DNA from: an uncultured Gemmatimonadales bacterium
GTDB taxonomy: Bacteria; Gemmatimonadota; Gemmatimonadetes; Gemmatimonadales; GWC2-71-9
Length of the DNA: 64,000 nucleotides
NCBI GenBank assembly: GCA_963844035.1
Contig: CAWJMT010000037.1
Coordinates: 258,326 to 322,325 of the forward strand
Direction: 5' to 3'
Part shown: one piece after another, positions 1 to 64,000 of the stretch
Layout: every line of letters starts with the position of its first letter
Numbering within the stretch: position 1 is the stretch's first letter
Notes under the pieces: generated by a model
The model's input: only the letters and a program-made list of their open reading frames with translations
Told to the model about the DNA's origin: nothing
Database searches by the model: none
Position numbers and translations under genes: made by a program

Positions 1-2
1 TC

Positions 3-203
3 GAGCCGTCGTCCGACGGACTCGCGAATCTGGTGTGCTGGGTCGCGGGGTGCGTCATGATCTACGGCGTGCTGTTCGGCGTGGGCAAACTGCTGTTACA
101 CGAAGCGCTGCCTGGGCTGATCCTGCTGGGTCTCGGTATTGCCGCCGGTGGGGTGATCTATCGTGACCTGTCGCGGCGCGGCTGGCACACCGTCGTGGAG
201 TGA
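3..203 (+). CDS. C-terminal end of a membrane transporter, probably sodium:solute symporter family (partial)
   Basis: Manual translation EPSSDGLANLVCWVAGCVMIYGVLFGVGKLLL...RRGWHTVVE*. Two hydrophobic segments resemble the SSS-family C-terminus. Confidence 0.55.
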   Translation, partial: EPSSDGLANLVCWVAGCVMIYGVLFGVGKLLLHEALPGLILLGLGIAAGGVIYRDLSRRGWHTVVE

Positions 204-207
204 GCGG

Positions 208-1441
208 CTAGAGCTCCTCGTGCGCAACGCATCGACGACGAGATCCGCCACGTGTGACCGGATGCGGCGGATCGCCAGGGCGCTGTTCGGCCTCGTTGAC
301 CCGGTTCGTCAGCAGAATGATGAACAGGTCGCGGTCGGGATCCATCCAGATGGACGTGCCGGTGAATCCCGTGTGACCGAAGGCGCGGTCGGAGAGCCGC
401 AGGCCGGCGCTCGAGCTCCGGGTTCGAGGCTGATCGGGAGTGTCCCAGCCCAGCGCGCGACTCGAGCCGGGAGGAAAATCCTGGCGGTGCGTGAACTCCG
501 CCACGGTTTCCGAGCGAATGAACTGCACGTTGTCCCACGCCCCGCCGTTCAACAGCATGGCGGCAAAGCGCGACAGATCGCCCGCGGTGGAGAACAGCCC
601 CGCGTGCCCCGAGATCCCCTCCAGCCGGGCGGCATTGGCGTCGTGCACCTCGCCTTGCAGCAGCCGGTGGCGGAAGGTCGTGTCGAGCTCCGTCGGCGCT
701 GTCTTGGGCCACCAGCTCGGGCGGCGGCACGAAGCGCGTCGCCGGCATGCCGAGCGGGTCGAACACCCGCGCGGCGAGCAAGCGCTCCATCGGCTCCCCC
801 GCGATCGCCTCGACCGCCTGCATCAGCACCATGGCGCCCAAATCGGAGTAGACCACGCGCTCGCCCGGGGGTCCCGTGAGGGGTGTGGTGTCCACGAGCG
901 CGAGCGCTTCGGTGCGCGTCGCCGTTTCGCGATACAGCGGCCGCCAGTCGGGCAATCCGGAGGAATGCGTGAGCAGCTGGCGGATGGTTACCTCGTCCTT
1001 GGCCGGCCCCTGGAACGCCGGCACGTAGCGCTGCACGGGGGCATCGAGCTCCAGCTTCCCGTCGTCCACGAGCAACATGCACGCGGTCGTGAGTCCGACC
1101 ACCTTGGTCATGGACGCGATGTCGTACAGCGTCGTGACCTGGACCCGGTCGGTGTCGTCCACCCCGTAGCGCCCGACAGGCGCGAGCAGCGCCAGGCGGC
1201 CATGCCTCCCGACGGCGAGTACCGCGCCCGGGAACGCCTCGCTGTCCACCTCGGCCCGGAGATAGGCCACCGTGGCGGCGAGATCGACGCTGTCGAATCC
1301 GAGCGCCTGCGGCGCGGCCAGCGGGGAGCCCCGCGCTGCGGGGTACGGCGCGGGGGAGCGGGGGAGCGGGAGCAAGCGCGTGGCGTGGCCGTGGCAGGCT
1401 GCCAGTAACGCGACCAAGGGGAGGAGCGGGAGGGAATTCAC
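208..1441 (-). CDS. Serine hydrolase, beta-lactamase/AmiE-like lipoprotein (frame breaks near 700 and 290)
   Basis: SxxK (ASMTK), LLTHSSGLP, YSD and GHTGFTG motifs are split between ORFs 158..1573 and 208..648. Lipobox LLAAC. GTG start overlaps the nagZ stop. Confidence 0.8.
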
Positions 1442-3178
1442 GGCCGCGCCGGCACCTCGATCCCGTGGCCGACCGGATAGGGCGGCAGGCGGATCGGGAG
1501 GTGGCCGGTGATCGGCACCTGGCCGAGCAGCGCGAGTCCGACCGCGCGCTCGGCGGCGCGCACCGCGCTCCACGCGAGCAGGTACGACTTCACGGTGGGC
1601 ATCTGGTCGAGCAGGTACGGGCTCCCCAGCGAAACGAGCACCGTGGGGCGCGCGGAGTCCGTCGCGGTGATCAGCCGCACCAGCGAGTCGGGCATGGTGA
1701 TGGTGCCGCGCGCCGTGATGGGCCGGAGCTGGGCGACGAACACCACCCGCTCATCGCGCGCAATGGTGGCGCGCGCCGAGTCGTACGATTGGGGCCCGGA
1801 CATAGGCCAGAGCCGGAAGTAGTCGACCGGGTTGCCGCCGGCGCGCAGCACGTCCACGATGCGCTGTCCCACCGAGCTGTTCCTTTCATCCGCGTACGCG
1901 ATCAGCGCCACCCGGGTGCGTCGTGCCTGGAGGGCACGGAGCGCGCCGTTCGCGTCGCGCACGAGGGTCAGGGAGCGGACGGCCAGGTCGTCCGCTTGGG
2001 CTTGGAGTGCCCGCGTGCCTATCGTCGTCGTGAGGGAATCGAGCGGCACCGTGCGTCGGACGAACAGGCCAAGTTTCTGCTTGATCGCAAGGACGCGACG
2101 CACTGAGGTGTCGAGCCGCGTCAGAGCGATGCGGCCGGACGCGACGGCCTCCGCGACCGCGTTCACGGCGACGTCGGGGTCCGCCGGCATGACGAGCAAG
2201 TCCGAGCCCGCGAGCAGCGCACGGACCGATGCCTCTCCGGCGCCGTAGCGCGACGCGATCCCGCCCATCGAGAGCGCATCGGTCACGACCAAACCCTGGA
2301 ACCCGAGCGAATCGCGCAGCAGGCCGGTCATCACCGCCGCCGAGACGGTGGCCGGCTCGTCCGAGCCGGTGAAGGCCGGGAACGCGATGTGGCCGCTCAT
2401 CACGATCGCAGCGCCGGCGGCGATGCCGGCGCGGAACGGGATCAGCTCGGCCGAGTCGAGCCGCGCGTACCCGGTGGTGATCACGGGCATGCTCAGGTGC
2501 GAGTCGACGCGGGTGTCGCCGTGGCCGGGGAAATGCTTGAGCGTGGCGAGCATGCCGTGCTCTTGCAGCCCGCGCACGTAGGCCTGGACCAGGCTGGCGA
2601 CGGCCGCGGGGTCTTCACCGAACGAGCGGACGTTGATGATCGGGTTGAGCGGGTTGTTGTTGAGATCGGCGTCCGGGGCGAAATTGACGTGGATCCCCAC
2701 GGCCCGGCCCTCGGTCGCGGCGGCGGCGGCGATGGTGTAGGCGTCGCGGGGATCGTTGGTGGCGCCGGCGGCCATGAGCATCGGGAACGAGGTGGCGCCG
2801 GTGAGTCGCATCCCGGCGCCCCACTCGAGGTCCGCCGAGACGAGCAGCGGCAGGCGCGAGCGCAGCTGCAGGGCATTCAGCTTGGCGGCGATGTCGAACG
2901 GGGAGCCCACCGAGACGAGCACGCCCCCCACCTGGAGCGAATCGACCCAGCGGGTCATGACCTGAAAGTCCGAGTCGTCCACCGCGGCATACGCCCCCGA
3001 GATCCAGGGCATCACGAGCTGCGCGGCCTTCTGGCGGACGGTCAGCCCTGCGAGAATGGAATCGACGGAGATGGGCGCGGACCGGGATGCGGGCGGGTGC
3101 GATGGCAGTCGGGGTGGCGCACGTGACCGCTCCACATCCGAGCACGAGACCAACGATCAGGAGCCTATGCGCGCGCAT
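1438..3178 (-). CDS. nagZ: GH3 beta-N-acetylglucosaminidase with signal peptide (frame break after the signal peptide)
   Basis: KHFPGHGDTRVDSH NagZ-type motif, NFAPDAD, RSFGEDP and VTDALSM. Signal-like N-terminus MRAHRLLIVGLVLGC lies in a neighbouring frame. Confidence 0.85.
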
Positions 3179-4388
3179 CATCTCTCACTGTTGTGGTTGC
3201 TCGCCTGCACCGGCTGTCTCGGCCCCGCCTCGGCGCAGGTGCGCCCGGGCATCGAGGTCCTGCTCACCGACTCCGCGCACCTGGTGGCGGGGAAGCGGGT
3301 CGGGCTGCTTACCAATCAGACCGGGGTCGATCGCGCTGGGCCGCCGCACGGTCGATCGGCTCGCCGCCGATCGCGCGGTGCGTCTCACCCTGCTCTTGAG
3401 TCCGGAGCACGGATTCCGCGGCACCGAGGACCGGCCCGGCCTGCCGCACGCCGTCGATTCCGCTACGGGCCTCCCAATCTATAGCCTTTACGGTCCAAAA
3501 CAGACGCCCGAGTCCGTGCCCCTCGCGGGGCTCGATGCGGTGCTCATCGACCTGCAGGACATCGGCGCTCGCTACTACACCTACGTTTCAACGGCGGTCA
3601 TTCTCATGCAGCGTGCGGCACAGCAGGGTGTACCGGTGATTGTGCTCGATCGCCCTAATCCTCTGGGCGGCGGCGCGGTGCAGGGCAACGTGCGCGCAAA
3701 GCCGGCGGCTGAGCAGACCTTCGTCGGTTTTCTCCCGATTGCCATGCGGCATGGGATGACATTGGGAGAGATGTTGCTGCTCGCGAACGATGCGCTGGGC
3801 ATTGGCGCGCGACTCACGGTCGTTCCGGCGGCCGGCTGGCGGCGCGACATGTACTTCGACGCCACCGGGCTCCCATGGGTGAAACCGTCCCCCAACATGC
3901 CCGACCTCGAGAGCGCGCTTCATTATCCCGGGACGTGCTTGTTCGAGGGGACGAATCTGTCGGTGGGGCGGGGGACGCCGCTCGCATTTCAGGTCATCGG
4001 AGCGACCTGGGTAGATGCGGAAGCGGTGATCCGACGGCTCAAAGATGGGGAAGGGTTAGACGGTGTCGAACTCGTGGCCGACACGCTCACTCCCCACGCG
4101 CCGAGTGATATGAAGAATGATGGCGTGAGGATCAACGTCATCCGGTTGCACGTCACCGACCGGGCCCGGTATGACCCCACCCACACCGCCGTCGCGTTGC
4201 TCGCGGCGTTTCGCGCGGTGCATCCCGACTCCTTGAAGTTTGTCGTCGAGCGGTTCGACTTGCTCGCTGCCGGGCCCGAGTTGCGGCAAGCGATCCTGGC
4301 GGGGCAGGGGCCCGAGGGCGTCTGGGGGGCATGGGACACGGGGTTGGAGAGGTTTCGGGGGGTGAGGGGGAAGTACCTGTTGTACTAG
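3167..4388 (+). CDS. namZ: Exo-beta-N-acetylmuramidase NamZ (DUF1343), one frame break near 3340
   Basis: VRPGIEVL, GKRVGLLTNQTG, SPEHGFRG, DLQDIGARYYTY, LDRPNPLGG, PSPNMP, SVGRGT and C-terminal KYLLY. Confidence 0.88.
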
Positions 4389-4774
4389 CAACTACGACCG
4401 TCGCTGCGCGACCCCTGTCCCTCCTTGTGCCCATCCCCCTGGCACATCCGGGCCCGCGGCCTGCGCCACGTCCACCTCGCGTGACTCCGTTCGGATGCTC
4501 TACTCGACCGCGAAGGCGTTGCCGATCTGCCGCCGGATTCCCGCCACCGATGTCGCTGTAGACCGAGTATCCTGCGGGATCCGAATCGTCCGAGTTCCCG
4601 CTGACGAACGCGCTGGTGTGCAACAGGGTGGGGAGCCGTGCGGGCAGCATGTGCATCACCGTGAAGAGGTCGTGGGATCATGCGGGACGCGGACTGAAGC
4701 GGCGGTGAAGGAATGCTGAACGAACCTGAGTGAAGAGCTTGTCATTCAGTTCCCATGATTCTTCACAGGTCCCC

Positions 4775-4783
4775 TGATAGCGT
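4775..4783 (+). promoter_or_regulatory. Putative extended -10 (TGnTAGCGT) 7 nt before ATG 4791, leaderless-type
   Basis: Sequence tga-tagcgt-acacctc-ATG with no Shine-Dalgarno. Confidence 0.35.
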
Positions 4784-4790
4784 ACACCTC

Positions 4791-5181
4791 ATGCGAATGC
4801 TTCACCGAGCCGGTCTTCGCGTCGCCGCCGTTGCGGCGCTGCTCGCCGCCTGTGACAACGACAGCACGGCGCCCGTTACGTCGCTCGTCGGCACGTGGAA
4901 CCTCGTCGGGTTCACCGACGCAGGGGTGGCGGCGGTCACCACGGGCACGTGGGTATTCCGGGCCGATGGCACGTGCAGTGTCAACGGGACGGTCACCTTC
5001 CCCGGCGAGCCGACGGATCCGCTCATCGCGGATGGCACGTTCGTCCAGAGCGGCAACAGTGTAACGCTGACGATCGCCGCTCAGATGGGCACTTGGACAC
5101 TCACGGCGAGCGGCAGTGAGGTCGTGCTCACCGCGATCGGGGCCGCCACCCGCGAACACCATCACGTTGCGCCGCCCGTAG
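4791..5181 (+). CDS. Lipocalin-like lipoprotein (frame break near C-terminus)
   Basis: Lipobox LLAAC, LVGTWNL motif and beta-strand pattern. The likely true end is ...ANTITLRRP* at 5181. Confidence 0.6.
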
Positions 5182-5286
5182 CCCGAGGCAGACGGGGACG
5201 GCACTCGCAGTCCACCGTCGGGAACCCGGCGGCCCGGTTCCTAGTACATAGCGGGGTTACGTTTTGAGGCTTGCCGGCACCTCACC

Positions 5287-6810
5287 TTGATCCTGGAGAC
5301 GTCCATCCAGCTGCGCTCGTTGCACTGGGCTCTGACGCTTGCCGCCCTCATCATCCCGCTCAGAGCGGTGCGGGCCCAGGAGATCCAGGTTCCGATGGAC
5401 GAGGCCGACCGGATCCTGGTGATCACGGCCGATCTGGCTCGCCGCCTCGGCCTGTTCGCCGAAGTCGACGGCCTGCGCGAAGCGCTGCTCTTCCAGCTGC
5501 CCGATTCGAGCTTCGTGTTGGAGGTGACCTCCGCCACGCCGCAGGGCAGGGTGCGGCGAGAGCGCCGGCCGCTGTCGCCGGCCCAAGCGCTCGAGTTCCG
5601 GCGCGACGTGACAACCCGCATTGCCGAACGCGCCCGCAGCGCCGGTGTCGATCAGAGCGGCCGTACGAAACTGGTCGGCGGTGCGACCTTACTGGGCCTC
5701 TTCTATTACGGCTGGGCCACGGCGGTGGCGCTCGATGCCGAGGAGACGCGCGCGAACGTCGCGGCGTACATGGTCACAGCAGGGACCGCCTTCTTCCTAC
5801 CGTACCTCTTGACGCGCAACCGCGCGGTGCCGGATGCCGTCGCCACCATGGCGTTGTGGGGCGCCACGCGGGGCGCACTGCATGGCGCCCTCGCTGCCGA
5901 CTTTGCCGGCGATCCCAGCACCGAGACACGGTTTGGCTGGAGCGTCGGCGTCGGCGCCGTTGAAACCGTCATCGGTGGAGTCGCCGCTCAGGCGCTCGGC
6001 ATGACCTCGGGACGCGCCGAGCTGACGGGTGCGGGAGGCGACCTCGGCCTGGGGATCGGCTGGGGCATCGCCGACCTGCTCAAGTTGAACGAGCGCTACG
6101 ACTCCGTGACGGTGCCGGACGGCGGCGGCGGCACCTACACCTACGGCGTGCAGGACCGGACGGCCCAGCAAGCCGTGACGCTGAGCGGTGCGGCGCTCGG
6201 CCTCGTCGGCGGCTATATGCTGGGCCGCACCGACGACTGGACCCGCGGCGATGCCGCGATCTTCCGAAATGTGTCGCTGATCGCGGGGTTAGCCGGTGTC
6301 GCGGTCGGGGATCTGATTCAGCAGCCGCGCACCATTACCGAGCCGACTGGTGGCGGTGGCAGCTACTCGTACGTCGATGACGGGTTCACCGGCACGCAGA
6401 CCGCCGCCGGGTTGGTGGGGGCGGCCGCCGGCATGGTGGCGGGCCGAATGCTCGTCGCGAATCGGAATTTCACGACCAGCCAGGGCACGCTGCTGACCTT
6501 GTCGCCGCTCGCGGGCGGATTGCTCGCGCTCGGCATCGCGTATCTCGCCACACCTGAGCAATCCGTAAACTACGACCCAAACGTGCCCTATGAAGATCCG
6601 AACGACCACAGCGAGCTGTACCTGAGCGTCAGCGCGCTCGGCGCCGCCGCCGGGTTTGCCGCGCTCTATCCCGCAATGGCGCGACAGTCCGCGAAACCGG
6701 CGGCGCCGGCCGGGCGACTGCAATTCTCGCTGAATCCGCTCGCGGCCGCCCAGATCTTCGGGGGGAGCAGGGCACGGGTTACGCTTGGGTCCGTGCAGTA
6801 CCGCTTCTGA
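5287..6810 (+). CDS. Exported Gly/Ala-rich multi-helix membrane protein with internal repeats, function unknown
   Basis: Intact 507-aa ORF with a signal-like N-terminus (VRAQE), repeated glycine-zipper helices and C-terminal VQYRF. Confidence 0.7.
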   Translation: MILETSIQLRSLHWALTLAALIIPLRAVRAQEIQVPMDEADRILVITADLARRLGLFAEVDGLREALLFQLPDSSFVLEVTSATPQGRVRRERRPLSPAQALEFRRDVTTRIAERARSAGVDQSGRTKLVGGATLLGLFYYGWATAVALDAEETRANVAAYMVTAGTAFFLPYLLTRNRAVPDAVATMALWGATRGALHGALAADFAGDPSTETRFGWSVGVGAVETVIGGVAAQALGMTSGRAELTGAGGDLGLGIGWGIADLLKLNERYDSVTVPDGGGGTYTYGVQDRTAQQAVTLSGAALGLVGGYMLGRTDDWTRGDAAIFRNVSLIAGLAGVAVGDLIQQPRTITEPTGGGGSYSYVDDGFTGTQTAAGLVGAAAGMVAGRMLVANRNFTTSQGTLLTLSPLAGGLLALGIAYLATPEQSVNYDPNVPYEDPNDHSELYLSVSALGAAAGFAALYPAMARQSAKPAAPAGRLQFSLNPLAAAQIFGGSRARVTLGSVQYRF

Positions 6811-6884
6811 GTCGAGGGTTGAGGTCCGCGGGTGGAAACTATTGATTACCGACCCCCGTCCTGCTCCGTGAGGTAACACGCTCC

Positions 6885-7503
6885 ATGGCCAAAATCCTGC
6901 CTCTGGTGGACGTGACGCTGGCGGTGCTGGTGCTGTCATCCGGCGCCGTCGCCCAACGTTCGCCAGCGAGCGGAACCACCGGCGGCGGTAGTCCTCCGTA
7001 TACCGTCGCCGACGTGCAGTTCATGAGCGGGATGATCGTGCACCACGCGCAGGCGGTGTTGATCGCGGGTTGGGCGCCGAGCCACAGCGCCGGTGCGTCG
7101 CTGCGCGTCCTGTGCGAGCGCATCGTGGTGGCCCAGCAGGACGAAATTGCGTTGATGCGAGCGCTGGCTGCGGGAGCGCCATGAAGATGTACCGCCCGTC
7201 GAGCCGCACGAGCACAGCATGGCCGGAATGAGCCATCCCATGCTCATGCCCGGAATGCTGACCCCCGCGCAGCTGGCGCAGCTCGACAGCGCACGCGGCC
7301 TCGAGTTCGACCGCTTGTTTCTGACGTTCATGATTCAACACCACCGCGGCGCGATCACCATGGTGGAGCAGCTGCTGCGGGTGCCGGGCGCCGCCCAGGA
7401 CGGGCGGGTGTTCCGGTTCGCCGCCGATGTGAATGTCGACCAGGCCACCGAGATCGACCGCATGAGCCAGATGCTCGCGGGCCTGTCTCCCGGGCCCACT
7501 TGA
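6885..7503 (+). CDS. DUF305 (ferritin-like, CopM-related) exported protein, frame break near 7160
   Basis: ADVQFMSGMIVHHAQA, MPGMLTPAQLAQL and FDRLFLTFMIQHHRGA motifs split over two ORFs. Confidence 0.85.
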
Positions 7504-7517
7504 ACGGAGCTTCTCTT

Positions 7518-9523
7518 GTGAACACTCAATCGTTGCTCGCCCTCGCGGCCCTATCCCTCGGCGCCTGCGCCACCTCGAAGCTGCACACGACGCCTGTCCC
7601 GCCCCCGGCGGCGCCGCGCCCCGCCGCGGCCGCAAGCGGGGACCCGCGGGTAAGTCTCCGGGCCGGCTGGATGGATGCCGGTGAGGCGGTGTCGGGCCTC
7701 CGCGTCGTCTCGCGAACTCCGCCCTCCGCACAATTCCTCCCCAGCGCGCCGGGCGACTTTGAGTTCATCAATTCGGATCTGTCGTTCGTGGGCAACTACG
7801 TCATTCAGGGCAACTTCTCGGGTTATCAGGTGTGGGACATTTCCGATCCGAGCCACCCGACGCTCCACACGGCCTATGTCTGTCCCGGCTCTCAGAGCGA
7901 CGTCTCGGTGTACGGCAAGCTGATGTTCGTGTCCGGCGAGGCGATGAACGGCCGCACCGACTGCGGCACCCAGGGGGTGCCCGATACGGTGAGCCAGGAC
8001 CGCCTGCGCGGTATTCGCATCTTCGACATCACCGACATCGCGCACCCGAAGTACCTGACGAACGTTCAGACCTGCCGCGGCTCACACACCCACACGGTGG
8101 TGACCGATCCGCGCGACAGGGCGAACGTGTACATCTACATCTCCGGCACCGCGCCGGTGCGGTCCCCGAACGAGCTCGCGGGGTGCTCGAGCTCGCCGCT
8201 CCAGGACGACCCGACCACGGCGCTGTTCCGCATCGAGGTCATCCGGGTGCCGCTCGCGGCGCCCCAACAGGCCAAGATCGTGAGCTCGCCCCGCATCTTC
8301 GGCGGCCTCACCGAGCCGGCCCAGCATGGCGAGGCGCCGCAGGACGTCGCCGCCGCCGCTGCAGGTCGCTGCCGCCGCGCGCGCCCGCGGCGCGTTCACC
8401 GTGACCATGCACGGCATGGAGCACGTGGCGTCCCGCCGGTTCATCAATCCGCTGCTCGACAGCATCGTGGCCGCCCGCGGGGGGACCGGGGCGCCGACCG
8501 GCGCCGACAGCGCCGCGTTGCGCGGAGCCCTGCAGGGCATCGTGGACCAGATGATGCACGGCGAGGCCGGTCCGGGCGGCGCCCGTCCCGGGCCCACCCA
8601 GTGCCACGACATCACCGTGTACTCCGACATCGGGCTCGCCGGCGGCGCGTGCGCGGGCTACGGGTTCCTGCTCGACATCAGCGACGTGGCCCATCCGCGG
8701 CGCATCGCCGCAGTGGCGGACTCGAACTTTTCCTTCTGGCATTCGGCCACCTTCAACAACGACGGCAGCAAGATTCTGTTTTCGGACGAGTGGGGCGGCG
8801 GGTTGCAGCCCCGCTGCCGCCCGACCGACAAGCCCGAGTGGGGAGCCAACGCCATCTTCACGCTGGTCGCGCGACACCATGACGTTCCGGAGCTACTACA
8901 AGCTGCCGGTGCCGCAGTCGGCGGAGGAGAACTGCGTCGCTCACAATGGCTCGTTGATCCCGGTCCCCGGGCGCGACATCATGGTGCAGGGCTGGTACCA
9001 GGGCGGCATTTCGGTGTTCGACTGGACCGATGCGGCGCACCCGCGCGAGATCGCCTACTTCGATCGCGGCCCGATGGATTCGACCAAGCTGGTGGGCGCC
9101 GGGTCGTGGTCGGCGTACTGGTACAACGGCTACATCGTCAGCTCCGAGATCGCCCGCGGGCTCGACATCCTGGAGCTGCAGCCGAGTCCTCTGCTGTCGC
9201 AGAACGAGATCGACGCGGCGCGGCTGGTGCGTTTCGACTTCTTGAACGTCCAGGACCAGCGCAAGCTCGTCTGGCCCGCGAGCTTCGTGGTGGCGCGCGC
9301 CTATCTGGACCAGCTCGCCCGCTCGAACGGGTTGGCGGCCACCAAGGTGACGGCGGCGCGGGACGCGCTCGCTCGCGCCGAACAGGCCGCGGGAGCGGAG
9401 CGCCGCGGGGCGCTGCAACAGCTCGCCACGCAGCTCAGCGGCGATGCGCCCGGGGCGGCCGATCAGGCCAAGGTGCGGATGCTCGCGGCGGCGGTGGCGG
9501 ACCTGGCGACTGCGGCGAAGTGA
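7518..9523 (+). CDS. LVIVD-repeat beta-propeller lipoprotein (two frame breaks)
   Basis: Lipobox LGAC. Motifs NSDLSF, CPGSQSDVSVYG, CRGSHTHTVV, QCHDITVY, FWHSATFNNDG, NCVAHNGS and WSAYWYNG across three ORFs. Confidence 0.85.
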
Positions 9524-9585
9524 CAATGGACGCATATTGTTGATGCGTCGGCCCTGTGCCCGATCTCCAACGCGAGGAGTGCAGC

Positions 9586-10296
9586 ATGGCTGGATGTCGT
9601 TCACTGGGTGCGGGACTGCTGGTTGGGGCCGTGCTGGCCTGCGGCGGCGACGGCTCGGGCATTATCAGCGTCAATTCTCCTACCGTCAGCGTCAGCGGTA
9701 TCACACGTGACTACTTCACCACTAACGCGTTAGGCTCCACCGTCATCACCATAGACGATCATCCAACGCTCACGACCACGAGCGGGACGCTGGGCGCCTA
9801 CATGTATTCCATCTCGGCGAACACCACCCTACTCGCCGTTGCCGCGCACACGAACTATCGACCCACCCGCAACGAGACGCTGACCGTCGGGCCGAGCGGT
9901 TCGACGGCGGATCTGTTTGCGACCTCGCTGGCCGATATCACGCGCCAATACACTGCCGTGGGGCTGCATTCCGAACATCAACACCGGCGTCGTCATCGTG
10001 AACCTGCGCGACAACGCGGGCCAGCCGCGCGTGGGAATTCCCGTGGCGGATATCGTCTTGCTGAACGCCGCTCAGGCGCCGGTGGGCCTCGGTCCGTACG
10101 TGTTCGACGCGACGGGAGACATCGTGCCGCAGAACACCAGCCTTGAACTCGACCGCCGCGTTCGGTGGGCCGATCCCGCGTGGCGTTCCTCGACGTCCCA
10201 CCCGGCATGCTCACGCTCCGGGTCACCCTGGCGCCGGCACCCGTGACCGCGACCGTTTCAGTGACGGCCAATGGGGCCACGCTGGTGCAGCGCTGA
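9586..10296 (+). CDS. Lipoprotein with carboxypeptidase-regulatory-like beta-sandwich domains (frame breaks)
   Basis: SD gaggag, lipobox VLAC and Thr/Ser-rich beta pattern. Ends ...VTANGATLVQR*. Confidence 0.5.
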
Positions 10297-10406
10297 GATC
10301 GATCGGCCGTATTGCCTGCACCCTTCGAGCGATACCTCCCGCTTTCACGCTGCGCTACCCTTGATTGTCAGCAGCGGGTACACCGCCGTACAATGGAGAT
10401 GCGCTC

Positions 10407-10586
10407 ATGAAGCCCAGCACGAAGAACATGGTGAAGGGGAAGGCCCATCAGGTGAAGGGTGGCGTCAAGGAAGCAGCCGGGGTGCTCGTCGAGAATCGTG
10501 ATTTGGAGGCCGAGGGCGCGGTCGAGAAGCTGCAAGGCAAGGTCCAGCAGAAAATCGGCGAGATCCAGCAGGTGCTGGAGAAGTAG
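10407..10586 (+). CDS. CsbD family stress protein
   Basis: MKPSTKNMVKGKAHQVKGGVKEAAG...LEAEGAVEKLQGKVQQKIG. Confidence 0.85.
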   Translation: MKPSTKNMVKGKAHQVKGGVKEAAGVLVENRDLEAEGAVEKLQGKVQQKIGEIQQVLEK

Positions 10587-10698
10587 TAGGGAGTTAAGTC
10601 TCCGCTCATCCCTCCGAGCGATACCGCGGGTCGGAATCCGGCCCATTCTCCGGGTAGGCGAAATCGGCGGCATTCCACTCGCACCAGGAGACTGCGCC

Positions 10699-10875
10699 AT
10701 GTCATTCGGACTCTATATCCTCGGCTTTGCCATCTTCCTCGGTGGCGTGGCTTGGGCGCTCATCACCGCAGATGTGCGTCCCCTCTACGTCGCGATCACC
10801 TGCGTCATCATGCTCGGCCTCGGAATTCTGTCCGGGGTGACCCACATGCGCTCCAAGGATAAACCTTCGGTCTGA
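10699..10875 (+). CDS. Small two-helix membrane protein
   Basis: SD caggag. MSFGLYILGFAIFLGGVAWAL...GVTHMRSKDKPSV. Confidence 0.65.
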   Translation: MSFGLYILGFAIFLGGVAWALITADVRPLYVAITCVIMLGLGILSGVTHMRSKDKPSV

Positions 10876-11048
10876 AACCTCCAGTCCGCGGGGCGTACCG
10901 AGGCTCCACCGGTGCCCCGTGAGCTGGCGACCAAAGTACAATTGACGGGCCGCGTGGCGCGGGGGGGCACAACCGCTTGATTCAGTGGAACTTCCCCCGC
11001 GCACTCGCCCTTCCGCCCCCCCGAACCGGCCGTTAGTTTCCCCCGGCA

Positions 11049-11753
11049 ATGAACGTGATTCCCCGTGCGCTTCATTTGGGCTTCCTCCGCCTGATCGCAC
11101 CGCTGGTGCAGCTGCTCATCCGGCTGCACGTGCGCCCCAACACCATCACCACGGTCGGGACACTCGTGGTAGTCCTATCGGCCGTCGCCTATGGCCGTGG
11201 TTCCGTCCACTGGGGCGGGTTCTTGCTCCTGCTGAGCGGCGTGTTCGACATGTTGGACGGGCAGGTGGCGCGCGAGGGCGGCGCCCGGACGGTGTTCGGC
11301 GCCTTCTACGACTCGACGCTCGATCGCGTCGGCGAAGCGGCCCTGTTCACCGGGATCGCGATCTACTTCCTCCAAGGTGGCGTCCCGCCCGAGCGCCTTA
11401 TCTTCGCGGTGGTGACCTGCTGTGCGGCCCTGGGTGGCTCGCTGATCGTCTCGTACACGCGCGCCCGGGCCGAGGGTCTCAACGTGGAGTGCAGCGGGGG
11501 AATCGCGACGCGGGCGGAGCGCATCCTCGTGCTGGGAGCGCCGACCCTGTTCTTCGGTCCCGGGCCCAATGGCGCAATGCTGCTGTGGATCGTCTTCATA
11601 CTGGCGCTCGCGACAGTGATTACCGTCGTGCAGCGTGTCATTCACGTCGCCCGGGCGACTTCGCCGCGGGGGCCGGGTGCGCCGCGTCCGGCTCGGACGC
11701 GCGATACCCTCCCCGGGCATGCGCCCGCGATGCAATCTCGGAAAGGACACTAA
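11049..11753 (+). CDS. CDP-alcohol phosphatidyltransferase, probable phosphatidylinositol-phosphate synthase
   Basis: PNTIT and DMLDGQVAR...FGAFYDSTLDR signature, plus SYTRARAE. Directly upstream of ino1. Confidence 0.85.
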   Translation: MNVIPRALHLGFLRLIAPLVQLLIRLHVRPNTITTVGTLVVVLSAVAYGRGSVHWGGFLLLLSGVFDMLDGQVAREGGARTVFGAFYDSTLDRVGEAALFTGIAIYFLQGGVPPERLIFAVVTCCAALGGSLIVSYTRARAEGLNVECSGGIATRAERILVLGAPTLFFGPGPNGAMLLWIVFILALATVITVVQRVIHVARATSPRGPGAPRPARTRDTLPGHAPAMQSRKGH

Positions 11754-13079
11754 GTGTCACCAAAAGCTGGCCGTGAGATCGCCCCCGCCAAGGGCAAGCT
11801 GGGCGTGTTGCTCGTCGGGCTGGGCGCGGTCTCCACGACGTTCATCGCTGGAGTGGAAAACGTCAGACGCGGCACCGCGCTGCCGATCGGATCGCTGTCG
11901 CAGATGGCCACGATCCGGCTCGGCAAGCGGGCCGACAAGCGCGCGCCGAAAATTCATGACTTTGTCCCCCTCGCCGCGCTCAAGGACGTGGTGTTCGGCG
12001 CGTGGGACCCGATCCCCGACGATGCGTACGCCGCCGCCGTCAAAGCCGGTGTGCTGGAGGGCAAGCACATCGAGCCGATCGCCGATTTCCTCAAGGGCAT
12101 CAAGCCGATGCCCGCGGCGTTCGACCAGGAGTACGTCAAGCGCCTGCAGGGCACCAATGTGAAGCAGGGGAAGACCAAGCGCGACCTCGCGGAGCAGCTG
12201 CGCGAGGACATCCGCCAGTTCCGGAAGAAGACGGGCGTCGACCGCGTCGTCATGATCTGGGCCGCGTCCACCGAGATCTTTCTCGCGCCTGGCCCCACGC
12301 ACCAGACGCTGGCCACGTTCGAGAAGGCGATGGAACAGAACGACCACTCCATTGCGCCGTCGATGCTGTACGCCTACGCGGCGCTGATGGAAAACGTGCC
12401 GTTCGCCAATGGCGCCCCGAACCTGACGGTGGACATTCCGGCGCTGGAGCGGCTGGCGGTGGAGCGCAAGGTGCCGATCGGCGGGAAGGATTTCAAGACG
12501 GGCCAGACGATGATCAAGACCGTGCTCGCGCCCGCCTTCAAGGCGCGCATGCTGGGGCTTGCCGGCTGGTACTCGACGAACATCCTCGGGAACCGCGACG
12601 GCGAAGTACTCGACGACCCCGAATCGTTCAAGACGAAGGAAGAATCGAAGCTCGGCTCACTCGAATACATCCTCCAGCCCGAGATGTACCCCGAGCTGTA
12701 CGGCAACGTCTACCACAAGGTGCGCATCAACTACTATCCGCCGCGCGGGGACAACAAGGAAGGGTGGGACAACATCGACATCTTCGGGTGGATGGGCTAC
12801 CCGATGCAGATCAAAGTCGACTTCCTGTGCCGTGACTCGATCCTGGCTGCCCCGCTGCTGCTCGACCTCGCGCTGTTCTTCGACCTGGCGCAGCGGGCGG
12901 GTATGGCGGGCGTCCAGGAATGGCTGTCGTTCTACTTCAAGAGCCCCCAGACCGCGCCGGGTCTCTACCCCGAGCACGATCTGTTCATCCAGCAGACCAA
13001 GTTCAAGAACACGCTGCGCTGGATGATGGGAGAGGAGCAGATTACCCACCTCGGCATCGAGTACTACGAGAAGGCGTGA
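11754..13079 (+). CDS. ino1: myo-inositol-1-phosphate synthase
   Basis: GLGAVSTT, GKDFKTGQT, NILGNRDG, GDNKEGWD and DSILAAPL motifs. Confidence 0.92.
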   Translation: MSPKAGREIAPAKGKLGVLLVGLGAVSTTFIAGVENVRRGTALPIGSLSQMATIRLGKRADKRAPKIHDFVPLAALKDVVFGAWDPIPDDAYAAAVKAGVLEGKHIEPIADFLKGIKPMPAAFDQEYVKRLQGTNVKQGKTKRDLAEQLREDIRQFRKKTGVDRVVMIWAASTEIFLAPGPTHQTLATFEKAMEQNDHSIAPSMLYAYAALMENVPFANGAPNLTVDIPALERLAVERKVPIGGKDFKTGQTMIKTVLAPAFKARMLGLAGWYSTNILGNRDGEVLDDPESFKTKEESKLGSLEYILQPEMYPELYGNVYHKVRINYYPPRGDNKEGWDNIDIFGWMGYPMQIKVDFLCRDSILAAPLLLDLALFFDLAQRAGMAGVQEWLSFYFKSPQTAPGLYPEHDLFIQQTKFKNTLRWMMGEEQITHLGIEYYEKA

Positions 13080-13504
13080 CGGTCGCGCAGCTCACGGTCA
13101 CGGCCGTCGGCGTCGTCGCAATCGTCTGGGTGCTGTGGTATTTCCTCTTCTCGACCAATCCGGCCGTCGCCGCCGCTGAGAGCGATGGGGTGCAGGAAAT
13201 GCGCGTCATCGTGAAGGGCGGATACACGCCGGACACGATCGTCGTGGAGGCCGGCAAGCCGGTGCGCCTGCAGTTCTACCGCGACGAGACCGCTGACTGC
13301 TCCGAGCGGCTCGTCTTCGAGCCGTTCGGGATCGACGTCGCCCTCCCCGCCTTCCAGACCACGCCCGTCGAGTTCACACCCACCGCTGCCGGCGAGTATC
13401 CGTTCCGGTGCGGCATGAACATGCTCAAGGGCGTGGTGGTGGTCGAACCGGCCGGCACGGACCGCGCTCCGGCGGCCTCGCCGCACAAGCTTCATCGAGT
13501 GTAG
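13076..13504 (+). CDS. Membrane-anchored cupredoxin-domain protein (CupA-like)
   Basis: N-terminal TM (IVWVLWYF), VKGGYTPDTI, CSERL and YPFRCGMNM. GTGA overlap with ino1. Confidence 0.85.
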   Translation: MTVAQLTVTAVGVVAIVWVLWYFLFSTNPAVAAAESDGVQEMRVIVKGGYTPDTIVVEAGKPVRLQFYRDETADCSERLVFEPFGIDVALPAFQTTPVEFTPTAAGEYPFRCGMNMLKGVVVVEPAGTDRAPAASPHKLHRV

Positions 13505-13507
13505 CGC

Positions 13508-16069
13508 ATGACCGGGGCGCGCATTGTGTTGCCGATCGAGGGCATGAGCTGCGCGAGTTGCGCCGCGACGGTCCGGGACGCCTTGGCGAATGCTCAGGGC
13601 GTGACCGCCGCCACGGTCAACTACGCCACGGCCAAAGCGGCCGTGGATTACGACCCCGCGCGCACCCACATCGCCGAGTTGATCCGCACCGTGCGCGGGG
13701 CGGGCTACGATTGCGGGACCGCGAGTGTCAGCTTCAGTGTGGCGGACCTCCACTACGCTCCCAGCGTCGCGCCGCTCGAGCGGGCGCTCGCCCGGGTGAA
13801 GGGCGTGGTGCGGGCGGTGGCGAACCAGGCGACCGAAACGGTCGCCGTGGACTACGTGCCCGGCGCGACCACCGCGGCGGAGCTCGAGCACGCGGTCGAG
13901 TCCGCGGGATTCCGGGTGGCGGAGCCGATCGCCACCGCCGACCCGATCGAGCGCGAGCGGGTGGCGCGCGCGCGCGAGATCCGCACGCTCGGCGGGAAGT
14001 TCGCGCTCGCCGCTTTCGTGGCGGTGATCGCGATGCTGGGCTCGATGATTCTCATGGCGGCGACGCCCCTCGGCGCCGCCGAGACCGCCAAGGGCGTCGA
14101 CCTGCTCGGCCACCTGCTCATGCCGCTCGCCGCCCGGTTGCAGGCGCTGGTGGATCCGGGCGGGCGGCTCGCCCCGGTGTGGATCAAGGTCGGTCTTGCC
14201 GTGCTGACGCTTCCCGTGATCGTATGGTCGGGACAGCAGTTCTATCGCGGTGCATGGAGCGGGTTCAAGCACCGCACCGCCGACATGAACACCCTGATCG
14301 CCCTCGGCACGGGCGCCGCCTACCTCTACTCGCTCGCTGCCACGGTTGCGCCGGGTCTGTTCGCGCGGGCGGGGCTGCCCGCCGACGTCTACTACGAGGC
14401 TGCAGCGGCGATCATTGCATTCATTCTGTTGGGCCGGCTGCTCGAGGCGCGCGCCAAAGGGCGCACCTCCGAGGCGATCCGCCGGCTGGCGACGCTGAAG
14501 GTGCCGGTCGCCCACGTGAAGCGCGACGGCCGGGAGACTGATATCGCGGTGGAAGCGGTCGTGACCGGCGACGTAGTGATCGTGAAGCCGGGGGAGCGGA
14601 TCCCGGTGGATGGTCTGGTCACAGAGGGCGTGTCCGCCGTGGACCAGTCGATGGTGACCGGAGAGCCGATGCCGGTCTCGGCGAAGATCGGTGACGAGGT
14701 GATCGGCGGCACGATCAACACCACCGGCAGCATTACGATCCGGGCCACCAGGGTGGGGAAGGACTCCGCCCTGGCGCAGATCGTTCAGCTCGTCGAGGAC
14801 GCGCTCGCCACCAAGGCGCCGATCCAGCGGCTTGCCGACCGCGTGGCGGGGGTGTTTGTCCCCATTGTGCTCGCGCTCGCCATCGCGGCCTTCGTCCTCT
14901 GGTTCGACCTCGGACCCGAGCCCGCCGTCGTGTTCGCGACGGTGGCGCTCGTCACGGTGCTCATCATCGCCTGTCCCTGCGCGCTCGGACTTGCGACGCC
15001 GACCGCACTGCTCGTCGGCACGGGGAAAGCGGCCGAGTACGGGATTCTGATCCGCAGCGGCGAGGCGCTGGAGAAGCTCGCGGGCGTGCGGACCGTCCTG
15101 CTCGACAAGACCGGAACTCTCACCGAGGGGCGGCCCACGGTCACGCACATCGTGTCGGCCAAGAAGCAGGACGGGACCCCTATCGCCGCCGCCGAAGTGC
15201 TCAGGTGGGCGGCCTCGGTGGAGCAGCGCTCCGAGCACCCGCTCGCGCGCGCCATCCTCAAGGCGGCGAAGGAAAAACAAGTCGAGGTCCTGCCGGTCGA
15301 GAAGTTCGCCATGATGGAGGGCCGCGGCGTCCGCGGGACGGTGGACCGGCGCATCATCGAGGTGATTTCGCTGCGGCACGCGCGCGAGCGCAGTCTCGAG
15401 CTTGGGGGGCTCGGCCAGGTCGCCGATCGTCTGGCCGCGCAGGCGCGCACCCCGGTCGTCGTCGTCGTCAACAACACCGTCTACGCCATCATCGCGATCT
15501 CGGATCCGATCAAGCCGACGTCGCGCGACGCGGTCGCGGACCTCAAGCGGCGGGGCCTCGCCGTCATCATGGTCTCGGGCGACTCACGTGCCGGGGCGGA
15601 GGCGGTGGCCAAAGAAGTGGGGATCGACGACGTGTTGCCGGAGGTGCTCCCCTCGCAGAAGGCGGAGCTCGTGCGCAAACTTCAGAAACAGGGGAAGCGC
15701 GTGGCCATGGTCGGGGACGGAATCAACGACGCCCCCGCGTTGGCCCAGGCGGACGTCGGACTCGCCATTGGGACAGGGGCTGACATCGCCACCGAAGCGT
15801 CCGATGTGACCTTGATTCGCGCCGATCCGCGCGGCGTGATCGCGGCCCTGGACCTGTCGCGCCGCACCATGCGGACCATCCGCTTGAATCTGTTTTGGGC
15901 GTTTCTCTACAACGTGCTCGGCATTCCCATCGCGGCGGGCGCGTTGTACCCGCTCTTCGGGGTGCTGCTATCGCCCGTGATCGCGAGCGCCGCGATGGCG
16001 TGGTCCAGCCTGAGCGTCGTCCTCAACAGTCTGACACTGCGGCGCTTCAAGCCCGCCTGGGAGGCGTGA
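13508..16069 (+). CDS. copA: Copper-translocating P1B-type ATPase
   Basis: GMSCASC HMA domain, TGEP, CPCALGLATP, DKTGTLT, GDGINDAPALA, and YN and MxxSS Cu(I) motifs. Confidence 0.95.
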   Translation: MTGARIVLPIEGMSCASCAATVRDALANAQGVTAATVNYATAKAAVDYDPARTHIAELIRTVRGAGYDCGTASVSFSVADLHYAPSVAPLERALARVKGVVRAVANQATETVAVDYVPGATTAAELEHAVESAGFRVAEPIATADPIERERVARAREIRTLGGKFALAAFVAVIAMLGSMILMAATPLGAAETAKGVDLLGHLLMPLAARLQALVDPGGRLAPVWIKVGLAVLTLPVIVWSGQQFYRGAWSGFKHRTADMNTLIALGTGAAYLYSLAATVAPGLFARAGLPADVYYEAAAAIIAFILLGRLLEARAKGRTSEAIRRLATLKVPVAHVKRDGRETDIAVEAVVTGDVVIVKPGERIPVDGLVTEGVSAVDQSMVTGEPMPVSAKIGDEVIGGTINTTGSITIRATRVGKDSALAQIVQLVEDALATKAPIQRLADRVAGVFVPIVLALAIAAFVLWFDLGPEPAVVFATVALVTVLIIACPCALGLATPTALLVGTGKAAEYGILIRSGEALEKLAGVRTVLLDKTGTLTEGRPTVTHIVSAKKQDGTPIAAAEVLRWAASVEQRSEHPLARAILKAAKEKQVEVLPVEKFAMMEGRGVRGTVDRRIIEVISLRHARERSLELGGLGQVADRLAAQARTPVVVVVNNTVYAIIAISDPIKPTSRDAVADLKRRGLAVIMVSGDSRAGAEAVAKEVGIDDVLPEVLPSQKAELVRKLQKQGKRVAMVGDGINDAPALAQADVGLAIGTGADIATEASDVTLIRADPRGVIAALDLSRRTMRTIRLNLFWAFLYNVLGIPIAAGALYPLFGVLLSPVIASAAMAWSSLSVVLNSLTLRRFKPAWEA

Positions 16070-16362
16070 CCGTGCGTTACTTCCACCGTACTTCGGTTTC
16101 CCCCGACCGGGCGCTCGACCTGGCGAAAGGATTTTTTGGGGCCCGGCTGGTTCCCGCCGAAGAAGCGCCGCGGCGGCGCACGTACACCGGGACGCTCGGC
16201 AAGGTGACGATCAGCGCGCGGGCGGAAGGCGGGCACTACACATTCGTCGAGGTCAGCACCGATCAGCCGGGCGAAGCGGAGCTGGACCGGCTGGCGAAGC
16301 GGTTTCTTGCGGAGTTGCACCGGCGGGCCGACCCGACCCACCAGGTGCGGGGAGGTTATTGA
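16066..16362 (+). CDS. Hypothetical protein, translationally coupled to copA
   Basis: GTGA overlap and SD ggagg. Sequence VRYFHRTSVSPDRALDLAKGFF...HQVRGGY. Confidence 0.6.
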   Translation: MTVRYFHRTSVSPDRALDLAKGFFGARLVPAEEAPRRRTYTGTLGKVTISARAEGGHYTFVEVSTDQPGEAELDRLAKRFLAELHRRADPTHQVRGGY

Positions 16363-16368
16363 GTTCGC

Positions 16369-16584
16369 TCACCCCGCCAGCGTCGCCCGATATCCCGCCT
16401 GCTCGACCGCCGCGACGAGCTGCGCCGGTGTGGCGGTGTCGTCCTCGAAGTCGACCTCCGCTTCGCCCAGCTGCAGATCCACCACGGCGGCATAAACGCC
16501 GGCGGTCTCCTGGAGCGCTTTCGCTACCTTCGCCTGACAATGCGCGCAGTGCATACCCGTTACGCGCAGTCTGATGTTCGCCAT
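16369..16584 (-). CDS. copZ: Heavy-metal chaperone (CopZ-like HMA)
   Basis: VTGMHCAHC...AVEQAGY with SD ggagg. Confidence 0.85.
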   Translation of the reverse strand: MANIRLRVTGMHCAHCQAKVAKALQETAGVYAAVVDLQLGEAEVDFEDDTATPAQLVAAVEQAGYRATLAG

Positions 16585-16640
16585 CTAGCCCTCCCGGGCG
16601 CTTGATTTGGGTGGGGCTGCCATCCAAGTTTCACGCCCAC

Positions 16641-16646
16641 TACAAT
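16641..16646 (+). promoter_or_regulatory. Putative -10 TACAAT 7 nt before ATG 16654, leaderless-type
   Basis: AT-rich patch tacaat-ttacgta-ATG with no SD. Confidence 0.45.
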
Positions 16647-16653
16647 TTACGTA

Positions 16654-17727
16654 ATGACGTCGCGTGCCGCTCCAGCTGTTCCGACTCCTCGCGAGACGCC
16701 CCCGACAATCCCGGCGGGGCTGACACGGGCCCAACTCCTCGAAATCTATCGCTACCTGCGCCTGACGCGCACGCTCGAAGAGCGGCTCGTCGCCCTGTAC
16801 CGCCAGAGCAAGGTGATCGGCGGATTGTTCCGGTCGCTGGGCCAGGAGGGCGAATCGGTCGGGTCGGCGTACGCACTCGAACGGGGGCAACATCGGGATT
16901 TCCTGTCGCCGCTGATTCGCAATCTTGGCTCGATGCTCGTCATGGGCGCGCGTCCGGTGGAGATCCTGCGGCAGTACATGGCCAAGGGGACCTCGCCCAG
17001 CGGCGGACGCGAGCTGAACGTCCACTTCGGCGACCTCGACGCTCGGGTACCTCGGCCAGATTTCCCATCTGGGCGACATGATTCCGGTGCTGGCCGGGAT
17101 CGCCTTGACCTTCAAACTGCGCGGCGAGCGGCGCGTCGCGCTCGTCTACATCGGCGACGGCGGCACGTCGACCGGGACGTTCCACGAAGGGCTCAACTTT
17201 GCCGCGGTGCAGCGCGTGCCCCTGGTGGTGATCGGGGAGTACAACCACTGGGCGTACTCCACGCCGCCCGACCAAACAGTTCGCCGCTCCGCACCTCGTG
17301 GACCGGGTCCGGGGCTACGGGGTCGCCGCGAGCAGCGTGGACGGCAACGACGTCCTCGCGGTGTACGCGGAAACGAAGCGATGCGGTGGAACGCGCGCGG
17401 CGCGGCGAGGGCGTCCAGTTCATCGAGGTGAAGACCTACCGGCGCGCGGGCCACGCCGAGCACGATGACCAGCGCTACGTGCCGGCGGGCGAGCTCGAGC
17501 GCTGGGCGCGCGAGAACGATCCCGTAGACCGCTACGTCCTGCGCCTGCTCGACAACGAATGGGTGACGGCGCGCGAGCTCGAAGACACGGACGCGAGCGT
17601 GCGGGAGGAGATCGCCGCGGCCGTGGACGCCTGTGTGGACGATCCCGGACCGCTTCCGGAGTCGGCGTTGCCGGCGGTGTATGCGGATCCACCCGCCGCG
17701 CCCATCCACTGGTATCGGAGCCTCTGA
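16654..17727 (+). CDS. 2-oxoacid dehydrogenase E1 alpha subunit (compensating frame breaks near 17045-17380)
   Basis: LGQEGES, TPP motif GDGGTSTGTFHEGLNFA, and TYRRAGHAEHDD. Confidence 0.88.
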   Translation: MTSRAAPAVPTPRETPPTIPAGLTRAQLLEIYRYLRLTRTLEERLVALYRQSKVIGGLFRSLGQEGESVGSAYALERGQHRDFLSPLIRNLGSMLVMGARPVEILRQYMAKGTSPSGGRELNVHFGDLDARVPRPDFPSGRHDSGAGRDRLDLQTARRAARRARLHRRRRHVDRDVPRRAQLCRGAARAPGGDRGVQPLGVLHAARPNSSPLRTSWTGSGATGSPRAAWTATTSSRCTRKRSDAVERARRGEGVQFIEVKTYRRAGHAEHDDQRYVPAGELERWARENDPVDRYVLRLLDNEWVTARELEDTDASVREEIAAAVDACVDDPGPLPESALPAVYADPPAAPIHWYRSL

Positions 17728-18708
17728 GTGGCGGAGATCACCTACCTCGACGCCGTGCGCGAAGGCTTGCGCGAGGAGATGGTGCGCGACGAGCGCGTCT
17801 TCATCCTCGGCGAGGACGTGGGGCTGTACGGCGGTGCGTTCAAGGTGACCGAGGGCCTGATGGAGCAGTTCGGCGAGCGCCGCGTGATCGACACACCGAT
17901 CTCCGAGGCGGCGATCGTCGGCGCCGCGGCGGGGGCGGCGCACATGGGGATGCGGCCCGTGGCCGAGATGCAGTTCATCGATTTCATCTCGTGCGCGTAC
18001 GACATGCTGACGAACTACGTGGCGACGGCGCGCTACCGCGCCGGCCTGACGACGCCGCTCGTGGTGCGGGGGCCGTGCGGCGGGTACGTGCGCGGCGGCC
18101 CGTTTCACTCGCAGAACGTCGAGGCGGCGTTCTTTCATACGCCGGGGCTCAAGATCGTGTACCCTGCGACCGTGGCGGACGCGAAAGGGTTGATCAAGAG
18201 CGCGATCCGCGACGAGGACCCGGTCATCTACCTGGAGCACAAGTGGTTGTACCGGCGGGTGAAGGCGGAACTGCCCGCGGGGAGCGACCTCTTGACCCCG
18301 ATCGGCGAAGCGCGGCTGGCGCGCGAGGGGGATGCCCTGTCCATTGTGACGTACGGGGCGACGGTGTGGAAGGCGCTCGAGGCCGCCGATATCCTCGCGC
18401 AGCAGGACGGGATGTCGGTTGAGGTGCTCGACCTGCGCACGCTCGTGCCGATGGACGACGCGGCTATCATGCGCTCGGTGCGCAAGACGAGCAAAGTGCT
18501 CATCGTGCATGAGGACACGCGCACCGGGGGTATCGCGGGGGAGATCGCCGCGCGGATCAACGAGCAGGCCTTCGAGTGGCTGGACGGGCCCATCATGCGG
18601 GTTACGGCCCACGACGTGCCGCTGCCGTACGCGCCGGCGCTCGAGGATTTCGTGCTGCCGCAGACGGACGACATCGTGAAGGCGGCGAGATGGCTGGCAA
18701 AATACTGA
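17728..18708 (+). CDS. 2-oxoacid dehydrogenase E1 beta subunit
   Basis: GEDVGLYGGAFKVT, DTPISEAAIVG, AEMQFIDF and GGPFHSQ. Confidence 0.93.
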   Translation: MAEITYLDAVREGLREEMVRDERVFILGEDVGLYGGAFKVTEGLMEQFGERRVIDTPISEAAIVGAAAGAAHMGMRPVAEMQFIDFISCAYDMLTNYVATARYRAGLTTPLVVRGPCGGYVRGGPFHSQNVEAAFFHTPGLKIVYPATVADAKGLIKSAIRDEDPVIYLEHKWLYRRVKAELPAGSDLLTPIGEARLAREGDALSIVTYGATVWKALEAADILAQQDGMSVEVLDLRTLVPMDDAAIMRSVRKTSKVLIVHEDTRTGGIAGEIAARINEQAFEWLDGPIMRVTAHDVPLPYAPALEDFVLPQTDDIVKAARWLAKY

Positions 18709-18780
18709 GGTGCCAGGTGCAAGGTGTCAGGTGTCAGGGTGAATTCCCCTGGCACCTGACACCTGACACCGGACACCTGG
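18709..18780. repeat. Inverted heptamer tandem repeat hairpin
   Basis: ggtgcca ggtgcaa ggtgtca ggtgtca - gggtgaattccc - ctggcac ctgacac ctgacac cggacac ctgg. Confidence 0.9.
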
Positions 18781-18787
18781 AGGTTCC

Positions 18788-20200
18788 ATGGCCCGCATAG
18801 ACGTCCTCATGCCCCAGATGGGCGAGTCCATCGCCGAGGGCACCGTGAGCAAGTGGCTGAAGAAGGTCGGCGACGCGGTGCAGCGGGACGAGCCGCTGTT
18901 CGAGATCTCGACCGACAAGGTCGATGCCGAGATTCCGTCTCCCAACGCCGGTGTCCTGGCCGAGATCAAGGTGCAGGAGGGACAGACGGTGCCGGTGCTG
19001 ACGCTCGTCGCCGTGCTCGAGACCGACGCCAAAGCCGGCGCTGCTCCCGCCACAGCCGCTCCGGCGGCCCCACCCGCAGCAGCGAAGCCAGCGCCCGCTC
19101 CGGTCGCAGCCCCGACGGCACCCCCCGTCGCAGCAGCCCAGAGGGCGCCCGCTGCTCCTGGGGCCCCCGTCGCGGCCGCTCCCGCCGGCTACTGCTGCGC
19201 CTGACCGCCCGACCGCCGCCTCATCGACCGCCGCTGCACCGACCGCCGCTTCACCCGACTCCGCCGATCGTCTTCGCACCAAGTCGACGCCGCTCGTGCG
19301 CAAGATCGCGGCGGAGCATCAGGTCGATATCTCGACGCATCTCGGGTTCGGGCATCGCGGGGCGTGTGACGAAGCAGGACATCCTGGGCTTCATCGAGAA
19401 AGCCGCGGCCGCGCCACCCGTCTCCGGCCCCGTCGACCGCCCGACCGCCCGACCGCCCGACCGCCGCCTTTGTTGCTCCCCCCGTCGAAGCCTGGCCCGG
19501 CGATCGTGTGGAGCCGTTCTCGAAGATCCGGAAGATCACGGCCGACCACATGGTGATGTCACGACGCATTTCGGCGCACGTGACGAGCTTCTTCGAGGTC
19601 GATTTCACGCACATCGCGGAGCTGCGCCGCAAAAACAAGACATCGTATAGCGAGCGGGGCGCGAACCTCACCTACCTCGCGTTCATCGTGAAGGCGTGCG
19701 CCGAGAACCTGCGGCGGCACCCGGTGGTCAACTCGGCCGTGTCGGGCGAGAGCATCATCTATCGCAGCGAAGTCAACATCGGGATCGCGGTGGCGTTGGA
19801 TTGGGGCTTGATCGTCCCCGTGGTCAAGCACGCGGACGAGCTCTCGCTGATCGGTCTCGCCAAGGCGATCAACGATCTCGGCGACCGGGCGCGATCCAAA
19901 CGGCTGTCTCCCGACGAGGTGCAGCGGGGCACGTTCACGATCACGAACCCGGGCGTGTTCGGGTCGTTCGTGGGCGCGCCGATCATCAACCAACCCCAGG
20001 TGGCGATCCTGGGTGTGGGGGGGATCGAAAAGCGCCCGCGGGTGATTACTCTTCCCGACGGGTCGGACACGATCGGCATTCGCACGATGGGGATGCTGTC
20101 GATGTCCTACGACCACCGGGTGGTGGATGGCGCCGACGCCGACCGGTTCCTCGCCGACGTCAAGAAGCTGCTGCAGGACTTTCCTGAAGGAGCGGTCTGA
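18788..20200 (+). CDS. Dihydrolipoamide acyltransferase E2, single lipoyl domain (frame breaks in the linkers)
   Basis: [21 protein letters not shown] lipoyl-Lys, [13 protein letters not shown]3-binding motif and [10 protein letters not shown]. Confidence 0.9.
19435..19466 (+). repeat. Octamer tandem repeat (GACCGCCC)x4 in the E2 linker
   Basis: gaccgccc gaccgccc gaccgccc gaccgccg. Related GACCGCC units also occur at 19203-19260. Confidence 0.85.
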
Positions 20201-20514
20201 TGGCGAAAGTGCTCACCGCCGCGCGGGTTCGCGTGCCCGCGCCGCGCGAAACGGACTACCTGGGGACCCTGCGCGAGCTCTGTCAGTTCGCCAACGCCCG
20301 GGGCCAGCGCATCTGGGTGTTCCGCAACGCCAAGGACCCCCAGCTCTTCATCGAGTTCTCCGAGAGCGCCACCGAGATGTCGCACCGGGCGCAAGCCTCA
20401 CGGCTACCCGAGGAGATCACTCTGGAGCGCCGCCTCGAGGGCATCGCCACCTACGCTCCGGACGCCTGGGAGCTGTGGACCGAAGTGCCCCTCACGGCAC
20501 CTGCGGACGCGTGA
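20200..20514 (+). CDS. Hypothetical protein, possible dimeric alpha-beta barrel (ABM-like) fold
   Basis: TGATG overlap with E2. Pattern RVRVPAPRETDY...WVFRNAKDPQLFIEFSE. Confidence 0.65.
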   Translation: MAKVLTAARVRVPAPRETDYLGTLRELCQFANARGQRIWVFRNAKDPQLFIEFSESATEMSHRAQASRLPEEITLERRLEGIATYAPDAWELWTEVPLTAPADA

Positions 20515-20516
20515 CG

Positions 20517-20786
20517 ATGGCGCGGCGCACGATCGTGGTGGACGGCGAGAACTGGGAGGTGTACCCCTCCGGGCGCCGGACCGTGTACGACAAGGATCAG
20601 TTCGGGCTCGTATTCCAGCAGGGCACCGGTCCCGACCGGAAGCGGCGCTTCACCCGCTACGCGCCGGTCGGCAGCCGCGGCGTCGACGCATCGCTCACCG
20701 GCATCCCCGAACGCCGGCTCCTCGACCTGTTTCACGAGTCGCAGCCGGCCTGGACCTCGCCGGAAGGATCCTATGGCGTGCGTTGA
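20517..20786 (+). CDS. Hypothetical protein
   Basis: MARRTIVVDGENWEVYPSGR...SQPAWTSPEGSYGVR. Tight operon packing and coding-like codon usage. Confidence 0.65.
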   Translation: MARRTIVVDGENWEVYPSGRRTVYDKDQFGLVFQQGTGPDRKRRFTRYAPVGSRGVDASLTGIPERRLLDLFHESQPAWTSPEGSYGVR

Positions 20787-21612
20787 TCTCCACTGCCATT
20801 CGACCGCCTCCGACGGAGAGTGTCCCCCGGCCGAGGTCGTCCAGCGGGCCAAGCAGGCCAAGCTCACGGCGATCGCCCTCACCGATCACGACACCACCGA
20901 AGGAATGGAAGAGGCAGTCCGGGAGGGCGAGGCGGTCGGCGTGCGCGTGATCTGCGGTTGCGAGTTCAGCACCCGCGCTCCGTGGGGAGAGCTGCACCTC
21001 CTGGGATACTTCCTCGACGCGACCCATGCGGGGCTCCAGGCGTTCCTGGTGGAGACCCGCGCCGCCCGGCGGCGGCGCGGCGAGCAGATGGTGAGCAAGC
21101 TCCAGGCGCTGGGCATTGCGATCGACCTCGCGGACCTGGAGGAGCAGGTGGGCGCCGGCGCGGTGGGACGCCCGCACGTGGCACGCGCGCTGGTGGAGCG
21201 GGGCGCCAGCGCTGACATCAACGAGGCGTTTGAGCGCTACCTCGGCCGCGGTCGTATCGCGTACGTCGAGAAGCCGCTTCCGTCGCTGGTCCGCGTCACG
21301 GAGTTGGTGCATGAAGTCGGCGGCCTGGCGGTCGCGGCGCACCTGGGGGACCACGGCACGGAGGGGCAGATTCGCGAGTTCAAGGCGCAGGGACTCGATG
21401 GCGTCGAAGTGCGTCACCCGAGCCACTCCGAGGCTACGGAGGCGAGGTTGATCCGCATCGCCGAGCGTCTCGGGCTTGGGATGAGCGGCGGATCGGATTG
21501 GCATGGCGACAGCGAGTTCGGCAACTCGCATGCGCCGCTCGGAGGGCTCGAGATTCCGCTCGAATGGTTGGAACGGCTCGAGACGAGGCGCAAGGAGGCG
21601 CAACGCTCATGA
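20773..21612 (+). CDS. PHP-domain phosphoesterase (TrpH/YciV-like)
   Basis: DLHCHSTASDG, ALTDHDT, GRPHVA and GGSDWHG. Confidence 0.9.
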   Translation: MACVDLHCHSTASDGECPPAEVVQRAKQAKLTAIALTDHDTTEGMEEAVREGEAVGVRVICGCEFSTRAPWGELHLLGYFLDATHAGLQAFLVETRAARRRRGEQMVSKLQALGIAIDLADLEEQVGAGAVGRPHVARALVERGASADINEAFERYLGRGRIAYVEKPLPSLVRVTELVHEVGGLAVAAHLGDHGTEGQIREFKAQGLDGVEVRHPSHSEATEARLIRIAERLGLGMSGGSDWHGDSEFGNSHAPLGGLEIPLEWLERLETRRKEAQRS

Positions 21613-22067
21613 GCGATCTACTGAAGGTGGGGAGCAAGGCGCCGGCGTTCACGGCGGCCGCCTCGGATGGCAAGACCTACACGCTGTCCGATCTATTGAA
21701 GCGCGGACCCGTGGCGCTTGTGATGTACCCGGCCAACAATACGCCCGGGTGCAACCGGCAGCTCTCGTGCGTGCGTGACGAGATAGCGGACTTCGCGGCA
21801 CACGGCATCCAGCCGTTCGGCGTCAATCCCGCGGGAGTCGAGAGTCACGCGAATTTCGTCGAGAAGATGAAGTTCAATTTCCCCCTCCTCTCCGATCCCG
21901 ACCGCGCGATTGCCCGCGCCTATCATGCGCTGAAAGATGACGACCGGGGAATCCAGCGCTCGGTGTACGTCATCGGCCGGAACGGACAGATCGCGTTTGC
22001 GCAGCGCGGTGCCCCGCCGGTCAGCGAGATCGTCGCCGCGGTGGACGCGGGCGGCCGTGGCCCCTGA
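21609..22067 (+). CDS. Peroxiredoxin, BCP/PrxQ-like
   Basis: YPANNTPGC peroxidatic motif, FPLLSDPD and RSVYVIG. Confidence 0.88.
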   Translation: MSDLLKVGSKAPAFTAAASDGKTYTLSDLLKRGPVALVMYPANNTPGCNRQLSCVRDEIADFAAHGIQPFGVNPAGVESHANFVEKMKFNFPLLSDPDRAIARAYHALKDDDRGIQRSVYVIGRNGQIAFAQRGAPPVSEIVAAVDAGGRGP

Positions 22068-22782
22068 CCTTCGGGGTAAAGTTGCGCTGATCACCGGCGT
22101 CGGGCGCGTGGGACAGATCGGTCATGCCGTGGCGCTTGGGCTTGGGCAGGCAGGCGCCAAGCTCGTGATCGCGGACGTCAACGCCGCGCCGCTCGCCGAG
22201 CGTACGAAAGAGTTCACGGCCCAGGGGTTCGATGTCCGGTCGTCGGCGGGCGATCTCACCACGCCCGAAGCCGCGCGGCAGGCGGTGGCCACCGCGACCG
22301 CGCAGTTCGGTGGGCTCGACATCGTGGTCAACGTCGCCGGCGGACTGCTGAACTACGGGTCGGCCCTCGATCTCACCCCTGACAAGCTCGACCGCGAGCT
22401 CGCCGTCAACGTCAAAACCACCTTCTACGTGTCTCAGGCAGCGATCCCCGCGCTGCGCGCCCGCGGTGGCGGGGCGATCGTGAACTTCGCCTCGGCTGCG
22501 GTGCTCAAGCCGCAGAGCCAGATGGCTGGATACATGGCGGCCAAGTCGGCCGTGGCCGGGCTAACGCGCGCCCTGGCGCTCGAGTTCCGGGACGACGGCG
22601 TCCGGGTCAATGCGGTTGCGCCCGGGACGATGCGCACCGCCGACAACCTGGCGCAGATGAAAGCCGCCGGCATCCGCTGGATCGAGCTCGAAGACCTCGT
22701 CAAGGCCGTGCTCTACCTCGCGAGCGATGACGCGAAAGGGATCTCGGGCGAGATCCTTCCCGTCACGGGCGGGGACGTCTAG
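22057..22782 (+). CDS. SDR family oxidoreductase
   Basis: TGVGRVGQIG, YMAAK and RVNAVAPG. Confidence 0.88.
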   Translation: MAPDLRGKVALITGVGRVGQIGHAVALGLGQAGAKLVIADVNAAPLAERTKEFTAQGFDVRSSAGDLTTPEAARQAVATATAQFGGLDIVVNVAGGLLNYGSALDLTPDKLDRELAVNVKTTFYVSQAAIPALRARGGGAIVNFASAAVLKPQSQMAGYMAAKSAVAGLTRALALEFRDDGVRVNAVAPGTMRTADNLAQMKAAGIRWIELEDLVKAVLYLASDDAKGISGEILPVTGGDV

Positions 22783-22786
22783 CTCC

Positions 22787-23518
22787 GTGGACCTGTCCGG
22801 CCGGCGGGCGCTTGTGACCGGAGCCGGCCGCCGCGTGGGGCAGGCGATTGCGCTCGGGCTCGCTCACGCCGGCTGCGATCTCGCCCTTCACTATCACGGC
22901 GCGCGTGAGGGCGCCGAGGCCACCGCGCGCGACGTGCGGGGCGGCGGCCGCCGCGCCGTCCTCCTCCAGGCGGACCTGCGGGACGCCACCGCCGCTCGCG
23001 GCCTCGCCGACCAGGCGGCTGCACAGCTTGGCGGGCTCGACATCGTCGTCAATTCCGCCGGCGTCATGTTCCGACAACGGGTCGAGGACGTGACCCCAGA
23101 GACCTGGGACGCGACGTTCGCCCTCAACCTGCGAGCCTATTTCTTCGTCGCCCAGGGCGCGATCCGGCACCTCCGGCCGGTGCGCGGCCGCATCGTGAAT
23201 CTCGCCGACATCGCCGCCTTCGAATCCTGGCCGGAGTACGTGCCGCACACGGTCAGCAAGGCGGGTGTGGTCGCGCTGACGCAGGGACTGGCACGCGCGC
23301 TCGCCCCCGAAATCACCGTCAACGCCGTGGCTCCCGGCGCGGTCCTGCTCCCGGAGACGTGGGATGAGTCGACGCGCGCGCATTTCGCCGCGACCACGCC
23401 GCTCGGGAGGCTCGGCAGCCCGGACGACGTCGTGCGCGCCGTGCGCTACCTGCTCGAGGGCGGCGACTATGTGACGGGAACGACCTTGGTGGTGGACGGG
23501 GGCCGTCTCATCCGGTGA
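22787..23518 (+). CDS. SDR family oxidoreductase, pteridine-reductase-like
   Basis: TGAGRRVG, ALHYH, HTVSK and VNAVAPGAVL. Confidence 0.85.
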   Translation: MDLSGRRALVTGAGRRVGQAIALGLAHAGCDLALHYHGAREGAEATARDVRGGGRRAVLLQADLRDATAARGLADQAAAQLGGLDIVVNSAGVMFRQRVEDVTPETWDATFALNLRAYFFVAQGAIRHLRPVRGRIVNLADIAAFESWPEYVPHTVSKAGVVALTQGLARALAPEITVNAVAPGAVLLPETWDESTRAHFAATTPLGRLGSPDDVVRAVRYLLEGGDYVTGTTLVVDGGRLIR

Positions 23519-24612
23519 GCGACGGCGTCGTGATGCGGGACGTGATCGTGGTGGGGGGCGGATGCTACGGCACCTTCTACGCCACCCAGCTCGCGAAGGC
23601 CAAGGAGCGAGGCAAGGCGCGGTTCCGCAAGGTCGTCGTCGTGGACCGCGACCCCGATTGCCGCGCGCACCGCGAGCTCGGCGACGCCGCCGACCGGGAG
23701 TTCGTTGCGCGTGATTGGACCGGGTACTTCGATGCCTTTCTCGGATCGTCGGAGCCCGTGGCGCCCGGCGCGCCGCAGGACTTCATCGTGCCCTCGCCCT
23801 TGATGCCGCATCTCATGTTCGAGTGGGTGGTGCGGCGCGCCCGCGCCCGCTGGCCCGATCGTCCCGTCTCGGTCGGTCCCGTGCCGGGCGCGCTGGGAAC
23901 CCCGTACGATCGCACCGCGCCCGACCACACCCGCTACGTCTCCTTTGCCGACTGGATTTGCCCGACGCACTGCATCGAGCCCGCCATCTGTCCCGCCATC
24001 GCCGCGCCGCGTACCTGGGAGATGAGCACGGCCATCGGACAGCTGGTGGAGCGGCTGCGGCTGGCCGGCGAGCCCGTGGCGGGCTCCGCGTTGTTCGTGT
24101 GCCGCCATCACGTATTCGGCGTGGGCACCTTCGGTGTCGAGGCGGTGTTGGCTGGGGACTCCGTGGTCGCAAGCGCCGGCGCGAACGGCGACACCGCCGC
24201 GGTGCTGGTAGGTACCATCAGCGCATGTCACGGGGCGGTGAATCTGCTCACCATCGGACGGTCGCCCTCCACCGCCTTCGACCGCCATGCTATCCTCACC
24301 ACCGCCCGCGACCTGTTCAACGCCGGCGCCTACTGGGAAGCGCACGAAGCCCTCGAAACCGTTTGGCGTTCTATTATTAGTGAAGACGAAGCGCGGGTCT
24401 GGCAGGGATTGATTCAAGCGGCCGCGGCGCTGCTGCACCAGCAGCGCAACAACCGCCACGGTGTCGAGGTTGTCGGCGGCGCCGCCCTCGAGAAGCTCGC
24501 CGGGCCCGCGCGACCGGACGTGGAGTTCGAGACCATCACCTTCCGCGCACAGCTGGCGCGGGCCCTCACGGGGGAGGGGGATCCCCCGCGATTGGAATTC
24601 AGAACGGGATGA
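23515..24612 (+). CDS. Rossmann-like Cys-rich protein fused to a DUF309 domain
   Basis: VVGGGCYG, WICPTHCIEPAICP and TISACHG, then C-terminal YWEAHEALETVW...QGLIQAAA (DUF309). Confidence 0.75.
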   Translation: MSDGVVMRDVIVVGGGCYGTFYATQLAKAKERGKARFRKVVVVDRDPDCRAHRELGDAADREFVARDWTGYFDAFLGSSEPVAPGAPQDFIVPSPLMPHLMFEWVVRRARARWPDRPVSVGPVPGALGTPYDRTAPDHTRYVSFADWICPTHCIEPAICPAIAAPRTWEMSTAIGQLVERLRLAGEPVAGSALFVCRHHVFGVGTFGVEAVLAGDSVVASAGANGDTAAVLVGTISACHGAVNLLTIGRSPSTAFDRHAILTTARDLFNAGAYWEAHEALETVWRSIISEDEARVWQGLIQAAAALLHQQRNNRHGVEVVGGAALEKLAGPARPDVEFETITFRAQLARALTGEGDPPRLEFRTG

Positions 24613-25574
24613 CCGAGCCTAAGAATAGCGACTACGACGTCATCATCGTCGGTGCCGGACCGGCAGGTCTGTGCGCCGCGATGTATGCCGGTCGTGGGAT
24701 GCTCAAAGGCCTCCTGATCGAGCGCGGTGCCCCCGGTGGCGAGCTTCTCAACACCGATCTGATCGAGGACTACATCGGCTTCGCCAGCATCAAGGGGTGG
24801 GATCTCGCGCAGAAGATGACCGAGCACGCCAAGAATTTCGGCGCGCAGATCGAAACCGACACCGTCGAGTCCATCCGCAAGGGCGACGACGGGCTCTTCG
24901 AGGTCCGGACCGCGCGGCAGCGCACGTATCGCGCACCCGCGGTGATCCTCACCGCCGGCGGCACCCCGGTCAAACTGGGGGTCCCGGGCGAGAAGGAGTA
25001 CGCGGGGAAGGGCGTCTCGTACTGCGCCGTCTGCGACGGCGCGTTCTTCAAGGACGAGGTGTTGGCCGTCGTCGGCGGGGGCGATGCCGCGGTGGAGGAA
25101 GCCGACTACCTCACCCGGTACGCCAGCAAGGTCTACATCGTGCACCGCCGGGATCAGTTCCGGGCGTCGCGGATCCTCCAGGATCGCGCGTTCGCGAACC
25201 CCAAGATCGAGGTCGTCTGGAACAAGCAGGTGGTCGAGGTGAAGGGGAACGCCAGGGGCGTGGAGCACCTCGAGCTGCAGGACACGCAAACCGGACAACA
25301 CTCGCAGCTTGTGGTGGGTGGCGTATTCGTGTTCGTCGGGTTCAAGCCCAACAATGGGCTCGTACAGGGGCATTTCCAGCACGACGCCGGCGGCTACCTG
25401 ATCACCGACGACCGGATGATGACATCGATCCCGGGCCTGTTTGCGGCGGGGGATGTGCGCAGCCAGCTTACGCGTCAGATCACCACCGCCGTCGGTGACG
25501 CGACGACCGCCGCGATCGCCGTGGAGAAGTATCTCGCGGCGCTGCGGGAGAAGGAAAAGGCCGCCGTCGCGTGA
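24609..25574 (+). CDS. trxB: Thioredoxin-disulfide reductase
   Basis: GAGPAG, GVSYCAVCDG, VVGGGDAA and TSIPGLFAAGD. Confidence 0.95.
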   Translation: MTEPKNSDYDVIIVGAGPAGLCAAMYAGRGMLKGLLIERGAPGGELLNTDLIEDYIGFASIKGWDLAQKMTEHAKNFGAQIETDTVESIRKGDDGLFEVRTARQRTYRAPAVILTAGGTPVKLGVPGEKEYAGKGVSYCAVCDGAFFKDEVLAVVGGGDAAVEEADYLTRYASKVYIVHRRDQFRASRILQDRAFANPKIEVVWNKQVVEVKGNARGVEHLELQDTQTGQHSQLVVGGVFVFVGFKPNNGLVQGHFQHDAGGYLITDDRMMTSIPGLFAAGDVRSQLTRQITTAVGDATTAAIAVEKYLAALREKEKAAVA

Positions 25575-26212
25575 TGAAGGTCGTGTCGGTCCCCAACGGC
25601 CGCTTCATGGAAAACTGCTATCTCGTCGCCGACGAGGCCCGCGGGGAGTGCGCGGTCATCGACCCGGGCGAAGACACGGCGTTGATCGGTCGCGCGCTCG
25701 AGGATGTGGGGATGCGGCCCGTCGCCATCTGGCTGACGCATGCGCACATCGACCACGTGGTGGGTGTCCCGGAGCTGAAGCGGATCACGGGCGCTCCGGT
25801 GTATCTGCATCCGGACGACCGCCCGCTGTACGACCGGGTCGTGCAGCAGGCCGCGGCGTTCGGGATGCGGGCGAGTCCCCTCCCGCCCCCCGACCGCGCG
25901 TTCGCCCACGGCGACCAGATCCGGGTGGGGGACCTCGCGTTCGCCGTGCGTCATACGCCGGGTCATTCCCCCGGCAGCGTGTCGCTCGTGGGGTCGGACG
26001 CCGTGTTCGTGGGGGATGTGCTGTTTCAGGGGTCGATCGGTCGCTGCGACCTGCCGGGCGGCGACATGGACACGCTGTTGCAAAGCATCCGGCGGGAGTT
26101 GCTCAGCCTGCCCGATGACACCATCGTGTACAGCGGCCATGGACCCGAGACCAGCATCGGACGCGAGCGCGCCTCCAACCCGTTCCTCACCGGCGCCTAC
26201 CGTCTTGCGTAG
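25571..26212 (+). CDS. MBL-fold metallo-hydrolase (glyoxalase II-like)
   Basis: THAHIDH, TPGHSPG, GDVLF, SGHGP and ERASNPF. Confidence 0.9.
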   Translation: MMKVVSVPNGRFMENCYLVADEARGECAVIDPGEDTALIGRALEDVGMRPVAIWLTHAHIDHVVGVPELKRITGAPVYLHPDDRPLYDRVVQQAAAFGMRASPLPPPDRAFAHGDQIRVGDLAFAVRHTPGHSPGSVSLVGSDAVFVGDVLFQGSIGRCDLPGGDMDTLLQSIRRELLSLPDDTIVYSGHGPETSIGRERASNPFLTGAYRLA

Positions 26213-26327
26213 CGCTCCACCCACCTGCCTGCGGTGCGGGACGGTGGTGCGCCCCAAGCCGTGGGGTTGCAAGAACCCCTGTTCGAACTGCGGCTTTATT
26301 TACCCGTTGGGCGACTGCTCTGATTGA
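26205..26327 (+). CDS. Putative 40-aa six-cysteine zinc-finger microprotein
   Basis: TTG start overlapping the MBL stop. CLRCG...GCKNPCSNCGFIYPLGDCSD* fills the gap to the next gene. Confidence 0.55.
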   Translation: MRSAPPTCLRCGTVVRPKPWGCKNPCSNCGFIYPLGDCSD

Positions 26328-26331
26328 GGGC

Positions 26332-27231
26332 GTGGTCCCGGCGCACCTGCTGGCCCTGGCGCTCATGGCGCTCGATTGCCTCGTGCGCGCGTGGCGGATT
26401 CAGCTCTCCGTGTGGACCGTCGGCGGCTATCTGAGCTTCGGATCAGCGCTGCGCCTGAACATGTACGGTGAAGCGGCCTCGACGCTGACCCCAAACCGCC
26501 TCGGAGGGGAGCCGGCGCGATTCCTCGGCCTCACGGAGGCGAAGGTCCGGCCGGTGACGAGCCTGGTTGCACTTGGAGTGGAGGTCGCTGCCGAGTGGCC
26601 GGTGTTCGCGTTCGTCGGTGTCGCGCTGTTGGCCTACTACGTGCCGGACTGGCAAACCGCAGCCGGCGAGTGGCTCCGCCGCCATCGGGCTCGCGAGCTG
26701 GTGGCGATCGAGCTCGTCGCGCTTCTCATTCTGGGTGTGATCTATCTGATGCAGCGCCTGGTCCGCTCCGGGATGATCCGCCACCGGGTCCGGCGACAGT
26801 GGCGCGTGGCCTGGGCCCACGTGCGCCGTGCCCCGCTGTGGGTGCTCGGCGTGGGTGCCTTGCTGACGGTCGTCAGCCTCGCGGCTCGCGCGCTGGTCCT
26901 GTTCGCGCTCGCGCTGGCCTTGCCGGAGCGCCCCGCGTTCGGGACGATGTTCTTCGGCGCCCTGGCCTTGCTGCATGCGCCCCTGGTCCTGCCGCTCCCG
27001 TCGGGCGGTGGAGGGGTGGAGGTAGGGTTCCTCTCCGGTCTTGCCGGCGATTTCGGTCCCCACGCGGTGAGCATCCTGCTGCTGTGGCGGTTCTACACCG
27101 CTGTGCTCCTCACCCTCATCGGCGGCTACCTGCTCATCCGCAGTGTTGGGTATCATGCGACCACGCAGCTCTTGAGAATCGGCTGGGGTAAGCGATCCAA
27201 GCCCGGAGAGACGGCAGGGGGTGGGGGATGA
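26332..27231 (+). CDS. Flippase-like membrane protein (lysylphosphatidylglycerol synthase TM family)
   Basis: TPNRLGGEPAR, PSGGGGVE and LLWRFYT motifs in a multi-TM protein. Confidence 0.8.
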   Translation: MVPAHLLALALMALDCLVRAWRIQLSVWTVGGYLSFGSALRLNMYGEAASTLTPNRLGGEPARFLGLTEAKVRPVTSLVALGVEVAAEWPVFAFVGVALLAYYVPDWQTAAGEWLRRHRARELVAIELVALLILGVIYLMQRLVRSGMIRHRVRRQWRVAWAHVRRAPLWVLGVGALLTVVSLAARALVLFALALALPERPAFGTMFFGALALLHAPLVLPLPSGGGGVEVGFLSGLAGDFGPHAVSILLLWRFYTAVLLTLIGGYLLIRSVGYHATTQLLRIGWGKRSKPGETAGGGG

Positions 27232-28647
27232 AATCGGTGAGTGGGACGCGGATCGAGCACGACTCCCTGGGCGAATTGCCCGTGCCCGCGGAGGCGCTGT
27301 ACGGCATCCAGACGGAACGGGCGCGTCACAACTTCCCCATTTCCGGGCTGTCGCCGCTCGCCCCGTTTGTCGATGCCGTGATCTGGATCAAGAAGGCCGC
27401 GGCCATTACGCACCGCCACACCAAGCGGCTCGAGGCCACGCTGGCCGACGCCATCGTCCGCGCCGCCGATGAGATTCTGGCCGGGGCGTACCGCGATCAG
27501 TTCGTCGTCGATCCCTATCAGGCAGGCGCGGGCACGTCGCACAACATGAACTGCAACGAAGTGCTCGCCAATCGCGCCAACGAGCTGCTGGGCGGAAAGC
27601 GCGGGGCGTATCAGCCGATCCATCCCAACGATCACGTCAACATGGCGCAGTCCACCAACGACGTGATCCCCACCGCGATCCGCCTGGCCGCGCTCGCGCA
27701 GCTGCCGGGGCTGCTCGCAGGCGCTCGACCGGCTCAGCCGCGCGTTGCTCGCGAAGGGCACGGCTTTCGATGCCATCCTCAAGTCGGGGCGCACGCATCT
27801 GCAGGACGCGACCCCCATCCGGCTGGGCCAGGAGTTCACCGCGTATGGGCACACTGTCACCCGCAGCCGGGATCGCATCGCCCAGGCGGCCGACGCGCTT
27901 CGCGATCTCGGGATCGGCGGCAGCGCGGTCGGGACTGGCTTGAACGTCGAGGCACGCTATCCCGCGCTGATGATCGAGCAGTTGCGAGCGATCACCGGGC
28001 TCGAGCTGCGCGAGGGCACGGACCGCGTACAGCTGATGCAGTCCATGGGGGACGCCGTGGCGTTCGCGGGGGCGCTGCGCGGCTACGCGGTGGACCTGGG
28101 GAAGATCGCGAATGACATTCGTCTCCTCGCCTCGGGCCCGCGCACCGGTTTGGGCGAAATCGTACTGCCTCCGGTGCAGCCCGGCTCGAGCATCATGCCC
28201 GGCAAAGTGAACCCGTCGATCGCCGAGATGGTGAACATGGTGTGCTACCAGACCCTCGGGAACGATCTGGTGGTGGCGACCGCCGCCGAGGCGGGACAGC
28301 TCGAGCTGAACGTGATGATGCCGGTGATCGCCCACAACCTGCTCTTCGCGGAGAAGATTCTCACCACCGCGAGCACCGTGTTCGCCGAGCGCTGCGTCGA
28401 TGGGATAGCGGCGGATCCGAAGCAGGCCGCGTACTGGCTGGAGCGCAGTCCGGCGATCGTGACGGCGCTCGCGCCCAAGCTGGGCTACGAGCAGGCCGCG
28501 CAGCTCGCGAAGGAAGCGGTGGAGAGGAATCTGACCGTGCGCGAGCTGGTGCGGGAAAAGGGGTTGCTCACGGAGCAAGAGCTGAAAGAGGTGCTGGATC
28601 TGCGCGCGATGACCGAGCTGGGGGTTCCCGGCAAGCGGTCCAAGTAG
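27228..28647 (+). CDS. Aspartate ammonia-lyase or class II fumarase (frame break near 27720)
   Basis: YGIQTERA, HPNDHVNMAQSTND, GRTHLQDA and GSSIMPGKVNP signature. Confidence 0.88.
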
Positions 28648-28712
28648 CGCACCCGCCCCTCTCGGGAAGAGGCCGTCCCTGTGCGAGAATCCGCCCCCGG
28701 GCGGGGCTGCCA

Positions 28713-28741
28713 TTGAATCCCGACACCCGGCGTCGCATATT
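28713..28741 (+). promoter_or_regulatory. Putative sigma70 promoter TTGAAT-17-CATATT, 6 nt before rrf2 ATG (leaderless-type)
   Basis: ttgaat cccgacacccggcgtcg catatt ccaccc ATG. Confidence 0.55.
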
Positions 28742-28747
28742 CCACCC

Positions 28748-29200
28748 ATGCGGATTACGACTTGGGGTGAGTACGGGCTGATCGTCTCCCTCAACCTGGC
28801 ACGCCAGGCGGGCACCGGACCGATTGCGGCCCGCGAGCTCGCCGAGGCCGAAAAACTCCCCCACGACTACGTTGAGCAGATCCTCCTTCGCCTGCGGCGC
28901 GCCGGACTGGTCGAGTCGGTGCGTGGCGCGAAGGGCGGGTACCACTTGGCGCGCCCCCCGCACGCCATCAGCGTCAAGGATGTGATGGACGCGTCGGAGC
29001 ATGCCACCTTCGAAGTCAACTGCGATCGCCACCCGGTCAATCAGGATCGATGTAGCGCGGATGCGTCGTGCAGTATCCGGCCGGTGTGGCGGATGCTCGA
29101 GCAGCGGATCAACGAGCTGCTGTCGGGCTTCTCACTCGCCGACCTCCTGCATGACGAGCCCGAGGTCTACCAGATCGCCGGGGTCATGGCCGGGAACTAA
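28748..29200 (+). CDS. Rrf2 family regulator with three Cys (IscR/CymR-like)
   Basis: YVEQIL, VESVRGAKGGY and C-x9-C-x5-C. Confidence 0.9.
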   Translation: MRITTWGEYGLIVSLNLARQAGTGPIAARELAEAEKLPHDYVEQILLRLRRAGLVESVRGAKGGYHLARPPHAISVKDVMDASEHATFEVNCDRHPVNQDRCSADASCSIRPVWRMLEQRINELLSGFSLADLLHDEPEVYQIAGVMAGN

Positions 29201-29274
29201 GTCCCGCTGGCCGCGTTGTCTGTTGGACCCGAACCCGACTCCACCGGTCGGGTTCAACCCGTTTGGAGGCTGAT

Positions 29275-30121
29275 GTGGACTACGCGCATCCTGAAGTGCT
29301 CGTCTCGACCGAGTGGGTGGCCGCCCATGCCGAGCGATACGAACGTCCGCTTGATCGAAGTGGACGTGGACACGACCGCGTACGATTCCGGTCATATCGC
29401 CGGCGCCGCGGGATGGAACTGGCAATCCCAGCTGAACGACGCGGTGCGGCGCGACATTCCCGACGCGGCCGCCTTCGCCCGCCTGATGGGCCAGGCCGGC
29501 GTGACGCCCGCGACCACCGTGGTGCTGTACGGCGACAACAACAACTGGTTCGCCGCGTTCGCCTTCTGGCTGCTGCAGCTGTATGGTCACACCAACGCAA
29601 AACTGATGAACGGCGGGCGCGCGAAGTGGTCGGCCGAGGGCCGCCCGCTCGTCACGACGACGCCGACCGCAGCCGCGATCACGTATCCGGTTCCGAAGCA
29701 GGTCAACGCGCGGATCCGTGCCATGCGGTCCGATGTCGAGCGCGCGATCGGCGCGAAACAGATCGGACTGGTCGATGTGCGCTCACCCGCGGAGTACAAG
29801 GGCGACATCATCGCGCCTCCCGGAATGACGGAGACCGCGCAGCGGCCCGGACACATTCCCGGTGCCCGCAGCGTTCCCTGGGGGCAAGCGGTCGCGCCCG
29901 ATGGCACGTTCAAGCCGCGCGATCAACTGGAGCAGCTGTACGAGTCGGTGCTGGCGAAGGACGAAGTGATCGCCTACTGCCGCATCGGGGAGCGCTCCAG
30001 CCACACGTGGTTCGCGCTGACGTATCTGTTGGGTCGCAAGCAAGTCCGGAACTACGACGGCTCGTGGACGGAGTGGGGCAACCTCGTCGGAGCACCGATC
30101 GCGAAGGGGTCGGAGCCGTGA
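29275..30121 (+). CDS. Tandem-domain thiosulfate sulfurtransferase (rhodanese), frame break near N-terminus
   Basis: YAHPEVLVSTEW, GHIAGA, YCRIGERSS active loop and NYDGSWTEWGN. Confidence 0.9.
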
Positions 30122-31075
30122 ACGAAACGGCGCCGGTCAGGCGGTCAGGCGGTCAGGCGGTCGGCGGAGCGTTCCTCGAGCCAGCGCTGTGGGGCTTGGT
30201 GGGGAACACGCCGTTGATTCCGTGTCCGCCCGACCGCCGGACCGCCCGCACCGCCGCTGTTTCTCAAGGCCGAGTGGTTCAACCCCGGTGGGAGCGTCAA
30301 AGACCGTGCGGCACTCTTCATCTTGCGCGATGGTCTCGCGCGCGGCGAGTTGCCGGACAAGCGTCTGTTGGATGCGACCAGCGGCAACACCGGGATTGCG
30401 TACGCGATGCTCGGGGCGGCCGCGGGGATCGGCATCACGCTCTGCGTCCCGGCGAATGCCAGTCCGGAGCGGAAGGCGTTGCTGACGGTGTTCGGCGCGA
30501 CGGTGATCTACACGGATCCGCTCGAAGGGACGGACGGCGCGATCCGACGCGCGCGCGAAATCGTGGAGGGCGAGCCGGACCGCTACTGGTACGCCGATCA
30601 ATACAACCACCCGGCCAATCCGCGGGCGCACGCCCTGACCACCGCGGAGGAGATCTGGCGCCAGACCGGGGGTAAGGTCACACGCTTCGTGGCGGGCCTC
30701 GGAACGACGGGCACGCTGATGGGCACCGGCCGGCGGCTGCGCGAGCTGAACCCTGCCGTGGAGCTGGTGGCGGTGCAACCCGATGGACCGTTCCACGGAC
30801 TCGAAGGCATGAAGCATCTCGCCACCGCGCTGGTCCCCGGCATCTACGACGCGTCGGTCCCCGACCGGACGGAATTCGTGGCGACCGAAGACGCCGATGC
30901 CATGGTGCGCCGCCTTGCCCGCGAGGCGGGACTGTTCGTCGGCTGGTCCGCCGGAGCGGCGCTGGTCGCGGCCGAACGGAGCGAGACGCCGACCGGCGTC
31001 ACCGTCGTGATCGCGCCGGACGGGGGAGTGCGCTACTTGAGCGAGCACGGCCGGCTGGCGGGTGTGTTTCCATGA
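30118..31075 (+). CDS. PLP-dependent cysteine synthase (CysM-like), frame break near 30245
   Basis: VGNTPL, KAEWFNPGGSVKDR, ATSGNTG and GLGTTGT. Confidence 0.9.
30133..30256. repeat. Inverted pair of octamer tandem arrays inside the cysteine synthase 5' region
   Basis: GCGGTCAG-type x4 at 30133-30164 and CCGCCCGA-type x3 at 30226-30249. Confidence 0.8.
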
Positions 31076-31525
31076 CGCTGATCGTCGAGGATCAGCACAT
31101 CGCCGCGATCCGGAAGCACGGGGAAGCAGACTACCCGCACGAGGCGTGCGGTCTGATGGGAGGCACACCTGGAGGGCGACCGGACCGTCGTCCGGCAGCT
31201 CGTGGCGCTCCCGAATGAGCGGTCGGACTCGGCGCGCAACCGGTATCTCATCGATCCGGACGCGTTTCGCCGCGCCCAGAAAACTCTCGATGGAGAGGGA
31301 CTCGAAATTGTCGGCGTCTATCACTCGCATCCCGACCACCCGGCCGAGCCTTCGACCTTCGACCGCGAGCACGCATGGCCGCGGTTGAGCTATATCATCG
31401 TGGCAGTCGCGGCGGGACGCTCGGGCGATCTGAGAAGTTGGCGCTTGTCGGACGACCGGGCGGCGTTCACCGAAGAACCCATTACTCTGGAACCACGGAA
31501 GGTCGCATGGCAGTCACCGTCCTGA
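31072..31525 (+). CDS. JAB/MPN+ (M67) metallopeptidase, Mec-like (frame break near 31165)
   Basis: YPHEACG and JAMM motif YHSHPDHPAEPSTFD. Confidence 0.9.
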
Positions 31526-32954
31526 TCCCCACGCCACTCCGCCCGTTCGTCGGCGGGAAGGACCTCCTCGTGTTCGAGGCGGGCAGCGTCGGCGATGTGC
31601 TGCGCCAGCTGACGAGCCAGCACGCCGAGCTTCGCAAGCACCTGTTTGCGGATGACGGACGGCTGCGCGCCTTCGTGAACGTGTACGTGAACGATCGGGA
31701 CATCCGCCACCTGGCGCAGCAGGAGACGCGCGTCGCGGCGGGCGACACCGTGTCCATCATCCCGAGCATCGCGGGCGGGACGTCGGCCCCGGTGGGGGCC
31801 CGGCCGGCCAAGTCGCTCCCGAAGCTTTCCCACGAGGAGAGTGCTGCGCTATTCCCGCCACCTGATCCTCCCGGATGTGGGGATCGAAGGGCAGCGGAGG
31901 CTGAAGGCGGCGCGCGTGCTCCTGATCGGAGCCGGGGGGCTCGGATCCCCGGCCGCCCTCTACCTCGCAGCTGCCGGGGTCGGGACGATCGGGATCGTGG
32001 ATTTCGACGTCGTCGACACGACCAATCTGCAGCGCCAGATCCTGCACGGGACCAGCGGCGTGGGAACGTCCAAGCTCGACTCGGCACGCGAGCGGATCCA
32101 GGACCTGAACCCCAACGTCCAGGTGGAAACGATCGAGAGCCGCCTCACGTCCGAGAACGCGCTGGACATCTTTCGTGAATACGACATCGTGGCGGACGGG
32201 ACCGACAACTTTCCCACCCGCTACCTCGTCAACGATGCCTGCGTGCTGCTGGGCAAGCCCAACGTGTACGGGTCGATCTTCCGGTTCGAGGGACAGGCCT
32301 CGGTGTTCTACGCCAAGGAAGGTCCGTGCTACCGCTGCCTCTACGCGGAGCCGCCACCGGCGGGCCTGGTGCCGTCGTGCGCCGAAGGCGGTGTGCTCGG
32401 CGTGCTGCCGGGGATCATCGGCTCGATTCAGGCGCTCGAGACGATCAAGCTGATCATCGGACGGGGCGATACGCTGATCGGGCGGCTGCGTGCTGTTCGA
32501 TGCGCTGCGTCTCAAGTTCCGTGAGCTGAAGCTCGAGCGGGATCCGAACTGCCCGGTGTGCGGGCGGAATCCCACGATCAAGTCGCTGATCGACTATGAA
32601 GCGTTCTGCGGCGTGGTCGAAGAGCCGGCGTACGAAGGCGCGGAAGTCCTCGCGCTCGATCTGAAGGCGGAGATGGATGCCGGCAAGGAGATTGTGCTGC
32701 TGGATGTGCGCGAGCCGCATGAACAGGAGATCACGGAAATCGAGGGCTCGCAGTTGATTCCGTTGGGCGAGTTGCCCGACCGCCTGGGGGAGATTGTCGA
32801 TCACGCCGAGATCGTCACCTATTGCCATCACGGCGGTCGCTCGCTCAAGGCGTTGGAAATCCTGCGGGCTGCGGGATACGCCAAGGTGCGGAGCCTGCGG
32901 GGTGGAATCGACGCGTGGGCGGTGAACGTCGATCCGGAAATGCCGAGATACTGA
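31507..32954 (+). CDS. moeB: MoaD/ThiS-like ubiquitin-fold domain fused to MoeB/E1 adenylyltransferase and C-terminal rhodanese (MoeZ-like), two frame breaks
   Basis: IPTPLR...FVNVYVN...IIPSIAGG followed without a stop by a linker and LSHEE(V)LRYSRHL. Then GAGGLGSP, NLQRQ, PCYRC, CPVCG, LLDVRE and YCHHGGRS. Confidence 0.85.
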
Positions 32955-32959
32955 GCCAA

Positions 32960-33060
32960 TCAGCCATCAGCAGTCAGCGATCAGCAGTCACATGATGAGA
33001 ACGGGATCTCGGTCACGCGACGAGATCCCGTTTCTTGCTGATAGCTGATGGCTGATAGCT
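32960..33060. terminator. Bidirectional terminator-like hairpin flanked by inverted heptamer repeats
   Basis: (TCAGCnn)x4, stem aacgggatctcg/cgagatcccgtt followed by tctt, then (GCTGATr)x3. Lies between convergent moeB and tRNA. Confidence 0.75.
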
Positions 33061-33065
33061 TACAG

Positions 33066-33149
33066 TGCCGAAGGGGGGACTCGAACCCCCACGGGCTTGC
33101 GCCCACTGGCTCCTGAAGCCAGCGCGTCTACCAGTTCCACCACTTCGGC
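33066..33149 (-). tRNA. tRNA-Leu (CAG)
   Basis: GCCGAAG acceptor, D-loop GGAACTGGTAGAC, anticodon arm CTGGC-TTCAGGA-GCCAG, long variable arm and GGTTCGAGTCC. CCA is not encoded. Confidence 0.97.
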
Positions 33150-33203
33150 GAGAGCGGGAACGGCGAATATTCGCCGCGGTATAACCCCAAGTCAACCTTT
33201 GGC

Positions 33204-33232
33204 TTGACCACTCACTATGCGGTTCCTATCTT
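33204..33232 (+). promoter_or_regulatory. Putative sigma70 promoter TTGACC-17-TATCTT for smpB, divergent from the tRNA promoter
   Basis: Exact 17-nt spacer. The opposite strand has TTGACT at about 33190-33195 facing tRNA-Leu. Confidence 0.55.
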
Positions 33233-33245
33233 GCCCTTTGACTAG

Positions 33246-33701
33246 GTGGACAAGCTCTCCATCGCCCGGAATCCGCGGGCGCGACACGACTACCATCTCC
33301 TGGATACGTGGGAGGCTGGGCTCGTGCTCACGGGAACAGAAGTGAAATCCCTGCGCGACGGCAAAGCGAGCCTGGTTGAGGCGTACGCGCACGTGCGCAA
33401 CGGGGAGGTATGGCTCGAGGGAATGAGCATCGCCCCCTACTTGGCCGGCAGCTACAACAACCCTCCCCCCGCCCGTTCCCGCAAGTTGTTGCTGCACAAA
33501 GGCGAGATCCGCAAGTTGATCGGCGGCACGACACAGAAAGGACTCACGCTGGTCCCGTTGGAGCTGTACTTCAAGGACGGCATTGCCAAGGTCGCGATCG
33601 CACTCGCCCGCGCCAAGCGCACCCACGACAAGCGCGAGGACATGAAGCGCCGGGACGCCGAGCGGGAGATGGGCCGCGTGTTCCGGGGGAAGCGGACATG
33701 A
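33246..33701 (+). CDS. smpB: SsrA-binding protein
   Basis: NPRARHDY, EAGLVLTGTEVKSLR, RKLLLHKGEI and HDKRE. Confidence 0.96.
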   Translation: MDKLSIARNPRARHDYHLLDTWEAGLVLTGTEVKSLRDGKASLVEAYAHVRNGEVWLEGMSIAPYLAGSYNNPPPARSRKLLLHKGEIRKLIGGTTQKGLTLVPLELYFKDGIAKVAIALARAKRTHDKREDMKRRDAEREMGRVFRGKRT

Positions 33702-34852
33702 TCGCGCTGCTCTTGTTGCTGGTCGCGCCCCCCCAAGTCGTAATCGCTACCCCGCGCGGCGCCAGGTCGGTTCCCGTTACGACCGAGCGCGGGTCGGCCG
33801 CTGTCGCCGCACCACTGGTGGCGGAAGCGCTTGGCCTCACCACGACACTCGATGGGTCGGAAGCGACTGTGGGGCTCTCCGGCACCGTCTTCGTCTTCCA
33901 GTTGGGTGCGCCGTTCGTCCGCGCCGGGGGTGCGGTGTATACGCTGGTCTGCGCCCCGTATCTCGCGCGCGACACGCTGTTCCTCCCGCTCGACTGGCTG
34001 GTGGTCTCGCTCCCGCGGGCACTCGGGACCCGGTATCGCTGGGACCCCGGCGGTGCGCGCCTCCAAGAGCTGGCGCCGGTCCTCGCGGCGTCTGTCCCCA
34101 ATCAATTGACCGGGCTGCGACTGCCGCACACGATCGTGATCGACCCCGGACACGGCGGTGTGGACCCGGGCAATCCGGGCCTGTACTTCCCCGGCGGCCT
34201 GGTCGAAAAGGACATCACCCTCAGCATCGGGAAATTGTTGCGGGCGGAGCTCATGCGCCGCGGGTTGAGCGCACGACTCACCCGCACGGCCGACACGCTG
34301 ATCGATCTCGCCGATCGCGGCGCGTTCTGCAGCAACGAGTGCGACCTGTTCGTGAGCATACACGTGAACGCCATGCCCTCTGGACGACGCAGCTCTCAAA
34401 CGAGCGGCGTCGAGACCTACTTTCTGTCTGATGCACAGACCGAAGATCAGAAGCGCGTGGCCAAGATGGAGAACGAGGCGATCCGGTTCGAACCCAGCTT
34501 TACGGGCGCGGCGACCGGAGACGTCGGCTTCATCCTTCGCGACCTGCAATCCAACGAGTATCTCCGTGAGTCGGCTCGGCTGGCGGAGCTGGTACAGGAG
34601 GACGTGAGCCAGGCCCATCCCAACGGAGGCCGCGGCGTGCAGCAAGCCGCCTTCATGGTGCTCACGACCGCCCGCCGCCCCGCCATTCTGGTCGAGGCCG
34701 GATTCGCCACCAACCGCGAGGACGCCGCATTCCTCGCCTCCCCCCTCGGGGCGCACCGGATCGCCGACGCTATTGCGACCGGCATCGTGGAATTCCTGCG
34801 CGAGTTCGAGCGCAAGCTGGCGGTGGCCGTCCCCACCGGGGGCGGCCGGTGA
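33698..34852 (+). CDS. N-acetylmuramoyl-L-alanine amidase (Amidase_3)
   Basis: IDPGHGG, EKDITL, FVSIHVN and ILVEAGF. Confidence 0.9.
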   Translation: MIALLLLLVAPPQVVIATPRGARSVPVTTERGSAAVAAPLVAEALGLTTTLDGSEATVGLSGTVFVFQLGAPFVRAGGAVYTLVCAPYLARDTLFLPLDWLVVSLPRALGTRYRWDPGGARLQELAPVLAASVPNQLTGLRLPHTIVIDPGHGGVDPGNPGLYFPGGLVEKDITLSIGKLLRAELMRRGLSARLTRTADTLIDLADRGAFCSNECDLFVSIHVNAMPSGRRSSQTSGVETYFLSDAQTEDQKRVAKMENEAIRFEPSFTGAATGDVGFILRDLQSNEYLRESARLAELVQEDVSQAHPNGGRGVQQAAFMVLTTARRPAILVEAGFATNREDAAFLASPLGAHRIADAIATGIVEFLREFERKLAVAVPTGGGR

Positions 34853-36327
34853 GGCGGCTTCCGTTCGCCCTGGGTGTCATGGGGTTGCTGTCCTGCGGCT
34901 ACTACAACGGCATGTGGCGGGCCGACCAGTTTGCGTCACAGGCGCGCCGCCAGGAGCGGGAGGGAAGGCGGGAGGAGGCGCGCACGTCGTGGGCCGCCGC
35001 GGCGGAGAAGGCCGAGTCGGTGGTGGCCCACCATCCCAATGGTCGCTGGGCCGGTGCGGCGCTCGTGCTGCACGGCGAAGGGTTGGCGAAGAGCGGCGCG
35101 TGCGAACGTGCCGCGGCACCGCTCGCCCGTGCGCTCGCGTCGGTCGAGGACGCCGAGCTGCGGGAGCGGGCGGCGCTCGCGTCCGCGGAATGCAACCTCG
35201 CCGCCGGGAACGCGAGCGCTGCCGAAAGAGTGCTTCAACCCGTCCGCGCCTCCCCACGCCGCGCGCGGGCGTCGCGAGCGGCCTATCTGTCGGGGCACGT
35301 GGCCGAACAACGCGGCGACATGGTCGGTGCGGCGAGCGCGTATGCGCAGTCATCCGAGGTGGACGCGGGGCCGGCCCGCGCCCGCGTGCTGCTCGCGGCG
35401 GGAGAGTCGGCCGCCGCCATGGCACTGATCGATACGCTGGCCCGCGAGCACCGCGACGAGGCGGTGTGGGGGCCGCTGCTCAACGCCGTCGGCGAAGGCG
35501 TTGGGGCGACCGAGGCGAGCAGCGCGCTCGACCGGATCCTCGCCGGGGGGAAGGTGCCGACGGGGGCCCGCGCTCGTCTGCTGCTCGCGGACGGGAACCG
35601 GCTCTTTGCCGCCGGTGCGCTTGCCGCGGCTGACGGACGCTACCAGCAGGTGGCGGTGATGGCGCCGGACTCGTTGGAAGGGCAGGCGGCCCGTGTGCGA
35701 CACCTGCGGGTCAGCGCGGCACAGGCGGGGAGCCTCGACGAGTTGCACGCCGTGCAAACCCAAGTGGATCGCCTGGTGGAGTTCGGCACGACAGGAACGG
35801 CACGGGCCGAGGCTACTGCATTGCAACGCCTGATCCAGGCGATCATCGCTCCCGATGGAGCGGGGCAGGAAGTGGCGTTCCGATCGGCGGAGCTGGCCCG
35901 CGACTCGCTCCGCGCCCCGCAGCTCGCGGAGAACCTATTCCTCGGGTTTGCCGGGGAGCATCCGGCGTCGCTGTTCGCACCCAAAGCGCTCGTAGCCGCG
36001 GCCGCGCTGTCGCTCGAGCGGCGCGATTCTCTGATCGCAGTGCTGGACGCCACCTATGGCACTTCGCCCTACACGCTGGCGCTGCGCGGCGAACCGAGTC
36101 CCGGGTACGCCGCCGCGGAAGACTCGCTGGCGCGGGCGCTCGGGCTGGCGCTTACGCGGCTCTCGACGGTGGTGGCTTCGCTCGTTCCCCCGCCGGTGCC
36201 GGGTCCGCGTGGTCCCCACCCGGACGCCGCCGCTCCCGGGCACACCCCGCCGTCGCGCCCTCGTCCTCAGGGCGAGGACGGGGCGCCCCGCGGGGACCGG
36301 CGCCGTTCCACCCCCGAACGCCAGTGA
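34849..36327 (+). CDS. Helical-repeat (TPR-like) lipoprotein
   Basis: Lipobox LLSC followed by YYNGM and Ala-rich helical repeats. Confidence 0.7.
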   Translation: MRRLPFALGVMGLLSCGYYNGMWRADQFASQARRQEREGRREEARTSWAAAAEKAESVVAHHPNGRWAGAALVLHGEGLAKSGACERAAAPLARALASVEDAELRERAALASAECNLAAGNASAAERVLQPVRASPRRARASRAAYLSGHVAEQRGDMVGAASAYAQSSEVDAGPARARVLLAAGESAAAMALIDTLAREHRDEAVWGPLLNAVGEGVGATEASSALDRILAGGKVPTGARARLLLADGNRLFAAGALAAADGRYQQVAVMAPDSLEGQAARVRHLRVSAAQAGSLDELHAVQTQVDRLVEFGTTGTARAEATALQRLIQAIIAPDGAGQEVAFRSAELARDSLRAPQLAENLFLGFAGEHPASLFAPKALVAAAALSLERRDSLIAVLDATYGTSPYTLALRGEPSPGYAAAEDSLARALGLALTRLSTVVASLVPPPVPGPRGPHPDAAAPGHTPPSRPRPQGEDGAPRGDRRRSTPERQ

Positions 36328-37163
36328 GCGCGATCAACGTCCTTGGCACCACGTTTCAAAATCCCGTCCTCCTGGCCGCCGGCACGGCGGGATTCGGGAA
36401 CGAAGTGTGGCGCATCATCGATCTCGAGGCGCTCGGCGGCATCATCACCAAGGCCGTGACCCCCGAGCCGCGACGAGGGGCTCCAGCGCCGCGGGTCGCC
36501 GAGTTTCCCGGGGGCATGCTCAACGCCGTCGGGCTCGCCAATCCGGGATTAGAGGCGGTGGTGCGCGCCGACCTTCCCGAAATCGCCGCACGCCTGCGGC
36601 GCGCCCGGATCATCGTCAACGTGGCCGGCGCGGTCGTAGACGACTACGTGACCGTCATCACCCGTCTGAGCAGTGAAGCGGCAATCACCGCCTTTGAGGT
36701 CAACGCCTCCTGCCCGAACACGAACGCGGGCGGTCTCGAGTTCGGCGCCGAGCCGGGGGCGCTCGGTGATCTCGTGCGGCGCTGCCGGGCAGCCACCAAA
36801 CGCCCGCTCATCGTAAAGCTCTCACCGGTCCTGCCCGACATCGCCGCGATGGCGCAGGTCGCGGCGGACGAAGGTGCGGACGCCGTGAGCGTCGTGAACA
36901 CCATCCCGGGGTTCCTCGCGCATCGGTTAGGAAACGGCTTCGGCGGAGTGAGCGGTCCTTCCCTCCTGCCGGTCGGGGTCCTCGCCACACGCCGCATTGG
37001 GCAACGGGTCGGCCTTCCCGTGATCGGGGTCGGCGGGATTCGCACCGCCCGGGATGCGCGCGAGTATCTCGACGCGGGAGCGGTGCTGGTGGCGATCGGT
37101 ACGGCTGCGCTCGCGGACCCTCGCGCGCCCGAGCGCATCGCGCGGGAGCTGGCCGGTGGCTGA
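36324..37163 (+). CDS. pyrD: Dihydroorotate dehydrogenase, family 1
   Basis: NPVLLAAGT, MLNAVGLANPG, EVNASCPN, VKLSP and GGVSG. Confidence 0.92.
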   Translation: MSAINVLGTTFQNPVLLAAGTAGFGNEVWRIIDLEALGGIITKAVTPEPRRGAPAPRVAEFPGGMLNAVGLANPGLEAVVRADLPEIAARLRRARIIVNVAGAVVDDYVTVITRLSSEAAITAFEVNASCPNTNAGGLEFGAEPGALGDLVRRCRAATKRPLIVKLSPVLPDIAAMAQVAADEGADAVSVVNTIPGFLAHRLGNGFGGVSGPSLLPVGVLATRRIGQRVGLPVIGVGGIRTARDAREYLDAGAVLVAIGTAALADPRAPERIARELAGG

Positions 37164-37831
37164 GCTCGTCGTCGCGTTCGACCTGCCGAGCGGGCGCGAG
37201 GCACTCGCGCTCGCCGATCGGCTTCCTGGGCTCGCGTGGGCCAAGCTCGGCCCGGTCCTCTTCGTGCGCGAAGGCCCGGCGTTGATCAAGGAATTCACGG
37301 CGCGCGGCGTGCGCGTATTTCTCGATCTGAAGTGGCACGACATTCCCAGCACGGTGGCGGGTGCGGTCAGCGCCGCGCGCGACTTGGGGGTGTCGCTTGC
37401 GACCGTGCACTGCCTCGGCGGGCGCGCGATGCTCGAGGCGGCGGTCGCGGCGGCTGGGGATCTGCCACTCGTCGGCGTGACCGTGCTGACCTCGCACGAC
37501 GCTGCGAGCGTTGGAGCAGGTGCTGGGACGTGGCGTCCCGGACCTCGGGTTCGAAGCGGAGCGCCTGGCGCGCGTCGCCGTCGCCGCCGGGCTGCGGGGG
37601 GTGGTCGCGTCGGGACACGAGCTTGGCATCCTCCGCTCGGCCCTGGGGCCCGATCCGTGGATGGTCGTTCCCGGGATTCGGCTGCCGGGCGACGGCGCCG
37701 GCGATCAGGTACGCACCGTCAGCCCGGCGGATGCGGTGCGCCGTGGCGCGACCCACCTCGTCGTCGGGAGACCGATCACAGCCGCCCAAGATCCCGCGGC
37801 GGCGTACCATCAGATTGTCGGGGTCCTGTGA
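37156..37831 (+). CDS. pyrF: Orotidine-5'-phosphate decarboxylase (frame break near 37510)
   Basis: FLDLKWHDIPSTV, VTVLTS, VPGIR and VVGRPIT. Confidence 0.92.
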
Positions 37832-38238
37832 TTGCGCGTTGGGTTCTGCTCGCGCTCGCGGGGGCCGGTTCACTCCACGCCCAGGTGACCCTCGAGGACG
37901 CGGCGCGCAGCGCGCAGGCCGCCTGGCTGGCGCACGACAGCCAATCCCTTGTCGGGCAAGGCGCTACGCTCGTGGTCCAGATTCCCGGAGCGAACCCGTC
38001 GGCGGCGCTCGGGCGGGCGCAGGCGGCGGAGCTGCTGTGGCGCTATCAACGCGCGGCGGTCGAGCGTGACGTGCGCATCGGCCGTGTGACCGAACTGGCT
38101 CCCGGAACCGGACTGGTCGAATTGGTACGGGAGTACGCCGTCGGGGGCACGGACGACGTGCGACGCGAAACGATCTTTCTGCGCTACCGCCAAACGGGCC
38201 CGCGTTGGGAGCTGACGGAACTACGCGCGGGGCCGTAA
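37828..38238 (+). CDS. Exported hypothetical protein, possibly NTF2-like
   Basis: GTGA overlap, signal peptide ...SLHAQ and C-terminal WELTELR. Confidence 0.6.
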
Positions 38239-38247
38239 TTGCGCCCC

Positions 38248-38276
38248 TTGCGTGCACTTACGGCCCCGTCTATAAT
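38248..38276 (+). promoter_or_regulatory. Sigma70 promoter TTGCGT-17-TATAAT for the rpmJ-rplQ operon
   Basis: Consensus -10 with a 17-nt spacer. Overlapped by inverted repeat ggggccgtaa/ttacggcccc at 38229-38267. Confidence 0.7.
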
Positions 38277-38312
38277 TCGCGACTTGATAAATTTGCCTGG
38301 GAGATTCGTGCA

Positions 38313-38429
38313 TTGAAGGTTCGCTCGAGCGTCAAGCCTATCTGCGAACATTGCAGGGTGATCAAGCGGCGGGGAGTGCTCCGCGTCATCTGCAAGCGCA
38401 ATCCGAAGCACCGTCAGCGGCAGGGATAG
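38313..38429 (+). CDS. rpmJ: 50S ribosomal protein L36 (Zn-binding type)
   Basis: TTG start. [37 protein letters not shown]. Confidence 0.95.
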
Positions 38430-38432
38430 AGT

Positions 38433-38816
38433 ATGGCACGCATTGCGGGTGTTGACCTGCCGCGCGAAAAGAAGATCCTGTACGCCCTTCCGTACATCTT
38501 CGGCATCGGTCCCAATAACGCGCGCAAGCTGCTCGCGGAAACGGGAGTGAATCCGGATGCGCGCGTGCGCGATCTGCGCGATGCCGAGGTGGCCCGGCTG
38601 CGCCAGATCATCGAGCGCGACTACAAGGTCGAAGGAGCGCTCCGCACCGAGGTCGCGATGAACATCAAACGCTTGATGGACATCGGATCGTATCGCGGGA
38701 TGCGCCATCGCAAGGGACTGCCGGTGCGCGGCCAGCGCACGCACACCAACGCGCGTACGAAGAAGGGTCCACGGCGCGCGATTGCGGGCAAGAAGAAGCC
38801 CGCGTTGAAAAAGTAA
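38433..38816 (+). CDS. rpsM: 30S ribosomal protein S13
   Basis: [10 protein letters not shown]...[17 protein letters not shown]. Confidence 0.98.
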
Positions 38817-39209
38817 ATGGCACAAGCCAAGCCTACGGGTGCCAAGCGCACCAAGAAGGTCGTCGAGGCGGAGGGGATCGCCCACATCACGGCGACGTTC
38901 AACAATACGTTGATCACGATCTCGGACATGCAGGGGAACGCCATCACGTGGGGCTCGTCGGGCAAGGCCGGTTTCGCGGGGTCGAAGAAGTCGACGCCGT
39001 TCGCCGCGACCGTGGCCGCCGAGCAAGCCGCACGCGAAGCGATGAACCTCGGCGTGCGCCGCGTGCACGTGCGCGTGCAGGGTCCCGGGTCCGGTCGCGA
39101 ATCGGCGATCCAGGCGCTCGCGACTGCCGGCCTCGCGATCCGTTCGATCCGCGACGTCACGCCAATTCCGCACAATGGGTGCCGGCCGCCCAAGAAACGG
39201 CGGGTCTAG
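38817..39209 (+). CDS. rpsK: 30S ribosomal protein S11
   Basis: [14 protein letters not shown] and [18 protein letters not shown]. Confidence 0.98.
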
Positions 39210-39212
39210 GGC

Positions 39213-39848
39213 GTGGCGCGCTACACCGGACCGGCCTGCAAGCTCTGCCGTCGCGAGGGCACCAAGCTGTTTCTGAAGGGCACTCGCTGCCTCACCGAGA
39301 AGTGCGCCGTGGAGCGCCGCGCGTACGCCCCCGGCCAGCACGGGCAAACCGCTGGCCGGCGTCGCAAGGGCTCGGAATACGCCAAGCAGCTGCGCGAGAA
39401 ACAGAAGGTGAAGCGGATCTACGGGCTCTCCGAGCGCCAGTTCCGCAACCTCTTCGAGCGTGCGGTCAAGGAGCCGGGTGTGACCGGCGAGGCGCTGCTC
39501 GTCGCGCTGGAGAGCCGGCTCGACAATCTGGTGTACCGGATGGGTTTTGCGGTCTCCCGCCGGCAGGCACGCCAGCTCGTGCGGCACCGGCACATCAAGG
39601 TCAATGGGCGGACGCTGGACATCCCTTCGTACCGGGTACGCCTGGGCGACGAGGTGCAGGTGGCCGACGCGAGTCGCGAGTCCGTGCAGGTGAAGCTCGC
39701 GCTCGAGCAGTTCAGCCGTGGGCAGCCGGTTTCGTGGATTCAGGTGGACACTGACAAAGCGCTCGGGCGGATGACGCAGCGGCCCACTCGCGACGCCATC
39801 CCCATCGCCGCGCAAGAACAGTTAATCGTCGAGCTCTATTCCAAGTGA
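39213..39848 (+). CDS. rpsD: 30S ribosomal protein S4 (Zn-Cys type)
   Basis: ARYTGPACKLCRREG, LESRLDN and LIVELYSK. Confidence 0.98.
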   Translation: MARYTGPACKLCRREGTKLFLKGTRCLTEKCAVERRAYAPGQHGQTAGRRRKGSEYAKQLREKQKVKRIYGLSERQFRNLFERAVKEPGVTGEALLVALESRLDNLVYRMGFAVSRRQARQLVRHRHIKVNGRTLDIPSYRVRLGDEVQVADASRESVQVKLALEQFSRGQPVSWIQVDTDKALGRMTQRPTRDAIPIAAQEQLIVELYSK

Positions 39849-40906
39849 TGACGACTCTAGATCTGACCGGGCTGGTCCACCCGCACCTGGTCGAGATGAC
39901 CAAGCGGGAAGACAACCCGAATGCCGCCGAGTTCCGGCTGCAGCCGCTCGAGCGCGGCTATGGGTACACGCTCGGGAATTCGCTCCGCCGCATGATGTTG
40001 TCCTCGCTGCGCGGCGCTGCCGTGTGGGCGTTCCGGTTGGAGGGGGTCGTGCACGAGCACCAGACGATCCCCGGGGTGGTCGAGGACGTGCATCAGATCA
40101 TCCAGCGTCTCAAGCAGCTGACGCTGGTGCTGGCACCCGACGCCGACGAGGCCGTGCTGCACATCAAGCGCGACAAGGCGGGTCCCGTCTATGCGCGCGA
40201 TATCGAACCCCATGCCGCCGTCACGGTGGTGAGCCCGGACCTGCTGTTGTTCACGCTGCAGGACGAGCGGGACATCGGCGGCGAGCTGTACGTGAATAAG
40301 GGCCGTGGCTACGTCGAGGCCGAGCAGCACCCGCTGGATCGCACGATGCCGGTGGATGTCGTGCGGATCGATTCGATCTACAATCCGGTGCGGCGCGCCA
40401 ACTTCAGCGTCGCGGAGACGCGCGTGGGGCAGCGCACCGACTACGACCGGCTGACGCTGACGGTCGAGACGAACGGGGCTATCTCACCGGAAGACGCGGT
40501 CGCGTACGCGGCGGCACTCGCGCAGGAGCACTTTCGGTACTTCGTGGATTTCGGCAAGGTGCCGATGATCGCCGCGGCGCCCGCGGGCAATGGCGGAACC
40601 GCCATCGGGCCGCTGATGGAGCTGTTGGGCCGCAGCATCGACGACGTGGGTTTGTCGGTGCGCTCGGTGAACTCGCTCAAGAATTCCAGCGTGCGCACGC
40701 TCGCCGACCTGGTGCAGTATCGGGAAGAGGACCTGCTCAAGGTGAAGAACGTCGGCGAGAAGGCGCTGGGAGAAATCGCCGAGTTGCTGCGCCGTGAAGG
40801 CCTGAACTTCGGGATGAAGATCGAAGAAGTTGACGGCGAGCTGCGCGTGGCGGATCCGGGAGCCGTACCCATGGCGCAGCCCACGGATGGCGGGGAGGAC
40901 GAGTAG
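39845..40906 (+). CDS. rpoA: RNA polymerase alpha subunit
   Basis: PLERGYGYTLGNSLRR, TRVGQRTDYD and LSVRSVNSL. Confidence 0.98.
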   Translation: MMTTLDLTGLVHPHLVEMTKREDNPNAAEFRLQPLERGYGYTLGNSLRRMMLSSLRGAAVWAFRLEGVVHEHQTIPGVVEDVHQIIQRLKQLTLVLAPDADEAVLHIKRDKAGPVYARDIEPHAAVTVVSPDLLLFTLQDERDIGGELYVNKGRGYVEAEQHPLDRTMPVDVVRIDSIYNPVRRANFSVAETRVGQRTDYDRLTLTVETNGAISPEDAVAYAAALAQEHFRYFVDFGKVPMIAAAPAGNGGTAIGPLMELLGRSIDDVGLSVRSVNSLKNSSVRTLADLVQYREEDLLKVKNVGEKALGEIAELLRREGLNFGMKIEEVDGELRVADPGAVPMAQPTDGGEDE

Positions 40907-41262
40907 TGCGGCATCGAGCCAAGCACCGGCAGCTTTCGCGCACCGCGAGCCACCGCAAGGCGATGCTCGCGAACATGGCCACGAGCCTGTTCAAGCACGA
41001 TCGCATCGAGACGACCGAGGCGAAGGCGAAGGAGCTGCGCCCCTACGCCGAGCGGCTCATCACGCTGGCGCGCCGCGGCGATCTGCACGCGCGGCGCATG
41101 GCGGAGGCGCGGCTCAAGGACCGCGAGGTCACCCAGCGGTTGTTCAAGGAGCTCGCGCCGCGGTTCGCGACGCGCCCCGGAGGGTACACCCGCATCATCA
41201 AATTGGGGCATCGCGTCGGTGACGGCGCGGACATTGCCCGGATCGAACTGCTGAGTGAGTAA
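40906..41262 (+). CDS. rplQ: 50S ribosomal protein L17
   Basis: RHRAKHRQLSRTASHRKAML and RPGGYTRIIK. Confidence 0.98.
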   Translation: MRHRAKHRQLSRTASHRKAMLANMATSLFKHDRIETTEAKAKELRPYAERLITLARRGDLHARRMAEARLKDREVTQRLFKELAPRFATRPGGYTRIIKLGHRVGDGADIARIELLSE

Positions 41263-41287
41263 GGGGTCGCCCATGCGAGCGACGGAG

Positions 41288-41320
41288 AGGGGGACCCTGT
41301 TGGGTCCCCCTTCTTCTTTA
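41288..41320. terminator. Intrinsic terminator between convergent rplQ and rpmB
   Basis: 10-bp stem agggggaccc-tgtt-gggtccccct followed by tcttcttta. Confidence 0.8.
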
Positions 41321-41509
41321 GGAGGCCTTCACCACGCGGTTCGACTTGAGGCAGCGGGTGCACACACGCAGTCGCTGCGTGAGACCGCCGACCTGCGCGC
41401 GGACCCGCTGCAGGTTGGGGTACCAGCGCCGGAGGGTCTTGTTGTTCGCGTGGCTGACGTTGTGCCCCGTGATGGGGCCCTTGCCACAGATGTCACACTT
41501 TCGAGCCAT
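41318..41509 (-). CDS. rpmB: 50S ribosomal protein L28
   Basis: [34 protein letters not shown]...VCTRCLKS. Confidence 0.96.
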
Positions 41510-41533
41510 GGGCAACGATCCGACAGAGAATGA

Positions 41534-46802
<5,269 letters not shown>

Positions 46803-47743
46803 CCAAGCCGGCGGGAAAAGCGGCCGCGCGGACGAGCCGCCAAGCCCGCGGCGCCGCCGCCGCCGCCCAAGCTCAAGTTCCGCGGCCGCATGCTCGAGAA
46901 CGAGGTGCTGGCCCGCTACTCCACGTACCGGATCGGCGGCCCGGCCCGGTATTTCCTCGGCCCCGCGGAGGTGGACGACGTCGCGAAGGCGCTCCAGTTC
47001 GCTGAGGACAAGGGCGTGCCGTGGATCGTGCTGGGCCTGGGCTCGAACGTCCTCGTGAAGGACGGCGGCTTTCCCGGCCTCATCATCCGTCTGGGGAAAG
47101 GGCTCGACAAGTTCGAGATGAAGGGGGCGACCGCGATCGTCGGCGCCGGCATGCCGACGCCGCTGCTGGCGCGCCGCACCGCCGAAGCCGGATTCGCCGG
47201 CGTCGAGCGCTTCATCGGCATCCCCGGCACCGTCGGCGGCGGGGTCTACATGAACGCCGGCTGCCACGGCGCGGAGTTCGCCGAAATCGTCACGGAAGTG
47301 ACGTGATGGATGCCGCGGGCAAGGTCAAGCAGCTCACCCGCAAACAGGTGCCGTTCAAGTACCGCACGAGCGGGCTGGGACAGGTCATCGTGCTCGAGGC
47401 GAAGCTCAGCCTGGGCGAGGAGAATCCCGCCAAGCTGAAGGAGGTCCAGAGCCGGTTGCTGCGCTGGCGCAAGGCGGGCACCCCGTTCGACCAGCCGTGC
47501 TGCGGCTCGGTCTTCAAGAACCCCTCGGGGAACCGGACCGCTGGGATGCTGATCGAGGAGGCGGGGCTGAAGGGCTTCCGAATCGGTGGGGCGCACGTCT
47601 CCATTCTGCACGCGAACTACATCGTCAACACCGGCAACGCGACGGCGAGCGACGTGCTCAAGGTCATCGACCACGTCCGCAAGACGGTGGCCAAGAAGAT
47701 GAGCGTCGAGCTCGAGCTCGAAGTGAAAGTGATCGGGGTGTAG

Positions 47744-48334
47744 ATGGCCGACGTGTTCGTGCACGAGTCGAGCTACGTCGACGAGGGCGCACAGCTCGGC
47801 GCGGGCACCAAGGTTTGGCATTTCTGCCACATCATGGCCGGGGCGGTGATCGGTGAGCGGTGTAACCTCGGCCAGAACGTGGTGGTCATGCCGGGCGCCC
47901 GCCTCGGCAACAACGTCAAAGTGCAGAACAATGTCTCGATCTACGAGGGCGTCGAGCTCGAGGACGACGTGTTCTGCGGGCCGTCGTGCGTATTCACCAA
48001 CGTGCTCAATCCGCGCAGCCATGTTTCCCGCAAGCACGAGTACCAGAAGACGCTCGTCCGCCGCGGCGCCACCATCGGTGCGAATGCAACCATCGTGTGC
48101 GGCGTCACCCTGGGCGAGTACGCGTTCATCGGTGCCGGCGCCGTGGTGACCTCGGACGCGCCCGCCTACGGCCTGATGGTGGGCGTTCCCGCCCGCCGCG
48201 TGGGGTGGATGTGCCAGTGCGGTGAGCGGCTGACGACGAGTGGGGGCGCTGGGACCTGCCCGGCGTGCGGTTCTTCCTACCAGGAATCAGGCGGGCTGCT
48301 GCGACCGATTGCCCCATCCAGGGTCGCTAGGTAA
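47744..48334 (+). CDS. Hexapeptide N-acetyltransferase, WbpD-like, with C-terminal Zn ribbon
   Basis: [28 protein letters not shown] and CQCG...CPACG. Confidence 0.88.
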
Positions 48335-48364
48335 ATTGTTGCGCCTTCTAAGGATACAACACAC

Positions 48365-49480
48365 GTGAACGTGCCGCTCCTGGATTTGGTGGCGCAGTAC
48401 AGCGCGATCAAGAGCGACCTCCTTCCGGCGCTGCAGGCGGTCATCGAGTCGCAGTACTTCATCATGGGTCCCGCCGTCGCGCAGCTCGAGACGGCGGTCG
48501 CCCAGGTGTCCCACGCCCGGCACGGAATCGGCTGCGCGAGCGGGACCGATGCCCTCCTGCTCCCGCTGAAGACGCTCCAGCTCAAGCCGGGCGACGAGGT
48601 GATCACCACCACGTTCACGTTCTTCGCCACGGCCGGTGCGATCCACAACGCCGGGGGGACGCCGGTGTTCGTGGACATCGAACCCGACACATTCAATCTC
48701 GATCCCGCAGCCGTCGAGGCCGCCGTCACGCCGCGGACCCGCGCGATCCTGCCGGTGCACCTGTACGGGCAAATGGCGGCGATGGAACGGTTGATGACGA
48801 TCGCGAAACGGCACGGGGTCCCGGTGATCGAGGATGCCTGCCAGGCGATCGGCGCCCGCCGCTCGATCGACGGCGAGTGGCGCCTGGCCGGAGAGCTGGG
48901 GTGGGTCTCGGGCTTCTCGTTTTTCCCGAGCAAGAACCTCGGTGCGTGGGGCGACGGCGGGATGATGGTGACCTCGGACGACCAGGCCGCCGAGCGTCTC
49001 CGCAAGCTGCGGCTGCACGGCGGCGCCAAGCAGTATCACCATGATGAGATCGGGACCAACTCGCGCCTCGACACCCTGCAGGCGGCGATTCTGCTGGCCA
49101 AGCTGCCCCATCTCGCCGGTTGGTCGGCGCGCCGGCGGGAGCACGCGGCGTATTACACGGCGGCGTTTGCCTCCGTCGGCCCGGTCAAGCCGCCCGTGGT
49201 CGAGCGGAGCAACGAGCACATCTTTCACCAATACACCCTGCGGACCGAGCGGCGCGACGAGCTCCAGGCGCATCTGAAGAGCAAGGGGATCGGGTCCGCC
49301 GTCTACTATCCGATTCCACTCCACCTCCAGGCCTGCTTCAGCCACCTCGGGTACAAGGCCGGCCGCCTGCCCGTGGCGGAGCAAGCGGCGCGCGAGGTGC
49401 TGTCGCTCCCGATCTACCCGGAGCTCACGCGCGAGCAGCTCGACTACGTGGTGGACGGGATCCGCGGGTTCTACCGGTGA
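48365..49480 (+). CDS. DegT/DnrJ aminotransferase, WbpE-like
   Basis: ASGTDAL, PVHLYGQ, EDACQA, SFFPSKNLGAWGDGG and NSRLDTLQAA. Confidence 0.92.
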   Translation: MNVPLLDLVAQYSAIKSDLLPALQAVIESQYFIMGPAVAQLETAVAQVSHARHGIGCASGTDALLLPLKTLQLKPGDEVITTTFTFFATAGAIHNAGGTPVFVDIEPDTFNLDPAAVEAAVTPRTRAILPVHLYGQMAAMERLMTIAKRHGVPVIEDACQAIGARRSIDGEWRLAGELGWVSGFSFFPSKNLGAWGDGGMMVTSDDQAAERLRKLRLHGGAKQYHHDEIGTNSRLDTLQAAILLAKLPHLAGWSARRREHAAYYTAAFASVGPVKPPVVERSNEHIFHQYTLRTERRDELQAHLKSKGIGSAVYYPIPLHLQACFSHLGYKAGRLPVAEQAAREVLSLPIYPELTREQLDYVVDGIRGFYR

Positions 49481-50483
49481 GCCGTCTCAAGGTCGGGGTC
49501 GTCGGGGCGGGGAACTGGGGCAAGAATCATGTTCGCTCGGTCGCCGGGCTCGCCGATGCCGAGCTGGCAGCGGTGTGCGACACCGATGGCAAGACGCGGG
49601 AGCGCATCGCGCGTCAGTTCCCATCGGCGCATGTCGGCGGGGACGTGGCGGCGCTGCTCACGCGCGTCGACGCCGTGATCGTCGCGTCGCCGGCCGCGAC
49701 GCACGCCGCGGTCGCGCTCCAGTGCCTCGACGCCGGAAAGCCGTGCCTGATCGAGAAGCCGTTCGCGCTGAACACGCGCGATGCCGAGGCCATCGCCCAG
49801 CGCGCCGCCGACCGCAAGGTGCCGGTGCTCGCCGGCCACCTGCTGCTGTTCCACCCCGCGGTGGAGCATCTGCGCACGCTGGTGCGGGCGGGGGAGCTGG
49901 GCGCGATCTACTACCTGTACGGGTTGCGGGTGAACCTCGGCCAGGTGCGCGCGGACGAGAATGCTCTGTGGAGCTTCGGGCCGCACGACGTGTCGGTCGC
50001 CCTGTATCTCCTGGGTGAGGCGCCCGTGCGCGTGGCCGCGCAGGGACGGAGCTATCTCCAGCCCAACGTGGAGGATGTCGTCTTTCTTACGATGGATTTC
50101 GCGAGCGGTGCGCTGGCCCACGTCCAGCTGTCCTGGCTCGATCCGCACAAGGAGAGGAGACTCACCGTGGTGGGGGCGAAAAAAATGGTGGTGTTCGACG
50201 ACATGGAGCCGCGCGAGAAGCTGCGGATCTATGACAAGGGCGTGGATCGGCCCCCGGAGTACGCGTCCTACGGCGAGAGCCTCGCGATCCGCGAGGGCGA
50301 CATCTTCATTCCTCGCATCCCCAACGTCGAGCCGCTCGCTGCGGAGCTGCAGCACTTCGTGCGGGTGGCGCGGGGCGCCGAGGCGCCGCGCGTCGGACGC
50401 CGCGGACGGCGTGCGCGTGGTGCGCGTGCTGGAGGCGGCGACCCGCTCGCTCGCGGCGGGCGGCACGCCGGTGAGCCCTGTGA
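49477..50483 (+). CDS. Gfo/Idh/MocA oxidoreductase, WbpB-like (frame breaks near C-terminus)
   Basis: VVGAGNWG, IEKP, GHLLLFHP and PHD. Confidence 0.85.
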
Positions 50484-51807
50484 AGCCAGCCGCTCCGGCG
50501 GGCACTCCCGCCGACGTCCTGGTCGCGAAGGCGCAGGACCGCAGCGCCCTGATCGGCATCGTGGGCTTGGGCTACGTCGGACTCCCGCTCGCCATGGAGT
50601 TCGCGCGCGCGGGGTTCCGGGTGCTCGGGATTCGATGTGAGCAAAGCCGGCGGTGGACGGGCTCAACGCGGGACGCTCGCACGTGCAGGATGTGCCGAGT
50701 GCGGAGCTCGCGGCATTCGTCAAGAGCGGGAAGTTCTCGGCCACCGCGGACCTGACGCGCCTGAACGAGCCCGACGTGGTCTCGATCTGCGTCCCGACGC
50801 CCCTCTCCAAGACCAAAGACCCCGATGTCAGCTACGTGCTCGCGGCGACGAACTCGGTCAAGCAGACGCTGCGCCGCGGGCAGCTGATTGTCCTCGAGTC
50901 CACGACGTATCCAGGGACTACCCGCGAGCTGATGCTCCCGGCGCTCGAGAGCATCGGCCTCAAGGTCGGCGAAGACTTCTTCCTGGCGTTCTCTCCCGAG
51001 CGCGTCGACCCCGGCAATCCGACCTGGAACACGCACAACACGCCCAAGGTCGTGGGCGGCATTACCGAGACCTGCCGCCGGGTGAGCATGGCGGTGTACC
51101 AGCCGGCGATCGAGCGGCTGGTCCCCATGTCGTCGTGCGAAGCCGCCGAGCTGGTGAAAATCCTCGAGAACACGTTCCGGAGCGTCAACATCGGGCTCGT
51201 GAACGAGATGGCGATCGTGTGCGACAAGCTCGGCGTCGACGTATGGGAGGTGATCGAGGCGGCGGCCACGAAGCCCTTCGGCTTCATGAAGTTCACGCCC
51301 GGGCCGGGGGTCGGCGGCCACTGCATCCCGCTCGATCCGCACTACCTCGCCTGGAAGATGCGCACGCTCAACTACCGCACGCGTTTCATCGAGCTCGCGG
51401 GCGAGATCAACGCCGCGATGCCCGAGTATTGGGTGGCGCGCGCCGTCGACCTCTTGAACGACCAGGGGAAAGCCGCCCGCGGCAGCAAGGTGCTCGTGAT
51501 CGGGGTCGCCTACAAGAAGGACATCGGCGATATCCGGGAGAGCCCGGCGCTCGACGTGATTCGCCTGCTCGAGCGGCGCGGCGCGGTCGTCAGCTACCAC
51601 GACCCGCACGTCCCCACCTTCAAGGAAGACGACATCGAGCTCAAGTCGGTGCCGCTGACGCCTGAGTCGCTGCGGGCCGTGGACTGCGCGATCATCGTCA
51701 CCGACCACGCCGCCATCGACTATGCGCTCGTGGCCCGGCACGCCCGCGTGGTGGTGGACACGCGCAATGCGCTCGCCAAGGTGCGCGAGCGGGGGCGCGC
51801 AAAGTGA
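50480..51807 (+). CDS. UDP-GlcNAc 6-dehydrogenase, WbpA-like (frame break near 50635)
   Basis: [35 protein letters not shown] and [11 protein letters not shown]. Confidence 0.9.
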
Positions 51808-53124
51808 AGGTCGCCGTCATCGGTACCGGGTACGTCGGGCTCGTCGTCGGGGCGTGCCTGGCGGAGACGGGGAACGACGTCGTGTGCGCGGATCTGGACG
51901 CCCGGAAGATCGACGGTCTGCGCCACAACCAGCTCCCGATCTACGAGCCGGGGCTCGAGCAGATCGTGGTGCGCAATCAGCACGCGGGGCGGCTGCAGTT
52001 CACCACCGACGTGGGCGATGCGATCGAGCGGTCCGATATCGTGTTCATCGCCGTCGGCACGCCGCAGGACGAGGACGGATCAGCCGATCTCCAGCACGTG
52101 CTCGATGCCGCGCGCACGATCGGCCGCCACATGAATAGTCCCAAGATCGTGATCACCAAGAGCACGGTCCCCGCCGGCACCGCCGAGCGCGTTCGCGTCG
52201 AGATCGCGGGCCAGACCAAGTCTTCGTTCCACGTCTGCTCGAATCCGGAGTTCCTGAAGGAGGGGGCGGCGATCGACGACTTCATGAAGCCCGACCGGGT
52301 GGTGGTCGGCGTCGATTCCGCCGAAGCGGCGCAGGTGCTCGGGGAGCTGTACGCCCCGTTCGTCCGGACCGGCAATCCGATCATCTTCATGGATATCGCG
52401 TCGGCGGAAATGACCAAGTACGCCGCGAACGCGATGCTCGCGACCAGAATCTCCTTCATGAACCAGATGGCGCGCCTGTGCGAGGCGGTCGGCGCCGACA
52501 TCACGCTGGTGCGGAAGGGTATCGGCGTCGACCGGCGCATCGGACCGGCGTTCCTGTTTCCCGGCCCGGGCTACGGCGGATCGTGCTTCCCCAAGGACGT
52601 CCAGGCGCTCATCCGTACCGGCGAAGAGCGCGGCGTGCCGCTCGATATCCTCAAGGCGGTCGAGCAGGCGAACAGCCGCCAAAAGCTCGTGTTGTTCGAG
52701 AAGCTCGCGCGTCACTTCGACGGCGATCTCCGACGCGCGACGATCGCCGTCTGGGGGCTCGCGTTCAAGGCGGAGACGGACGACGTTCGCGAGAGCCCGG
52801 CGCTGGTCCTCGTCGAGGAGCTGCTGCGCGCCGGCGCGCAGGTGCGGGTGCACGACCCCGCCGCGCATCGAGTCGGCGCGCCGCTACCTCAGGGACCGCG
52901 TCGTCTACGCCGCGCAGGCGTACGAGGCGCTCGAGGGTGCCACGGCGCTGGTGATCGTCACGGAGTGGCTCGAGTACCGCAACCCGGATTTCGACCGCAT
53001 CAAGCGACTGCTCGCGCGGCCGCTGATCGTCGACGGACGCAACCTCTACGACCCGGACCGCCTCGCGCGCCTCGGGTTCACCTACGACAGCATCGGACGC
53101 CGGCTCGCATGCGCATCCTCGTAA
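51804..53124 (+). CDS. ugd: UDP-glucose 6-dehydrogenase (frame break near 52867)
   Basis: [22 protein letters not shown] and [10 protein letters not shown]. The corrected frame ends ...DGRNLYD...*. Confidence 0.92.
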
Positions 53125-54044
53125 CCGGCGCGGCGGGATTTCTCGGCTCCCATCTCTGCGATCGGCTGCTCGCGGCAGGGCACCGGGTGATCGGGATGGA
53201 CAACTTCATCACCGGCAGCCCCGCGAACATCGCGCACCTCGAGCACCACGCCCAGTTCCAATTCGTTCGTCACGACGTCACCACCTTCATCGACGTCGAA
53301 GGCCCGCTCGATGGCGTGCTGCACTTCGCCAGCCCGGCCAGCCCCATCGACTATCTCGAGCTGCCGATCCAGACCCTCAAGGTCGGGTCGCTCGGGACCC
53401 ACAAGGCGCTCGGACTCGCGAAAGCCAAAGGCGCGCGCTTTCTGCTCGCGTCCACCTCGGAGGTGTACGGCGATCCCCTGGTCCATCCGCAGCCCGAGAG
53501 CTATTGGGGCAACGTCAATCCCGTCGGCCCGCGCGGCGTGTACGACGAAGCGAAGCGGTTCGCCGAAGCGATGACCATGGCGTACCATCGGTTTCACGGC
53601 CTCGATACCCGGATCGTGCGCATCTTCAACACCTACGGCCCGCGGATGCGCCCTCACGACGGACGGGTGGTCTCGAACTTCATCGTGCAGGCGCTCAAGA
53701 ATGAGTCGCTCACCGTGTATGGCGACGGGCGGCAGACGCGCTCGTTCTGCTACGTGGACGACCTGATTGAGGGCATCATCCGGTTGTTCGAGCGCGGCGG
53801 GCCCGACCCGACCAACATCGGCAATCCGATCGAGTTCACGGTGCGTCAGCTCGCGACCGAAGTGCTCCGGCTGACCGGGGCGCGCGGCCCGATCGTGGAG
53901 CGCCCCCTGCCGGTGGACGACCCCAAGGTCCGCCAGCCGGACATCACCCGCGCCCGCTCGATGCTCGGATGGGAGCCGGCCGTCTCGCTCGAGGAGGGGC
54001 TGCGCAAGACCATCGACTATTTCAAGCGCCTGGGCCCGGGATGA
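53109..54044 (+). CDS. UDP-glucuronate decarboxylase (UDP-xylose synthase) family
   Basis: [34 protein letters not shown] and [10 protein letters not shown]. Confidence 0.92.
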
Positions 54045-54086
54045 CTGTGACCCTATCTATATTAGTGACGCGGTGGGAGGCGACTC

Positions 54087-54855
54087 ATGGACGTTAGTCC
54101 TGAGCATCTGGTCGAGCAGGCCAACGAGCGGTTCCAGTTGCAGGACTACTATGGCGCCATCCACCTCCTCGAAGAGGTCGTGGCGACCGGCCGGGCGTTC
54201 GCCGACGCCCACCACCTCCTCGGGCTCTGTTACTCCCTCGTGGGGCAGGCCGAACCCGGCGCTCGCCCAGTTCGACCGCGCGCTGCAGCTGAACCCCCGC
54301 TACGTCGAAGCGCTGCTGCACCGCGCCATCGTCCTGAACGAGCTGGGGCGCGAGGACGAGGCGGACGCGATGTTCCGCCGGGCGGTCCAGGTCGGTGGCG
54401 AAGCGCGTCAGGGGTTTCCCGCCCCCGTGGCCGCGAAGCTCGCAAACCAGCACGCCAGGCTGGGGGATGCCTACGTCGAATCGGGCGGCCTCAACCAGGC
54501 CATCCGTGAGTACCAGGAGGCGTTGGCACTGGGACCCGAGTTCCATGATCTGCGGTATAAGTTGGGGCGATTGCTCATAGAAGCCGGACGCGCCCTCGAC
54601 GCCCGCGAACAGTTTGCCATCATCGTCCGGAGCCGGCCGGCGTTTCTCGATGCCGCGGCGATGCTCGGGCTCGCGTGCTATCTCGCGGGGGACGGCTTGA
54701 GCGCTCGCGCCGTGTGGGAAGAGTGCCGGGAGCGCAGGCCGGAGGATCCCAGGGTGGAAGCGTATCTCGCGATGCTGGCGCGCAACGACCACACCGCCGC
54801 GCCCCGAGGAGGCGGCAGGGGAAAGTCGCAGGACGAAGTACGTGAAGGGCTGTGA
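54087..54855 (+). CDS. TPR protein (frame break near 54255)
   Basis: SD ggagg. TPR motifs FADAHHLLG, ALQLNPRYVEA and ALALGPEFHD. Confidence 0.85.
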
Positions 54856-55758
54856 TGATCGTGCTCGCCGGGCTGGTGTGCGCCTGCGGGCGGTCAGCGG
54901 CCGATCACGAAGAACTGGGTGACCGCGCCTATGCCGCCGGCGCCTACCGGGATGCGCTGGCCGAGTACCAGCTCGGCGTGAAGGCCGGCGCGACGCCCGA
55001 TCTGCACGCCAAGAGCGGCGCTGCCGCGCTCCACACGCAGGACTACGCATTCGCGGCGGGCGAGTACCGCGCGCTGGCCGAGCGCGACCGGTCCCGCGCG
55101 AGCGAGGCTGCGGAAGGTCTGGAGCGCGTCGTGCGCGCGGCGGTGACGGCGAACGACCGCTCGGGGTTGGCGAGCGCGCTCGCCGCCCTCCAGGCGGTGG
55201 CGCCGAGCCGCCCCCTCGGACGCTACGCCCGGCTCGTGGCGCTCGACGCCGCGGCGCGGGGCGACACCGCCGCGGCGCTGGCGCTGCTGCCGGTCGCCGT
55301 GGCGGCCGCTCCCGACGGGCGCAGCGCGGATTCGTTGCTGTTTGTGTACGGCATGGCGGCGGCCCGCGCCCGGGATTGCCAGACGGCCGTTCCCGCGATG
55401 GAAGGCGTGATCCGGCGCAAACGCGAGTCGAGCGTGATCGACGGCGCGCGCGAGGGATTGAGTCTGTGCCTGCTGATCGAGGGCCAGGCCCTGCTCGACC
55501 AGGGGAAACCGGCGGACGCGGAGAGTTGGTTCAAGCGCGCGACCGCGCCCGGCGCCTCGCTCGACGTGACGCGCACTGCCTACCTCGGGCTCGGCGACGT
55601 GCGGCCTCGCTCAGGGTGATGTGGTCGGTGCGCTGGAGAGCTACCAGCAGGCGATGGCGGGCGGGAATCCAGGAGACAGTATCACGATCCGCGCGCAGCA
55701 GAAGTTGAACGCGCTGGGGAAGGCGGACCCGGACGCGTCACCGCCCAAGCAATTGTGA
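54852..55758 (+). CDS. TPR-like lipoprotein (frame break near 55605)
   Basis: LVCAC lipobox and helical repeats. The corrected frame ends ...ASPPKQL*. Confidence 0.75.
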
Positions 55759-55763
55759 GGCAT

Positions 55764-56516
55764 ATGCGTTGGTATTGGCTGTTGAGTCTGGCGTTGCTCG
55801 GTGCCTGTCGTCCCTCGAACGTCAATTCGACGTTCCAGCCGGCGTCGGAGCCGGGACCAATCATCGTCAAAGCCCGCGCCGCGTTCCGCAGCGGAGATTT
55901 TAACACCGCGCTCCTCGACCTCCGCCGGCTGCAGTTCGAGCTCGGCCCCGGGGATTCGCTGGTCGGTGAGGTCCGCTACTACGTGGCGGAGTGCACGTTC
56001 CAGACGGGTGACCTCGCGACGGCCGCGCTCGCATTCCAAAAGATCGCCGAGGAGTTCCCGACCAGTGAGTATGCGTCGCTGTCGCTGTTGCGCGCCGGCG
56101 ACGCCAATCTGCGTCTGTGGCGGCGCCCGGACGTGGACGCCACATCCGGCCAGACGGCGCTGGCCGCCTATCGGGAGCTCATTGGGCGCTATCCGGGAAC
56201 GGATGCGGCAGCGCGGGCGCAGATCCGCATCCTTCACCTCAACGAGTGGTTCGCCGAGAAGAGCTTCAAGACCGCGAACTTCTACATGCGCCGCAAGGCG
56301 TACGATTCCGCCCTTCTCTACTTTAAGGACATCATCGCGAGCTACCCCGACACGCGATTCGTGCCGGACGCCTTGCTCCGGCTCGTGGACATCTACAACG
56401 CGATTGGCTACGTCGAGGAGCGGAAGGAGGCCTGCGCCAATCTCCGACGCTACTATCCGCAGACGTCTGGCCTCGCCACCCGCTGCCCGGCCGAGACGAG
56501 CGCCGGCGCGCCCTAG
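55764..56516 (+). CDS. bamD: Outer membrane protein assembly factor BamD
   Basis: Lipobox LLGAC, FPTSEYA, YRELIGRYP, AEKSFKTANFYMRRK and YPDT. Confidence 0.85.
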   Translation: MRWYWLLSLALLGACRPSNVNSTFQPASEPGPIIVKARAAFRSGDFNTALLDLRRLQFELGPGDSLVGEVRYYVAECTFQTGDLATAALAFQKIAEEFPTSEYASLSLLRAGDANLRLWRRPDVDATSGQTALAAYRELIGRYPGTDAAARAQIRILHLNEWFAEKSFKTANFYMRRKAYDSALLYFKDIIASYPDTRFVPDALLRLVDIYNAIGYVEERKEACANLRRYYPQTSGLATRCPAETSAGAP

Positions 56517-56517
56517 C

Positions 56518-57080
56518 GTGGAGGCGCTGTTCGGCGGCTCCTTCGATCCGGTGCATGTCGGCCACCTGATCGTCGCGGAAGCCGTCGCGGACGCGCTGGG
56601 CATGACGGTCCGGTTCGTCCCGGCGCGCGAACAGCCGCTCAAGCGTGCCGCGCCACGTGGCCTCCCCGGAGCAGCGCGCCGCGATGATCGAGGTCGCGAT
56701 CGCCGGCAATCCGCGGTTCCGTCTGGAGCGGATCGAGCTGGAGCTGCCGACGCCGTCCTACACCGTCCGTACCCTGCGGGCGCTCGCCGAGCGGGAGCCC
56801 GGGAACCGGTTCGTGTTGCTGGTGGGGGGCGATGCCGTCACGCGAGTTGCCGCACTGGCATGAGGTGGACGCGCTTCGCGGCCTCGCGGATCTGGTCGCC
56901 TTCGAGCGGCCTGGCGCCCCGCCGCCGTCTCACGACCTGATCGGACGGACGGTGGCGGTTCCATCGCTCGACATTTCGGCGACCGACGTGCGCGAGCGGG
57001 TGGCACGCGGCCGGTCGATACGCTACTTGGTGCCTGATGCCGTGCGCGAGTATATCACCGCGCACGGGTTGTATCGCTAG
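56518..57080 (+). CDS. nadD: Nicotinate-nucleotide adenylyltransferase (frame breaks)
   Basis: [30 protein letters not shown] and YITAHGLY. Confidence 0.92.
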
Positions 57081-57087
57081 GGGGACA

Positions 57088-60359
<3,272 letters not shown>

Positions 60360-60611
60360 ATAGGACTGCACTGACCGTTGTCGCGTGCGCCCGCACGCGT
60401 CGTACGCACGTCTAACCGCCGCGCCGGTGCGTGTGCTCACCAAGACCGCAGCTCTGGCTCGCGTGACCGCGATCACTGGACCTGCGGTCTTGCGTTCGCT
60501 CCACGATGTTTTCGCTGCTCGACTGGCAACCATCCGCACCCTCCGGGGGTAGGCCCACATGAGGTGCACGCGAAGCATGATTCTTCGCGTGCGAGCTGTG
60601 GATCATCCTAT
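60360..60611. other. Structured intergenic region with several stems (candidate ncRNA or leader)
   Basis: Perfect 11-bp (60441-51/60482-92), 10-bp (60566-75/60583-92) and 7-bp (60382-88/60393-99) stems. Confidence 0.4.
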
Positions 60612-60625
60612 GGAGGGACCGAAAC

Positions 60626-61204
60626 ATGAAACACGCACTCGTCATTCTCACCGCATTGTTCCTGGGTACCGCACCCACCGTTGCGCACGCGCAGTTCGGC
60701 ATCAAGGGCGGCGTGTCCTTCGGCAACGTTTCCAACTCGGGACTCCTGCCCGGGGAACTCGATCAGCGCACGGGTTTTGCCGTCGGCATCGCGTTGACTC
60801 CGAAGGCCGGTCTCCTCGGCCTGGGCGTGGAAGCACTGTACGCGCAACGAGGGGTTGAAAGCAGCACCCCGGGCGCGTCGCACGAGCTGAACTATGCCGA
60901 CGTGCCTGCCTATCTCCAGGTGTCCCTCCCGCTGGCCGGCCTGATGCCGTTCGCCTATGCCGGTCCCCAGATCTCCTTCGAGCTGTCGTGCAAGACGGGC
61001 ACGGGCGACTGTCCCGACGACGACCGCCCCAAGACCACGTATGCCGCCGTGCTCGGTGGCGGTGTGCGCATCGGCGCGAAGAGCGCGTTTACCATCGAGG
61101 GACGCTACGTGTACGGCCTCACGGACCTGAAACTGAGCACCATCACGAGCTCCGAGAGCTACCAGAGCCGCTCCTTCCTGATTCTGGCGGGGTTCGCTTT
61201 CTAG
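60626..61204 (+). CDS. Outer-membrane beta-barrel protein (PorT/OMP_b-brl_2-like)
   Basis: Signal peptide AHA-Q, FGIKGG, LNYADVP, YAGPQ, EGRYVYGLT and terminal Phe. Confidence 0.85.
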   Translation: MKHALVILTALFLGTAPTVAHAQFGIKGGVSFGNVSNSGLLPGELDQRTGFAVGIALTPKAGLLGLGVEALYAQRGVESSTPGASHELNYADVPAYLQVSLPLAGLMPFAYAGPQISFELSCKTGTGDCPDDDRPKTTYAAVLGGGVRIGAKSAFTIEGRYVYGLTDLKLSTITSSESYQSRSFLILAGFAF

Positions 61205-61273
61205 TCGTTTTTCCGACCCTCACCTGAGGTGATCGGCTACCTTTAGACGATCGGGGGCCGCTAGCTTGGCGGA

Positions 61274-61957
61274 ATGGTTCTCCGTCTCGCTGAGCACGCC
61301 CAACGGGACCGCCCGCGGGAGCGTTTCTGGTCCCTCGGGGCCGCCGCGTTGACGGCGCAAGAGCTCCTGGCCATAGTCTTGGGAACGGGCTGCGCGGGAC
61401 GGGATGCGTTGATGGTCGCCGGAGCACTGCTGGGCCGGGCCGAGGGGTCGCTCCGGCGGCTCGCCGCACGGCCGCCGGCGGAGTTGGCTGGTGTGCCGGG
61501 CGTCGGACGCGGCAAGGCCGCGCGCGTCGTGGCGGCCCTCGAGCTGGGGCGTCGGGCGGGGGCGGAGGAGACTCCGGTCCCGGAGCGCATCCGTGGCCCC
61601 GCGGACGTGCACCGCTACTACGCGGTGCGGCTACGCGACCTCCCGGTCGAGGAGTTTCACGTGCTCGCGCTTGGCAGCCAGAGTCAGGTTCAGGGCGACC
61701 TCCTGATCACCCGTGGCATCCTGAACAGCTCGCTGGTGCACCCGCGGGAGGTGTTCCGCGCGGCCATCGCGGAAGCGGCGGCGGGGATCATCGTCGTTCA
61801 TAACCATCCGAGCGGCGACCCGACGCCCTCGGCCGACGACCGCGCGGTGACGCGACAGCTGGTGGAGGCGGGGCGCCTCCTGGATGTCCCGGTGCACGAC
61901 CACGTGATTGTCGGAGGCGATCGCTACGTGAGTTTTGCCGAGGCGGGATTGCTGTGA
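61274..61957 (+). CDS. radC: RadC-like JAB-domain protein
   Basis: RPRER, ELLAIVLGTG, VHPREVF, HNHPSGDPTPSADD and DHVIVG. Confidence 0.93.
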   Translation: MVLRLAEHAQRDRPRERFWSLGAAALTAQELLAIVLGTGCAGRDALMVAGALLGRAEGSLRRLAARPPAELAGVPGVGRGKAARVVAALELGRRAGAEETPVPERIRGPADVHRYYAVRLRDLPVEEFHVLALGSQSQVQGDLLITRGILNSSLVHPREVFRAAIAEAAAGIIVVHNHPSGDPTPSADDRAVTRQLVEAGRLLDVPVHDHVIVGGDRYVSFAEAGLL

Positions 61958-64000
61958 CGAGTACCCTGCCGATGCTCGCGCCCGAGCTGGCCCAGGCGGT
62001 GGCGGCGCACCGGGAGCGCCTGGACCTGGACCTGCTGGCGCGCGCCTACCGCGTCAGCGCGCAGGCGCACCACGGCCAGAAGCGCGTCTCGGGCGACGAC
62101 TTCCTGTCTCACAGCGTTGCGGTCGCCACGCTGCTCGCCGACCTCCAGATGGACTCGACTACGATCGCCGCCGCCTTGCTGCACGACGTGGTGGAAGACT
62201 CCGACGTGTCGCTGGATCAGATCCGTCACGATTTCGGCACCGAAGTCGCGGACCTGGTGGACGGGCTCACCAACCTGTCGTCGCTGACCTTCCGGTCGAG
62301 CGTCGAAGCGCAGGCGGAGAACTACCGCAAGCTCCTGCTGTCGGTCGCGAAGGACGCGCGCGTCATCATCATCAAGCTCGCCGATCGGCTGCACAACATG
62401 CGGACGCTCGAGCACCTCGACGTCGAGCGGCAGCGACGCATCGCCATGGAAACCCGCGAGATCTATGCGCCGCTGGCGCATCGGTTCGGCATGGCGGGCG
62501 TGAAAGCGGAGCTCGAGGACCTCGCGTTCAAGTTTCTCGAGCCCGACGACTACCGTTCGCTGTCGCGGCAGGTGAAGGCCAAGAAGGCGGCGCGCGAGCG
62601 CACCATCGAGCGCCTCCGGAGTCCGCTCGTCGACGAGGTGTCGGCTGCGGGCCTCACCGGGTTCGAGGTCACCGGACGGCCCAAGAATCTCTGGTCCATT
62701 TACAAGAAGATGAAAAAGCGGGGCAAGCCGTTCGAGGAGATCTACGACCTGCTGGCCGTGCGCGTGCTCGTGAACAGCATCCCGGAGTGCTATCACGTGC
62801 TCGGCGTCATCCACCACAAGTGGACGCCGCTCCAGGAGCGTATCAAGGACTATATCGCGAGTCCGAAGTCGAACGGCTACCAGTCGCTGCATACGACGAT
62901 CTTCGGACCGGCGGGGCAGCTGTACGAGATCCAGATCCGGACGCGCGAGATGCACCGCACGGCCGAGTATGGCATCGCCGCGCACTGGCTGTATACCGAG
63001 CGGCGTGGCGCCGACGAGATGGACCGTCACCTGGCGTGGTTCCGGCAGCTCATCGAGCTGCAGCAGGATGCGCACACCCCCGAGGAGTTCCTCGAGTTCC
63101 TGAAGATCGACCTGTACCAGGACGAGATCTTCGTCTTCACCCCCCGGGGCGACGTCAAGCGCCTCCCCAAGGGCGCCACACCCATCGACTTCGCGTTTGC
63201 CGTCCACACCGAGGTCGGCCAGCACTGCCAGGGTGCCCGCATCAATGGACGCATCGCGCCGCTCCACCGGCCGCTGAAGAACGGCGACACCGTGGAGATC
63301 CTCACCAGTGCGCAGGCGAAACCGTCCCGGGACTGGCTGGCGCACATTCACACCGCGCGCGCCCGCCACAAGATCCGGCAGTGGACCAAGCAGGAGGAGC
63401 ACGCGCAGAGCCTGTCGATCGGTCGCGACATGCTGGCGCGCGAGGTACAGCGCCGGCGGCTTGCTCCGCTCGACGACGAGCGCCTCGCCAAAGCCGCCGC
63501 CACCCTGTCTGTGGGGAGCGGCGAGCAGCTCCAGGCGGCGCTCGGGAGCGGTGACTTGCCGATCGGCCAGGCGATGCGCGCCTTGTACCCGGAGGTGTCG
63601 GCGGACGATCTGCAGCCGACCAAGCCCACCGGGTTCGGGAGGGTCATCCAGCGCCTGCGGCTCGGGCGCGGGATCAAGATTCAGGGTGTGGATGGGCTGA
63701 TGGTGCGGTATGCGCAGTGCTGCCAGCCCGTGCCGGGGGACAGCGTGGTGGGCTATGTGACGCAGGGAAGGGGCGTCTCGATCCATCGGGGCGACTGCCC
63801 GAACCTCTTGACCCTGTCGACCGAGGCCGAGCGTCGGGTCGACATCGACTGGCAGGAGTCGGAAGGCGAGACCTTCGTCGTGCGGCTGGCGGTGAGCGGG
63901 GAGGACCGGCGCGGTCTCTACGCCGACATTTGTGCGGCGATCACCGCGGCCGATACCAGCATCCGGTCGGCCGAGCTCTCGACCCGGGATGGCGCCGTCT
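61954..64000 (+). CDS. spoT: Bifunctional (p)ppGpp synthetase/hydrolase (partial, runs off the window)
   Basis: Manual translation from GTG 61954: AHHGQKRVSG, ALLHDVVED (intact HD), KLADRLHNMRTL, YQSLHTT, TGS domain FAFAVHTEVG, AQCCQPVPGD and the start of the ACT domain. Confidence 0.93.
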   Translation, partial: MTSTLPMLAPELAQAVAAHRERLDLDLLARAYRVSAQAHHGQKRVSGDDFLSHSVAVATLLADLQMDSTTIAAALLHDVVEDSDVSLDQIRHDFGTEVADLVDGLTNLSSLTFRSSVEAQAENYRKLLLSVAKDARVIIIKLADRLHNMRTLEHLDVERQRRIAMETREIYAPLAHRFGMAGVKAELEDLAFKFLEPDDYRSLSRQVKAKKAARERTIERLRSPLVDEVSAAGLTGFEVTGRPKNLWSIYKKMKKRGKPFEEIYDLLAVRVLVNSIPECYHVLGVIHHKWTPLQERIKDYIASPKSNGYQSLHTTIFGPAGQLYEIQIRTREMHRTAEYGIAAHWLYTERRGADEMDRHLAWFRQLIELQQDAHTPEEFLEFLKIDLYQDEIFVFTPRGDVKRLPKGATPIDFAFAVHTEVGQHCQGARINGRIAPLHRPLKNGDTVEILTSAQAKPSRDWLAHIHTARARHKIRQWTKQEEHAQSLSIGRDMLAREVQRRRLAPLDDERLAKAAATLSVGSGEQLQAALGSGDLPIGQAMRALYPEVSADDLQPTKPTGFGRVIQRLRLGRGIKIQGVDGLMVRYAQCCQPVPGDSVVGYVTQGRGVSIHRGDCPNLLTLSTEAERRVDIDWQESEGETFVVRLAVSGEDRRGLYADICAAITAADTSIRSAELSTRDGAV

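Follow-up and report, generated by a model that had tools for sequence, protein, structure and literature searches.

A CysO-like sulfur carrier fused to an E1 beside a JAMM protease gene in an uncultured Gemmatimonadales bacterium

An operon in the window analysed here, a stretch of 64,000 nucleotides from an uncultured Gemmatimonadales bacterium, encodes a ubiquitin-like sulfur carrier and a MoeB/ThiF-type E1 in one reading frame. With a probability of roughly 0.7, the product is a single carrier-E1-rhodanese protein whose Gly-Gly is buried before a linker, the adjacent JAMM metalloprotease likely cuts behind this Gly-Gly, and the freed carrier enters a CysO-type cysteine cycle.

The proposed cycle begins with carrier and E1 in one frame, joined by an invariant Gly-Gly and a variable linker. 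The JAMM enzyme would cut behind G91 shortly after translation, with no dedicated regulation. Following established chemistry (PMC3227635), the E1 would then adenylate the carrier's exposed C-terminus, which a persulfide on the E1's own rhodanese domain, probably fed by the separate tandem rhodanese, would convert to a thiocarboxylate. The CysM-type enzyme would couple O-phosphoserine with this thiocarboxylate and, by analogy with Mec+, the same JAMM enzyme would free cysteine and regenerate the carrier. The released E1 would serve as the cell's general activator, also charging ThiS, a MetO-like carrier and, in genomes that have it, MoaD. Cleavage, thiocarboxylate formation and cysteine formation are steps predicted here from the genes. 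Among the points against this reading, the fused E1 carries both CxxC motifs, like the MoeBR protein that leaves CysO uncharged in mycobacteria.

Operon layout and frame breaks

Profile searches and reading frames give the gene order Rrf2 regulator, tandem rhodanese, CysM-type synthase, JAMM protease and a fusion of CysO-like carrier, Gly-Gly, 22-residue linker, E1 and rhodanese (Table 1). The initial annotation had claimed this order and these domains, and Pfam or NCBIfam matches at each gene bear it out. The JAMM gene shares 4 nt with cysM and 19 nt with the fusion gene.

Table 1. Features of the operon, in positions of the window
Feature	Position	Strand	Matches and remarks
Rrf2-family regulator	28748..29200	+	PF02082, E 2.7e-34; three Cys, C-x9-C-x5-C
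Tandem-domain rhodanese	29275..30121	+	PF00581, two stretches; thiosulfate sulfurtransferase type; active loop CRIGER
CysM-type (type B) cysteine synthase	30118..31075	+	PF00291; motif HGLEG[LM]KH; frame break near 30240
JAMM/MPN+ metalloprotease (Prok-JAB)	31072..31525	+	PF14464; E...HSHP-x5-PS-x2-D
CysO-like ubiquitin-fold sulfur carrier	31507..31779	+	91 aa, ATG at 31507; PF02597, NF041918 (ThiS-family)
Linker	31780..31846	+	22 codons between GG and RYSRH; extra base near 31840
MoeB/ThiF E1 adenylation domain	31841..32600	+	PF00899, E 1.3e-78; both CxxC motifs; extra base near 32490
C-terminal rhodanese domain of fusion	32601..32954	+	PF00581; active loop CHHGGR; gene stop at 32954

Five frame breaks interrupt four of these genes, one each in the rhodanese, CysM and JAMM genes, which the initial annotation leaves unmentioned, and two in the fusion gene. 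Extra single bases lie near 29333 in the tandem rhodanese gene, near 31169 in the JAMM gene, near 31840 in the linker, where the stretch ending in LSHEE is parted from VLRYSRH, and near 32490 within the E1 domain. In near relatives' contigs, which come from two studies, a single base is missing at each of 29333, 31169, 31839/31841 and 32490, and 13 bases are missing at 30238, by the break in the CysM-type gene. A genome of the same genus (G032) has all operon genes intact, with a fusion of 484 aa; the tandem rhodanese matches its G032 counterpart at 76%.

So many breaks across four genes could mark a decaying pseudogene cluster in this strain, or make the fusion itself a sequencing artefact. 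We consider this extremely improbable and reject the pseudogene reading. The breaks are net one-base gains with zero in-frame stops, the extra bases are missing in near relatives, unrelated genes elsewhere in the same assembly are likewise split, and both G032 and thousands of database proteins have the fusion unbroken. The five breaks are almost certainly assembly errors, a verdict based on the contigs of near relatives and G032 rather than on reads of this exact strain.

The internal Gly-Gly and the adjacent protease

The carrier ends in Ile-Ala-Gly-Gly, its two glycine codons occupying 31774-31779. No stop follows them, and the frame stays open for a 20-aa stretch ending in LSHEE. This agrees with the fusion originally claimed; the fused relatives and G032 also continue in frame. 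A stop hidden by error after Gly-Gly was rejected: the fused relatives and the contigs bridging this point, compared by frame and not base by base, run on. G90-G91 is invariant in 38 of 38 full fusions, and linker length ranges from 13 to 45 aa (median 19) across 45 fused relatives drawn from the best 80 of 503 loci. The best PDB matches of the carrier profile are 4n6e_B (E 3.7e-26) and 3dwg_C (E 4.6e-24), with MoaD and SAMP entries far behind; among solved proteins the carrier is thus nearest to those of CysO type, and it is CysO-like. The CysO pathway employs a free beta-grasp carrier ending in Gly-Gly. This locus encodes such a carrier in fused form, with the Gly-Gly internal until cut.

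Masking of the carrier C-terminus is widespread. We compared 80 related loci, the best of 503 from 5 of the 64 parts of the collection; they were ranked with a query that contained the linker, and kin among them are not independent. Carrier and E1 are fused in 46 of these best 80 and split in 34, each split carrier keeping a tail of 1-32 aa past Gly-Gly. The expectation that similar fusions exist in other genomes has thus been confirmed, and the carrier-E1 fusion is common in related bacteria.

The JAMM protein, whose solved relatives include 2kcq and 5lda, has an intact zinc motif (H-S-H-x7-S-x2-D with an upstream Glu), as a JAMM of the CysO pathway should. The strict pattern is found in 61 of 71 homologues, and the other 10 retain both His and the Asp. 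It is the genome's only JAMM protein apart from a RadC; a second JAB-like match, at 61.6 kb of the window, was identified as RadC. The survey of fusion and JAB co-occurrence called for at the outset places a JAMM gene next to the carrier in 79 of the 80 related loci (best 80 of 503), and the remaining genome carries two elsewhere. In the order, 11 of 70 genomes have a strong JAMM match: the 10 that bear the fusion and one other (G048). Where carrier and E1 are encoded as separate pairs, in genomes without such a JAMM gene, all 13 carriers end in GG followed by a stop.

Every masked carrier examined sits in a locus or genome that bears a JAMM gene, and this makes release by the JAMM enzyme likely. 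The same follows from the best 80 of 503 loci, in which no carrier ends exactly at Gly-Gly and JAMM is adjacent in 79. Cleavage by this enzyme is, from these patterns, the likely maturation step of the carrier. The co-occurrence is confounded, since the JAMM gene goes along with CysM and persists in G048 despite a carrier with free Gly-Gly there; its presence could for these reasons be explained by product release alone.

Cysteine synthase and known relatives of the system

The carrier could be released as proposed and the synthase still be an ordinary type-B enzyme that uses free sulfide or thiosulfate, with the carrier serving another acceptor or only relaying sulfur between partners. We regard this as quite unlikely. 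What it has in its favour begins with the synthase itself, for which TIGR01138 is the best model, yet under cut-off. Among solved structures, CysM of E. coli and Salmonella come closest, and it is nearer in sequence to the E. coli enzyme (E 3.7e-97) than to the CysO-dependent CysM (E 1.4e-79). A conserved Lys aligns with Arg210 of E. coli CysM, a residue that we take to be tied to thiosulfate use. A literature search on the phosphate-binding residue of CysO-dependent CysM returned nothing. Further points are the adjoining gene of thiosulfate sulfurtransferase type, and a PAPS reductase and a NirA-like gene that could supply sulfide. A type-B enzyme from P. aeruginosa takes O-acetylserine together with sulfide or thiosulfate, not O-phosphoserine (PMC12800425).

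Against free sulfide as the donor stand the CysO-like carrier and the company of the synthase, since CysM occurs together with JAB, carrier and E1 in 75-77 of the 80 loci (best 80 of 503), across several phyla. In addition, neither this genome (84% complete) nor any of five fused relatives has a CysE above the model cut-off. SerA passes in four of these five, and the two patterns together favour O-phosphoserine as a possible substrate. CysK is over cut-off in one fused relative (G014), and a CBS-like gene offers an alternative cysteine route.

The preferred reading, a CysO-type cycle on a carrier freed from its fusion, has close precedents. The accessible text of PMC3227635 describes in mycobacteria the same set of CysO, CysM, Mec+ and MoeZR, that is, a carrier, a cysteine synthase, a JAMM enzyme and an E1 with a C-terminal rhodanese. 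There the carrier is free and the E1 has a separate gene, whereas here the two are fused and the E1 has both CxxC motifs, as in MoeBR, which that text reports does not charge CysO. Operon type 4c of Iyer, Burroughs and Aravind (2006) likewise combines a ThiS/MoaD-like protein, E1-rhodanese, JAB and cysteine synthase, with an acidobacterium among its hosts, and the same paper proposed that JAB frees fused ThiS/MoaD domains. In its available sections, the description of type 4c names neither the carrier-E1 fusion nor the Rrf2 and tandem rhodanese genes found here (PMC1779556). Ubl-E1 fusions with the Ubl at the E1 N-terminus were noted in Thaumarchaeota, as a fusion shared with bacteria, by Makarova and Koonin (2010); the accessible portion gives them one sentence, with another C-terminal domain and no tie to JAB processing or cysteine synthesis (PMC2948915).

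Cleavage of this kind is documented for a different partner. According to excerpts of PMC8832034, DRJAMM of Deinococcus radiodurans cuts a natural MoaD-MoaE fusion behind the carrier glycine and exposes the C-terminus; the partner there is the sulfur acceptor MoaE of the molybdopterin pathway, and here it is the activating E1. In Streptomyces, the consulted part of a preprint (bioRxiv 10.1101/2024.10.14.618325) describes how Mec matures the carrier MetO, MoeZ charges it and the PLP enzyme MetM uses it. That route yields homocysteine on a carrier unfused to E1; contig C5 of the genome studied here has a ThrC-like gene with a free carrier gene behind it. In the literature searched, no paper put cleavage of a Ubl-E1 fusion itself to the test, and the available parts of PMC1949818 and PMC11354881 held nothing further on carrier-E1 fusion.

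A fused carrier released by JAMM is not new in principle, and the carrier-E1 fusion is a variant of a known pathway. Of the original proposal that the carrier is made fused and freed by JAB, the fusion is real, the carrier is CysO-like and release is likely, but novelty was overstated, with precedents since 2006. The findings extend known principles rather than overturn them. If the preferred reading is true, thousands of Gemmatimonadota and Acidobacteriota proteins labelled simply 'MoeB' are precursors, and these abundant bacteria obtain cysteine through a carrier route known mostly from work on actinobacteria. A gap would be filled in genomes lacking CysE, and bacteria would offer a natural counterpart to the synthesis of ubiquitin as a cleavable fusion.

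Range and regulation of the fused E1

The E1 and its C-terminal rhodanese have the domains and catalytic cysteines that the CysO pathway requires (C277/C280, C294 and C351/C354 in the E1 and C442 in the rhodanese, all invariant in 38 fusions), from which thiocarboxylation activity is predicted. MoeZR proteins mostly lack the second CxxC; both are invariant in the fusions, and the protein falls below the cut-off of the MoeZ model (522 versus 647 bits). By its motifs, it is MoeBR-type in the naming of PMC3227635.

It is also the sole ThiF/MoeB match in this genome, which encodes two free carriers besides, and the same combination of a single ThiF match with free carriers recurs in 6 of 10 fused relatives. 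Free carriers in the two genomes inspected were typed as ThiS, MoaD or MetO-like; G032 has a ThiS, a MoaD and one linked to a ThrC-like gene. The fused E1 therefore likely serves several pathways, a parallel to the mycobacterial E1 that charges both MoaD and CysO (available text of PMC3227635), and the description of the relay as 'self-contained' had to be abandoned. At 84% completeness, the assembly may have left out a second E1 or a CysE.

Dependence on one E1 also invites a regulatory explanation. The uncut carrier would block or destabilize the sole E1, and the JAMM cut, perhaps together with Rrf2/Fe-S transcription control, would turn on the cysteine, homocysteine, thiamine and molybdopterin pathways. 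A linker probably long enough for the carrier to reach an E1 site would permit such a gate, and a three-Cys Rrf2 gene heads the operon in close relatives. We nevertheless think it unlikely. Since its gene overlaps that of the fusion, the JAMM enzyme is likely co-expressed, which counts against a gate. On a quick E1 tree built from 98 of 102 loci, without the four whose E1 matches were short or broken, fused and split states interchange 9 times, at least 3 of them forced by strong branches, so the fusion appears dispensable. Rrf2 lies upstream in just 3 of the best 80 of 503 loci. These results leave the earlier idea of a proteolytic switch under Rrf2 control unsupported, and because a JAMM gene is always present, the fusion is better read as tolerated co-translation. 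Docking in cis is undecided: an AlphaFold model of the G032 fusion folds the domains but gives Gly-Gly and linker low confidence, with pLDDT below 50 at residues 88-104, and the Gly-Gly has no confident placement in the E1 site, which speaks neither for nor against a gate. A bacterial zymogen E1, in which the only activator is locked by its own ubiquitin-like propeptide and a single cut by the JAMM enzyme unlocks sulfur transfer for cysteine, homocysteine, thiamine and molybdopterin at once, is a similarly doubtful proposition. The importance of the system rises if the uncut carrier does inhibit the cell's only E1.

The released carrier might instead be mainly a protein modifier of the SAMP/Urm1/TtuB kind, which the E1 would attach to lysines and the JAMM enzyme would take off again. 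It scores over the NCBIfam SAMP1 cut-off (62.7 versus 60 bits), the JAB protein is a weak desampylase match, and dual roles are known for such carriers (in part from PMC2948915). As the main function this is very improbable, given a metabolic context without E2/E3 or defence genes and a carrier far nearer CysO than SAMPs; modification may occur as a side activity. The E1-E2-JAB set of bacterial ubiquitination and anti-phage systems is incomplete here, with no E2 domain among the Pfam matches of the operon, and PADLOC matches are weak and confined to the shared adenylation core (best E 1.9e-21).

The Rrf2 protein exceeds the TIGR00738 cut-off and misses the equivalog cut-offs of IscR (100.6 versus 207.55 bits) and CymR (94.9 versus 195 bits); by these scores it is assignable to the Rrf2 superfamily only. 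Its presence at the fusion locus is lineage-specific. All 7 upstream Rrf2 homologues have the three Cys, and the protein may bind an Fe-S cluster and control the operon, both putative functions. A promoter and terminator scan of 28500-33300 gave no signal exceeding chance within the operon. Of the sequence words compared, six RNA runs contain under a tenth. Upstream of the operon lies a fumarase-family gene, which also carries one frame break.

Operon organization and reading frames

The fusion operon is real and widespread, a predicted variant of the CysO pathway. Successive genes overlap end to start throughout the last four operon genes. As the initial annotation reported, no stop follows the carrier Gly-Gly (31774-31779), and the frame remains open through LSHEE.

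Features of the operon and additional genes in the window
Feature	Position	Strand	Basis or remark
Rrf2	28748-29200	+	domain/profile match
Tandem rhodanese	29275-30121	+	domain/profile match
CysM-type synthase	30118-31075	+	domain/profile match
JAMM protease (JAB)	31072-31525	+	domain/profile match
Fusion gene (91-aa ThiS-family domain, ThiF, rhodanese)	ATG 31507 to 32954	+	domain/profile match
tRNA-Leu(CAG)	33065-33149	-	3' of operon
smpB	33246-33701	+	3' of operon, same place in close relatives
RadC family gene	61337-61957		other JAB-like match of the genome

Extra bases near 31840 and near 32490 break the fusion frame in the assembly. Compared with the intact proteins of G032, a genome of the same genus, the fumarase-family, rhodanese, CysM and JAB genes have one break each and the fusion has two; Rrf2, SmpB and the amidase are unbroken. 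In short-read contigs from near relatives of the window's strain (four runs, two studies), a single base is absent at 29333, at 31169, at 31839 or 31841, and at 32490, and a stretch of 13 bases is absent at 30238. Genes are split in like fashion elsewhere in the assembly. These breaks are almost certainly assembly errors.

Carrier, synthase and distribution of the fusion

By profile comparison, the carrier resembles CysO. The best hits of a profile built from 56 carriers are 4n6e_B (E 3.7e-26) and 3dwg_C (4.6e-24), chains that we take to be CysO proteins, followed by MoaD-related and SAMP entries at E 3e-13 or weaker; structure 3dwg also contains a CysM. The synthase is type B. Its best model is TIGR01138, yet below cut-off, and its top structure match is E. 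coli CysM, with the CysO-dependent CysM lower. A lysine that at least 90% of 64 sequences share aligns, by manual count, with E. coli CysM Arg210, a position presumably tied to phosphate or thiosulfate binding; a literature search on the role of this position found no paper.

CysE was not found above cut-off in the source genome (84% complete) or in five of five fused relatives. SerA is above cut-off in four of five genomes, including the source, and CysK in one of five, a fused relative. The CysE and SerA results make O-phosphoserine the likelier synthase substrate. A type-B synthase restricted to O-acetylserine is described in PMC12800425. The source genome (G000) also carries a CBS-like gene (C9:67797, L083; 484 bits against a cut-off of 510) that would offer an alternative cysteine route, and a PAPS reductase with a NirA-like gene (C4:328585-332325, L112), a possible sulfide source.

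Similar fusions do exist in other genomes, as had been anticipated. The search covered 5 of the collection's 64 parts with a linker-containing query that may favour fusions; of 503 related loci in these genomes, the 80 ranked best come mostly from Acidobacteriota and Gemmatimonadota. Carrier and E1 are fused in 46 (45 by script, plus L044, whose junction reads through and whose break lies inside E1), with linkers of 13-45 residues (n = 45). Gly-Gly is invariant across 38 full fusions. The remaining 34 loci are split, all with 1-32 residues beyond Gly-Gly, and no carrier among these best 80 terminates exactly there. Residues 1-125 of the fusion, used as a protein query, matched 6412 proteins of 266-847 residues (E <= 1e-15); ThiS and ThiF domains occur together in 119 of the 120 matches listed. 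AlphaFold models the G032 fusion at a mean pLDDT of 81.6, with folded domains and with residues 88-104 below 50.

Pathways probably served by the fused E1

The fused E1 is the single ThiF match in the source genome (84% complete), where MoaE was not found. Three ThiS-family carriers are present: the fused one, a ThiS ending GGG-stop and followed by ThiG, and a free CysO-like carrier ending GG-stop behind a ThrC-like gene (G000:C5:38000-39430; L081:5002-6429). The latter pair resembles MetM/MetO as summarised in the GapMind preprint, and is likely that homocysteine route. The same pattern recurs in six of ten fused relatives (98-100% complete), where three or four carriers accompany the fused E1 as sole ThiF match. 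The other carriers of G032 are ThiS, a MoaD ahead of a MoaE-like gene (recognised by eye from the translation) and a ThrC-linked carrier.

Since one ThiF match accompanies several carriers, the E1 likely acts in trans for several pathways. This predicted role resembles that of MoeZR, which serves both MoaD and CysO (PMC3227635). The relay is accordingly not 'self-contained', as first described, given the ThiS and free ThrC-linked carrier that accompany this sole ThiF match. The proposed 1:1 carrier:E1 stoichiometry follows from the fusion for synthesis but not for function.

Carrier masking and the JAMM protease

The suggested survey of fusion and JAB co-occurrence covered the 80 loci and 70 genomes of the order. 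JAMM genes are present at 79 of the 80 loci, and the host of the exception has two elsewhere; CysM is found at 75 by strict HMM and 77 by tblastn. Among 70 genomes of the order, each at least 90% complete, open-frame matching among the ThiS matches listed gave at least ten fusions, nine confirmed individually and the tenth in G064. Eleven of the 70 give strong JAMM matches, the ten fusion genomes and G048, in counts that include non-independent kin; the G044 JAMM sits on an adjoining contig. All 13 separate carrier-E1 pairs end in GG-stop; a ThrC-like gene neighbours 12 of them, and a search of the genomes of all 13 found no JAMM at E <= 1e-8. Because the ThrC-like/carrier pair adjoins E1 in 12 of these 13 JAMM-less relatives, a JAMM would be unnecessary for releasing the product in those genomes.

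Masking of the carrier Gly-Gly thus goes with JAMM presence, and G048 and kinship caution against over-reading. G048 encodes CysM-JAB-carrier with a free Gly-Gly and E1 elsewhere; JAMM is kept despite the free terminus, which argues for its retention in product release as well. That cluster (C3:246159-247700, L113) has been relocated away from E1, which still lies between the fumarase-family gene and smpB (C3:185000, L114). Weak JAB matches beside divergent ThiF in two other genomes (G037:C3:558115-559228 and G054:C2:529849-531415) are possibly E1-JAB defence systems.

We assign a probability of roughly 0.7 to a mechanism in which JAMM cuts after Gly-Gly and a CysO-type cycle makes cysteine. 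The predicted working resembles the mycobacterial CysO system (cycle in PMC3227635), and the predicted maturation cut resembles cleavage of MoaD-MoaE by DRJAMM (PMC8832034). The operon is not a strict member of that pathway because its carrier is not free and its E1 is MoeBR-type. Iyer et al. 2006 (PMC1779556) tabulate this operon type as row 4c and propose that JAB cuts fused ThiS/MoaD, freeing the C-terminus; Makarova and Koonin 2010 (PMC2948915) mention Ubl-E1 fusions common to Thaumarchaeota and bacteria. A literature search covering few subscription papers found no experimentally tested carrier-E1 fusion.

Uncut carrier might instead lock the cell's only E1, so that one JAMM cut licenses all thiocarboxylate pathways, a reading that we consider improbable. 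The proteolytic switch proposed earlier left no sign: a quickly built E1 tree covering 98 of 102 loci shows nine changes between the fused and the split state, of which strong branches force at least three; in the tree as rooted, split loci nest mostly among fused ones. Most simply read, the post-Gly-Gly tails would be linker relics, with fusion and fission tolerated once JAMM is present. Rrf2 lies upstream at 3 of 80 loci and tandem rhodanese nearby at 4 of 80, both additions seen in Gemmatimonadota; control of the operon by Rrf2 is plausible.

Cysteine accounts for 25 of 186 residues in the post-Gly-Gly tails of split relatives, in 11 of 34 tails (the tail observation concerns L007, L080, L072, L005, L018, L065, L070 and L071), and for none of 956 residues in fused linkers. 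At L007, the Cys-codon run is predicted to pair with sequence that lies some 70 nt further downstream and precedes the start of E1. The tails could let E1 translation respond to cysteine, could imitate the carrier-Cys product, or could be derived from repeats.
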